The notes: generated by a model from the letters alone, not told the origin. A stretch of 63,818 nucleotides of DNA, filler included, from Octopus bimaculoides (GCF_001194135.2; 7 parts of 6 records of this genome joined end to end with filler, not necessarily neighbours in it); one strand, 5' to 3'; positions 1-63,818 are shown, counted from the whole stretch's first letter. Numbers and translations: made by a program.

Positions 1-39
1 ATAGATAGATAGATAGATATACTCTTTTACTCTTTTTAC

Positions 40-307
40 TCTTTTACTTGTTTCAGTCATTTGACTGCGGCCATGCTGGAGCACCGCCTTTAGTAGAGCA
101 AATCGGCCCCAGGACTTATTCTTTGGATGCCTAGTACTTATTCTATCGGTCTTTTTTGCCGAACCGCTAAGTTACGGGGACCTAAACACACCACCATCGG
201 TTGTCAAGCGATGTTGGAGGGGCAAACACAGACACACAAACATATACACACATATACATATACATATATATACATATATACGACAGCCTTCTTTCAGTTT
301 CCGTCTA

Positions 308-310
<3 letters not shown>
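40..310 (-). mobile_element. Octopus-type SINE family A, 3' part (antisense)
   Basis: Body TTTCAGTCATTTGACTGCGGCCATGCTGGAGCACCGCC...CTTCTTTCAGTTTCCGTCTACC recurs at ~12555, 18922, 30410, 42630 (same strand) and reverse-complemented at 30822, 44640, 48718, where the tRNA-like head AGGCGCAGGAGTGGCTGTGTGGTAAG is visible. Confidence 0.85.
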
Positions 311-341
<31 letters not shown>

Positions 342-483
342 TAAAGATCCAATAGAGATAGAATCAACAAAAAAGTATTCCATCCAGTCAGAGATAATTA
401 TCGATTTAAATACACAACCAAAAGAGCTACTAATAGTTTCATTCTATTATCATACTTGAACAGACATATTTACAAAATATGCT

Positions 484-889
484 ATGTATCTTAAAGCAAT
501 ATTACATCTTCTAGAAGCATGCTAAGGTATACTTTATTTGTTGGTATAGCTACATTTTTAGGGAGTAATCCATAGGGTATAAATAATTAATAGTCTGTAT
601 AAATTTTGGTAGAATCATGAGTCATTCAATTTTACGTGGCTATACGCCAAACAAAGTAGAAACTACGTGCATATACCTCCAAATACATGGATTTCTACTG
701 AAAGTTCTGTTTCCACATTGTTTGGCGTATAGCCACGTAAAAGTGAGTAACTCTAAGGATTCTTAAAAAATTAATACACACTAAAATGAATATATATGCC
801 ATGAATTACTCGTTAAAGTGTGTCTATACCAACAAATATACTATACTTCACGATGCTTCTAGAGAAAGTAAGATTGCTTTAAGATACAT
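484..889. repeat. Long imperfect foldback (two ~170-bp arms, ~63-nt loop); MITE-like
   Basis: Inner arms TTTTACGTGGCTATACGCCAAACAA (630-654) and TTGTTTGGCGTATAGCCACGTAAAA (718-742) are reverse complements. Outer arms ATGTATCTTAAAGCAAT..TCTAGAAGCAT (484-520) pair with ATGCTTCTAGA..ATTGCTTTAAGATACAT (853-889). Similarity is continuous but degenerate in between. Confidence 0.85.
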
Positions 890-1082
890 TAATCATAATA
901 ATACATTTACCATAACTATAATAATACTTTTATCATAACTTTTAACTTTTTTGATAAAAATAAATGAGTAGGCGTTTTCTTTTTTGCATAACTCTATACC
1001 TAATTTTGCAGCACCCAGCATAAGTGACATACATACATAAATATAGATATACATATGCATACGTACATACATACATACATGC

Positions 1083-1129
<47 letters not shown>

Positions 1130-1131
<2 letters not shown>

Positions 1132-1320
1132 AACAGACCTAACCGAAAATATAAAAGCCATGATGTCCTTTGGTATAACCGAATTTGGAACTCCAACATC
1201 TCATCTAAGATCGCGAAACAATTTTTCACCCACCTGATCGCTGCTTCCCTAAAATTGGAATTTACAACAAACTGTTCAACCGTCACACTATAAAACTATC
1301 CTATGCAAATTCATCAAACT
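1130..1320 (+). mobile_element. Penelope-like retroelement fragment (RT to GIY-YIG linker)
   Basis: Translation RKYKSHDVLWYNRIWNSNISSKIAKQFFTHL...then KLSYANSSNL resembles the PLE linker (RxRxIIWFNPP.....NIGKxFLxLI...VKVSYSCMPN); frameshifted. Confidence 0.65.
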
Positions 1321-1754
1321 TAGAACAAAAATTCAAATAACAGGACATAGCAACAGGTGTCTTTCGCCTAAGGACGAATTAAATTAAGCTGGCGTGTATG
1401 GAAATAAAGCCTACCTGCAGGGATAAAAGTTTTCACAGGCTCAGGTAGGAATATAGATGTTGCACGGACGAGGGCCGAACCAAGAAAGAAAGAACAGGCT
1501 TGGTGGAACACCGGTCAGGTCGAGAGAGAAGAGAGAGAGATAGATGCAGAGGGACACAGGAATTAAAGAGGGGCGAGAAAAAAATGACAGGGACACAGTG
1601 AAGTGAAAAGAGGAGCGAAAGTGAGCAAGAAGTGAAGGCAGGGAAATGTGAGAAAGGGGGAACGAACGAACGAAGACTGGAATGAACGAATAAGCGCTAA
1701 AGGGCTGATACAAAGAAAGACTAGAGTCGTCTAAACGCACCACCTTAATTTAAT

Positions 1755-2042
1755 TCGTCATGTTGTTATGTCCTGTTATTTGTATTTGTGTAACATTCTC
1801 CGTTTTTTTTTTCGTCCTTGTTTTCGTATACATTCGCTGCTTTCTTCCAAGGAAGCTAATGCTCTTAGTTTAGTTTTTCCTTGAGGCTGGCCATATTGGT
1901 TCAATCTCGAGTATAACCAGCCGAAATTGCAAAGATAATCTGGAACTCGACTGAGGAAAGAAAACTCCGAATGACCCGTCCTTGTTTCCTTTGTATCGTC
2001 TAACTGGGTGTTTTGCGTTCTTGTCCCATTTTGTATTTGTTT
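1755..2042 (+). repeat. Interspersed repeat of unknown class ending in a (CA)n/(TA)n tract
   Basis: Same overall architecture (T-rich body, ACTGAnGAAnG core, microsatellite tail) as 42065-42480 and 60790-61150; the relationship is loose. Confidence 0.4.
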
Positions 2043-2043
2043 A

Positions 2044-2106
<63 letters not shown>

Positions 2107-2574
2107 NNNNNNNNNNNNNNNNNNNNNNNNNNNNNNNNNNNNNNNNNNNNNNNNNNNNNNNNNNNNNNNNNNNNNNNNNNNNNNNNNNNNNNNNNNNNNN
2201 NNNNNNNNNNNNNNNNNNNNNNNNNNNNNNNNNNNNNNNNNNNNNNNNNNNNNNNNNNNNNNNNNNNNNNNNNNNNNNNNNNNNNNNNNNNNNNNNNNNN
2301 NNNNNNNNNNNNNNNNNNNNNNNNNNNNNNNNNNNNNNNNNNNNNNNNNNNNNNNNNNNNNNNNNNNNNNNNNNNNNNNNNNNNNNNNNNNNNNNNNNNN
2401 NNNNNNNNNNNNNNNNNNNNNNNNNNNNNNNNNNNNNNNNNNNNNNNNNNNNNNNNNNNNNNNNNNNNNNNNNNNNNNNNNNNNNNNNNNNNNNNNNNNN
2501 NNNNNNNNNNNNNNNNNNNNNNNNNNNNNNNNNNNNNNNNNNNNNNNNNNNNNNNNNNNNNNNNNNNNNNNNNA

Positions 2575-3515
2575 AATTCCCTCAAGGTCGACTTTGCTTT
2601 TTCTCATTTCAGGATCGTTAAAATAAATGCCAGTTGCGCACAGGAGTCGATGTAATCAATTTACAGTCTTCCAAAATTACTAGCACTCTGCCCAAAATTT
2701 CAAAGCATTATTATTATTATTATTATTATTATGGTGATTCCGCCGAGGTCGACATTGCCTTTCATCCTTTCGGTATCAATAAGTTGAGTACCAGTGAAAC
2801 ACTGGGATTTGTGTATTCGACTCATTCCCTCCTCCAAAATGGCTGCCCTTGTGGCAAAATTTGAAACTATTATTATTATGACAATTAAGGCAGTGAGCTG
2901 GCAGAATCGTTAGCACGCCGGGCAAAATGCTTTGTGACATTTCGTCCGTCTTTACGCTGGGGTCGACTTTACCTTTCATCCATTCGGGGTCGATAAATTA
3001 AGTAATAGTGAAACACTCGGATCGATGTAATCGACTAGTTCCCTCCGCCAAAATTTCAGGTCTTGTGCCTATAGTAGAAAGGATTATTTCTATGATGATT
3101 AAAACTGGGAGAATCGTTAGAACGCTGGGCAAAATACAAATCCCGCCGCGGTCGATTTGCCTTTCATCATTTTGGTGTTGATAAAATAAATATTAGTTAA
3201 GTACTGAGGTCAATGTAATCGACTTATCCCCGCCCCCGAATTTGCTGGCGTTGTGCCAAAATAGGAAATCAATATTTTAACCATAGTTATAAGGCGGCAA
3301 ACTGGCAGAGTTGTCGGCAAGCCGGGCAAAATGCTTCACGGCATTTCCTCTGTCTTTATGCTCTGACTTCAAATTCCGCTGTGATCGATTTTACCTTTCA
3401 TCCTTTCAAGTTCGATAAAATAAGTACTAGTTGAGCATCGGAGTCGATGTGATCGACTTGCCCTTCATTCGAAATTGCTAGTCTTGTGCCAAATTTTGAT
3501 ACCAATATTTTAGCC
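2575..3515 (+). mobile_element. Cluster of ~5 head-to-tail SINE family B copies
   Basis: Repeated GAGCTGGCAGAATCGTTAGCACGCCGGGC...TTCAAATTCCGCCGAGGTCGACTTTGCCTTTCATCCTTTCGGGGTCGATAAA...GTACCAG...GTCGATGTAATCGACT units separated by (ATT)n. Confidence 0.9.
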
Positions 3516-6336
3516 ATAATAGGAAGCAATTATATCTACTTAAAGTTAGATTAGCAAATGTTTACTAAACAATGTAAGACCCTTGATGTTGGTGACTCAT
3601 TAGACCAGGTATAACTAACTCTTTCCTTCTTCCTTTCTTTCCATACCTCACTCTGAAACTACTCTGAGGGTCTTTCAAACAAATTTGGATAATATAGTCT
3701 GATAAACCTTAATTGAAAATTTTGTATGGTCATGCATTGAATGTCTTTCATCAATGCTTTTCTCGATGAGAGTAACCTGCAGCTAAGCAACATTAACAAC
3801 AATGGCATCAAAAAACACATTTTCGCTTTTACAAGCCAAGAAATGTTGATTTCATTCGAGATCCTGCCACAGTGTTTATAAAAAAAGGTATGCGTGTGTG
3901 GAAGTGTGGTTAGGTCATGACTTGATAATGATTTTCATTGAAATCTAAATTTAACAGGCTTTTGTTTCATAATCTAAAGAAAATCAATGCCAGTCTTCTT
4001 ATGGACATCTCCATTATCTGATGACATAACGGGCAGTTCTTGATCTTTTTAAGTATAAACAAATACTGGTGGCGAACATCAAACAATGCTTTCATTGCTC
4101 TGTGAAAAGCAGATATCACATACCCAATAAAAGCAAAATATCGTTATGGTTATGAAACAAATGATATTCATCATTATTCAATATAACTATGAGTGAACAT
4201 TTGTGGAAAGATTTGGTTGTTGTAAAAGGCTGTGTTACAGTAGTGGGTCAGCTACTTTGGATTAATTATTACTAAAAATAGAAGTCCGACGATTAGGTTA
4301 TTTCCATACACCTTTTGACTTTAACGTGATTTAATTTGCCTCTGGCTATGTACTACAAAATCTGACCAGGTTTTATCATAATACTGCACAAACAGAATTG
4401 TTTTATACTGAGTTTGTGAACTTTTCTGGGTGTGCAGCACTCATCAAGAACACTCATATCTACACTTGCTTATTAAAGCAATGTATAAAAGTCATAAGTA
4501 ATATAATAGAGAGGAAGTAGAATTTAACGAATGTTTACTCTAAGAAAGAAATAACAAAAGACATAAAGAAATTATATTCATGATAATCTTGTAAAGGGGG
4601 GGAATGTTTCTTATATCACACAATTTTAAGTATAGAAACGATGTGAATGAAAATGAACTGCATAACATTTCTTTCTTGAAATGAGAATCATTGAAAATAA
4701 TTAAGCAGGAAACGTATTAATGCTGCTTATAATTAACATGGTTTTTTGGCACAGTATTAAAAATGTAAAAATTCCTAAGAACCGGGAGGCACATTTAGAA
4801 TTCGCTATCGTAAATATACAACATCTAGATGGTGAAGATATGCAAAATTTATGCGTAGAAGAATAAATTCTATTTTGGTTTCAGCTTTCGATTAAAACGA
4901 TATTCTGTTCACTCAACATAACAAACACTCAAACAAAACACACGTATATATTACTCAATGACACCCAACGCAAGCTTATGTATGCATTTATTTATGTGAG
5001 TATATGCATATACACCCCCCCCCACACATACATACATACATATATGCATACGCGTATGCATACATAAATTTACATACATACATGTTTGCATAGCTATCTC
5101 TCTCTCTCTCTCTCTCTCTCTCCCTATATATATACATTCATACATACATACATACATACATACATACATACATGCATACATACATGCATGCATACGTACA
5201 TATATGCATACATGCATACATACATGAATACCTGCATTCATACATGCACCCATACATACATGCTGACGCTTATACACATAAAAACATGTATTTAAGAATT
5301 TTTTTCTCCCCATGCTTTATGAATTTATCTTATTTTCTGATGTGATTTCTTGAGGTTTATTAATACTGTAAAACCATAACTTCTTTTCGGGAATTAATGC
5401 CTTGTCTACGATCCCAAGTAAAAATAGCTAACCACCATTAATAGCATTTGTTTCAGTTGAACAATATCTATAGAATAGCTCTTTGGTAAATGTAAAAATT
5501 GGAATATCGGATAATCTAAAGTGATAGTTGCGCAAATGTTCCAAATAAAGAAACAAAAATATAACTAAGAACATATTTTCGATATTACATTACACACTCA
5601 TACACATATACACATGCACTCATAAGCAGACAAACGTACACACAGCAGACATGCGTGTGCATACTAAGAAGCGTGCGCACAGTACACGTCTCCCGAAAAG
5701 TGAGGTTTGTCGAGCTAAATAAATAAAACATCGTTATTTCCTATAAAATCAGACGTGAATCATGGCACATATGGCCGAGTGTAGTAGAAAAATATTTTAC
5801 AATAGCCTATACATAATTTTGGCCTTGTTATTAAGTTATTTTATAGGGTTAGGATTCTGTTATATTGCTTTATGTATGTAGAGTAGTCTTCAAATAACAA
5901 TCTTGCGAGAGTATATTTTCAAACAAGCCTGGGTGGCTGTAAAGCAAAATTGATATCAATAAGAATGGAAGTAAGTTCGTAGAATACAGTAACTAAATGG
6001 TGCCACTTTTCAATTAGTATGGCACTCTATCGATTCGATAATCTATGGCCTGATATCGATTTCTAAAATAGACATATTTCTAAAATCACACATTTTGCAA
6101 GAGAATTTAATTGGTAAATATTTTAAATTTGGATGGAAGATAGGTAACGTATACGTCATTGCCAAACTGAAGGATGAAATGTATAGAAGAATTTATCGAT
6201 CTCAGTAATTTATTCGTACTTTATTTTATCGATCTCATGAGTATGATGCCTAATTTAACCTTGGAAGATTGGAGTTGAAAACCTAAAGTACTGCTGACGG
6301 AGTAATCTTCTCCGATGCTTTATCAAATCTACCAAT

Positions 6337-6337
<1 letters not shown>

Positions 6338-6406
<69 letters not shown>

Positions 6407-6414
6407 TAATAATA
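6338..6414. repeat. (AAT)n microsatellite, about 25 units
   Basis: Direct reading; source of the poly-N and poly-I pseudo-ORFs. Confidence 0.97.
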
Positions 6415-6741
6415 AAAGAAATGGAAAAACTTTCAAAATACAAAGACTTGGAAATAGAGATAACTCGAATGTGGAATCTAAAAACAGAAACAATTCCTAT
6501 CATAGTGCCTTAGGTATAATAAAAAAATATTCAGACAAATACATAACAAAAACACCAGGATTTACAAATATATATAACATACAGAAAATTGCACTACTGG
6601 GCACTGCACACATCCTACGCAAAACACTTTCAATACAGTAACCATAGGAGCATCACAGCAAACCACAGCACGTACCCAAGGCACACATAGCTGCGCTTGA
6701 TAGTGAAGTGAAAGCACGTTATAAAAATAAAACTACTGAAC

Positions 6742-6780
<39 letters not shown>
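6415..6780 (+). mobile_element. 3' end of an RLE-type non-LTR retrotransposon (Dong/R4-like), 5'-truncated, with (AAT)n tail
   Basis: Translation KEMEKLSKYKDLEIEITRMWNLKTETIPII...ALGIIKKYSDKYITKTPGFTNIYNIQKIALLGTAHILRKTLSIQ* matches the C-terminal restriction-like endonuclease region of R4/Dong-type ORFs; short 3'UTR then (AAT)n at 6742-6780. Confidence 0.85.
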
Positions 6781-6995
6781 CCTTTCTGCTGGATGCACAA
6801 GGCCTGAAATGTGTGGGGTGGGAACTAGTCGATTATTTGGACCCAGTGTTTCACTGGTACTTAATTTTATCGACCCGGAAAGGATGAAATGCAAAGTCAA
6901 CCTCGGCAGAATTTGAACTCAAAACGTAAAGACAGACGAAATGCCGCTAAGCATTTTGCCCTGCACTCTAACGATTCACCAGCTCGCCGCCTTAA
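6781..6995 (-). mobile_element. SINE family B, near full length
   Basis: Reverse complement of the family B unit; its (ATT)n tail merges with the preceding (AAT)n. Confidence 0.85.
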
Positions 6996-7027
6996 TTGTC
7001 AATTAATATTATGATGTTATTCGAAGA

Positions 7028-7207
7028 CAGCGAGCTGGTAGGATTGTTAACATGCCGGGAAAGATGCTGAGCGGTATTTCGTCTTTACGCTCTGAGTTCA
7101 AATTCTGCCGAGGTGGACTTTGTCTTTCGTCCTTTCAGGGTCGAGATCACAGGGGTCGATGTGATTATCTTAATCCCTCCTCTCCAATTGCTGGTTTTAG
7201 GCCAAAT
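7028..7207 (+). mobile_element. SINE family B copy
   Basis: GCGAGCTGGTAGGATTGTTAACATGCCGGG...TTCAAATTCTGCCGAGGTGGACTTTG...; runs into a gap. Confidence 0.85.
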
Positions 7208-7508
7208 NNNNNNNNNNNNNNNNNNNNNNNNNNNNNNNNNNNNNNNNNNNNNNNNNNNNNNNNNNNNNNNNNNNNNNNNNNNNNNNNNNNNNNNNNNNNN
7301 NNNNNNNNNNNNNNNNNNNNNNNNNNNNNNNNNNNNNNNNNNNNNNNNNNNNNNNNNNNNNNNNATATATATATATATATATATATATATACGCATATGT
7401 ATGTATGTATGTGTGTGTGTATGTATGCGTATATGTGTGTGTGTCTGTGCCAGTATACATAGGTTTATTTCTTGGTATCTATGCGTATAGTGTACATATA
7501 TGTATGCA

Positions 7509-7549
<41 letters not shown>

Positions 7550-7866
7550 TGTGTGTGTTTGTGTGTGTGTGTACATTTATAGATGTTTTTGCGCATGAAT
7601 GTAGGTATTTAGTTTTTGTACGCCTCTGTGTATTGTATTTCTATGAAGATATAGATATATATGCATCTGTCAACATTGCCTTATTCTCTTACCCTCTTTC
7701 TCCATCTACACACACTGACACACACACAATGTTATTTGTAACACGTCTGTAACACCATGTGTAACACGTCTCCCCAGTTTTCTCCCCTCTCCAGTATCAT
7801 TCCCTTTTCGACCTGGTATTTGTAAATTATGAATCTGACTAAAATCCTTATGGAAAAAGAAAATCA

Positions 7867-8424
7867 TTATTGACCCTCTTAAGAGCCTCTCCCTATCTTG
7901 CTGACATCTGTCATTTTCCAATTTCTCCAGTCCTTACCACTCTTTGTATTGGAAAAACTTCCTTGCTGCTGCTGATCCACTCTGTTTTCGACAGACGCGT
8001 CAGAAAACAACTCAATCTGACACATTTCTCTATATTTTGTAAATATATCTTCTTTATTTCCACGTAAAAGTAAAACTAGTTTAGATGAATTTTATTTTAT
8101 TTTGTGTTCTTGACTTAGCGTGTGTTCGTAAGTATGAAAATGTTATTTTGATTTTGTAATATATCTCTAGTACAAGTAAGATGCCGACAAGATCTTATTA
8201 TTTCCAAAAGAATGATATCTGAGTATTTTTGCTGTGTCATCTTCAGTTGACAAATCCAGACCACAGACTATGCATGAAGTGCGAGTACTGTTTTCTGAAT
8301 ATGAATTTGTTTTGTTGCATGTCACTATGTGTATATCAATATGAAATTACCTGTTTGCATCAGGCAGACAAATTATTTTGCTGTAAACTAGTGTACACCA
8401 ACTACGAGGAGCTAACACCATAAC
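7867..8424 (-). pseudogene. Disabled copy (copy 1) of an unidentified terminal coding exon
   Basis: Minus strand: TCTATAG|GTTATGGTGTT acceptor-like site at 8424; translation HIDIHIVTCNKTNSYSENSTRTSCIVCGLDLSTEDDTAKILRYHSFGNNK...DVSKIGRGS*EGQ*; several stops and indels. Nucleotide homology to 10078-10810 spans ~7765-8502. Confidence 0.55.
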
Positions 8425-8967
8425 CTATAGACATATATAACTAGAACAAACGGATTAACTAGATTAGGAAATTTACTATAAATAGATATAGGCATATGTC
8501 TGGGTGATTTAAGATATGAATTCAAATGAAAACATCTTATGTAACATTACTGAATAACTTAGCCACTGTTGCATAGATTTCATGGAAATTCAGCTTAGCT
8601 TTTCCAAGAAGATTAGAAAACGGTGTGTAGTTTCACAAATGTATATATGCTTATGTAAACAGATCCCGGGGTATGTCACGTTAGATAAATATACTGCCCC
8701 CCCCCACAGTAACATTAATTCAATGGGGAAGAATGTTGATTTCAAAAAATGTAGGTTATTGAATCTAATTAATCCAACAAGTATGAACACGATGAAGAAC
8801 TGCTATATATGTGTGTTTGCGTGTATGCGTGCACATACATACACATAAATGCAGGCACACACACACACACATGCATACACGCATACAGGCAAGCACACAC
8901 ACGTGCATGCACACAAGCAAGCACACACAAACACACACACACAACATACGCAGCACGCACACAAACA

Positions 8968-10077
8968 CTAGAGGAATATCCTAGCGATCCATGGAAATTC
9001 ATGGAATAACAATGAGTATGCAGTCATGTGAAGATTTAAGTACGCATTACAAACTATATGAGTGAGGAATTGACATCACTCAATATTGTCACTGAAGAAG
9101 AAATTCCAACGAAATGGCCCAATTCACTTAATTGTTCATTCCAAAGACTCCAAAAAGAAAAATGGGTGTTTTGCTATGTGCTGGTATGATGAAGAAAAAA
9201 TCAGTTTCCAAATCTTGATGTTTTGTCCAGAAGCTGAACATATGAAGAGACAAGATTCTCAGGTCCAGTTCAACGATTTTTCACTGTTTGCCTTTGCAAT
9301 TTCTTGGTGTTTATGGCGAAATTGAGTCTGATAGGAATTTTAAGGAAACTTCCGAAATTCAAATTGCAGACTAAGTTGCCTTCAAAGTTTTTCTGGATAT
9401 GAATCAACGACCATCAGTACATTTGACTAATATGATTCTAAATTCTCTCACATGAAACATAATATATTTGATAGTCAATCTTGTGTAGTTGAAGAGTTTT
9501 GGAGATCCCGGGTTACAAAGTAGCGTATTCGATGCACCAAGCGTAAGCATGAGACTGGGTAGAGATTGTTACAGGTTCAAGGCTATTCAGAAATTCGATT
9601 GAATACTTAATAACTTTGCCATGCGAAGTGATTATGTCTATTGATCTATGTCATCATTTGTCACAGATTAAAATGCCTATATGCTTTCTAATGATTTTTG
9701 TCACAGTGACATTTTTAGTGATCATATTGCTCCTTCCTCGGGCTAGTTTGCAGCACATCATCAGAGCTTTTTCTAACATTCACATCATGCAATCAGTTCC
9801 TGTTCTATTTCAATGACGTTACTGAATAGCAAGTAAATTTGATCGCCAGGAACTCTTTTAAGAAAACCATTTCCTACTTTGAATATCTGGGTGGCGAACT
9901 CACTGGTATTATTTCTAGTTAAGTGTACTCTCATATTGAGCGGTAAGGCTCAGTCATGGAAAGCAAAGCCAAGTTAAGGCATTTTTAGGCATGCATATTC
10001 CAGAGCAGCTCTAATTTATCAGACAATTTCAGGCAGAGCAACTCCTACTATACATGCCTTTTCTCTCTGAAATGACG
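8968..10077 (-). mobile_element. Helitron PIF1-like helicase C-terminal half plus candidate 3' terminus (decayed)
   Basis: Minus-strand frames give RHFREKRHV (GDFRQILPV-like), LNMRVHLTRNNTSEFATQIFKVGNG, IEFLNSLEP and NFAINTKKLQRQTVK (FAMTINKSQGQT-like). An 18-nt hairpin TCCATGGAAATTCATGGA (8988-9005) lies 16 nt upstream of CTAG|T (8971-8968). Confidence 0.85.
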
Positions 10078-10166
10078 CAGATATATACCTCTTTCTATTT
10101 ATAGTAAATGTCTTAATCCAGTTAATCCGTTTGTTCTAGTTATACATTATTGTTTTATGTCTGCAG

Positions 10167-10720
10167 ATTATGGAGTTAGCTCTTCGCAGTTATGTACAAT
10201 AGTTTACAGCAAAATAATTTCTCTGCCTGATACAAGCAGGGAAATTCATATTGATATACACACAGTGACATGCAACAAAACAAATTCCTATTTAGAAAAT
10301 AGTACTCGCACTTCATGCATTGTTTGTGGTCTGGATTTGTCAACCAAAGATGACACAGCAAAAATTTTCAGATATCATTCCTCTGGAAATAATAAGACGC
10401 TGTCGGCATCTTGTACAAGAGCTGTATTACAAAATAAAAATAACATTTCCATGTTTATGAACACACGCGAAGTCGAAAACAGAATAAAATATAATTCTTC
10501 TAAACTGGTTTTACTTTTACATGGAAACTTAGGAGATATATTTATAAAATATAGAGAAATATGTCAGATTGAGTTGTTTTCCGACGCGTCTGTCGAAATC
10601 AAATCGGAATGGATCTGCAGTTGGAGGAATTATTTCCAATATGGCACTTGTAAAGATTGAAGGATTTTGAATACGACAGATGTCAGCAAGATAGGAAGAA
10701 GCGTTTATGAAAGCCAATAA
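10167..10720 (+). pseudogene. Near-intact copy (copy 2) of the unidentified terminal coding exon, inserted in the Helitron
   Basis: TTGTTTTATGTCTGCAG|ATTATGG acceptor-like site; frame open 10157-10657; one TGA (10658-60) where copy 1 has TGG; frame ends CAA TAA at 10720, the same position as copy 1. I do not recognise the protein family. Confidence 0.55.
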
Positions 10721-10809
10721 AGGTTTTTTTTCAGAAAGATTTTTATCAGACTGAAAATTTACAATTACCAGGTCGAATGGGTTGGGGAGATGAGAGACGA
10801 TCGGGGAAA

Positions 10810-12500
10810 TGTGTTACAGATAATATCATATATTTTCCTAACCAACCATTCGACTGTTTGTGTCTCATGGTTTCTTCAATCCAAACGATCCTATTTACAT
10901 ATCTTCCGGATTTTGCTATTACGTGTATTTTCTTGGTGTTGCACATGGTTTGTTCTTTTGTAAGGTCTGGTGGTAATTTAAGTATAAAGAGTGCAATTTT
11001 TTTTATCATCCAAAAGAATTGCTGCAATGCTATTTGATGACACACCAAAGACAATATTGCTGCTTTTGCCAAAATTTTGCAAGCAGGAGATTCGGAATAT
11101 TTTGGATGTTTTCATGAGAAGCACTGATGAAGAAGATACTTTTTTTGCCATTTTGTATGATTTTAATGATGGAGTGAGGAGCATTGTACTGGTCATCTAT
11201 CAATCGAGGTAAATTTTCGCTTTCAAACTGATATAAAGCATCAAAATCCAATTTTTGCTCCCCAAAAGTCTGCATGTGCTGTTTCTATTTCGTCAATGGA
11301 TTCTTACATCCTACAGTTAATGTACTGTTCAGGATTTAAACATGACGGAACCGGTCAGGGAGAACTTCAGTCTGGATGCAGGGTTAAAAGTGTAGGTACA
11401 CGTTATCATTCTAACTTGGTTCGAATAATATTCTAACATATTGCTTTTGTACTCCTACAAGAGTAGATGTTTGTCAATTTCAGATGCAGCGAGTATAATA
11501 GAAATATTCTTTTTTTAACTTGAAATGTGATTAACTGCTTCTGCTTCTAAAGCTTTTTCAAAGACCCAGGATTCTTGGTATGTTGTTCACGTCTTGCCTG
11601 AAAACTACCTGAGACCTTAAAAGGATAGCAAAGCGGCGAAGAAGCTGCAAATGATAAACCTTACTTGTTGCGTTTGACGGTATCATGTACACCGACGTTT
11701 TTTGCTCATACACCAAATAATTATGCTTATTTCGATTCCATGTTTTTCAATAAAATCCAGTTAGAGTAGGTTAGACTCTCGTTCTGGCAGTCAAGTTTGA
11801 AAACAAAAGTGAGCTTTGAATCGGGTGACACTTGACAATTTATTTACGTGCATTTTCTGTCATTTCTCCAGCTGAACGCACTGATGGATATCAGTGGATG
11901 TCAAATCAAAATATTCTTCATAGTTGGAGATGTACCGATCTGTCAAATATCGTGTGACTTCATGTCGCCCAACTGCTCGCTCCCTTCTATTAGCAAAAGT
12001 AACCATGTTGTTTCCCTTACAATTTGCAACTGAAAGTATTGCTTTCACAAAAAGGCAGTACTCAACATTCATGTAAGATTTTCGAACCTTGCACATTAGT
12101 TCGATGGGTGGACTTTTATGCATGGGGAAGCTGAATTGGTTGCTCCACATGGAATAGTTGAGGATTTATTGAATCGTCATAATTCTAAAGCAACTAAGCT
12201 GAGATGATTTTTGTCAGTGTCATCTGGCGCTATTTTATCTTTTCAGTAGATCAATATATCAGACTGAGGAAGACTTATCTTCTAAAATTCAATAATGATC
12301 ATGCACACACTGAGTTCATTGACGGTTGTCCCATATTTTAGAAGGAAGAAGAACTGCGCATGGCTTTCTTGGAATACCCAAACAATAAGATGCTGTTGAT
12401 GCTTTAGTTCCTGTTACCGAAAATGTTCATCGGAAATTTCTGTTCATTTCGGATTACATAATGATGTAATGACGAGATCCAGCCGGCCAAATTTTCTTAC
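10810..12500 (-). mobile_element. Helitron Rep (HUH) domain and helicase N-terminal half (decayed)
   Basis: DLVITSLCNPK*TEI (PDLFITFTCNPKW-like), IIEF*KISLPQSDILIY (IEFQKRGLPHAHIL-like), SYMNVEYC...HEVTRYLTDRYIS, VYMIPSNATSKVYHLQLL, IDDQYNAPHSII...NLLLAK, KLPPDLTKEQTMCN...IVWIEETMRHK, in the canonical Rep-to-helicase order. Confidence 0.88.
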
Positions 12501-12554
12501 ATTTGCCAATGTATAATGTATCTTCTATCGTTTATTTATTTATTTTTTTTTTCA

Positions 12555-12955
12555 GATATTGGACTGTGGCCGTGTGATGCACTGCCTTGAAGGGTTTAGA
12601 CGAATAGAACGACCCCAGCATTTGATTTCTAAGCTTGGTATTTATTCTGCCATCATCTTATGCCGAACCCCTAAATTTTGAGGCACGTAAACAAGCCAAA
12701 ACTTGTTATCACGCAATGATGAGAGATAGTCACATACACAAAGACATGCACACACATAAATACTCACACACATACATATGCGATGGGCTTCTTTCAATTT
12801 CTGTTTGCCGAATCCCTTCAAATGACTTTGGTCGTATCGGGACTATATCAGAAAACACTTGCCCAAGGTACGACGAAGCAGGTCTGAACCCAGAACCATG
12901 TGGTTATGGAGCAAACTACTTACCACGCAATCACATTTCTGCGACTGCATCTTGA
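12555..12955 (-). mobile_element. SINE family A, near full length, inserted in the Helitron
   Basis: Tail (TTTCAG..GACTGTGGCCG), internal (CA) tract and head (GAACCATGTGGTT..CTACTTACCAC) in antisense. Confidence 0.8.
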
Positions 12956-12959
12956 TAGT

Positions 12960-13120
12960 AGCATGACTGGTTGACTGGTTCCTTCTTTTTACCGCAAGAC
13001 TTGATGGAATTGATTCAACACCATGAATTCTTAGCAGCTGATTGCTTAATAGGTTCTTTGTCCTGATCCTGAGTCGAGATACCACAGTATCTAAAAGTGT
13101 CTTGATTCTTGCACACACGC
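12960..13120 (-). mobile_element. Possible continuation of the Helitron ORF upstream of Rep
   Basis: Weak similarity of ESIPSSLAVKRRN to the ILPSSFxGSPR region; position and strand are consistent. Confidence 0.3.
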
Positions 13121-13132
13121 ACGCACGCACGT

Positions 13133-13209
<77 letters not shown>

Positions 13210-13665
13210 TTAATTAACAGATTTAAAATTATTGAACTTTGCCTTTTTGTTTGCAATGTCGGATTACATCAAAATTTTCTGCAATGTTCTTCTGCAGACA
13301 AATTACGAAACCCACATTCATTTTGGATATAAATATTATAAAGCTTTCACTATCGACATGCCAGCATTCGCAATGCCTGTGTGTTGACAATAAGAAAATG
13401 AAAACGCAACGAAAACCTGAAGAAGATTTGGGGATAAATATTAAAGATTTAATCAGAGAAAATTAAAACATTACGGAAACCTACAAAACTTCATTCAGTA
13501 TAAAATAATTTAACGGGGGAAAATAAAAATGTTATACAACTTTTAGATATGAAAAATGTAATGTTAAGTTCAGAAATGAGAATAGAAAAAACTGCGATGA
13601 AACAGTGCGATGCTCTTAAACAGTTTGTGTATGAGAACACAATTCTCGGTCCACGCGGCCACATG

Positions 13666-13792
13666 AAGATAGGTGATCTTCGAAGAGTTGCTGAAATTGA
13701 TGAACCAATGATAGCTCTCTTACTTGACTATACTTTTGTTTTGAGCAAATTGGTTCATCAATTTCAGCAACTCTTCGAAGATCATCTATCTT
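13666..13792. repeat. Near-perfect 44-bp inverted repeat with a 39-nt loop
   Basis: 13666-13709 versus 13749-13792: 43/44 complementary; the single mismatch is a G-U pair in plus-strand RNA. Confidence 0.95.
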
Positions 13793-13860
13793 GTTAGGAC
13801 GTAGGTTCTTCGCAATTATCTTCTGCACGCAGTTGTTTATAATCAGCTCCACCCCAAAAC
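13710..13860 (-). mobile_element. Merlin/ISXO2 (IS1595-like) transposase fragment
   Basis: NCVQKIIAKNLRPNKIDDLRRVAEIDEPICSKQKYSQVR resembles KIGGPGKxVEIDESxFxKRKYNRGR, the first catalytic Asp region. Confidence 0.55.
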
Positions 13861-15789
13861 AGAAAAATAGTCAGTTCCTTTTCCCAGGAATACATTGAAG
13901 GGAGACATGTAACTCTGAAAGAACTGGTTAGGCAGGAAACAGACAAGTGCCACTTACGACATGTTGGAATAAGAGGCTACCCATTAGTTAAATGAGCATA
14001 AATTTCAAATTTCTTCCTATTATGTGATATAAAATGAATGCGAGTATCGTAATCAGCACGCTAAATTACATCAGTAAACAGTAAGACAAATCAGACACTA
14101 CGACCAAAGTGCCAGAATATTGGGTTGACATGGAAATTCACTACGGGTTAATTAATATGTGAAAAAGTAGAACTTTTATAGAGGTGAAATATACAAGATT
14201 CTCCTATCAGAATAAAACTCCTCTACGAACATATGTCAAGAAGATATTAGCAACTAACTGGAGGATTTTTTGTCGTTTTAAATGCTCTTTAGTTTCATTT
14301 TTTTCTTCATTCTGTATATTTACCAATAACTGTATGTAGACAGATGCATATATGGACTTTGGAATACTTCTAAAACGAATGTTTTTATTAGCTTAAAGAT
14401 CAATTATGTATTAACGTAGTGACGCAGCACGTATAAATCTATACGCTCAAGCATTTAACTTACGAAAGACAAAACAAAAATAAAAACAAAATTCTACTCA
14501 CTGATATTATCATACAGACTTTATTGAAATATTGTTGTGTTCGCCTCTGATCTTTATATTAAGAAGTATCAGTTAACTGACAGACCAAATTTGATGTAGA
14601 AGTAATAGCTCCTTTAAATATACTTAATTATATGCAACCACACAAAAAGCATGCACAGACATTAACATAGCTATGACACTTAACATCTTCACACAGTGCA
14701 AAGAAAGATCATCTAAATGGTCGCATACGCTGTATTTTTATTTCTAAACAGTTTTCGAATTCGATATTTTGAAAATTGGATATTCTGTTTACACAGAAAA
14801 AGTAATTTTCCATCCCTCTCTTTAACTAACAGCCCATTTAACATTTTAACGTTTCTACCGGTTATATGAAGCGGTTAAAAACTACCTGTGTTGACGTTAA
14901 CACGTATTTTGCTCATAGTGATTGCTATTCGAACTCTTTAAGCTGCGAATGGTAAAGAGGGGACCATAACAATTTGAATAAACTACCTGTGTAAAACCCT
15001 CGCTCTCTTCTCCTTTCGATGTGTATGTAACTATATATCTCTATCCCTTACATAACCTTCATGATCGCTTACTCTAATTCTCTTACCTCTATGTACCTCT
15101 TACTTCATGTGTGCCTCTCATTCCCTATTACAGTTTCTCTCTCATTTTTTCCTGTCGTGTTCTGTTACATAGTCTGTGAGTGTATGTATATATACATATA
15201 TATGATGGACCCTAATGAGGCTGCACCGACAATATTGCAAGGCTGCACATGAAAATGTTATACAGCTTCTAGATATCAAGTGAGTAGTCGCTACAGCGAA
15301 AGCACTTGTAGGTCATTATGATATGCTGTATATAACTATAAAATAAACTTTGAGCATAAAAATATCCATACTCTTTATTATCATTCATATCAATATATAC
15401 TTCAGATAATTTTTACTGTCCATCGAAGAGTACACGGAATTACCCATCCGAAGCATCCACGGAGTTACTAACAGCTTATCGTAGTCACTGAGTTTAGATG
15501 ATCGTTGTTGTTTATCCGTTAAGCGGAACTTAAGTGAGAGTTAATACGGTATCTACTCGAATGATATATACCACCAAAGTCATTATCTATCTATCTATCT
15601 ATCTATGGGTGTATATGTCAGCTATGTATATCATCAGGTGCGAGTGTAGTGTATGTGCCTGAGCTCGAATATGCGTGTATTAAAGCTTGTTGTATGCGTG
15701 TGTGTGCGTACGTGTCTAACATGCATGTATGAGTGTGTGTGAATATGGATGATTGGTAAACGAAAGCTTATACATTCGTGTAGTAACGT

Positions 15790-16794
15790 CTATGTATGAA
15801 ATGCGGCGAGCATATTCTTAGTGCAATTTTTCAACAGTACAATCGGATTTTAACAGTTTGTTTTTTCAAAGCTCTAATGGAAGTGACAAAGGAGCATATA
15901 CGGCATATTTTGCTTTATGAGTTCAATAAAAGCAACAATGTAACGAAAGTGCGAGGAATATTAATGCAGTATATGGGGATCGGACAGTAAGCATAAGCCA
16001 GTGTCAACAGTGGTTCCAGAAATTCCTTGTCGGAAACTACAGCCTAGAAGATGAGCCTCATCCAGGAAGATTTGTAGAGCTAGACAAGGACATCCTGCAA
16101 ATCCTGGTGCAACAAAATGCCATCGTAACTGTTGAGGAACTAGCAGGGAAACCTGGATTTGGTCATTCAACCATTCATCAACACATGCCGAAGATAGTGA
16201 GTAGGGAAAGGAGAAACACCGGTACCCCAGGCTAAAGCAGGTTTTCACCCACGTACGTTGTTATCAGTTTGGTGGGATATGAAAGATTTAATCCACTTCG
16301 AACTTTTAAACTCAAGCCAAACGATAACAAAGGAGTTCTACTGCGAGTAGATTGAGCGGTGTAAGTCAACGCTAGAAGGTAAACGACCATCTTGATTTCA
16401 AGACAGAAAATGTTCTTCCATTAGGATAATGCTCGGTCACATACAAGGATGACATTCCAAAAGCCGGAGGAATTTGAATAGGAAACGATGCCTCACACAC
16501 CATATTCGCTTGATATTTTCCCATCTGATTATCATTTATTCCACAGTCTTCAAAATCATTTGAACGGAAAAAATATGGATTCAGTAGACGTGGTCAGAAC
16601 AATACTGGAGGAGTATTTTTCGTCACGGACAAGTGAGTTTTGTAAGAGGGACCTTGCAAGTCTACCAGATAGATGGAAGAGCATTGTAGAAAATGGAAAA
16701 GAGTATATTTTTGATTAAAAAAGAACTTTGTTTATCTTAATTTTGAAAAGCAAAAGAAGTATAAAAAGACTGCATTATGTATGGGATTACCCAA
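15790..16794 (+). mobile_element. Mariner transposon, internally deleted, with stops (copy M1)
   Basis: MEVTKEHIRHILLYEFNK..., EDEPHPGR, LSVWWD, H*DNARSH, PHTPYSLDIFPSDYHLFHSLQNHL...RWKSIVENGKEYIFD*; 3' TIR ..ATGGGATTACCCAA followed by TA. The WVPxxL to first-Asp region is deleted and the 5' TIR is degraded. Confidence 0.93.
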
Positions 16795-17059
16795 TATGTA
16801 TATATAGTTTTGTGGATTTTAATTTTGTAGAAACTTGATACAAAGCTGAGATAACATGCATTTAGATAGATAGATGTGTGCAGGTTTGTGTTTGCGCGTT
16901 TGTGTGTGCATGTGTGTTTGTGTGAAAGTGTATAAAATCTTGACATACATCATAGTTATATGTTTGATTTATATAGCTCTGTATTGAATACTCTACTTTG
17001 TATAAGACATATACAACAGACCAATATTACGTAATTCTCTTTCAATATTATAAAGCTCT

Positions 17060-17278
17060 AAGGCGGCACACTGGCAGAATAGTTAGCACACCGGACACAT
17101 TGGCGGCATTTCGTTTATCTTTGTCCTCTGGGTTCAAATACCGCTGGGGTCGATTTTGTCTTTCATCCTTTCGAGGTTGATAAAATAAATACTAGTTGAG
17201 CACCAGGGTTGATGCAATCGTCTTAGGCCCTTCCCCTAAAAAAAATCTGGCCTTGTGCTAAAATTTCTAACCAATATT
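17060..17278 (+). mobile_element. SINE family B copy
   Basis: AAGGCGGCACACTGGCAGAATAGTTAGCAC...TTTCATCCTTTCGAGGTTGATAAAA... Confidence 0.85.
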
Positions 17279-17420
17279 ATAAAACTCTGTAGTTACACTC
17301 TCAAGTAATCTGCAAACTCTTATGAATGAGTAGAATGTTGCTTCACATAAATATAATCTTCCATTGGGTTACCTGTAGATATAATGAACAAAATTCTTTT
17401 AAAGAAAGGGATTTCTTTAA

Positions 17421-17447
17421 GAGTTTTCCCCTTCCTATAGGTAAGTG
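17421..17447 (+). promoter_or_regulatory. Candidate recursive splice site (juxtaposed 3' and 5' splice sites)
   Basis: GAGTTTTCCCCTTCCTATAG|GTAAGTG: 13 consecutive pyrimidines, then A, then TAG, directly followed by consensus GTAAGT (junction 17440/17441). Confidence 0.4.
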
Positions 17448-18300
17448 TGTCCAATCGTATCTATAGAGAAAGTCATGAGAGATTTTGAAAACTCTCGATC
17501 ACATGAAATATTACCATTGTTCTAAGACTATCGTTGGTATAATTATAGTGAAATGAATACAAGTCAGAATTGAAATTGGCATGCTGGCTTTCTTTAGTGG
17601 AAAATGCACAAAATTTGTCATAACAAGCAAAAGCCCTACAAATGTTTATCAAATTTTCAAAATTAATAAATAATTCATAAAACCATAAATAATGAGTTAT
17701 TAATTCATTCAGCTCTCTTATCTTATTCGTATTTGAGTGATGTAATGAGGTATTTGATCGTCATCGTCATTAAAGTCATTTAAATTAAGAACAGATTATG
17801 AAGAAAAGATACAAGAACCAATTAGAAGGTTTAAGTTTTCAATGAGCAACTTTTTAATTATTCGTAAATTTAGTGTAGGAGTAGATTCATCGGTATAGAA
17901 AGATACAAGGGAGTTTTAGAAGTATTGTTAGTGATGCTCAACGATCTTTTTAAATGGCGGCATGGAATTATAAAACTGAATTCTTAATTTCATAATAGAA
18001 ACTTTAACCTATACTCTAAGTCGATATTACATGCAGAAAATTGATATGTAGAATAATTCAGTTTTAGATTCTGCGTCAATAAAACGGAAAGGCGGTAACT
18101 CATGAAAATTGTATCATTTTTCTTTTACTAACTAGCACAGATCGATCGAATTTCAGCATTCGTATACCTTCCTGAAATAAGGGAGGAGATATATGAGTTC
18201 TTTGTTGCCTATTATTGCTCTTGAGGTTTATAGATATAAATATGTGCACGCACGCGTGTGTGTGTTCGCTCGTACGTGCGTGTGTACATGTTTGTATGTA

Positions 18301-18921
18301 TTGAGTAACCCCATGAATAATGCGATCTTTTTATACTTCTTTTGTTTTTCAAAATTAAGATAGCTCTTTTTTACTATAAAATGTATTCCCTTCATTTTCT
18401 ACAATGCTCATCCATCTATCTAGTAGCCTTGCAAGGTCCCTTTTCTAAAACTCACTTGTCCGTGACGAAAAATACTCCTTTAGTACTGTTCTGACCTTGT
18501 CAGCTGAATCCATATTTTTCCGTCCAAATGATTTTGAAGACGGCGGAATAAATGATAATCAGATAGGGAAATGTCCGGCTAATATGGTGGATGGAGTATC
18601 ATTTCCTATTCAAACTTCTCGGCCTTTGGAATGTCGTCCTCGTTTTATGTGACCAAGTATTATCCTAATGGAAGAGCATCTTCTATCTTGAAACCAAACA
18701 TGGTCGTTTTCCTTCGAGCGCTGCCTTACGCCGTTCAAAGTACTCGCAATAGATCTCCTTTGTTATCGTTTGGTTTGAGTTAAAAAGTTCAAAGTGGACT
18801 AAATCTGTCATATCCCACCAAACTGATAACAACACCCTACATATGTGAAGACCTGCTTTAGCCTGGGGTGCCGGTGTTTCTTCTTTCCCTACCCACTATC
18901 TTCGGCGCTTAACATTTTTAT
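18301..18921 (-). mobile_element. Mariner transposon, 3' two-thirds (copy M2), inverted relative to M1
   Basis: TA plus TIR TTGAGTAACCCCATGAATAATGCG at 18299 matches the reverse complement of the M1 3' end; minus strand reads KNVKRRR*WVGKEETPAPQAKAGLH...H*DN...PSDYHLF; 5' end abuts a SINE. Confidence 0.92.
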
Positions 18922-19088
18922 ACGGCGCGCTTCTTTCAGTTTCCGTCTACCAAATCCACTCACAAGGCTTTGGTCGGCCCGAGGCTATAGTAGAAGACAC
19001 TTGCCCAAGGTGCCACGCAGTGGGACTGAACCCGGATCCATGTGGTTGGTAAGCAAGTTACTTACCGCACAGCCACTCCTGCGCCTAT
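18922..19088 (-). mobile_element. SINE family A 5' part
   Basis: CTTCTTTCAGTTTCCGTCTACCAAATCCACTCACAAGGC...CAGCCACTCCTGCGCCT. Confidence 0.9.
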
Positions 19089-19789
19089 ATATATTTGCAT
19101 AAATATATTGCATGTACATACACACACACACACACATGTATGCATATGTATGTGTGTGTTGTGTATGCATGTATATCTATATGTGTATGTGTGCTTGTGT
19201 GTATTAATGTGAGTTCATAAACAAATGTTGACATTTGAAATTGCAAATAATCTTTATTTCATTTATCTGTTGCCTCTACAAAGTATTTATTTGAAGTTTA
19301 AATATGATTTAAATACAATTACCTTATTTGGTTGTAGTTCAAAAATATATATCTCGAATAAAACAGCGTAAAGAGATATTTATTTAAATTCTTAGTTACG
19401 AAAGACTTTTCATGATTAGCATGAATTATTTTATCACAGCTTCCTTAATACAGTTAAAATTGCTAACGTCTTTATATCCGTGGGTATTTAAAGTATTGCG
19501 AACTAGAGGTAAGAAGCGTTTAGTAAACCACTACTAAGTAAGTTGGAAATAATGGATTGAAAACGTACAAAATAAACAAGAAATATGAAATAAAAATTAT
19601 ATTTTTAAATGATGTTTCGATATTTTGACAGTAAAAAGCCTTTGAACAAGAATAGAGGTGATTAAGCTTCGTTCTGATATGTCAAGTAAATGCAAAGACG
19701 AATGGAGTCATTTTATCCAATTATAATGCGTTTTAACTACGGTGTTATTTTTTATCTTTAATAACATTTTTTAGTTAATGAATTGCAAT

Positions 19790-20199
19790 CATACTGGAGA
19801 CACCGTCTAGAAGAGTATTAGCCAAACATTACTTGCTTTTTCTTAAAATCTGGTATTTATTCTATCGATCTATTTTGCCGAACCGTTACGTTAGGAAGAC
19901 GTAAACTAACACCGGTTGTCAAACAGTTGTAAGGAGACGAACACAGACAGAAAGACATATACACATTCAAATCAAACGTAAATTATACCCTCGATATCTA
20001 TGTATGTANNNNNNNNNNNNNNNNNNNNNNNNNNNNNNNNNNNNNNNNNNNNNNNNNNNNNNNNNNNNNNNNNNNNNNNNNNNNNNNNNNNNNNNNNNNN
20101 NNNNNNNNNNNNNNNNNNNNNNNNNNNNNNNNNNNNNNNNNNNNNNNNNNNNNNNNNNNNNNNNNNNNNNNNNNNNNNNNNNNNNNNNNNNNNNNNNNN

Positions 20200-20240
<41 letters not shown>

Positions 20241-20460
20241 AAATGTATGCATGTACATGTATGTATATATGTATGTATGCATGTATGTATGTATGCATGT
20301 ATGTATGTGTGTATGTATGTATGTATATATGTATGTATGTATGCATCAGATGGGCTCCCCCCAAGAAATTGCTCTCTATCAAATTCTCTCACAAGGTACC
20401 GTTCATCCCAAGGCTATAGCAAATGACAATTGTCCAAGGTGATGCTCAGAAGGTTTGTTA
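19790..20460 (-). mobile_element. Degenerate SINE family A spanning a gap and microsatellites
   Basis: Tail part at 19790-19970 (TTTTGCCGAACCGTTACG..ACACCGGTTGTCAA) and head part at 20345-20460 (CTCACAAGG..GGCTATAGC..TTGTCCAAGGTG). Confidence 0.6.
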
Positions 20461-21639
20461 TGGGATCGTTATTTACTGTTATGAATGTTAAATGATTTAT
20501 GAAGAAATATGGTCTGGCGTTTACTTAATTCTGACTTAAGAAAAAATATTTTAGTAACATGGAAGAAGAGGTGTCTGCATTTGCGTAACTGTAGATGATA
20601 CATGGAAACAGCTATAACAACGTTGGATATGCGAAAGTTAGAAAACGATATTCAATAACTGTAGTAGTGTTTATTTTACTTGAATCTACTGATACATCTC
20701 ATAACTGCTCTCTTGTGTGCGTTCAACAATACGAACATTAATACAGGAGAGAAACTGCAAGTAGTGTGGGTAAGAATCACCAAATTCGAAAGAAATAACA
20801 CGTTTATATTAAATCAACGTTCCTGTGTGTGTGTGCGTGTGTGTGTGTGAGTGTGTGTGTGCGTGTGTGTGTGTGTGTGTGAGTGTGTGTCTATGCACCT
20901 GCTTGTTTGAGTGCCTGTGTGTCGGTGTATGTATTTAAATATATATAAAGATATTTAATAATCATCCCAATAACCTTACTGCCCAAACGCACACAGTAAA
21001 TAAACTAGTTTTACCAGTCATTGCCATCTCATCAGGTTTACTATATTCGGTCTACAAATAGAGAGTGGGAAAGAGGGAGGAAGAGACAGTATCATACAAG
21101 TACTTATTACTTATGAAGGATGCGGTAAACAACAGGTGCTGCTATCGTTCATTTTCATAAAAAATATATTATGTAATCAATACATACATTGTTGACTTAT
21201 TTAATATAACCATTTATAAACTGTTTGATTGTATTAAATTGACTCTTAATTATTATAGAAACAATGTTAATACAGACCTTACGTACCAATATATAATCTA
21301 ATTCATATGTTGTAGGTAATAATTAAAAAGATCTCTGGCGGCGTAGACTATTGAGATTAGTGGCTGAGTTATTTCGTTTCTTGTGTATGTTAAGAGAAAA
21401 ATAAACCTTAACTATGCATTTCATATCACTACTGTTGTTGATACAGAAGTGCGTAGAGAAAGAGAGAGAACGAGGAGAGGAATGAAAGGAAGAAGGCTAA
21501 GGAAGGAGAAATTGGGTAATATTGATAGTGATTATGACGACGACGACGACGGTGATGATGTAGTTATTTACTGTATCACTGTAACGACGAGACTATGGGA
21601 TATAGTTATACACCGCTGTAACGATGCGCTTCCTTGCAG

Positions 21640-21810
21640 TGTGGCAGCCTTGAAATTATACCAAACTTACTGACTAAGCGCCAAACCAACAATGGAATGG
21701 ACTGAAGCAACGTGAAATGAAATGTTTTGCTTAAGACCACAAGGCAACACAAGTCTAGGAATCGAAACCATCGTCGCAAGATTGTGAGAGCAACCATACC
21801 ATCATTCTCT
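21640..21810 (-). mobile_element. Degenerate tRNA-derived SINE (another family)
   Basis: AATGGACTGAAGCAACGTGAAATGAAATGTTTTGCTTAAGACCACAA...GGAATCGAAACC; B-box-like sequence in antisense. Confidence 0.55.
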
Positions 21811-22511
21811 CAAGTATTTTTCGTCTAATATAGCTTTCTTGTTTTCAAGAGAGTAGGGTGTAATTTTAAGATCACTGGGTCGCTATTTCTAACAAATGGT
21901 GACCATATAAACGCTCCTCACTTCTAATAGTTGTTGTTTATCTCTAGGTCGTCCTCAATTGACGAAACCTATAGTCAAAGGCATTCCGTCTATCACCTAT
22001 GTGTTAGAAAACGGAAGAGTGCGTTTCCATTATGACACTTTCGAAGACGATAGAGTGTAGGTTGAAAGAATTCGCGTTGTTACTTCAAGCAGATTCAATG
22101 AGGCTCGTACATTGTAATGTCGTTGTAGTTGTAATTACTTTAGGAAAATAACACGTATTTAATGAGTTGTAATAGAAAGAAACCCTCTGAGCAGTGGTCA
22201 GAGAATATTTCTTTGTAACAATCTTCAGCCGTCGCTTGGCTGAACACCTTTAATTGACCCTCTGGCGTCCCTATCATAGTTCACTGTTACAAGCTTAGGG
22301 TCAGGTCTCATATGAAGTTAACCCATATGCTAGTTCTTTCTCTTCCCCCAACCTCAACTAAAAGGCTCTACAATAAATATTTGGGTGCTGCTCATACTCC
22401 TAAATAATTATACATGAAACGATTCTATTGGTCAGGTTTGTTAAATAATGCATCCAAAGAGAATATTTACAAATTTTTTATTTAGACTACATTCGATAGA
22501 TCCTACAGCCA

Positions 22512-23271
22512 TCGAAAGAGTACACCTTCCTGACAATAATGTCCTGACAATAATGTCCTGTCATTCTCCTACCAGTTTTAATAAACTTATTTCTACATAT
22601 GTATTGGTCGTGGAATGAATTCGAACGATTAATGTTTACGTGTAGATTAGTAGGTTAATATATTTAATTTTTGATACTCTGCTTAGGAAGTATTATTTCC
22701 TTCTTGGTGGGAAATTATTACTATTCCCGTGAAACTTTGCTCTTGTGACCTAGATATCAATATGTCGACACTGACCTATTTTCCATTACATTTCAGAAGC
22801 AACATATCGTTATAGCAAATATTCACAGATTTGCTCGTCAGTTGCTTGACTTTAAGCATTTGAACATGTCTCTTAGTAGCTGACAGTATATGCGTCTCTG
22901 ATCATGAGTTGGAGTAGTGGGGAAGAATCATATCCATATGATGAGACGGATTTTTGTCGGGTCTGAACAAGTGTAGCAACAGCAAAGTATGAAAGAAATA
23001 TTAACCATTTTACATACTCTCTAGGAGAAAGCAAACAAGAAATAACAGTAGCTACCAAAGGACAAAAGTCGTATTACATAGTATGATAGTAGTAATGGAT
23101 ATTCCTTCATTTTCTGATCTTATATTCGAGACACTAGCAAACTTTATACGGCCATTGTTTTAACACCCATACATGATTCTTGAATGCATTCATCATTGAT
23201 GCCAGCATTCGAAAGAGTACACCTTCCTGACAATAATGTCCTGTCATTCTCCTACCAGTTTTAATAAACTT
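22512..23271 (+). repeat. 63-bp direct repeat pair (22512-22588, 23209-23271) bracketing ~620 bp
   Basis: TCGAAAGAGTACACCTTCCTGACAATAATGTCCTGTCATTCTCCTACCAGTTTTAATAAACTT present twice; the left copy has an extra 14-bp internal duplication (CCTGACAATAATGT). Confidence 0.92.
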
Positions 23272-24024
23272 TGAACTAGCTAAAGAAGCTGCCCATTCCT
23301 TCTCATACTGCTATTATATCATCTAAGAAAAATGAAAATAAAGTACAGAACGTTGAAATATTATTTGAATATTATGAAGATAAAGAAGGAAAACATAATG
23401 GTTGTGCATTTGTTAGTAAGTATATATCTCTATCCACATCTCTATCTATAACTATATCTATATATACACACACACAACATACATACATATATATACTTAT
23501 GTGCATGTGTGAAGTGGATAGATGTTGCGCGCATGAAGTGGATAAAGATAATCACTGCGATGATAGCAATACAGAAGTCCCAATAGAACATATATGCATG
23601 CAGAGGCGCACGTAGACAAGAGCCTACAGATACACACTAACATCAGGACTAAGAATATTTTCCTTTCAATAGAAAATACAATGTTGCTCAACAGGTGATT
23701 AGAATGAGCAAAGTGTATTATGAAAGTTGTGACTATGGATACGATGATGGTGGCAGAGGCGACATACAACGGATAGAGATGGAGAACTATGCAAAAAATT
23801 GTGTTAATTGTGCCTGGATTATTACTGAATAGCAAGTTGGAAAAATACTATTAAAAATGGTTGTATTGAAACTGTAATTCTACTGACAGGGGATCTAATT
23901 AGCTGACACGAGCACGCGCGTGAGAATATGCTTAAATTTGTGTATGCCTGTATGTGTGTGTGTGTGCAAATGCATATATATTCATGCATACTTAATATGT
24001 ACATACACCCACACGCACACACAA

Positions 24025-24055
<31 letters not shown>

Positions 24056-24811
24056 GATACAGATTTATTTAATTACTTACAATTATGTATTTATGCTAGC
24101 ATGGCGCACGAGCATAAAACTATGTGCACACATGCACACACACACACATACACTCACAGGCACGCATTTATATATATACATATATATATACACACATATA
24201 TATACATACCTATATATATGTAAATATGTATATATATGTATGTTTATGTATGTATCTATATATAAACACATAATTATGTAAAGGTGTGTATGTCTGTATA
24301 TATNNNNNNNNNNNNNNNNNNNNNNNNNNNNNNNNNNNNNNNNNNNNNNNNNNNNNNNNNNNNNNNNNNNNNNNNNNNNNNNNNNNNNNNNNNNNNNNNN
24401 NNNNNNNNNNNNNNNNNNNNNNNNNNNNNNNNNNNNNNNNNNNNNNNNNNNNNNNNNNNNNNNNNNNNNNNNNNNNNNNNNNNNNNNNNNNNNNNNNNNN
24501 NNNNNNNNNNNNNNNNNNNNNNNNNNNNNNNNNNNNNNNNNNNNNNNNNNNNNNNNNNNNNNNNNNNNNNNNNNNNNNNNNNNNNNNNNNNNNNNNNNNN
24601 NNNNNNNNNNNNNNNNNNNNTATATGAAATATGAAAAAAGTATACTAAATCTGTACAAAAATTTATGGATAAATATTTTCATCTACTCAAACTCTTACAA
24701 TGTCAAGAAAATTATTGTCGTTCCCGCCTGTAAAATGATACTTGAAAATTCGAAACATTGTGTCGTATTATGGCTAGAGTCTTAAATTTGGGATAAAGTA
24801 AAAGGAAATGA

Positions 24812-25112
24812 GTGGAGATGCAATGGCCCAGTGGTTAGGGCAGCAGACTCGCGGTCGGAGGATCGTTGTTTCGATTCCCAGACCGGGCGTTGTGTGTGTT
24901 TATTGAGCGAAAACACCTAAAGCTTCACGAGGCTCCGACAGGGGGCGACCCCTGTTGTACCCTTTCGTTCCAACGTTCTCTCACTCTTTCTTCCTGTTTC
25001 TTGAGTAAAGCTGCAATGGACTGGCGTCCCGTCCAGCTGGGTGGGGGAAACACAAACGGCATGGAAACCGGGAAACGGGGCCCATGAGCCTGGCTAGGCT
25101 TTAAAAGAGAAA
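24812..25112 (+). mobile_element. tRNA-derived SINE family C (internally deleted)
   Basis: GGAGATGCAATGGCCCAGTGGTTAGGGCAGCAGACTCGCGG (A box TGGCCCAGTGG) and GTTTCGATTCCC (B box); homologous to 31326-31705. Confidence 0.88.
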
Positions 25113-25329
25113 AAGAAAGAAGGGAAATGAATGCCGAATTGTGCGTAGAACGTCGGATAGAACTTGTGCGATATCTATTTCTTTTCTCTAGTTCCAATCC
25201 TGCTGAGATAAACTTTGCCTTTCATCGTTTTATGTTCTATAAATAGATTACCAGCACAAAGCTAAAACAACAATCTTTCGCTTCAGTCATTTCACACTGC
25301 ATTTTCTGTTGAGACAAAGTGTAAGTGCT

Positions 25330-25710
25330 GAGCGAATATGAGGGGATATTAACTAATTCTTGTTTTATGCTAGGTGTGCAGCTGAACAAGAACCTTAAGT
25401 TATATCTTTTGAATATTTTCCTATATCTATCGTCTCGCGGAAAAATGTTTATCCGCTAACCTAAGAAAGGCTCTACCTAACCTCGCACAATTTCGTGTTA
25501 AATAAGAAAACGGGGGAACCAGTTGCTTTGTGGCGGAAAATTCTCTTAAGAATCCAAGGGCCAGATATTTAGGCAATAAGATCTTTAAACTCGTTATAGT
25601 AGGCTCCACTGCATGGTAGACATACTTATTTGAAGGTAGGTTTGAGATTCTCTCACCGATACTCTTTTTCGAAACACTATATGTAGTTGGCAAGAGGCTG
25701 TGTGTAAGTA
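25330..25710 (-). mobile_element. Penelope-like element, segment 3' of the nested mariner
   Basis: KKSIGERISNLPSNKYVY..., PPFSYLTRNCARLGRAFLRLADKHF, RYRKIFKRYNLRFLFSCTPSIKQ (PLE thumb/linker motifs). Confidence 0.8.
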
Positions 25711-26784
25711 CGAGAGAGTGTCAAAAATTATGCTCACTCTTATTTTTTTCAATGTATTCGCACAAAAGCAGAGGATAAACAAATACGCCATATTTCTATA
25801 GAGTTGCCTTGCTTTTCGATTCACTTGGTCTGGCGCCCCTCAAGCTTGCGTATTCCCTCCAAGAACAAGGTTGTTGGTTGGTCGTGCAACCATTCATGCG
25901 CCGATTCCCTCACATCTTCTTCCGTAGGAAATCGACGACCTCGTAAACCATCTTTGAGCGGTCCAAAGATATGATAGTCGGAAGGGATGAGATCTGGGTT
26001 ATAGGCAGGGTGTTCCAGCACTTCAGAATCCAATTGGTTAATGGTTTCAACGATCTGGGTGGCAGTGTGTTGGCATTCATTGTCATGCAACAACTAAACT
26101 TGCTTCAACAATAGGCTTCGGCGTTTGGTGCAAATTTCTGGCTTCAGTTTGTTGGTCAGCAAAGTACTGTATTTTGCACTGCTGGTCGTACACCTGTTTC
26201 CTAGGTAGTTTTCCAGTATAGGCCCTTTTGAGTCCCAAAAAAGGGTTAGCATCACCTTTCCCGCAGAAGACTGAGTCTTGGATTTCTCCGTCACTGGAAG
26301 GCCAGGATGTTTCCACTCCAGACTCTGTCTTTTGGATTCTGCCTCATAATGATGAACCAATGTTTCTTCTCTTGTGACAATTCTGCTCAGAAATTCGTCA
26401 CCTCCGTTGTTGTAGCGATCGAGTAAACGTTGGCAGACCTCAAGACGTTTGCGCTTGTGCTCTGCAGTAAGTTCTCTTGGCACCCATCTTGCACAGACTT
26501 TATGGAAGCCGAGCTCATCCTGGATGATTTGATTGGCAGACACATGACTAACATTCCTATCAGAGAAATCAGATCACTGCTCTTTGTACTTCTTTGGCGC
26601 ACATTGCTAGTGAAGCGGCTATGCTTACACTGTAAAGCCAGGAATAAAAATGGCATGATCAGGCTCCAACTTCGATCATGTGACCAGAATAGTGCCAACT
26701 ATAAGCACTCATGCGCAGAAGGCAGTGTGACAATAAAAAAGATATGTTATGGTAGAAGTGCGGATATGTTTTGACTTGCCTACG
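25711..26784 (-). mobile_element. Mariner transposon with both imperfect TIRs and TA target duplication (copy M3, different family from M1/M2)
   Basis: ELGFHKVCARWVPREL, RIVTREET, KVMLTLFWD, LHDN, HPAYNPDLIPSDYHIFGPLKDGLRGRRF; ends TA|CGAGAGAGTGTCAAAAATTATGCTCACT (25709) and AGTGCGGATATGTTTTGACTTGCCTACG|TA (26786); most of the N-terminal HTH region is missing. Confidence 0.95.
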
Positions 26785-27250
26785 TACAATAGCCTCTTGT
26801 TTGGTTTTCAGTATGACCTGCATGAACCTGTTCCAAAAAGAAGTGCGCCATCTAAGAAGTCAACACCAGATTGGTTTCCATGATAACCGTGAGCTCTAGA
26901 GAGGAGAAGATGTGGTTTAGGTCTTCCTTAACCTAATAGGGCTGTACTTGTTAATACCTCTAATGATGGCTAAGGATTCGCCTCTACATATGTCAAAGTG
27001 GGTTAAAGGAATTTTTTTATTTAGTGTATCTAAGATAAAGAGATCTGCAAATAACAGATATCGATTTGAATGACCGTCGTCATTTCGAAGCAATATTCTG
27101 GGTCTTTTTGGTTGACATGGACTTAATCATTATCGAGCATCTGGATTTTTCAAACTTGGTTTGGTATTATCTAAATCTCTGTTGACAATTTCCATAAACT
27201 CTACAGTAAAATTAAGACTGTTGAACCTTATTTAACAGTTCACTCGACAA
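26785..27250 (-). mobile_element. Penelope-like element RT segment 5' of the nested mariner
   Basis: ADLFILDTLNKKIPLTHFDICRGESLAII (GLYRDDGLA-like, decayed), IMETNL, VDFLDGALLFGTGSCRSY*KPNKRLLY. Confidence 0.78.
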
Positions 27251-27344
27251 AGATAGAAGAAAAAGTCCACTATAACGAATTCAGTGTTCCTTGTTCTGCC
27301 CTGGTTTGCTTTAAACCATGAAATTAAACACACACGCACGCACG

Positions 27345-27393
<49 letters not shown>

Positions 27394-27451
27394 NNNNNNN
27401 NNNNNNNNNNNNNNNNNNNNNNNNNNNNNNNNNNNNNNNNNNNNNNNNNNN

Positions 27452-27494
<43 letters not shown>

Positions 27495-27899
27495 TCTCTC
27501 TCAGTAAATTACACCAATCTACCCAGAGTTTTTTTACATGTAGGTAAAATGCCTCTAATGTGCACTTATCAAAAAAAAAAAAAAAGAAAACAGGTGTAAT
27601 ATACCACTTTTTTCTGAACATCTATCATGTTCACCAGTAGTCCCACGGATTTTCTTTACTAATCTAATGCTAAGGAAATCTCGAATTCTCCTCAACCTCA
27701 GCCCAATGTGTACCGTCAGCGCTGAATTCTACACTGAATTACTATGAACCTCCGCTCTCCGGATCTTCTTGGTTTCCTGCTTTACTGTTGTATATTTGCT
27801 CTCCCTTCTATACAGATATGTTATATAAATGTGTTATAAAATGATTTAATTCCTTGCCCCAACCTGCTCATATTTTCTATTATAGCTTTATAATCTCGA

Positions 27900-28370
27900 C
27901 ACTATAATGCACATAGCTAGATCCTATTTCTCTAGATCCTGCATCCATTCATTAACATAATTAGCGTTTTTATCTCACACTTCCCTTAGTTCGCTCATCC
28001 CATTTTTACCTTTCATATTCTCTCTCACCTAAAATAACCCCCTCTACTTCTCCCCACGGACTTTTATTCTTTTCAATTCTCTATTTTTCTCCCACTCTCA
28101 ACCAGTTTCTATCGCATACGGCCTCCTGTTTAGACAAGAACGTTCACGTTGTTTTGCGTTCGCCATCAGTTACAGACAGATTCTCATACTTAGAAGATGT
28201 ACAATCTTCTGTCTTTCTTTTAATTCTCTCTTGTCCTGTTTACCCTGAAGAAGGAATCTGCCCGAAGTATTGGACATTTCACTCCCCACGATAAAGTCAC
28301 TGTATTCATTCTGTTGCTTTTTCTGAATAATTACATGTCTCGACGACGCAGATCATTACCAGTCTCTCTG
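27900..28370 (+). mobile_element. Probable Penelope-like terminal repeat region with a degenerate hammerhead-like core
   Basis: Pyrimidine-rich body then CCCTGAAGAAGGAATCTGCCCGAAGTATTGG (28243-28273); architecture parallels 38980-39330. Confidence 0.4.
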
Positions 28371-28374
28371 GATG

Positions 28375-29165
28375 TGTTGTATAACATACTCACCTGGATA
28401 GTAAACAAATTTGTGCAACAAGATAAAACACATGAAAAATAATGAATTTATAATAAACTAAAAGGAAATAAATCAAAATCTGACGTAGAATGATTAGATT
28501 TACAGGAATACAGGATGTGAGCCGCATTACTCAACCTGATAACTATCATAAAATATTCACAATAGGACTGAAAATTTATCTAGACAGCCTCAAAACACAA
28601 ACGAATCGAAAAGAACAAAAAGCTTTGCTTTTTTGTTTTTTTTTCATGTGAACCAACAGTTGTTAAAGAGAATTTGAAGTCACAAAAATGTGATAAAACA
28701 CATATCTGAGTTAAACTAGAGCTTAGGAATGCCATGCTAAAGTGAAAGCAAGTAGAGCGTTTGTACTCTTGTATGGCTAATACCTGGTAAAAACAATATT
28801 ATAGAAAGATGATAAAATTAAGCAAAAAGAATCACAACACCGATTAAGAAGCGAAGGAATCAATGTTGAAAGTCTTAAAAAGTTCATAGCGCTTTAGGAT
28901 CAAAAACATTACAAACTACGAATTGCATTTTAATAAGCGGAATACTTTAAATGACTGCAGAATATGTGAAGATTGTGAATATATATAATTACATTGTCTC
29001 TGGCTGCGCAGTCATACGAAATACAAAATAAATCTAGAGACCTAGCAGGTTTGGGGATTGCGTCAGTATTGCTCTGGAAATTTTGTAGCAATATGAAATA
29101 CTAACTGAAAAGAGGTTTAGACATACATCCAGAAAATTATAGTTGACCAAATATTGTTGTCAAGG
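28375..29165 (+). mobile_element. Dong/R4-like non-LTR retrotransposon internal fragment (RT C-terminus to zinc knuckle)
   Basis: YNILTWIVNKF, KSDVE*LDL, NYHKIFTIGLKIYLD, FIAL*DQ, CRICEDCE..INYIVSGC (CX2C...HX4C-like); heavily frameshifted. Confidence 0.7.
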
Positions 29166-29895
29166 ACCAGCAGAAGAAATTACATACATATAGAGATCTA
29201 GAAACATGTATAACCGGATCGTGGAGACAGAAAACAGAAATCTATATCTATGAAATAGTGTTTGTGAGTGTGTGTTTGTGTGTGGTGCGTATATTCCTTA
29301 TGGATTCAAAAACTGAGTTGCCGATTTTGACGTATGAGGATTCAAAAGATTCAGCAATCTTTCGGCTACCAAATAAAGTATGGTTTTGCACAGCAACTCT
29401 TTTTTCCTACAAAAATAACCTCGAAAACTAGGTGGGTCACACAATTTTGGGGCTATTTTCGGCCAATATTGTTACCTACTTGTAATCTACGTTACCAATT
29501 TTTATGTTTTGGAGTAAAAAAATGCAGTAATTTACAAAGAGTGTTATGTGTGCATTTGTGATACACAAAACTCCTATTTGTCACCAGAAAATAATCAAAC
29601 TCCATGCTTTTTTTGGCACAATTATTGGCACATTTACAATATCACCCACTTCCGGTTTTTTTTTTCTCAAAAATGTCTTCGGATTTCTATGTTTTCGATA
29701 TAAAATAATAGGATTTTGCACAAAAATCAAGCTTTAAAACTTTTAATTTTCACTACGAATCTGGGAATTTTTTTTTAATATTAATTTTCCTTGAAGAAAC
29801 ACTCAATGCTCTTTTCCCCTACCTCACCCAACCATTACTTTCCCGCTTTCANNNNNNNNNNNNNNNNNNNNNNNNNNNNNNNNNNNNNNNNNNNN

Positions 29896-29907
29896 TTAAT
29901 TAATTAA
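29896..29907. other. Artificial contig joiner TTAATTAATTAA between N runs (also 40215, 45621, 49010, 54412, 62321)
   Basis: Identical 12-mer with stops in all six frames, always embedded in N runs; an assembly artefact. Confidence 0.93.
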
Positions 29908-30409
29908 NNNNNNNNNNNNNNNNNNNNNNNNNNNNNNNNNNNNNNNNNNNNAGTTTTAATATATTTATCTGTGTGTTTATGTAATAAATGAATATCTAAG
30001 ACATAAACGTATAAGTAAATGTTTAAGTGTGTTTGTCTGCACATGTGATTGAGTGTGTGTGTGTGTATGCGTGTGTTTGTGTGCGTGCGTGCATGCATGT
30101 GTCCTCTCTTTGTTTCCGTTTGTTTCTAAACAGTCTTTTGTTTCGGGGTGTCAACAGGCTTCTAGTTCTTACATTCAATAAATTTGAACTCAGTGGTTTT
30201 ATTTATATATCTTTTTCTCTCTTAAGGTGTTCCCCATTTATCGATGAAAGAAAGAGAGAGCGGGGGGAGGGAGAAAGAGAGAAAGCGAGAGAGTGATTGT
30301 TTGTACTGTTTTTTTTTTTTGTTCTTTTTTTGAACTTCGATAATGAAAGCCATATTCAATACGCAGTAAAATATATGCATTTGCAGGTTTTCATTTCTTA
30401 TATTATTTT

Positions 30410-30640
30410 TTCAGTCATAGGCCAGCCCGTTGTACTGGGGCACCGCTTTGAAGGGTCAAGTCGGACAAATCAACCCCACCTCACACTATCACGTACTAAT
30501 TTTTTAGAGTGTGGTACAGAATATATCGGGTCTCTTTCTGCCGCACCGTTAAGTTACAGGGACATCAACAAATCAACATTAGTCATCAAATGAGGTACGG
30601 TTGGGATGGTGGAACAAACAAACACACACACACATACTTC
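30410..30640 (-). mobile_element. SINE family A 3' part
   Basis: TTTCAGTCATAGGCCAGCCCG..GGGCACCGCTTTGAAGGG..TGCCGCACCGTTAAGTTAC. Confidence 0.75.
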
Positions 30641-30821
30641 GTAAAAGAAATTTATAGACGTTCGACAGAAGGTGAAATAATTCTCGAAGCTGTAAATTGC
30701 ATGTAAATATTAGATTCAAAGCCCCTTTTGGTATGCATGCATACATATATGCCTGCATACATATATACATACATACATGCATGCATGTATATACATACGC
30801 ATTTACTGGCCACATTATTAT

Positions 30822-31255
30822 AGACGCAGGAGTGGGTGTGTGGTAAGTAACTTGCTTACCAACCACAGGATTCCAAGTTCAGTCCCATTGCGTAGCACCT
30901 TGGGTAAGTGTCTTCTACTATAGCCTCGGGCTATAGATGGAAACTGAAAGAAGCCCATCAAGAATATATGTGTGTGTGTGTGTGTGTGTTTATCCCCCCC
31001 CCCCAACATCAGTGATACTAGGCTTACAAAGAATAAGTCCTAGGGTCGATTTATTCGACTACAGCCGCAGTCAAATGACTGGAATAAAAGAATGACTGGA
31101 ATAAAAGAATATATATGCAATCATAGCCTCAGGCCGACCGAAGACTTTGATAGATAGAGGCTTAACGAAGCCAGTCGTATATATATGTGCGTGTGTGTGT
31201 GTCTTCCGGTCTGTATTTCACGCCCCCTACCCAACGCTTAACAACCGGTTAACAC
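30822..31255 (+). mobile_element. SINE family A (deleted copy plus a second partial copy)
   Basis: Head AGACGCAGGAGTGGGTGTGTGGTAAG; tail CAGTCAAATGACTGGAATAAAAGAAT duplicated; partial copy follows. Confidence 0.8.
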
Positions 31256-31325
31256 ATGCATACATATATATAGCTACTATATACATGCCTGCATATCTAT
31301 ATATGTGTATCTATATATGTATACG

Positions 31326-31705
31326 GGGAGGCGCAATGGCCCAGTGGTTAGGGCAGTGGACTCGCGGTCATAGGATCGCGGTTTCGATTCCCAGACCGGG
31401 CGTTGTGAGTGTTTATTGAGCGAAAACACCTAAAGCTCCACAAGGCTCCGGCAGGTGATGGTGGCGAACCCTGCTGTACTCTTCTACCACAACTTTCTCT
31501 CACTCTTACTTCCTGTTTCTGTTGTGCCTGTAATTCAAAGGGTCAGCCTTGTCACACTGTGTCACGCTGAATATCCCCGAGAACTACGTTAAGGGTACAC
31601 GTGTCTGTGGAATGCTCAGCCACTTGCACGTTAATTTCACGAGCAGGCTGTTCCGTTGATCGGATCAACTGTAACCCTCGACGTCGTAAGCGACGGAGTG
31701 ACAGA
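31326..31705 (+). mobile_element. tRNA-derived SINE family C, full length
   Basis: GGAGGCGCAATGGCCCAGTGGTTAGGGCAGTGGACTCGCGG..GGTTTCGATTCCCAGACC; A and B boxes intact. Confidence 0.92.
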
Positions 31706-31989
31706 AACAAATATTGACCGAGCAAGGAAGGCAACAAAAGAACACGTGGTTGTTCGATCTTCTAAAAATAGCGGCCGACCCTCTTTCTAATCAAACCATG
31801 CCATTTCGAAAAATATAAAAAAAGACTCAGTGGGTAGTATAAACGTTACGACATTATGTCTGAAGAAAAACTTGATGGTCATAGCTGGAACGTCATTGAT
31901 CCTAGGTTTTTGAGTTACAGAAAGAACATTAATTTTTGATATCGATTTCTCACATTCACTATAGGAAATTTCTAGGAAATATGAGATAC

Positions 31990-32665
31990 TGTCGCAGGTA
32001 TTTGCAATCTTCTGTTTTTCCGTTCCGAGTTCAAACTCTGTCGAGGTCGACTTTGCCTTTTATTCTTTCGGGGTCGATAAAATAAGTACCAGCTGAACAC
32101 TATGGTGATGTAATCGACTTATCCCCTCCCCCCACAATTTGCTGGCCTTGTGCCAAAATGTGAAACCAATACTTAACTGATGGTAAAGCAGCAAGCTGGC
32201 AAAACCTTTAGCACGCCGAGCAAAATAGCGGGATTTCATACGTTTTTTGAGAACGGAGTTCAAATTCCGCCAAGGTCGACTTTGCCTTTCATCCTTTCAA
32301 AGACGATAAACTAAGTACCAGGCATTGGGGTCCATGTTATCGACTTACCCCTCTCTCGAAATTATCGACGTAGTGCCAAAATTTCAAACCAATACTTTTG
32401 TTGACCCTGGTACAATAAAAGTAAGGTTAACTTCGTGCAATTTGAATTGAGAACGTAACTAATTATGACGAACCAGCAGAATCATTAGCACCTTGGACTT
32501 TTCTCGTCTTTCGTGCAGAGTTCAAATTTCACCTAGGTCGACTTTGCCTTTTATCCTTTCAAGGACATTAAAGTAACAGTCAAGCACTGGGTCGATGTAA
32601 TCGACTAACACACACACACACACACAATTTTAGACTTTGTGCCTATAGTGGAAAGATTTACTTCA
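31990..32665 (+). mobile_element. Cluster of ~4 SINE family B copies
   Basis: Repeated GTCGACTTTGCCTTT(T/C)ATCC/TT cores near 32046, 32275 and 32537, plus an inverted remnant near 32400. Confidence 0.82.
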
Positions 32666-33254
32666 TGTACTTTCTATGACATTCTACAGTTTCTGTTACA
32701 TATTACCCTTCAAACTTTAATTGTGCACTTTAGCGGTATACTCGCGAGATTAGGCGTAATAAACCATTTTTCTGTGTCGATGACCGATTTGACACTCGGT
32801 TGTTGACATTTTATTTACGTCACGGAGAAAGACAATACCATTGCAGATTTTATTTCTCATTTCTAAAAAGACACAGAGCATTGTTTCTAATTAAATAAAT
32901 GAATATTATTTATATGACTGCCAGTATCATAGCAGTGAAAGCTTGAGCATCGGATAGAATACCACTTCGTATTTTTTCGGCTCTTTCCGGAATGAATTCA
33001 AGTTCCGCCGTGGCTAATTTACTTTTCATTCTTTCAGAGTTGAAAAATTAAGTACCAGTCGAATACTGGTCCTCACTGTGTGCGTATTATAAATAAAAGT
33101 AAATTTCGAAAGCAGGATAGCTGTGAAAACAGCCTAGAAAATTGGTTGAACACACTAGATTTTCATAGCTATCATAAGTTCAAAATTTACTTTATTTTTT
33201 TGTAAAATACAAACCCACTCGACGCTTGTATGTTTGTGTGTGTGTGTGTGTGTG

Positions 33255-33425
33255 TATTATACAGGATTATCAGTTAGTTATAATTTTATTCAACATATAT
33301 TTCCCTCTCTGATTCACACGCTTATTGCAGCGGTTCTTCAGCTTTTCTAAACCCTATAAAGAACGCGGAAGATTGGGCTCCAACCAGGCCTTTTGCGATA
33401 TCATTAAGGCCAGGAACTTTTTAGA
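33255..33425 (-). mobile_element. Mariner 3'-end remnant
   Basis: Minus strand GLEKLKNRCNKRVNQRGKY resembles the mariner C-terminus (GIxKLxxRWxKCVxxxGDYVE). Confidence 0.6.
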
Positions 33426-33426
33426 G

Positions 33427-33468
<42 letters not shown>

Positions 33469-33498
33469 ATATAATAATAATATTAGGGATAAAAATTG

Positions 33499-33562
<64 letters not shown>

Positions 33563-35297
33563 ATTGTTATAAGAATTTATAAAGATCGAGAGAGCGTAAA
33601 ATAATTCTGTTTAGAATTATGTACCTCGAAGCAGACAAAGCAATAAATAACAGCTTGTAAATATTGGCTTAAAGGCTCGAACTCACATCTCCAGGAAAAT
33701 TACAGGTGTTTTACCATTATTGGACCCATTTATTTCAGAATCAGTCACGTTGCGCTGCCAGGAGATTCACTGGTCATCAATGAAATAAAGAAGGACCGAG
33801 CGAGTGGTTAATAATCTCTTTTCGTTGGTACTGGAAACATTCAAAGATCGATCGATGTGCAGTACAGCAGGAAACGGAAATACGGGAGAAAGAAACTCGT
33901 CACATTGGCGTCGGTTTAGAGCAAGTACGAAACTTTAGGATAGTCATTGTTTTTAGCTACGTATTTTTATTGTTCGAATCTGACAGTCTGAATAACAGAA
34001 GAAAGAGTTTTTAACTAAATCTGGTAGATGAAATAAACTGTAAAATTCTTGTAAAAGAATCTTGTTGCTAAACAAAGGGGAAAATATTACTTGTAAGACA
34101 ATAGAAACGATACTTTACTGAATCTGGTTTGACAAACGTTTTTCATCTCAGATCTTTCATTCCAGCTTTCATTTTTAATCTTTTGAGACAGGGTGATTTG
34201 GGCACAACATGAAGCTAACGAAACTTCCCGGTCAATATTCAATGCCCATACTGTCAACTCATACCTAATTAAACGTGGGTGTTTGAGGGCAATTCATAGT
34301 GAACTGCTTTCTCAAGGATACAATGCATTGTTGAAGACGATGCACTAACTGCAGTTTTGCAGCCCATAAAATTACACCCCTCAGTGTAGAACAGCTGCGA
34401 ACTCTCATAACACAGGTGGTAGACGAGCATTGCAGGAAATAAAATTTACAACGAATAATAGTAGTTTGGAAACACTTCATAAATGTACTTTTTCTAAACA
34501 TTTTCTTTCTTTCTTGTTGTTTCTTTCTTCTTTTCTTTCCATCAGTTTATTTTCGTCAAGAGCATTGCAGTCTTCCGCGCACATCTCGGAACAGAACTAA
34601 TTACTTTCGTATTTCATTGTAATATAGTAGAAAGAAATATAAATACGTAGCTTGAATAAAACATGTTGCATAGAGTTGATTTGATCAGCGATAATTTCTT
34701 TTCTTTTGCGTGCTAAAGACATTTTGCTACCGTAACAAATAATTTTCTTATCGTTCTATCCTTATTTCAGAACATCTTTTTTATTTTGATTCTGATATTA
34801 TATTCAGGACCACTTTATCGTACACACTAGCGAAGCTAGGGGNNNNNNNNNNNNNNNNNNNNNNNNNNNNNNNNNNNNNNNNNNNNNNNNNNNNNNNNNN
34901 NNNNNNNNNNNNNNNNNNNNNNNNNNNNNNNNNNNNNNNNNNNNNNNNNNNNNNNNNNNNNNNNNNNNNNNNNNNNNNNNNNNNNNNNNNNNNNNNNNNN
35001 NNNNNNNNNNNNNNNNNNNNNNNNNNNNNNNNNNNNNNNNNNNNNNNNNNNNNNNNNNNNNNNNNNNNNNNNNNNNNNNNNNNNNNNNNNNNNNNNNNNN
35101 NNNNNNNNNNNNNNNNNNNNNNNNNNNNNNNNNNNNNNNNNNNNNNNNNNNNNNNNNNNNNNNNNNNNNNNNNNNNNNNNNNNNNNNNNNNNNNNNNNNN
35201 NAGTCGGCCCCTGAAATAAATTAACGTTAATGCATAAGTCCTGCAAATTTTAATGTTACTGATTGCTATTGTTTATCTATCATTATTGTTGTTATTA

Positions 35298-36583
35298 ATA
35301 AGGCGGTGAGCTGGCAGAATCGTTAGCACGCCGGGCGAAATGCTTCGCGGTATTTCGTCTGCCGTTACGTTCTGAGTTCAAATTCCGCCGAGGTCGACTT
35401 AGCCTTTCATCCTTTCGGAGTCGATAAATTAAGTACCAGTTACGCACTGGGGTTGATGTAATCGACTTAATCCCTTTGTCTGTATTTGTCCCCAGTATGT
35501 TTAGCCACTTGTGGGCAATAAAGAAATAAGAATCGTTAACGGCATTTTGTTCGACCTTGCGTTCTGAGTTCAAATTCCGCCAGGGTCGACTTGGTCTTTC
35601 ATCCTTTCGGGGCCGATGAAATAAGTACCAGTTACGCACTGGGGTCGATGTAATCGACTGGTCCCCTCCCACAAAATTTCAGGCTTTGTGCATGTAGAAG
35701 AAAGGATTATCAAGGTAGCGAGCTGATAGAATTGTTAGCACACTGGGCGAAATGCTTAGCGATATTTTGCTCGTCGTTACGTTTTGTGTTTAAATTCCGC
35801 CGAGGTCGGCTTTGCCTTTCATCCTTTCGGGGTCGATAAAATAAGTACCAGTGAAAAACTGAGGTCGATGTAATCGACTAGTCTCTTCCTTCTAAATTTC
35901 AGGCCTTGTGCCTTTAGTAGAAAGGATTATTATTATTATTATTATTAAGACGGCGAGCTCACAGAATCGTTAGCACGCCGAGTAAAACGCTTAACGGCAT
36001 TTAGACCGCCTTTACGCTCTGAGTTCAAATTCCGCCGAGGTGATCTTCCGAGATCAATGAATTAGGTACCAGTGAAGCACTGGAGTCGATGTAATCAACT
36101 ATTCCCTTCCCCACAAATTTCAGGCTTTATGCCTATAGTGGAAAGGATTATTATTATTAATACTTAAAACTGCGTGCTTGCAGAATCGTTACTGCGCCGG
36201 GCAAAATGTTCAGAAGTATTTCGTCTGTCTCTATGTTCTGAGCTCAAATTCCGCTGAGGTCGACTTTGCCTTTCATTATTTCGTGGTCGATGAAATAAGT
36301 ACCAGTTACGCACTATGGGCGATGTAATCGACTTAATCCCGTCCCCAAATTTGAGGCCTTGTACTTCCAGTAGAAATGATTATTAATAGCTAAGGTGGCG
36401 ACCTGGCAGAGTCGTTACCGCGCCGGGCAAAATACTTAGCGGCATTTCGTCCGTCTTTACGATCTGAGATCAAATTTTGCCGAGGTCGACTTTGTCTTTC
36501 ATCCTTTCGGGGTCGATAAAATAAGTACCACTTGAATACTGGAACTTTGTGCCAAAATTTGAAACCATTATTATTATTATTAT
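35298..36583 (+). mobile_element. Head-to-tail array of six SINE family B copies joined by (ATT)n
   Basis: Units start near 35300, 35531 (5'-truncated), 35712, 35949, 36168 and 36392; a seventh degenerate copy follows at ~36680-36870. Confidence 0.93.
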
Positions 36584-38204
36584 CAATAGTGTTATACGCT
36601 ACTGTTTCTAGTTATTCAGACGATAGCTGAAAGTCCTTTTTGCGGATCACACTTAGTTTTTCGACCGACTCGCAGAATTGTTTGGGTATTGGAGAAGTAA
36701 AATGCTTCAAGAATTTCTATCTGTTTTTTACGTCCTGATTTCAAGTCGCGTCCAGTGCAACAATGATTTTCATTCTTTCAGGTTCATTAATATGGAGTAC
36801 CAGTTAAATACAGGGTCGATGGTAAACGATTAATTCCTTCCTCTGGTCCTGTGCTTAAATCAGAAACCATTTACGTACCATACAGAGGTCTGTTCGATCA
36901 GAACTTACTTGGGGCTATACAACAGGAACGATTAATATTTATTAGACATGATATCCAATAAATTGCCATGTCTAAACCTTTTTTATATATATACATTATA
37001 AAGTATAAAATTTAATTTTGAATTTAGGTGAAATAATACATCGTAAAGTAGGGAATAGTTGTTGAAATCGAACTCAGTTATTGATAATTCTTTAACTGTC
37101 CCAAAGTCGACCTCGGTTGTATTTGAACTCATAACCTTAAAGTATGTAACTAGATACCGTAAAGCATTTCGCACGTCGTTCTACGTATTCGGATAATTTC
37201 CCCCCAACGTTTTGACTTCAGATACCCGATACCTTTAACTAGCTCTGTCTGAGGCATACTGTGTGAGAAAAACCAGTTTTGATTGGTTATTGTTCAGCTA
37301 AGGCGCGAAATTTGAATATTAAAAAGAAGAGAAACATATTGGGAAAATAAAAACAATAAAAACAAAGCAGAAAAGAAAAAATGAAAAAATTTCTGACGGT
37401 CGATCATCAGGTGTTTCGCGTCACTTTATTTTTTTATTGTTTCATCCCTTGTTACAGCACACCCATACGTCACCATCAATGAAATACAATGGCGTGGTAA
37501 TAGCGTGTGTGTGTGTGTTATAAAACTTGAAGTGAAGAGTTACCACAGCAGCCGCTGCAATAATAATAATAATAATAATAATAGCAAGGGTGGTGCTTGT
37601 TAGTAGGTGCGATAGTTGGGGCGTTGTAGCAATGGCGTCACGAGAAAGAGTCGAGTTGATGAAGTTCATAGCAATGATGATAATGACGATGAATGTCTAG
37701 CGATGGTGTCTGGTGGTCGTGTGCTGCAAGATGAGACTTATTGTTGCTAAAAAAAGCAGTGGTAATGAATTAAGTAGACTGAAGTGGATAGTTGTTCAAA
37801 ATAACACCAAACACAAAACCAAAAACAAAAGCATAACTTTTCTATTCCTCACTATTATTTACCTTCTCTCTCTCTCTCTCTCCTTCTTCTCCTCTCATTC
37901 AGCTGCTCTTCTCTTACATACCTATCAATCTATCTATTTGTGTGTGTGCGCGCGCGTGTGTGTAAAATGTTCGCCTGTCTATCAACCTGCCTTTGTATCA
38001 ACCAGCAACAGCAGCAGCAGACTGTCAGCTGCCTAACTCCACAAGTGGCCTTCCAGATCAATTGCACATCTATTCCCAATGATTAACCCTACCCTCTCTC
38101 TCTCTACAACAATACGACTTCCACCTCATGCCCCGCCTCTATTATACTGCATGAAGCAGTGTGATACTGTATGTATGTATGTATGCATGCATGTATATAT
38201 GTAA

Positions 38205-38249
<45 letters not shown>

Positions 38250-38744
38250 CATTCAAAATTACAATTTCACATCGACTCCATGAAACTTAGTTTCAAAATG
38301 TTTTGAGATTTACAAGAAACAGCATGAAAATGAAAAGTAACATCTTTAGCAGCAGTAACAAACAAGAGGCTCTGAGTTTAGAAGAAAATAATTTTGTATT
38401 TGAGATGACCTATAATACCCTATTTACCTCCATGCTTCACAGACAACTCTGCAAAAGAGTTATCACATTTTACCCATTCCACACGAAACCGCTTTTAAAA
38501 AAACAAAAGATATAATCACTTTCTAGTTCTTTTACAAATACGCACGCTCTTTTTGTTATTGTAAAAATAATTTATTTATTAATTTATTTATTGTGAATCA
38601 ATATCAAAATAAGCTGAAATATATATGGCACGGCAAAGAGAGATATGCATCACAATTGGTTTGTACACTGGCATGGAAAACTGGAACGAGTCGATTCAAC
38701 AAATGTATATATATATACACAACTACACAAAGGACCACCACTCC

Positions 38745-38958
38745 TTTTCTACTCTAGGCACAATGCCTGAAATTTGGGGGGAGGGGGCCAGTCGATTAGA
38801 TCGATCCCAGTACGCAACTGGTACTTAATTTATCGACCCCGAAAGGATGAAAGACAAAGTCAACCTCGGCGGAATTTGAACTCAGAACATAAATAACAGA
38901 TGACATACTGCTAAGCATTTCGCCCGGCATGCTACCGTTTCTGCCAGCTCGCTGCCTA
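38745..38958 (-). mobile_element. SINE family B, full length
   Basis: CTCTAGGCACAATGCCTGAAATTT...CTGCCAGCTCGCTGCCT is the reverse complement of the family B unit. Confidence 0.9.
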
Positions 38959-38979
38959 AAGGACAACCACTCCTGTCAC

Positions 38980-39330
38980 CATGCAGCTGAATTCTTCCTA
39001 CATTAAGAGACACAAAGTTCACTCACACATACACATATAAACAGCCTACATCATACAAACACCACACACCCACCCCTATACCTCTTTCTCTTACACTCTC
39101 CTGTCTTAGAAAGAACTTTTTCTTCACTCATTCCCTTCCGGTCATTTCAAAATGTAACCACATGTGAATCGTTGGCAATCTTTTCCTTCCGTCTTCCTTG
39201 TCTCTTAGACTTTCCTCTGTCACCTGTTTCTGAAGAACTTTGCTCGAAACGTAAAACCATCTTTCTTACCTTCCCTGAGCGTCTACTAATACGGTCCAGA
39301 TGGAGTATATGTAATCTGAACCTTTCCCCG
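38980..39330 (+). mobile_element. Probable Penelope-like terminal repeat carrying a minimal hammerhead-like motif
   Basis: GTTT CTGAAGA ACTTTGCTC GAAAC GTA AAAC (39226-39257): core CUGANGA and GAAA, stem I GUUU/AAAC, palindromic ACGU stem III, one mismatch in stem II. Confidence 0.5.
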
Positions 39331-40170
39331 ACCTTTTTTTTTTTTTACGGAATCCCACGTTTTAGGCTATGGAGATTCCGATTCTGAAAAAAAAAATTTC
39401 AAAAATCTCAAATTCAAAATTTNNNNNNNNNNNNNNNNNNNNNNNNNNNNNNNNNNNNNNNNNNNNNNCCCATTTCCTCATTTTAAAATATTTTCCGGAA
39501 TTTATTTTTTCGATACATTGACTCATCAACGCGGGACCATTTCATGTCGCCCGATGATCCAGTCACATACTTCAGCCGTCTTTTAATTCGGGACCAATAG
39601 GCTTCAATGTGATTCATACAAGCGCCAGTTTCAGGGTCGACGAAATTCGTTGAGTGGTTAACTGTTTTGTGTATGTAACCCAGCTGTTGTAGATTCCTAT
39701 AGCTGGCCCATTTGTCCGTATGTACTATAGTACCCGGTAATACATTTTCAGTTATAACGGCTTCAAGTGTTCCTTCAACGTGTACCTGATAGAAGTGCAG
39801 CAACACTTGAAGAAAAACTTTGAGAATTTCTATACATTTCTCGAACACATTGCGGAAGTTTATCCTCCCTAAACTCCACCAGCACGGCTTCCCCAAACAC
39901 ACTTCTCGACAAAACTCATATATTTCTGAAATATATAAAAAAAAAAAATTAAAAAAACGCTCTAATTTCATATTACTGCGGGAAATTACTCTGAAAGAAA
40001 TCTCTGCAGAAAGGTGAGTAGATTGATTACACATTTCTTGCTTTATGTTATCGCAGTTTTATGAGATTTGGCTGTTATTTCTAGCATGTAAATAGCCTGC
40101 TTGGCGGGGGAGGGGGTGGGGGGTAAATTAAAATTTTTCAAACAATTTTTTTTCAGAATCATAATCTCCG
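39330..40170 (-). mobile_element. Merlin/ISXO2 (IS1595-like) DNA transposon remnant
   Basis: ORF 40034-39483: YEFCREVC...TLEAVITENVLPGTIVHTDKWASYRNLQQLGYIHKTVNHSTNFVDPETGACMNHIEAYWSRIKRRLK (second Asp and Glu motifs; first-Asp region deleted). Inverted motifs GGAGATTCCGATTCTGAAAAAAA (~39371) and TTTTTTTCAGAATCATAATCTCC (~40147). Gaps on both sides. Confidence 0.85.
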
Positions 40171-40270
40171 NNNNNNNNNNNNNNNNNNNNNNNNNNNNNN
40201 NNNNNNNNNNNNNNTTAATTAATTAANNNNNNNNNNNNNNNNNNNNNNNNNNNNNNNNNNNNNNNNNNNN

Positions 40271-40301
<31 letters not shown>

Positions 40302-40761
40302 GTGTGTGTGTGTGTGTCTCTGTTTGTCCCCCTAGCATTGCTTGACAACCGATGGTGGGGTGTGTATTAAACTAGCTTCAAATTCCATGCTGAAGGTAGA
40401 CCTATTTTTAAAAATATTCATTATATTGCTTGTGTGTGTATTCATCGTAGAAATGGTGGGGTTTTTTAAGCTTTCACTTTTAGCAAGCAGTATCTTTACC
40501 CTTCTTTTATTCAACTATATATATATATGAACATATGCATATATATATCTGCGTGTGTGTATAATTTAGGACAATCAGTAAGTTGTCATTATAGTACTCA
40601 GAGTTTCAACTGTTAGAGCAAAGAGCCATGATGAATTCTCTATTTACCTAATATTGAGGTCTCATTCTTTTGTTGTTACTTATTTTTTATTATTATTATT
40701 ATTACTATTATTATTATAATTATTATATGTACATACTCACACACACACACATATATATATA

Positions 40762-41000
40762 TATCTACTACATATGTTGGAAATTCTGTCTATGGGTGTG
40801 TTAGTGGAGTTGTTAGCTAACTCCTCCTACATCGTTTTATCAGTTTTGATGAAACTTGACACATGAGTAGGACTCATGTCTGGAAATCTTATGGCATACT
40901 CTGATTGTTGAAAAAAAAAATCGATAATAGGGCCCCTGAAAGGGATCCTTATATATAGCTAAGGGAAATAACCCATTCCTTTTCCTAAATTATTTGGTAA
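40762..41000 (+). mobile_element. Possible DINE-1/HINE-like non-autonomous rolling-circle element
   Basis: Starts ATCTACTA, then TCTGTCTATG and core ATCAGTTTTGATGAAACTTGACAC resembling DINE-1-type cores; 3' end not identified. Confidence 0.35.
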
Positions 41001-41519
41001 AAATGAAATTGAGCATGCTTATTTCTTTGTATTTGAAATGTTAGAGTTATTTTCGCAATTTATTCAGTACAACAAATAAATAGTATTTTCCTAAACAATA
41101 GATCCATTTATTTCGGTTTGTGACTTATTCACGAATATACTAACACTAGTGCTGCTGAGGGTAATATTCTCTGGGAATGCATAAAAGCTATTTTTCACAG
41201 TTAATTACTTTGAATTATTATTATCTCATATCTGATTAGCCTGTTATTACGTAACGTTTCACGATTTTAGTATACACATCTTATTAGTATTTCCTCCTAC
41301 TTTCTATATACTCTGGGAACATATTAAAGCCGTTCTTGGGCCTACTTTATTTGAATTCTTACTATCGGGTAACTAATTTCAGGTTATTACATAACTGACT
41401 TCACAATTTGGGTATTCATAACTTATTGAGAATTCCTGAAAACAAGATCCTGTGTAAGACAGACAGTTCGGTATTCTCTGTAAATATGTTTTAAATATTT
41501 AAAACACTGTTTTAAATAT

Positions 41520-41705
41520 TCTTTATGCTGCATGTCGCGTTTCTCTGATTGTTTTTTCGTTGTTCGAAAAAAAAGTTCGTTTTCTCTCTTCATCTTTATC
41601 TTTTCGTCTCTCATTTTGTTTAACGTTTTTTTGTGATGTCCTGTACCCATATATACATGTATGTATACATATAGATGTCGGTATGTTCATATATGTATGG
41701 ATATA
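41520..41705 (+). repeat. 3' part of unknown interspersed family D
   Basis: TTTATGCTGCATGTCGCGTTTCTCTGATTGTTTTTTCGTTGTTCGAAAAAAAAGTTCG matches 42270-42420. Confidence 0.85.
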
Positions 41706-42064
41706 TCCATATATTTATATATTATTTATGTTATTATATGATCGAATGCCACGCACTGTCTCCGAGTAAGTTTTATCTTAATGATTTCTATTGCGCACTC
41801 TACTACTATTGCTACCACTTCCCTGTCTGTCTCTCTCCCTCTCTTGTTCTTCATCATTTCTGGTTTTCTCTCCCAACCTTCCCCTATTCTCTTCCTTTCA
41901 CCGTTCCCTCTCTCTCACTCCTCCTTGACCCTCTCGTCGTTGACACGTGACGAAAGGGATTCTTTCTTTCTACTTCCTGCCTTCCTATAGAAAAGACGTG
42001 AATTTTTTCTCTCTCTCATTCACATCTAACTTCGCGTTCAAAAAATAATAATTTTTCTATCGTC

Positions 42065-42480
42065 TTGGCCTAGCAGCCCTTAGCGTTTGTTTTTACTGTC
42101 TTTTACTGTCTTGTTCTCACTGTCCTGTTCTTGTTTACACTTTCACCCTCCGAAAATAATTCCAAATTTTATTTAATTTGCTTGCGGGAAGGACTGCTCC
42201 AACGAAGTCGCATATTGTCCTTGCCTTCAAAACGCGGAGTAGATGGAACAGGGACAACTGACGAAGGGTTATACTCTTTATGTTGCATGTCTCGTTTCTC
42301 TGTTTGTTTTTTCGTTGTTCGAAAAAAAGTTCGTTTTCTGTCTTCGTCTTTATGTTTTCGTTTCTCATTGTGTTTAACGTTTTTTTTTATGTCCTGTACA
42401 CATTTATGCATGTATGTACACATATAGATGTAGGTATGTACATATATGTATGGATATATGCATATAATTATATATTATTT
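42065..42480 (+). repeat. Unknown interspersed family D, longer copy
   Basis: Homologous to 41520-41705 and, in reverse, to 60790-61150 (CCGCAAAGCAAATTAAATAAAATTT; GAACGTTTTTCGAACAACGAAAG). Confidence 0.85.
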
Positions 42481-42629
42481 ACCTTATTATATATATATGT
42501 ATATATATATATGTATGTACATATATATNNNNNNNNNNNNNNNNNNNNNNNNNNNNNNNNNNNNNNNNNNNNNNNNNNNNNNNNNNNNNNNNNNNNNNNN
42601 NNNNNNNNNNATATAAATATCTTTTATTT

Positions 42630-42826
42630 TTTGTCTTTTATTTGTTTCACTCATTAGACTGTGGCCATATTGGGGCACCACCTTGAAGAATTTTATGTCA
42701 GATCAAGCCCAGTACTTCCTTTTTTTTAAGCCCCGGTACTTATTCTATCAGTCTCTTTTGCTGAGTCGCTAAGCTTCAGAGACATAAACACACCAACACC
42801 TGTTGTCAAGCAGTGGTGGGTCACAA

Positions 42827-42858
<32 letters not shown>

Positions 42859-43030
42859 GACAGGCTTCTTTTCAGTTTCTGTCTACCAAATCCACTCACA
42901 AGTCTTTGGCCAGCCTGAAACTATATTAGAAGACATTACTTGCTCAAGATGCCATGAAGTGGGAATGGACCCAGAACTACGTTATTGGTTGGTTGGTTTG
43001 GAAGCAATTTCTTATGTAACAGTTACACCT
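42630..43030 (-). mobile_element. SINE family A, near full length
   Basis: TTTCACTCATTAGACTGTGGCCAT...CAGTTTCTGTCTACCAAATCCACTCAC... Confidence 0.82.
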
Positions 43031-43485
43031 GTATCTAAATATATCTATATACATCAATGTAATAATTCCTTTGTTTATATGTATTTGTACTTAAATGTAT
43101 GTTCTCTTCTTTGCCTATATACAGAATGCAAATGTCTGTGGAATCTATAACTGCGTAGCCTCACCCTTCCAACTAGCCTAACCCTGGCAAGCATGGAATA
43201 GGTTTATTAATAGAGTGAAGGATTCTTGGTATACCATCAGAAGTATTGTCATTATTTCTGTAAAGGAAGGGCAAGGTGATTTGGCACAAAAAACACTTGC
43301 ATGGTGGATTAGGTTCTGATATAATAAGCCTACCTACCTTTGCTATCTGTTATTTCTGATTTAAAAATTTCTACCATCTTCATTGTGCTTTATCTCTGTA
43401 GGTTTTTGTAAAAAAAAGTAATACATCTTCTCGTAATATATTAATATACTTCTTTCATTGGGATTGCTTAAATTGTTTCATAGCA

Positions 43486-43494
43486 TTATCGTCG

Positions 43495-43528
<34 letters not shown>

Positions 43529-43665
43529 AATCATCGCCATCATCATCGTCATCATCATCGTCATCATCATCATCATCATCATCATCTTTATCATCATCTT
43601 TATCATCATCATCATCATTGCTCATCACCATCATCATCATCATCATCATCATCATTATCATCTTT

Positions 43666-43699
<34 letters not shown>

Positions 43700-43892
43700 C
43701 CATCACCATCATCATCATCATCATCACCATCACCACCACCACCACCACCACCACCATCATCGTCATCATCATCACCACCACCACCGCCACCACCCTGCTC
43801 TCACTACTACTGCAACTACCATTACTACCACTGCCACCGCTGCCACCAACACCATCTCCTTCTCTACAATCACCACTATCACCACTACCACC
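43486..43892. repeat. Compound (CAT)n grading into (CAC)n/(CTA)n trinucleotide tract, ~400 bp
   Basis: Direct reading; explains the poly-His, poly-Asp and poly-Ile pseudo-ORFs. Confidence 0.97.
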
Positions 43893-43960
43893 ACCTGGTG
43901 GAATCGAACTCGGAATCTTGGGGTTAGTAGCGCTCACTCTTAACCACTACGCCATATGCC
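43893..43960 (-). mobile_element. tRNA-like SINE head (family E)
   Basis: Minus strand GGGCATATGGCGTAGTGGTTAAGAGTGAGCGCTACTAACCCCAAGATTCCGAGTTCGATTCC: A and B boxes, but no complete cloverleaf. Confidence 0.7.
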
Positions 43961-44022
43961 CGTTGTCAAACTGGCAATTTGGGTTTTGTCCCTGTCATTG
44001 TTTTGTCATTATGTCTAAAGTA

Positions 44023-44636
44023 CAAGGTGAACAGGCTAAGTTTGCATTAAAGGAAAAGAAAACAATATCCCATCCTAAAATCCTAAAAAAAAACAAAAAA
44101 AATCAACTAGATTATGGCTGGAAAATAACTGTTCATTCAAAGATGCTGCTCTCAGTTTACACCACAGCCTCAGGCACGGCTCTGGAACCTGGCACATGCA
44201 TTCATCACTGTATCCCTAGGAAGACCTTTGAACATCTTCCCAATCTTGGCCACCAATTCAACCTTGGTGTTGCAAATAGAGCGGTTGGCGTCTTTTTTCA
44301 ACTATGTCCGACACAAAGTAATCCATGGAATTACAATCAGAAGAATTAGGAAACCAAAAATTGGGGTTGGTGTAGTCATAGAGATTCTCTTCTGACTTTT
44401 TCTGGAAGTATGGCAAGGAGCCGAATCCTGCTGCCACACATTTAGCCTTCCTACAGAATCCCTCTCCAGTGAAGCTTTGACCTTAGTCTCCAGTAACTTC
44501 TCGTAGCTGGCTGAATTGGTCCTAAGGTCCTGTTCAAAGAAAAGAAATGCTATGACTTCACATTTAAAGGACACTCCATGATGTCCATGTTTGAGAGAAC
44601 TTGGTTTGCATGATGTCCACGTCACATCTTAAAGCC
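44023..44636 (-). mobile_element. Tc1/mariner-superfamily remnant, maT/DD37D-like, 3' half
   Basis: FFEQDLRTNSASYEKLLETKVK...NVWQQDSAPCHTSRKSQK, NSPDCNSMDYF-like stretch; terminal TA|CAAGGTGAACAGGCTAAG at 44021; 5' end cut by a SINE. Confidence 0.82.
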
Positions 44637-44639
44637 TAT

Positions 44640-44801
44640 ACCTAGGTGCAGGAGTGGCTCTGTGGTAAGTAGCTTGCTTACCAACCACATGGCTCTGGTT
44701 TCAGTCCCACTGCATAGCACCTTGGGCAAGTATCTTCTTCTATAGCTTCGAGCTGACCAATGTGGATTTGGTAGATGAAAGCTGAAAGATGCCTGTTGTA
44801 A

Positions 44802-44838
<37 letters not shown>

Positions 44839-45075
44839 TGTGCGTGCGTGTGTGTGTGTGTGTGTGTGTGTATGTTTGTGAATCTATGTTTGTTCCCCTA
44901 CCATCGCTTGGAGTCCAATGTTGGTATGTTTACATCCCCGTAACTTAGCAGCTTCGCAAAAGAGGCCAATAAAATAAGTACTAGGCTTACAAAGAATAAG
45001 TCCTGGGGTTGATTTGTTTGACAAAAGGCGGTACTCCAGCATGGCCACAATCAAATGACTAAAACAAGTAAAAAA
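44640..45075 (+). mobile_element. SINE family A, full length
   Basis: AGGTGCAGGAGTGGCTCTGTGGTAAG head, internal (TG)n, tail CAATCAAATGACTAAAACAAGTAAAA. Confidence 0.92.
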
Positions 45076-45676
45076 ATAATAGAATACAGTGTCCATGGAT
45101 CATGGAGCAGCAGCCATGATGTTGGCATTTTGATAGCTAGTACAAATTGTTATGATACAAGTAACTCTTTCCGAGTATTCATATAGTTTCCAGTACTCCA
45201 TGTCAGCTAACTTTTCCTCAACGAAACAGTAATCTTTGTCCTCTCCAATGTTGTTGGACTATTCACCAAAAAATCAAGCCATTCCTGAAAAAAAAAGACA
45301 CAGAAAAACTCATCAAATTTAGCCTAGCCTCTTCCTCCCTCTACCCCCACCCCAGTAGTTAATACTTGAAAGAGCCAAGAGGTACATGCTAGTACACTGT
45401 AAGATAAAGGCATGCTATTACACCCAGAATATTTGTTTCTCTTTATTTCTTTCTTTCCTTCTATCCTTCTTTCTTTCTTTCTCTTTTATCTTTTCTCTAT
45501 TTCAGTCATTGTACATTGCTACCCCCCACCCCGCCGCCCCTGAAGGGTTTTAGTCGAACAAATTATCCCCCCCCCCNNNNNNNNNNNNNNNNNNNNNNNN
45601 NNNNNNNNNNNNNNNNNNNNTTAATTAATTAANNNNNNNNNNNNNNNNNNNNNNNNNNNNNNNNNNNNNNNNNNNN

Positions 45677-45760
45677 GCCATTGTAGTGACGTCATATTGG
45701 CACCAAAGAGCAGGCGCCATTACTGAATCCTTAACCACGCATGCGTGGGTTTCAACATCG
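45677..45760. promoter_or_regulatory. Candidate promoter motif cluster
   Basis: TGACGTCA (45687-94), ATTGG (45696-700), GCGCCATT (45714-21) and the perfect 14-bp palindrome CCACGCATGCGTGG (45735-48), in a locally CpG-rich patch not matching repeats elsewhere in the window. Confidence 0.4.
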
Positions 45761-46399
45761 AAGCGTTCTCGCTATTATTCGGTCTCTTACCAAGGCAGAC
45801 AGCGACCAAGCAAGACGTCTAAGCAAGCTCTCCCATTTGAGTGTGGTTGAACCAAGTTGTCTCTATAACGACACCAGCACGAAGAACCGTACATCTACAT
45901 TTCAGGCTACTCTAAAACCGGACAATTAGAAGCTGTTTACCTTTTCCACCAAACAATAAAAATTTGTTGTTGTTGATCAGTTTGGAGTTTCTGCGTTCGG
46001 TTCTCTTCCAATTTAATGTAGGAGAGTTAGGTGTATATCTAAAGATATATAACCCACTCTCCTAAAGCACCATCCGAATGTAGTCGATGCCAGCTCTTTC
46101 TGATTTTGGCACAAAGCTTGCAATTTGAGAGGGCAGGAATTAGCTGATTATATTAACCCCAGTATTTGGCTGGTATAGCATACATTACACACAAACAAAT
46201 AAGAATTTGAACCAGAGAAAGCTTGAATGAACAAGAAAGAAATGAAACTGCTCAAATTAACAGCGTCATGCCTGAAGAATATGTTTCAAATTTTAATTAA
46301 AAAATTATAATCACATTATGCAAACGGTTATAAAAGCTAATTGCAGCCTGAATTTTCTAGATTGCCAATGCCTGATTAAATGCCTTCTTGTATTTTCAG

Positions 46400-46475
46400 G
46401 ACATCAATGTGTGATTCAATTGTTATTTCTAGCATTACCAGCTCAAGCGAGTGCAGAAGGTTCTTTACTCGGCTG
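46400..46475 (+). other. Candidate 76-bp internal exon of an unidentified gene
   Basis: CCTTCTTGTATTTTCAG|GACATC...GGCTG|GTAAAT; two frames open (TSMCDSIVISSITSSSECRRFFTRL or HQCVIQLLFLALPAQASAEGSLLG); no family recognised. Confidence 0.3.
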
Positions 46476-46659
46476 GTAAATATGTTTTATGTCCTGGAAA
46501 TACATTCACAATAAAGTCAGGATGACCTTAGCTGGAATACCATTTAAGTGTTTAAATGTCAACCCAAACAAACCAGATGCTTTTTACTGGAATATATAGA
46601 TTACAGTGTCATGTCAGCTTAACCTCAACAAGAGGCGTCTGGACTTAATAATAATAATA

Positions 46660-47115
46660 ATAATGATAATAATAATCCTTTCTATTATAGGCACAAGGCC
46701 TGAAATTTGGGGGAAGGGGATAGTCAATTACATCAATTCCAGTACTCAACTGGTATTTAATTTATCGACCCCGAAAGGATGAAAAGTAAAGTTGACCTCA
46801 GTGGAATTTGAACTCAGAACATACCGACTGGTGAAATACTGCTAAGCATTCATCCAGCATGCTAACAATTCTGCCAGTTTGCCGCCTTTAACAATAATAA
46901 TCCTTTCTAATATAGGGATAAGGCCTGAAATTTTGAAGGAGGGGAGATAGTCGATAACATTGACCCCAGAATTCAACTGGTACTTAATTTATTGCCCCCT
47001 GAAAGGATGAAAGGTAAAGACAACCTCAGTGGAATTTGAACTCAGAATGTAAAGATGGAGAAAATGCCACTGAGCACTTTGCCCAGCCAGTTAATGACTG
47101 TCAGCTTGCTGCCTA
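46660..47115 (-). mobile_element. Two tandem SINE family B copies with (AAT)n joints
   Basis: AATAATCCTTTCTATTATAGGCACAAGGCC...GCCGCCTTTA, repeated at ~46900-47115. Confidence 0.9.
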
Positions 47116-47121
47116 ATATAA

Positions 47122-47161
<40 letters not shown>

Positions 47162-47259
47162 TTTCATAGAGATTGTTGTAACTCTTCACAAAGGTATATA
47201 GACAATAAGAAGAGTGCAATGCTATTTGTGTTAGAGTGTTTATGTGCCTGTGACACATA

Positions 47260-47695
47260 AAAAGCACTATTTGAGCGCCACCTGACTGGTCCTATGCCGG
47301 TGGAACATAGAAAACACCATTTGAGCTTAGTTGATGTCAGAGCCACATGACTGGTTCTGTACTGGTGGCATGTAAAAAGCACCATTTGTGTGTAATCATT
47401 GCCAGTGCTGCCTGACTGTCTCTCATGCTGGTGGCACGTAAAAAGCATCATTCAAGGGTGGTTGATGCCAATACCACCAGACTGGCCCTCATGCCAGTGG
47501 CACGTAAAAAACATCCACTACACTCTTGGAGTGGTTGGTACCAGGAAGGGCATTCAGCTGTAGAAACTTTGCCAGGTCAGTTTGAGGTCTGGTGCAGCCT
47601 TCTGGCTTTCCAGCCCTCAGTCGGATCATCCGACCTATGCCAGCATAGAAAGCAGACATTAAACAATAATGATGATGATGATGATGCTTATTTAA
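47260..47695 (+). mobile_element. RTE-type LINE 3' UTR fragment with internal tandem units and (GAT)n tail
   Basis: Homologous to 49560-50112; ends GACATTAAACAATAATGATGATGATG. Confidence 0.8.
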
Positions 47696-48449
47696 TGGTT
47701 TGAACGATATTTTGACAGATCGTCTGTCAACTTCAAGTTCAAAATATAAAATGAAAAGCAAATGTAGAAACACAGAAATTCAAAATACAAATGAAGAAAT
47801 CCTGCATTATTGTTCAAACTGTTAAATAAACAATCTATTACAAATTGATTTCAAATGTTGGCACAAAGCCAGAATGATGATGATGATAATAATACTACTA
47901 CTACTAATAATAATAATAATGGTTAAAAATTTTGCCACAAGGGCAGCAATTTTTGTGGGGAAAAGATGAGTTGATTACATCGATCCCAGTGTTGTCCAGT
48001 GCTTTACCATGTTTTTTACAGCTGCATGCCCTTCCTAATGCTAACCAATTTGTAGCATGTAATGGGCGCTTTTGTCATGCCAGACAGAAGCTTCCATGCA
48101 GTTTCCAACTACCAATTTCACTCACAAAGAATTGGTTGGCTCAAGGGGAAAGTAGAAGACACTTGTCCAAGTTGCCATACAGTGAGGTTGAACTTAAGAC
48201 CATGCCATTGCAAAATGAACTTCTTAATCACATAAACATGCATGTATCTAGATCAGTATTTCCCCACCTTTTCACTACCAAGGACCCCTTTTATTTAAAT
48301 GAGCTTTCCCATTGATCCCTTTTAATATCTTAGAATTGGTAGTATACCATAATACCGCCAGCTGTCTGGTATTTCTAAGGCTGAATGAGCTCTATTTTGT
48401 ACTCTAACACATTCTTAAAGGAATACACCTCAACACATACACACATATG

Positions 48450-48717
48450 ACTGGCTCCCATGCCAGTGGCACATAAAAAGCACCATTGAAGTGTGGTCAA
48501 TGCCAGTACCGCCTGACTGGCCCTCATACCAGTGGCACATAAAAAGCACCCACTACACTCTCGGAGTGGTTGGCGTTAAGAAGGGCATCCAGCTGTAGAA
48601 ACCTCATCAGATCATATTGGAGCCTGGTGAAGCCTCCTGGCTTCCCAGACCTCCAGTCAAACCGTCCAACCCATGCCAGCATGGAAAGCAGACATTAAAC
48701 AACGATGATGATGATGA
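48450..48717 (+). mobile_element. RTE-type 3' end fragment with (GAT)n tail
   Basis: CACTACACTCTCGGAGTGGTTGGCGTTAAGAAGGGCATCCAGCTGTAG...AAACAACGATGATGATG. Confidence 0.85.
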
Positions 48718-48965
48718 TAGGAGTGGCTGTGTAGTAAGTAGCTTGCTTACCAACCACATGGTTCTGGGTTCAGTCCCACTGTATTGCACCTTGGGCAAGT
48801 GTCTTCTACTATAGCCTCGGGCTGACCAAAGCCGTGTGAGTGGATTTGGTCGACAGAAACTGAAAGAAGCCCATTGTATATATGTATATATATATATATG
48901 TGTGTGCGTGTATATATTTGTGTCTGTGTTTGTCCCCCCAACTTTGCTTGACAACCGATGCTGGT
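48718..48965 (+). mobile_element. SINE family A 5' half
   Basis: GGAGTGGCTGTGTAGTAAGTAGCTTGCTTACCAACCACATGG...; runs into a linker gap. Confidence 0.9.
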
Positions 48966-49164
48966 NNNNNNNNNNNNNNNNNNNNNNNNNNNNNNNNNNN
49001 NNNNNNNNNTTAATTAATTAANNNNNNNNNNNNNNNNNNNNNNNNNNNNNNNNNNNNNNNNNNNNATTCCCGAGCGTCATACTAATATATACTTTTGTTA
49101 TTTACACCACCTGTCCTCGTCTGTTGTTATTATTTGTATATTCTCCCATATATATATATATATA

Positions 49165-49332
49165 TATACACTCCCGGAGTGGTTGGCGTTAGGAAGGGCA
49201 TCCTGCTGTAGAAACTCTGCCAAATCAGATTGGAGCCTGGTGTAGCCATCTGGTTTCACCAGTCCTCAGTCAAATCGTCCAACCCATGCTAGCATGGAAA
49301 GCGGACGTTAAACGATGATGATGATGATGATA
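49165..49332 (+). mobile_element. Short RTE-type 3' tail copy
   Basis: CACTCCCGGAGTGGTTGGCGTTAGGAAGGGC...GGACGTTAAACGATGATGATG. Confidence 0.88.
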
Positions 49333-49356
49333 TATATATATATATATATATATATG

Positions 49357-50112
49357 GCCATGTGATGTGTATGGATGAGGACAGCTGTGTGAAGAAGTGG
49401 AGAGAACCTAACAGTGGAGAGAACTTGTGGAAGAGGTAGACCCAGGAAAACATGGAATGAGGTGGTGAAACACTACCTTCAAATGTTGGGCCTCACAGAT
49501 GCAATGACAAGTGACCAAGAACTCTGGAGATGTGCCATGCTTGAGAAGACCCGGCAAGCCAAGTGAGATCATAGTTGTGGCTGATGCCAGTGTCGCATAA
49601 CTGACACGTTTAAAAGCACACCTCAGTTGTTGGACGATATGCTGTGCTTGGGAAGACCAGTTGAACCGAGTGAAATCATTGTCAAGGCTGGCACCTGTGC
49701 CAGTAGCACATAAAAAACACCATTTGAGTATAGCTGATGCCAGTGCCACCTGACTGGCATGTAGAAAACACTAGTTGAGCGTGGCCAATGCCAGTGCTAC
49801 CTGACTGGCATGTAAAAAGCATCATTCAAGCATAGTCAATGCTAGTGTCACCTAACTGGCACCCATGCCAGTGGCATGTAAAAAGTACCATTCAAACATG
49901 GCTGATACCAGTGCTACCTGACTGGCTCCTGTGCCAGTGGTACGTAAAGAGCACCCACTACACACCCAGAGTGGTTGGTATTAGGAAGGGCATCCAGCTG
50001 TAGAAACTTTGCCTAATCATATTGGAGCCTGGTGCAGCCTCCTGGCCTGCTAATTTTCAGTCAAGCTAAAACCATGCCAGCATAGAAATCGGACGTTAAA
50101 CGATGATGATGA
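49357..50112 (+). mobile_element. RTE-clade LINE 3' end (ORF C-terminus plus 3' UTR)
   Basis: GHVMCMDEDSCVKK...CGRGRPRKTWNEVVKHYLQMLGLTDAMTSDQELWRCAMLEKTRQAK*, a typical RTE C-terminus; then 3' UTR tandem units and (GAT)n. Confidence 0.88.
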
Positions 50113-51149
50113 TATATAATATATATATANNNNNNNNNNNNNNNNNNNNNNNNNNNNNNNNNNNNNNNNNNNNNNNNNNNNNNNNNNNNNNNNNNNNNNN
50201 NNNNNNNNNNNNNNNNNNNNNNNNNNNNNNNNNNNNNNNNNNNNNNNNNNNNNNNNNNNNNNNNNNNNNNNNNNNNNNNNNNNNNNNNNNNNNNNNNNNN
50301 NNNNNNNNNNNNNNNNNNNNNNNNNNNNNNNNNNNNNNNNNNNNNNNNNNNNNNNNNNNNNNNNNNNNNNNNNNNNNNNNNNNNNNNNNNNNNNNNNNNN
50401 NNNNNNNNNNNNNNNNNNNNNNNNNNNNNNNNNNNNNNNNNNNNNNNNNNNNNNNNNNNNNNNNNNNNNNNNNNNNNNNNNNNNNNNNNNNNNNNNNNNN
50501 NNNNNNNNNNNNNNNNNNNNNNNNNNNNNNNNNNNNNNNNNNNNNNNNNNNNNNNNNNNNNNNNNNNNNNNNNNNNNNNNNNNNNNNNNNNNNNNNNNNN
50601 NNNNNNNNNNNNNNNNNNNNNNNNNNNNNNNNNNNNNNNNNNNNNNNNNNNNNNNNNNNNNNNNNNNNNNNNNNNNNNNNNNNNNNNNNNNNNNNNNNNN
50701 NNNNNNNNNNNNNNNNNNNNNNNNNNNNNNNNNNNNNNNNNNNNNNNNNNNNNNNNNNNNNNNNNNNNNNNNNNNNNNNNNNNNNNNNNNNNNNNNNNNN
50801 NNNNNNNNNNNNNNNNNNNNNNNNNNNNNNNNNNNNNNNNNNNNNNNNNNNNNNNNNNNNNNNNNNNNNNNNNNNNNNNNNNNNNNNNNNNNNNNNNNNN
50901 NNNNNNNNNNNNNNNNNNNNNNNNNNNNNNTATATATATATATATATGCACATGAATGAAAACATAAACATATATACTAACAGGTATTATAACTGGCTGA
51001 AAAGTGCTGATGGAGAATTTTTAATACTGACATGTCGATATTGGCAATTTCCATCATCATCATCGTCATTTAATGTCTATTTTCCATGCTGGCATGGTTT
51101 CTACAGCTGGATGCCCTTCCCGATGCCTATATATATATATAATGTATGT

Positions 51150-51364
51150 ACAAAAACAATTGCAGTGTGGATGGTGTTTATAAGCCATTTAGAAACACAC
51201 AAAAATCGTTAGATTCATTTCAACATTTAAATTTAATTTGCCAAAATATTTTTGTCACTTAGAGACCATGACTTGATCACTGACAAAATTCCATGCTGCA
51301 TCTAATGGTTTTTGTGTGTTTTTAAATGGCTTATAAACACCTTCGACACTGCAATTATTTTTGT
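51150..51364. mobile_element. MITE with ~65-bp imperfect terminal inverted repeats
   Basis: ACAAAAACAATTGCAGTGTGGATGGTGTTTATAAGCCATTTAGAAACACACAAAAATCGTTAGAT (51150-51214) versus the reverse complement of 51300-51364; same arm seen at the window end. Confidence 0.85.
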
Positions 51365-52039
51365 TTCTGCACACAATCTCAGATCAGGTCACTTGTTATG
51401 CAAGTATTTCTCTCTAATATATATATATATATAAGTTAATAAAAGAAAATGGAGAAGAAAAAATATTATAGATACTTGGTTCGTTTTATTTGTATCACAA
51501 TGGGAAAATAATGCAAAGTAAAAGTGATACCTATAAGAATAAAGATAAAGGGAACTGGATCAACAAAACAACCAAAAAATTCTACACATGTTTCAATCCA
51601 AAAGTATGTTTGAATCATCAAACATTCAAATGATTATAGATGTAAAAAAAAAAAACATACATTGTCAGGTATCTTCAAGGAAAAGTATACTTTCTGGTCT
51701 TGAATTACAAAATAACTAATTTGAGGACTGCGTTTTGACATTTTCAAATGTAAACAATGACTTATTAGGATGTGGAGTTCATGTGATTAGATACTGATCG
51801 TTGAAATGTTGCTAAAAAAATCAAATGCATTGAAAAGTATATTTATAAAAGTTTATGGGAGGAAAATGGGATAAAGACAAACGTAACTTATCATGAGGAG
51901 TATAAGATACAAAGAATTAGATTGAGAAATGTAAAGAAAGAAGGGAAGAAAAGTTTGTTTACTGCAATAATGTGTTTTAGATGTAATACAGAGAAATATT
52001 ATAATATTGGTATTATTTAGGATTTAAATGAGTTAGGGT

Positions 52040-52308
52040 GAAAGACTTCCTCCCATCCCCACTATTTCCTCCCAAGTTTTTTTTTTTGTTTTTTTTTTGC
52101 CAAAAAACCCGTTTTCGGACACGGAGATTCATGAAAATTGCCAAAAATTGACATTTTGAAATTTCAGCGCCCCCTTCCCCCTCACCCAATTTCTTCATTT
52201 TTGACTGTTTTCCATAACCCTAACCCTAACCCTAAAACCCTGACCCTAATTACAAACATTTTGAGAAATTTTTTTCAGAATTATAATCTCTGTATTTTTC
52301 CGCATATT
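52040..52308. mobile_element. Short element sharing end motifs with the 39330-40170 Merlin-like element; contains (CCCTAA)n
   Basis: GGAGATTCATGAAAATT near 52123 and TTTTTTTCAGAATTATAATCTC near 52270; TAACCCTAACCCTAACCCTAAAACCCTGACCCTAA at 52215-52249. Confidence 0.45.
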
Positions 52309-53073
52309 NNNNNNNNNNNNNNNNNNNNNNNNNNNNNNNNNNNNNNNNNNNNNNNNNNNNNNNNTAGAAAATAAAAATAAAAAATAAAAAAAGAAGTGTG
52401 CTTGGGGGTACAAAAGGAAGTCTTGCCGAGTTAGGATATAATTTCTGGTGTTCTATGAAAAAATATCAGATATATAAAAAGACTATATTGTACTCACTTA
52501 GGAGATGCAGAAAAATTTTAAACCTGTATGTTATTTTATTATTTTTTTAGGTCATAATATGAGTAACTAATAATCTCAATTTGTTCATATGGCTAAATGT
52601 GTCAGTTTTTATTATAATGCAAAAATATCATGTGTTTTAGTAGAGAAATAAGTCTATAAGGTTTAGGGATAATATGGATGTATATACACACATGTAGTTT
52701 TAAGTTTCATATGTATATAGATTAAAAGTATCAACACTCATTGATGCTGGATTATAAGACTTTATAAAATAAAAGATATAATGTTCAATTAACAGGATTT
52801 ATGTCAAGAATAGGGGTTGTATTACAAAAATATAAATTGGGCGTTGTTTAATGGTAATTATATGTATTTTCTATTTAACAATGTGATACGTATTATAGAC
52901 AAATAATAAGAGTTTAGGTAAATTTTTGAATGGTATAATTACCAAATGAAGTGATGAATAGATTAAATTTATACTTATATAATGGTATTAAATATGGTTT
53001 ATATAATGATTGTTTTAATAAATAAGGATATTATCATCATTGTTTAAAATGTGGGTTATATGAGTGTCCTTAA

Positions 53074-53298
53074 CCCTTTCATTACTGTATTTCTGTTGAG
53101 ATGCTCTGTGTTTCTTTAAATTACTTTAAATATAACAAAGAATTTAGTAAAATAACTTGGTTAGAACTTGGTTATGCTAGTGTTAGGAACATAAATTGTG
53201 ACTAAGGTTTGGTGGAAGATTTTAATTCAAAACTTATGAAAACAAGACATTTGTCCTCAGAGCCAGAGCTGGTTTCAGCCAAGTTGGTAATGAAAGAG
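53074..53298. mobile_element. piggyBac-type MITE (225 bp) with TTAA target duplication
   Basis: TTAA|CCCTTTCATTAC ... GTAATGAAAGAG|TTAA (12-bp TIR, one mismatch). Confidence 0.85.
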
Positions 53299-54656
53299 TT
53301 AATATTGAAAATTTTAAGTGGTGGAGTATTGAATATGCTGCTGAGAACTAATATACAATTTGTTATTTCAATGTATGTATATATGGGGTAAAAAAAAAGT
53401 TTGAATTTACTAAGATGATAGTATTGCAAACAGATATAGTTTGGGATTATGGTGTAAAGTTTAGGTAAAAATTGGATAAAGGGGAGTTACATGGAGTATA
53501 AATATGATGGGATTTACGATGGATGTGATATTATGTATTATTGTATTATAATAAGATAAGTATGAAGATCAGAATATAAATCAGAATGAAAAAAAAAATT
53601 TATATCAGTATTAAGGGTTAATTAATGGTTGTGGGGATAAAAATAGGGGTTATAGTTATGTGCCTAATAAGAAATAATGTTACTGAATAATATGTAGATG
53701 GCATTATAATGCTAATTAATCTACTGGAACATTAAAAAGCAGGATATATATACATGTATGTAGTGGACCTTGCATGCATGAAGTGGATTCGATCCACCAT
53801 AGCCAAATTTAAATCAACACTGCAACAGAACTTTTCCCACGGTGGAACAATAGTTTTTCTCTGACAACAGTTTAATATTTTCCAGATGCCTTTAGCTAGG
53901 CCGAAACAATGTCTTCACCACTTGACCCTTTCTAACCTCTCCTACATCACCAAAATCTAGAATAGAGATAACAAGACCACCAACTAAATCTATTGTTCTC
54001 AATAATGTATCTATCCTTCTAGATAGTTATAAAAACAAGAGACCCCAAGCAAAACGCCAGTAGTCACTCTGCGACAACAGAGCGAAGCAACTAGTGACAA
54101 CTCAATTAGTTAGGGAACGGACGTCTAGAGTCATAGTCACAAGCAGGCAGCCACTAAAGACAAAACGACCAGAGGGAGAAAAGAAGGTTACAACCAGACA
54201 ACTATGAGACACAACGTCCCATACTCTACAACTTTCACTAGCTAAGTTCCTTTTCTCTGTAACATTACCATATCTCTGTCTATTTACTACTACAAAAACG
54301 TGTACAGGCCGAAATTAACATATACAGGCCGAAATTAACTTTCTTTACCTTGCATGCTTTACAAACTNNNNNNNNNNNNNNNNNNNNNNNNNNNNNNNNN
54401 NNNNNNNNNNNTTAATTAATTAANNNNNNNNNNNNNNNNNNNNNNNNNNNNNNNNNNNNNNNNNNNNTATGCATGTAAGTATGTATGTATGTATGTATGT
54501 ATGTATGTATAAAGCAGCGACTGTGACTATCAAATACACTAATCCACACACACATATAATGTACACATTTTTTGTGATGACTGTTGGACTAGTGGTACAA
54601 TTATATAATCTATATAGTTTATTTAAAATGTAGCATCCTTTAGATAGGCATATATA

Positions 54657-54692
<36 letters not shown>

Positions 54693-54832
54693 TGTATGTA
54701 TGTATGTGTATATGTATGTATGTGTGGGTGTGTGTCAGTACGAGAGACATTTTACATATGGTTGACTACGTATGTATTCAAGCACAACACGATATATGTA
54801 AGTTTATATATATTTACATCTACTACAAAAAC

Positions 54833-54889
<57 letters not shown>

Positions 54890-56200
54890 TACACACATGT
54901 ATATACACATGTAGAAAAGCGTGTTTGTGCTTACATTCTGTACAATATACCATAGAATGAAGATGGATAAAGAGTAAGCAAACAAATACTTGGAGGCTAC
55001 CTATATATCTCCACCAGATACTACTCCGTACTCCTCCACCGCCACCACCACTACCACCACCACCACCACTATCACTATCACTATCATTACCGCCGCCGCC
55101 GCCTCATTTATTTCAGGTTAGCTAAGTTAAAACTTGTTTACTGAATCTACTTCCGTTAGAGTATTGCAACCGCCCATCAGAACAAGTAACTATAGAAACA
55201 TTTGTCTATATCAAGAACATTGGTCGGTTGGAAAACAACAACAGCAGCGCCCCCTGACAGGAAAACACTGATATTTTCATCCGACTATTTGTGCGAGTGT
55301 GTTTGACTGTGTGCGTGTGTGCGAGTATACGTACGTCTGCATAAGTGTTTCATGTATAGGTGTATGTGTGAGTTTGTGTGTGTGTGCGTGTGTGTGTGTG
55401 TATGTGTGTGTATGTGTGTGTGCGTGTGTGTATTCATTTATGTGTATTCGTCTATGTGTGTGTGTAGATGATTTATGTATAGGTGTTTGTGTGTGTTTGT
55501 TTTGCGTGTTGTGTGCCAGTCAGTGTATGAATATTTATAAACAGGAGAGTTAGATAGATGCAGAGGTACACATACGTTGATAAAGGTCTGTAAGACAAGA
55601 AAGAGAAAGAGGGGGGAGTAGAGGATGAAAAAGAAAGGGATAAGAGGGAGGGGAGAGAAGGAGAAAGGGGGAGACAGAGGGGGAGAGAAAAATGGATGTG
55701 AAGAATAGAGAGGAAGAACAGATTTGGTGTAGGAAAATGTGAAAGAAAGAAATGCGTGAATGAATATGTGTTTGTCGTTATGTGAGTGTAGTTTCGTGCG
55801 CACATGTGAGAGTGTGAGAAAGGAAAAGAGGGGGAAATATGTGAGAGAGAAAAAGAGAGAGAGAGAGTATATTTAAGAAAGAAAGACAGGGAGGGAGATT
55901 ATTCTGCGTGAGAGGCTAGTATACAGAGAAGGTGGGAGAGTATCAAGAACAAGGTAGATATATATCAAGGTAAACGTATATGTGGTTGTGCGTATTTCTA
56001 TGTATACACACACATATACATACGCGCGCGCGCACATACAGGCACAGGCACACACACATATATACATATACACACACATATGTATCCATACATACATTTA
56101 TATACATCTGTGTCTATGTATGTATGTGTGTGTATTTGTATATGCGCATGTATATATGAGTTTGTGTACACATTCACATATATATATATATATGAAAAGG

Positions 56201-56262
<62 letters not shown>

Positions 56263-57744
56263 AAGTGAGAAAGTAAAGGCGAATTAGTAAAATCGTTTCA
56301 GTATCCAATAGAGAGACCATTGCAGAATTTGTTCCGGCTCTGCGCTTTGAGTTCAAAACCTGACGAAGAAAACTTCATCTTTCAACATTCTGTGGGTAAA
56401 TAATAAAAGGACCAGCCCAGAGTGACACATTGGCATAACTGTAACTGCTCTTTGTGTTCTGATAGCAATACCTGTGATGTCATTCATAACAAATTGTATC
56501 GGTCTTTGCCGCTTACATATATGAAGAACTGCTGATTTTAAAGAGACTATCACTTGCTCTGCTGTGGTGTTTGGAGTGGAATTTTTTAGGCACTAATCCA
56601 CGACAGAACCATTGCTGCGTGCGCACACCTGTGTGAGCCTATGCAATTTTGTGTGTGTGATTGCATGTGAAAGTGAGCAGTTTGTAATATACACGGTTAT
56701 TAACCTAATGTCCATGCCAAATCGTTCGGATGTTCGCTAAAACCGAAATCTTAGAGCTTCGCTTAGAACGGTTTGAAAGATGAGTTCTTACTGACCATTG
56801 GTAAGTATGTTTTTCATTGAGCAAATCGGGTCACGTGGTGAAAATTGTTACAGACTTCTAGTATGAAAGACAACAAGGTACTGTTAGAGTGTATGAGGAT
56901 ACCAGTATGTAGAAGAAGCAACTTGATAGATTATATCTCGTTCGCAAGGCAATTAAACAGATGAATTTGCCTGGTGTTATTTTCCATGTTTGTCGAAACT
57001 GATCCTAGACAAATGTACATTTGTGATAGTAATTGGAAATTATTGTGTATTTTTTGTTGAGAGATATCACAGACAACTTTGGGGTATGCAATTTCTCAGA
57101 GAGGCCCAGACTGCAATTATGATGTGAAGTCGATAATTTTCTTGTAAGTTATGGTACTGTTGGGGTCTCTAGTTCCTCTATGGTCTTTGTTTTGTCCGCA
57201 ACAATGTGTAGGCTGAGAATTGATGGTAGGGTATTACAGACACGTGCAGACACCACACATACACCGCACATATATATACACGTATGCGCGTGCATGTGAA
57301 ACTCCACACAAATATATGTTCATGTATGCATACATATAATTATAGACGAAAGAGCTCGTGGCTTATATCTGAAAACAAAACAAAACAAATAAAGGTATAT
57401 TATATACCATATAAATGGATTCTGGATAGATTGGAATTATATCCGCTTCCAGAGAGGGAAGAGTAATCGTCTTGCAGCTATTAGAGCCAACCCTAAGTGA
57501 GAAGGGGAGACTCAAGAATCAGGAATCAAGAATTCTCCAAAACTGAAACAACCCGATGATCTGGAGGCAAGAGGACAGCTGCGCACACGCGTTCCTTCCT
57601 CAGTAAGCGTCATTAGCACAGCAGTTTTATTTATCTTTGCTTAGTTTTTTTCCATCTACACAAGCAGAAGAGAGAAAACTTATAGTCAAAAGCGAATTGC
57701 CTAACTACATAAAAATAAACAAGAGGAATAAATCAGAATGGCTT

Positions 57745-58470
57745 CTGGCATAAATTTGAACAAGACAGGTATGTTAAATACATGCAGGATAAATTCTTGA
57801 TTTATTGAAATTATCTTCCCTTCTATACAAGGCAAATAAACGGCTGGTGACGATTGCGATCGGCATTAATGAAACGGAGAAATAATCTAAGTACATGTAT
57901 GTATGTATGTATGTATGTATGTATGTATCCGCGACTTTCGTGGCCACTTTTAATATACGTGGTAAAATTGTCACAAGTTTAAATCATTGAATAAAAATGT
58001 AATGTGTTCATTAGAAAGTGTCTAGTTGCAGAAAGAGGCTCGTTGCAGTTACCACTGGCGTCAATTGTCGAAATTTATAAACTGGTGAAGGTACGAACGG
58101 TGATGATGCTGAAAGAGTCGAAGGATATAGAAATCAGGCGTAATCCACCAGATGTGAAAACAGCTAGGAATTGGAAAGCAGAAGCACAGACTGATGACAT
58201 TCCGTCTTCTCTTACACACCGAGATATGATGGGTGCAACGCAGATTCATCGGAAGGGACTTAGTCTTGGCGCAGATCAGTTCAGACCGTTTGCAAGTATG
58301 ATGCAGAGTGAACGCAGATCTGTTGTTAACAACAGCGTCAAAACGAGGGAAGCAGAGAGAAGAGAGCTTCATTTGATCCAATGCATTCAACAAGGACAGA
58401 TGACAAGATAGGAGGAACATTGCCGAGTCGGATGTCTCAGTGGTGTTCCGCGAACCGGTCAGCCAAGCGG
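57745..58470 (+). mobile_element. RLE-type non-LTR retrotransposon fragment, HERO-like (RT C-terminus and downstream linker)
   Basis: SWPLLIY..V..IE.K..FIRKCL, LQLPLASIVEIYKLVKVRTVMML..SKD, VKTARNWKAE, LTHRDMMGATQIHRKGL, IQQGQMTR*E; interrupted by (TATG)n. Clade assignment is from remembered motifs only. Confidence 0.72.
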
Positions 58471-58756
58471 CGTCCTGTTTGCCAGATATATAGGGAAGGG
58501 CAGAGAGAGCAGTAGATGATATATATATATATATCTTTGGCCTAATGACGGTGGGCGAGCCAAAACTTCGAAGTTAATGTCAAACTTTTCCAAGTAAAAG
58601 TATGTACTCTACTAAAAAGTATTGAGCAATCCCTCCCTTTAATGTTAATTTTTTAAAAATAAATACATTGACGTAAAAAACAAACATTGATATGTGTGAG
58701 TGTGTGTCTGTGTCTGTGTGTATATGTCGTGTGTTTGTATGTACTTGTGTGCGCGC

Positions 58757-58790
<34 letters not shown>

Positions 58791-59867
58791 CGGAAGAACA
58801 GAAAGCTATATGATGTGAAGAATGAGATAATTGAATGCTAGTTATGGAGGTATATAGCTACATAGCATGCTAGGTGAATGAAGGCTTAAAAGAGATAAAA
58901 ATATTTGAAAATAGATAATGTGTATTTGAAAAGTACACGAACATATGCACACATACGCACGTGCGCACGCGCAGTGAGTTGGACGTTGTTTGAGTAATCT
59001 TGCAGGGATACATAAAGGGCTAACGAGGGAATAAAACGACAGAGACATGAAATAATAGACAGAGGTAGATAGATAGTTAGATAGATAGGAAGAAAGAGAA
59101 AGAGAAAGAGAGAAAGGGAGAGGGGAGGGAGAGAAAGGAAGAGACGGAAGAGGAAGATGGAAAAGGGGAAAAGTCTGTTAGAGATAGATAGGGAGTAAAT
59201 CTTAGCTATAAAAGGAAGTACTAATATGCAAACAGAAAAAGGTTGAACAGGTACATTAGTGTGTGTATGAATATATGAACAAGTGATATATATATATATA
59301 TATATGTATGTATATATATATATATATATATATATNNNNNNNNNNNNNNNNNNNNNNNNNNNNNNNNNNNNNNNNNNNNNNNNNNNNNNNNNNNNNNNNN
59401 NNNNNNNNNNNNNNNNNNNNNNNNNNNNNNNNNNNNNNNNNNNNNNNNNNNNNNNNNNNNNNNNNNNNNNNNNNNNNNNNNNNNNNNNNNNNNNNNNNNN
59501 NNNNNNNNNNNNNNNNNNNNNNNNNNNNNNNNNNNNNNNNNNNNNNNNNNNNNNNNNNNNNNNNNNNNNNNNNNNNNNNNNNNNNNNNNNNNNNNNNNNN
59601 NNNNNNNNNNNNNNNNNNNNNNNNNNNNNNNNNNNNNNNNNNNNNNNNNNNNNNNNNNNNNNNNNNNNNNNNNNNNNNNNNNNNNNNNNNNNNNNNNNNN
59701 NNNNNNNNNNNNNNNNNNNNNNNNNNNNNNNNNNNNNNNNNNNNNNNNNNNNNNNNNNNNNNNNNNNNNNNNNNNNNNNNNNNNNNNNNNNNNNNNNNNN
59801 NNNNNNNNNNNNNNNNNNNNNNNNNNNNNNNNNNNNNNNNNNNNNNNNNNNNNNNNNNNNNNNNNNN

Positions 59868-59923
<56 letters not shown>

Positions 59924-60699
59924 GCGCACACACACACACACACATAAACAATATATATTATTGTCATTATTTTTATCTGTTTCCCTAATTATTATTTTTG
60001 TACTTATTGTTCTGTTTCCTCCCCATTTAAGCAATGCTAAATACATATTCTCTGCACAAGAAAAAAAGTATGACTTAAAAGTTTGTCTGATGAAGTGACA
60101 ATCAAGAATATTCAGCGACACATATTGCGTAATCTTGAATACAAAGTAATTTCCATGAATGACACATGCAATGTGGTTAAAAACTGAGTGGTACGGAAAC
60201 AATAGAAGCGGACGGATATTAAAGTTGTGTTAAGTTCATTCTTCGTCTTTTGCTTATGTCGGACGAATGAGAGAGGATTGCTCAGTACATGGATAGAGCA
60301 TTTCTTATTTGACAAACAAGAATTGAGAGTTTGTCATATGACTTGAATTTAATGCCACTGTAATTTCGAGTGAAGATCGCGAGTTGCGAGACAAACACTT
60401 ACTGTCAGATTCAACAAAAATAACTACTGCCTTGTTTTGGGACTGCGTGTCGAGACATACGGCGTTTTCAGGCAGAGTATATTTTTCTCCGTCAGAAATC
60501 GCCGGCCTATTCCGGGAACAGGGATAGACAGAAGAAAAGTGCATTAACTTCAGTATAAAGCTGGGATTTATTTAACGACTCAGAAACGACGAATGACAAA
60601 GTTGATCGCTGCAGGATTTGAATTGAGAGTTGGAAGAGCTGTGACGAATATAGAAAAGTAACGATCCGTCTCTCTAACAACTCTGCCACTTGACCGCCT

Positions 60700-60758
<59 letters not shown>

Positions 60759-60789
60759 ATATTAATAATAATATATCAATATATATGCA

Positions 60790-61150
60790 TACATGCATAT
60801 ATGTACATACATATATATGTATATACACATGCATATGTGGGCACAGGACACCACAGAACGTAAACAACATGAAATACGAAAATGGAATGCGAACGTTTTT
60901 CGAACAACGAAAGAAACAAATGCAAAACAAGAGAAACAACATTAAAAAATGACCCTTGGTCAGTTGTCGGCTGTCTTTCTACTTCGTACTTCGAGTTTTT
61001 CACTACAAGATACGTTTTCGACAAAACTGTTGCTACCGCAAAGCAAATTAAATAAAATTTGGGATTTTGCGGAGGGTCAATGTTGGCAACAAAAACAGGA
61101 TAGTGAAAACAAACAGGAAGGGCTGCTAAACCTGAACGAGTTGAGTAGGT
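60790..61150 (-). repeat. Unknown interspersed family D, antisense copy
   Basis: Reverse-complement similarity to 42065-42480. Confidence 0.75.
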
Positions 61151-61991
61151 GAACACGAAGGAACAAACTCTGACGGCAAACAGACAAGAATGCGTCTTAT
61201 CCTTGCGTTTGATCAGAGAGAAAGAAAGAAATTCAAGTTAGGAAAAGAAAGATGGCCGATGGTCACGTGCAAGCAATGAGAGCAAAGGCGGAAGAGTTAG
61301 GGAGAGAAAGGGACAGACAGAGAACGGCAAAGGGGAGAGGAAAAAAAATTGAGAAAGGATGAGAGAGAAAAAACGAAAGGGGAAAAGGGGAGAAGGGGAG
61401 ATAAAAAGAATTAGAGAAAGGAAGAGAGAGGAAACGAAAGAGGAGAAACAGAAAGAGATAGAATATGTGCCGCATCGGAATTATTAGGATAAATCTTACT
61501 TGGAAACGGATGTGTGGATACACACACACACACGCACACACATACGTCTACATAAAAGCCCACCAACTGTTGTACCTATATATNNNNNNNNNNNNNNNNN
61601 NNNNNNNNNNNNNNNNNNNNNNNNNNNNNNNNNNNNNNNNNNNNNNNNNNNNNNNNNNNNNNNNNNNNNNNNNNNNNNNNNNNNNNNNNNNNNNNNNNNN
61701 NNNNNNNNNNNNNNNNNNNNNNNNNNNNNNNNNNNTATATATATATACGTATATGTATGTTTTTATGTAAAAGAGAGAGTATACATATATGTACGTAAAT
61801 GGATATGATTGTAAACAGATAGACATACAGATAGATAGGAACATAGGTAATATGAACAGACAAGCACACATGCACACATACATACGCAAATGAAGACTGA
61901 AACACATGTCCATATACACACACGCACGTACATAGTCACAAAAACCCAAACACAGACACACTCCGACATGCACACACAAGGAGTCAGAGGT

Positions 61992-62023
<32 letters not shown>

Positions 62024-62706
62024 ACACAGACACACACACACATGCAAACCCACACACACATGAATAAGCAGAATACATTATACGAACGTACACACATGCA
62101 TATATATATATATATATATATAAAGGAAAATGTTCTCTATGTGGCTTGTGTGTTTTCTGTACTCTGGTTATTACCATTTTCTTGTCTACGTTTTGTTTGC
62201 AATGTCCTGTACTCAGATATGCACCTATATATACAGGTAGACGTAGGTATGCACACACCTGTACGTATATATGCATNNNNNNNNNNNNNNNNNNNNNNNN
62301 NNNNNNNNNNNNNNNNNNNNTTAATTAATTAANNNNNNNNNNNNNNNNNNNNNNNNNNNNNNNNNNNNNNNNNNNNACAATACAGACACATATATACACA
62401 AACACACATATACATACGTGCACACGCATACATACACGTATACACACACATATAAATGTATATGCGTGTATGTATGAAATGTTAAGTACATGATTGGAGG
62501 TTCGATCCAATTGCTGAGCACGTTGGGACTTATAGGCCCAAGAATACGTTTTGAGTGGAAATCAGGGACGAACCTGTGCACCAGTCATAGGAAAATAATA
62601 ACCTGAGTGTTGCATGCACTCCACCAGACTTTTTGAGTAGAACGCTTGAAAAAAGTTACCTTGGATAATTTTAATTGCGCAGCCCGCCTGATGATGCTAT
62701 TTATAC

Positions 62707-62742
<36 letters not shown>

Positions 62743-63782
62743 ACATAATTCATGTATATACGTATGTGTGTGTATGTTTACGTTTGACCTCCACCACCAC
62801 TCGACAACTACAGTTACTGATTAGCGGTTCGGCAAGAGAAACGATAAAATAAAGGTAGATTTTACAACGAAATTTTACTGGGAGTGATTTGTTCAACTAA
62901 GACTTTCCAAGCGGTGCTCCTGCATGGCCTCACGCCACTGACTGAGAGAAGAGAATGATGACAGATGAAGTATGAGAGGGTTTTGAAGACATATCGTTAA
63001 AATAAGGAAGTGGATTGTAAACGAGTGACTGAAGATGATGAAGCGAAAGAAGAACGAAAAGAATCACTATGAAATAAGAAAGAAACAAAAAGCTGGAAAG
63101 ACTGGTCAAGTTGATGAATGGCATTAAAGGAAAAAAAAATTGAGAGTGAGATATAGAGACAGAGAGAGAGGGAGAATCAGAGAGAGAAGATGGGAGAAAC
63201 AGAGACAGAGAGACAGAGAGAAAGAGAGAAAGAGACAGACAGAGAGAAGCAGATGAAGATAGAAAGAACATGAGGTATTGTAAGAAAATAAAAAAAACAT
63301 TGGCCAAATACGATAAAACGATGGGACATCAAAAATAGTTGAATACATTTCTTTCTAAATAATTTCGACTTGAATACGGGGCGAAGATATTAATTTCAAA
63401 AGGGGTAATATTAATTGGGAGAATTATAGCCATATAAGGAAATATTTGGAAGAAAGAACTAATGAATTTCGATCGATATATTGACTTGGAGAAATTGGAA
63501 AAATACCTCCAAGTCATAAATTCTTTTTTTTTTATTCATTTTTTAAAAAATTACTTTTCAGTACAGTTTAGACCTGTTCGTATTTAGGAATTAAAGTAAA
63601 AGCAAGTAATAAACACACACACACACTGGCGCGCACACACACATACGTGCATATAGACATACATAACTATATCTATCTAGCCACTTCTCTCACTCTCTCT
63701 CTCTCTCTATCTCTATCTATCGATCAGACTTCCTCTCTCTCTCTGTATATATATATATATATATATAAATTTCTTAAGAATG

Positions 63783-63818
63783 AAGAATTGCAGCGAGGAA
63801 GGTGTTTATAAGCCATTA
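63783..63818. mobile_element. Start of another copy of the 51150-type MITE (cut by the window end)
   Basis: AATTGCAGCGAGGAAGGTGTTTATAAGCCATT matches the 51150 left arm. Confidence 0.7.

What the first reader, a model, noticed from the sequence alone, without database searches (positions are those of the whole stretch)
7765..10810. Unidentified ~185-codon exon-like segment in two inverted copies, one replacing part of a Helitron helicase
Seen: 7765-8502 and 10078-10810 are inverted homologues. Both have an AG at the same position before (D/G)YGVSS and end at the same CAA TAA. In a 50-codon block aligned by hand (HIDIH...GNNK) there are 12 differences, 7 synonymous and 5 non-synonymous, against roughly a quarter synonymous expected under neutrality. 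Copy 2 has one nonsense codon (TGA where copy 1 has TGG). It sits antisense between helicase motif II and the GDFRQ-like motif, and about 14 codons of linker appear missing. Inference: a once-selected terminal exon of a gene or TE family I cannot name, either captured by the Helitron, copied into it by repair, or moving as its own unit. This is the best candidate for undescribed coding content.
Basis: partly seen in the sequence, partly recalled or inferred. Interest (0 to 1): 0.7.

Follow-up and report, generated by a model that had tools for sequence, protein, structure and literature searches.

The report
Inverted duplicate inside a dead Helitron
A 760-base stretch carrying an unidentifiable 167-194-codon reading frame sits inside a long-dead Helitron transposon of an octopus-type genome and was later copied, flipped, 1.5 kb away; it is real, but it looks like an old local duplication, not a new mobile element or a proven gene.

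Summary
The inverted pair is real: 10066-10821 (+) and 8514-7757 (-) are 84% identical over aligned bases, with 9 indels. Identity is 88% in the first 530 bp and 75% in the last 220 bp. Over the whole frame 24 of 67 differences are synonymous against 17.7 expected (P=0.04).

Copy 2 keeps a 194-codon stop-free frame, the longest in the piece. Copy 1 has 4-6 stops and at least 3 frameshifts.

The protein matches nothing in Pfam, a 5.8-billion-protein word search, an exhaustive HMMER search of 1.84 billion representatives, or PDB. The AlphaFold model is unusable (pLDDT 34).

The host is a decayed Helitron on the minus strand. So the real insert is about 10090-10765. Copy 1 is most likely a later local inverted copy of insert plus helicase flanks, not an independent insertion.

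No further copy was found in the window or in 123 kb of Octopus DNA. Whether the frame was ever selected remains open.

The parts
10066..10821 (+). Copy 2 of the repeated block. It lies inside the helicase of the Helitron relic, antisense to it, and homology may run on to about 10827.
7757..8514 (-). Copy 1 of the repeated block. Its frame is decayed by stops and frameshifts.
7730..7765 (-). Outer junction of copy 1. The motif GTGTTACA occurs three times at 11-12 nt spacing here, where copy 2 has it once (10811-10818).
   Evidence: read directly from the sequence
10090..10765 (+). Inferred true insert, about 676 bp, between the helicase 'PFGG' and 'GDFRQ' positions. It consists of a 67-nt leader, the reading frame and a 108-nt trailer with AATAAA at 10715-10720.
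   Evidence: the boundaries are an inference
10157..10660 (+). ATG-to-TGA reading frame of 167 codons. The stop-to-stop frame is 10076-10657 (194 codons). Reading through the TGA would end at TAA 10718-10720.
10086..10089 (.). TACC, the left copy of a 4-nt direct repeat that brackets the inferred insert. On the minus strand the same bases give GT...AG ends.
   Evidence: read directly; a 4-nt repeat is weak evidence
10766..10769 (.). TACC, the right copy of the 4-nt direct repeat.
10066..10089 (-). Inner end of block copy 2. Read antisense it gives G-I-Y-L-R-H-F-R, a decayed helicase motif III (GDFRQ region).
8491..8517 (+). Inner end of block copy 1. Read antisense it gives G-I-C-L-G-D-L-R-Y. 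This is the only hydrophobic+GD+hydrophobic+R/K match in all six frames of the piece.
10766..10821 (-). Outer end of block copy 2. It lies in the same frame as helicase motif II and reads (S)VTHFPDRLSSPQPIRPG. Copy 1 reads ...SFPFRPGI at 7757-7820 (+).
10815..11284 (-). N-terminal half of the helicase (motifs I-II) of the Helitron relic, with two frameshifts.
   Evidence: PIF1 E=0.0017, model 2-118, below Pfam's cut-off
9191..10062 (-). C-terminal half of the helicase relic, lying in the spacer between the two copies. It includes ..PEIV.., LNMRV (9946-9932), EFLNSL (9596-9579) and the motif V/VI region (9310-9191).
   Evidence: the motif reading rests on my knowledge of PIF1/Helitron helicases
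12267..12530 (-). Rep (HUH) domain remnant of the same Helitron.
   Evidence: Helitron_like_N E=4e-4, below Pfam's cut-off

Best explanation
I propose three steps.

Step 1 (partly shown, partly inferred). An old Helitron, with its Rep-helicase gene on the minus strand from about 12530 down to about 9190, died and decayed.

Step 2 (inferred). A foreign fragment of about 676 bp (about 10090-10765) became lodged, antisense, between the 'PFGG' and 'GDFRQ' positions of the helicase. It carries a leader, a 167-codon ATG-to-stop frame and a short trailer with AATAAA. Its source is unknown. I take it to be a piece of a lineage-specific gene or transposon reading frame, not a chance ORF. It has no terminal inverted repeats, no LTR ends, no poly(A) and at most a 4-nt direct repeat, so capture at a DNA break or a nested insertion of unknown type are both possible.

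Step 3 (best supported). A 756-bp block, made of the insert plus about 24 nt and about 56 nt of flanking helicase sequence, was copied in inverted orientation to a site 1.55 kb away, beyond the end of the helicase. The likely mechanism is a replication template switch or break repair that used the nearby sequence as template. This gave copy 1. The stuttered GTGTTACA motif at the outer junction of copy 1 fits such a mechanism.

Since then the copies have diverged by 12% (first 530 bp) to 25% (last 220 bp). Copy 1 decayed. Copy 2 kept its frame, either by luck (about 0.5-2%) or because it was constrained for some time. Neither copy is shown to be a working gene or an independently mobile unit.
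For: - The pair is real, with exactly two copies in 29.8 kb.
- The Helitron context is supported by Helitron_like_N at 12530-12267 (E=4e-4) and PIF1 model 2-118 at about 11250-10815 (E=0.0017), on the same strand and in the right order.
- EFLNSL is found only once in the six frames, and LNMRV (9946-9932) has its only minus-strand NMRV match here (one other NMRV at 15668, +); both lie on that strand in the spacer. So the helicase continues on both sides of copy 2.
- The inner end of copy 1, read antisense, gives ICLGDLR. This is the single match to hydrophobic+GD+hydrophobic+R/K in 59,698 codons, and it lies at the position homologous to where motif III is expected in copy 2.
- Putting G-D into the copy 2 reading lets the PIF1 model align through the junction to position 215-217 of 223. 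A scrambled or displaced motif does not, and neither does removal of the outer flank.
- Flanks beyond the block show no significant similarity.
- The ends show no TIR, LTR or poly(A).
- The unit is absent from 123 kb of Octopus sinensis and O. bimaculoides DNA that does share the window's common repeats.
- The ORF is longer than chance.
- There is a slight synonymous excess.
Against: - The helicase reading of the block ends rests on short, decayed motifs.
- All Pfam scores are below the gathering cut-off, and the score gains are only 1-3.6 bits.
- The gain from the 'F' of PF is not position-specific.
- An in-frame link between GIYLRHFRE and the following ..KACIVGV.. needs a 1-nt shift at the block boundary.
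- If both copies had decayed neutrally and equally since a local duplication, one copy keeping the 167-codon frame has a probability of only 0.5-2.4%. Taken alone, this asymmetry fits an older and a younger insertion of a dispersed family better.
- Copy number in the source genome could not be measured.
Confidence: 0.5

Rival explanations
1. The two copies are independent insertions, at different times, of an undescribed dispersed repeat of octopods. One candidate is the 3' end (C-terminal coding part, 3' UTR and short-repeat tail) of a non-LTR retroelement, or a 0.76-kb non-autonomous element. Copy 1 would be old and copy 2 young.
For: - All disabling changes are in copy 1, which is only 0.5-2.4% likely under equal neutral decay.
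- The frame region is less diverged than the trailer, as expected if a master copy was constrained (Fisher P=1e-5).
- The frame is open from the 5' edge of the unit.
- The 3' end carries a short motif in variable copy number.
- Another inverted pair in the window, the mariner copies at 16257-16695 and 18393-18833, shows that dispersed repeats do land close together here.
- Octopus genomes hold many unclassified repeat families (PMC13282606).
Against: - There is no third copy in the window, and none in 123 kb of other Octopus DNA. Two copies landing 1.5 kb apart is then unlikely.
- The two copies share the same 5' end, which is not expected of 5'-truncated retroelements.
- There is no TSD, poly(A), RT or any protein relative among 1.84 billion representatives.
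- Copy 1 carries a helicase motif-III-like end.
Confidence: 0.2
2. The frame in copy 2 is, or recently was, a working lineage-restricted gene: either a single-exon gene starting at ATG 10157 or the last exon of a spliced gene. It would have been kept by selection after the duplication, and copy 1 is its pseudogene.
For: - Copy 2 has an intact 194-codon frame against a broken copy 1.
- There is a synonymous excess (P=0.04), strongest in 10247-10396.
- Divergence in the trailer (25%) is about twice that in the frame (11.5%), as expected if one lineage was constrained.
- A conserved ATG, an AG and AATAAA are present.
Against: - There is no homologue in any database, although Octopus sinensis and O. 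bimaculoides proteins are in the 5.8-billion word-search collection, whose search with the frame found nothing.
- No gene with this product is on record.
- The AlphaFold model has pLDDT 33.6.
- Codon-position composition is no different from stop-free random sequence (P=0.14-0.16).
- The 90 nt upstream of the ATG are as conserved as the frame, while the last 20 codons are not. That fits a gene-conversion tract (10066 to about 10598) better than a coding boundary.
- Stop-creating differences are not avoided: 6 observed against 3.4 expected.
Confidence: 0.17
3. The reading frame is a chance open frame in non-coding DNA. The block is simply a duplicated piece of Helitron-internal sequence, for example an intron of the Rep-helicase gene, since GT...AG ends exist on the minus strand.
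For: - Whole-piece shuffles reach 168 codons at the 95th percentile and 224 at most.
- There is no homologue, no fold and no codon periodicity.
- GT at 10768-10767 and AG at 10090-10089 on the minus strand bracket the insert.
Against: - None of 20,000 local shuffles is stop-free, with 13.4 stops expected.
- The synonymous excess and the asymmetry of disabling changes are both in the coding direction.
- The putative acceptor has a poor pyrimidine tract (read directly from the sequence).
Confidence: 0.12
4. The inverted duplication is an assembly artefact.
For: The piece is a draft with five N gaps, one of them (7208-7364) only about 400 bp from copy 1.
Against: The copies differ at 116 aligned bases and 9 indels. 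Artefactual duplicates would be nearly identical.
Confidence: 0.01

Closest known systems
Local inverted duplications made by replication template switching or break repair with a nearby template (FoSTeS / MMBIR-type events and templated 'filler' insertions). This comparison rests on my own knowledge of the literature.
   Same: - The copy lies close by and is inverted.
- The breakpoints are arbitrary and cut through a neighbouring feature (the helicase linker).
- There are no target-site duplication and no terminal repeats.
- A short motif is stuttered at one junction.
   Different: The event is old (12-25% divergence), so junction microhomology can no longer be read. The mechanism is inferred from anatomy only.
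Gene-fragment capture by Helitrons, best known from maize and bats. This comparison rests on my own knowledge.
   Same: A foreign, coding-looking fragment sits inside a Helitron, in antisense orientation.
   Different: - Captured fragments normally lie between the Rep-helicase gene and the 3' end, whereas this one splits the helicase.
- No parent gene could be found.
- Whether other copies of this Helitron carry it could not be tested.
5'-truncated copies of non-LTR retrotransposons (CR1, L2 or RTE type), which are abundant in octopus (PMC13282606).
   Same: The frame is open from the 5' edge, is followed by a short untranslated tail, and ends in a short motif of variable copy number. There is no clear target-site duplication.
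   Different: - There is no reverse transcriptase or any LINE protein similarity.
- Both copies have the same 5' end.
- No other copies were seen in 153 kb of octopod DNA.
- Helicase-like ends are present.
Lineage-restricted (orphan) genes nested in transposon remains.
   Same: It is an intact frame without relatives, with hints of constraint, inside dead repeat DNA.
   Different: There is no evidence of expression, no orthologues, no confident fold, and only marginal statistics.

Membership tests
Helitron (the host element) | Rep/HUH nuclease domain upstream of the helicase on the same strand | tested here: inconclusive
   Helitron_like_N at 12530-12267 (-), E=4e-4, 21.1 bits, below the cut-off of 28.9.
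Helitron (the host element) | PIF1-type helicase C-terminal to Rep | tested here: inconclusive
   PIF1 scores E=0.0017, 18.4 bits, below the cut-off of 25.9. EFLNSL is unique in the six frames and LNMRV is the only minus-strand NMRV match; both lie on the right strand and in the right order. No PDB or database hit was found with the stitched reading.
Helitron (the host element) | 5'-TC ... hairpin-CTRR-3' termini inserted between A and T | not tested
   The relic is too decayed and no family consensus was available.
Autonomous or non-autonomous DNA transposon (the 756-bp unit) | Terminal inverted repeats and a target-site duplication | tested here: not met
   The ends were read directly and show no TIR. 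There is only a 4-nt TACC repeat around the inner 676 bp.
Solo LTR | TG...CA ends with a 4-6 bp target-site duplication | tested here: not met
   The 3' end is ...TGTTACA, but the 5' end is not TG(T) and the flanks do not repeat.
Non-LTR retrotransposon 3' fragment | Homology to a LINE ORF2 or RT, a poly(A) or simple-repeat tail, and variable 5' truncation among many copies | tested here: inconclusive
   There is no protein relative. The tail motif is present once and three times. The 5' ends are identical. Only two copies are known.
Dispersed repeat family of the genome | Many copies in unrelated flanks | tested here: inconclusive
   There are 0 further copies in the 29.8-kb piece and 0 in 123 kb from O. 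sinensis and O. bimaculoides. The source genome itself could not be searched.
Terminal exon of a host gene | Spliced transcript, upstream exons, and conservation that starts at the acceptor | tested here: not met
   Conservation is equal upstream of the AG. No upstream exon was recognised.
Protein-coding sequence under purifying selection | dN/dS clearly below 1 over the whole alignment, and disabling changes avoided | tested here: inconclusive
   dN/dS is 0.42 against 0.64-0.85 off-frame. Synonymous differences are 24 against 17.7 expected (P=0.04). There are 6 stop-creating differences against 3.4 expected, all in copy 1. The chance of the asymmetry is 0.5-2.4%.
Segmental (non-transpositional) local duplication | The duplicated block includes sequence of the neighbouring feature, with arbitrary breakpoints | tested here: met
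   The ends of copy 1 read as helicase linker. ICLGDLR is the only such motif in 59,698 codons. The PIF1 model bridges the junction only with the flank and an in-register GD. The support is moderate, not strong.

The most novel reading that the evidence does not exclude
The frame 10157-10657 encodes a protein family so far unseen in any database. It could be an octopod-restricted gene or the C-terminal part of an undescribed octopod transposon protein. On this reading it stayed under purifying selection after the duplication, nested antisense in a dead Helitron helicase.
Probability: 0.18. Interest if true: 0.5.

Novelty: new member of a known kind. Interest (0 to 1): 0.25.

Why it matters
If the main reading is right, this is ordinary genome wear. 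It is a nested fragment in a dead transposon followed by a local inverted duplication, and it is useful mostly as a worked example. The ends of a repeat can betray where it was copied from, and a hand-picked block can overstate selection.

It would matter more if the frame proved to be expressed and conserved in other octopods. It would then be a protein family without any relative among about 15 billion predicted proteins, in a clade whose genomes are two-thirds repeats and rich in unclassified families.

Tried and rejected
- **THAP-like zinc finger.** The pattern CxxC...RYHSFG...ICQ suggested it. Pfam gives nothing at E up to 10 and the spacing is too long.
- **One 3-kb transposon with 757-bp terminal inverted repeats.** Rejected because the spacer continues the helicase on the same strand.
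- **Solo LTR, Helitron-type ends, processed retrocopy.** The ends do not fit.
- **A larger palindrome or a second inverted Helitron.** Flanks beyond the block are no more similar than shuffled sequence.
- **tRNA-derived SINE or a known RNA family.** No tRNA was found and there were no Rfam hits.
- **Structure route.** The AlphaFold model had pLDDT 33.6, so I ran no fold search, because matches would be meaningless.
- **Codon-position composition.** It is not distinguishable from stop-free random sequence.
- **Exact 24-mer shared by both copies.** It is absent from the metagenome and viral contig collections.
- **Stitched helicase reading.** It finds nothing in the protein collection or PDB, so no intact Helitron relatives could be fetched for comparison.
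- **'PF' of PFGG as register evidence.** Control substitutions at +1 and +3 gave the same gain, so I do not rely on it.
- **Reads and transcripts.** The exact-product look-up for the ORF found nothing (after a failed attempt).


Full report
**Observation.** The piece is AT-rich (about 34% G+C), full of microsatellites and has five N gaps. It holds one long inverted pair. The repeat finder gives collinear arms of 220, 134, 82, 85 and 82 nt. BLASTN joins them into 10066-10821 (+) against 8514-7757 (-) and finds no third copy, and neither does TBLASTN with the frame. A global alignment has 624 matches, 116 mismatches and 9 gap events, which is 84.3% identity. The 5' ends of the two units face each other across 1,551 bp.

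**Is the frame more than chance?** Copy 2 is stop-free for 194 codons (10076-10657), the longest frame in the piece. Shuffles of that stretch expect 13.4 stops, and none of 20,000 was open. In shuffles of the whole piece the longest frame had a 95th percentile of 168 and a maximum of 224. The frame is therefore probably, but not certainly, of coding origin. Codon-position composition adds nothing.

**Was it selected?** Over the whole frame the differences fall 19/20/28 on the three codon positions. dN/dS is 0.42, against 0.85 and 0.64 in the two wrong frames. Re-placing the same 67 changes at random gives 17.7 synonymous against 24 observed (P=0.04), and 3.4 stop-creating changes against 6 observed.

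Two further observations point the same way, but neither is decisive.

- All disabling changes are in copy 1. It has four stops before 10598, further stops beyond, and frameshifts of 1, 4 and 2 nt plus a 5/1/1 set. If both copies had taken half of the changes neutrally, one of them staying open has a probability of 0.5-2.4%.
- Identity is 88% in 10066-10598 and 75% in 10599-10821 (Fisher P=1e-5). However, the well-kept part starts at the edge of the repeat, includes the 90 nt upstream of the ATG, and stops 20 codons before the end of the frame. That fits a gene-conversion tract between the inverted arms at least as well as a coding constraint.

**What does the frame encode?** Nothing recognisable.

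- Pfam gives no hit at E up to 10.
- The word-indexed search of 5.8 billion proteins gives none.
- The exhaustive HMMER search of 1.84 billion representatives gives none at E up to 0.001.
- PDB gives none at E up to 10.
- No gene with this product is on record.
- The AlphaFold model is unusable (pLDDT 33.6), so I did not run a fold search.

**Context.** The window is octopod. Its mariner remnant hits Octopus sinensis and O. bimaculoides proteins among others, and its short repeats recur many times in loci fetched from both genomes.

On the minus strand lies a decayed Helitron:

- a Helitron_like_N remnant at 12530-12267 (E=4e-4);
- a PIF1 remnant covering model positions 2-118 at about 11250-10815 (E=0.0017);
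- in the spacer below copy 2, the sequence ..PEIV.., LNMRV (its NMRV core has one other match, at 15668 on the + strand), then EFLNSL (unique in the six frames), then the motif V/VI region.

Both Pfam hits are below the curated cut-offs, and the C-terminal reading rests on my knowledge of PIF1/Helitron motifs. Order and strand are nevertheless consistent. Because the helicase continues in the spacer, the pair cannot be the two ends of one large element. Copy 2 interrupts the helicase, and copy 1 lies about 0.7 kb beyond its end.

**The ends of the block.** In fact that motif lies inside the repeat.

- The first 24 nt of the block read, antisense, G-I-Y-L-R-H-F-R in copy 2 (10089-10066) and G-I-C-L-G-D-L-R in copy 1 (8491-8514).
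- A search for hydrophobic+GD+hydrophobic+R/K over all 59,698 codons of the six frames finds one match, which is that site in copy 1.
- At the other end the helicase frame runs on, without a shift, for 18 codons into the block..SVTHFPDRLSSPQPIRPG. in copy 2 and ..PFRPGI in copy 1.
- As I recall the family consensus (..LRDI, 5-11 residues, PFGGK, vvvlgGDFRQ, ilPVv..g.r.EIV), the spacing fits with nothing missing.
- The PIF1 model supports this weakly. With G-D restored it aligns through the junction to position 215-217 of 223 (19.6-22.2 bits). With the motif scrambled, displaced, or the outer flank removed, it stops at position 118.
- The 'F' control was not position-specific, so I do not use it.

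I conclude, at about 65-70% confidence, that the true insert is about 10090-10765. It is bracketed by a TACC repeat and, on the helicase strand, by GT...AG. I also conclude that the 756-bp repeat is this insert plus helicase flanks.

**Consequence.** A copy that carries helicase flanks was copied from a Helitron-borne original, not inserted on its own. Several things fit a local inverted duplication by template switching or break repair:

- sequence beyond the block is unrelated;
- there are no TIRs, LTR ends or poly(A);
- the GTGTTACA motif is tripled at the outer junction of copy 1;
- the unit is absent from another 123 kb of Octopus DNA.

Using the calibration quoted for O. vulgaris (JC 0.09 about 25 My, 0.2 about 56 My; PMC13282606), the two divergence levels would correspond very roughly to 18 and 43 My per lineage.

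**What remains open.**

- The origin of the insert is unknown. It could be a captured gene piece, a nested element of unknown type, or an intron of the Helitron gene.
- It is not clear whether the frame of copy 2 survived by luck or by constraint.
- The asymmetry of decay is the main argument for the rival reading, in which an old and a young insertion come from a dispersed family. That reading needs the helicase-like ends, the identical 5' ends and the close spacing to be coincidences.

The tests that would settle this could not be run: copy number in the source genome, other Helitron copies, orthologous loci, and RNA and long reads.

**Verdict.** The feature is real and correctly described, but its significance was over-read. 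It is most likely an old local inverted duplication of a fragment nested in a dead Helitron. The fragment carries an orphan reading frame whose past or present function is unproven.

Noticed in passing
window 16257-16695 and 18393-18833: A second inverted pair (arms 113-137 nt, 83-90% complementary, about 1.7-2.3 kb apart) is formed by two mariner-type transposase remnants, with ORFs at 15930-16715 (+) and 18686-18895 (-).
   Followed up: partly
window 25709-26788 (-): A mariner/SETMAR-like transposase remnant (159-codon frame at 26097-26573) is 83-85% identical in DNA to loci annotated as 'uncharacterized protein LOC...' in Octopus sinensis and O. bimaculoides.
   Followed up: partly
window 13666-13709 and 13749-13792: A near-perfect small palindrome has 44-nt arms, 98% complementary, with a 39-nt loop. 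As a result both strands encode the same peptide (..DLRRVAEIDEP.. / ..LVHQFQQLFEDHLS..). It lies upstream of the Helitron Rep remnant.
   Followed up: partly
window 2700-3510, 6739-7144, 17071-17277, 18919-19151: Copies of short interspersed repeats, including an inverted pair at 6870-6933 / 7081-7144, recur many times in the fetched Octopus loci at 70-92% identity.
   Followed up: no
window 10749-11111 (-): A 121-codon open frame runs through helicase motif II and on into the outer end of copy 2. It is unusually long for a relic whose Walker A motif is unrecognisable.
   Followed up: no
window 2107-2573, 7208-7364, 20009-20199, 24304-24620, 27394-27451: Five runs of N (assembly gaps) are present. 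They produce spurious 'repeats' and X-filled ORFs in the mechanical tools. One gap lies about 400 bp from copy 1.
   Followed up: no
window 6340-6410, 6745-6790, 7365-7600, 8800-8970, 12720-13200: Long (AAT)n, (TA)n/(TG)n and (CA)n microsatellites flank the Helitron relic and copy 1. Several listed ORFs there are low-complexity artefacts.
   Followed up: no
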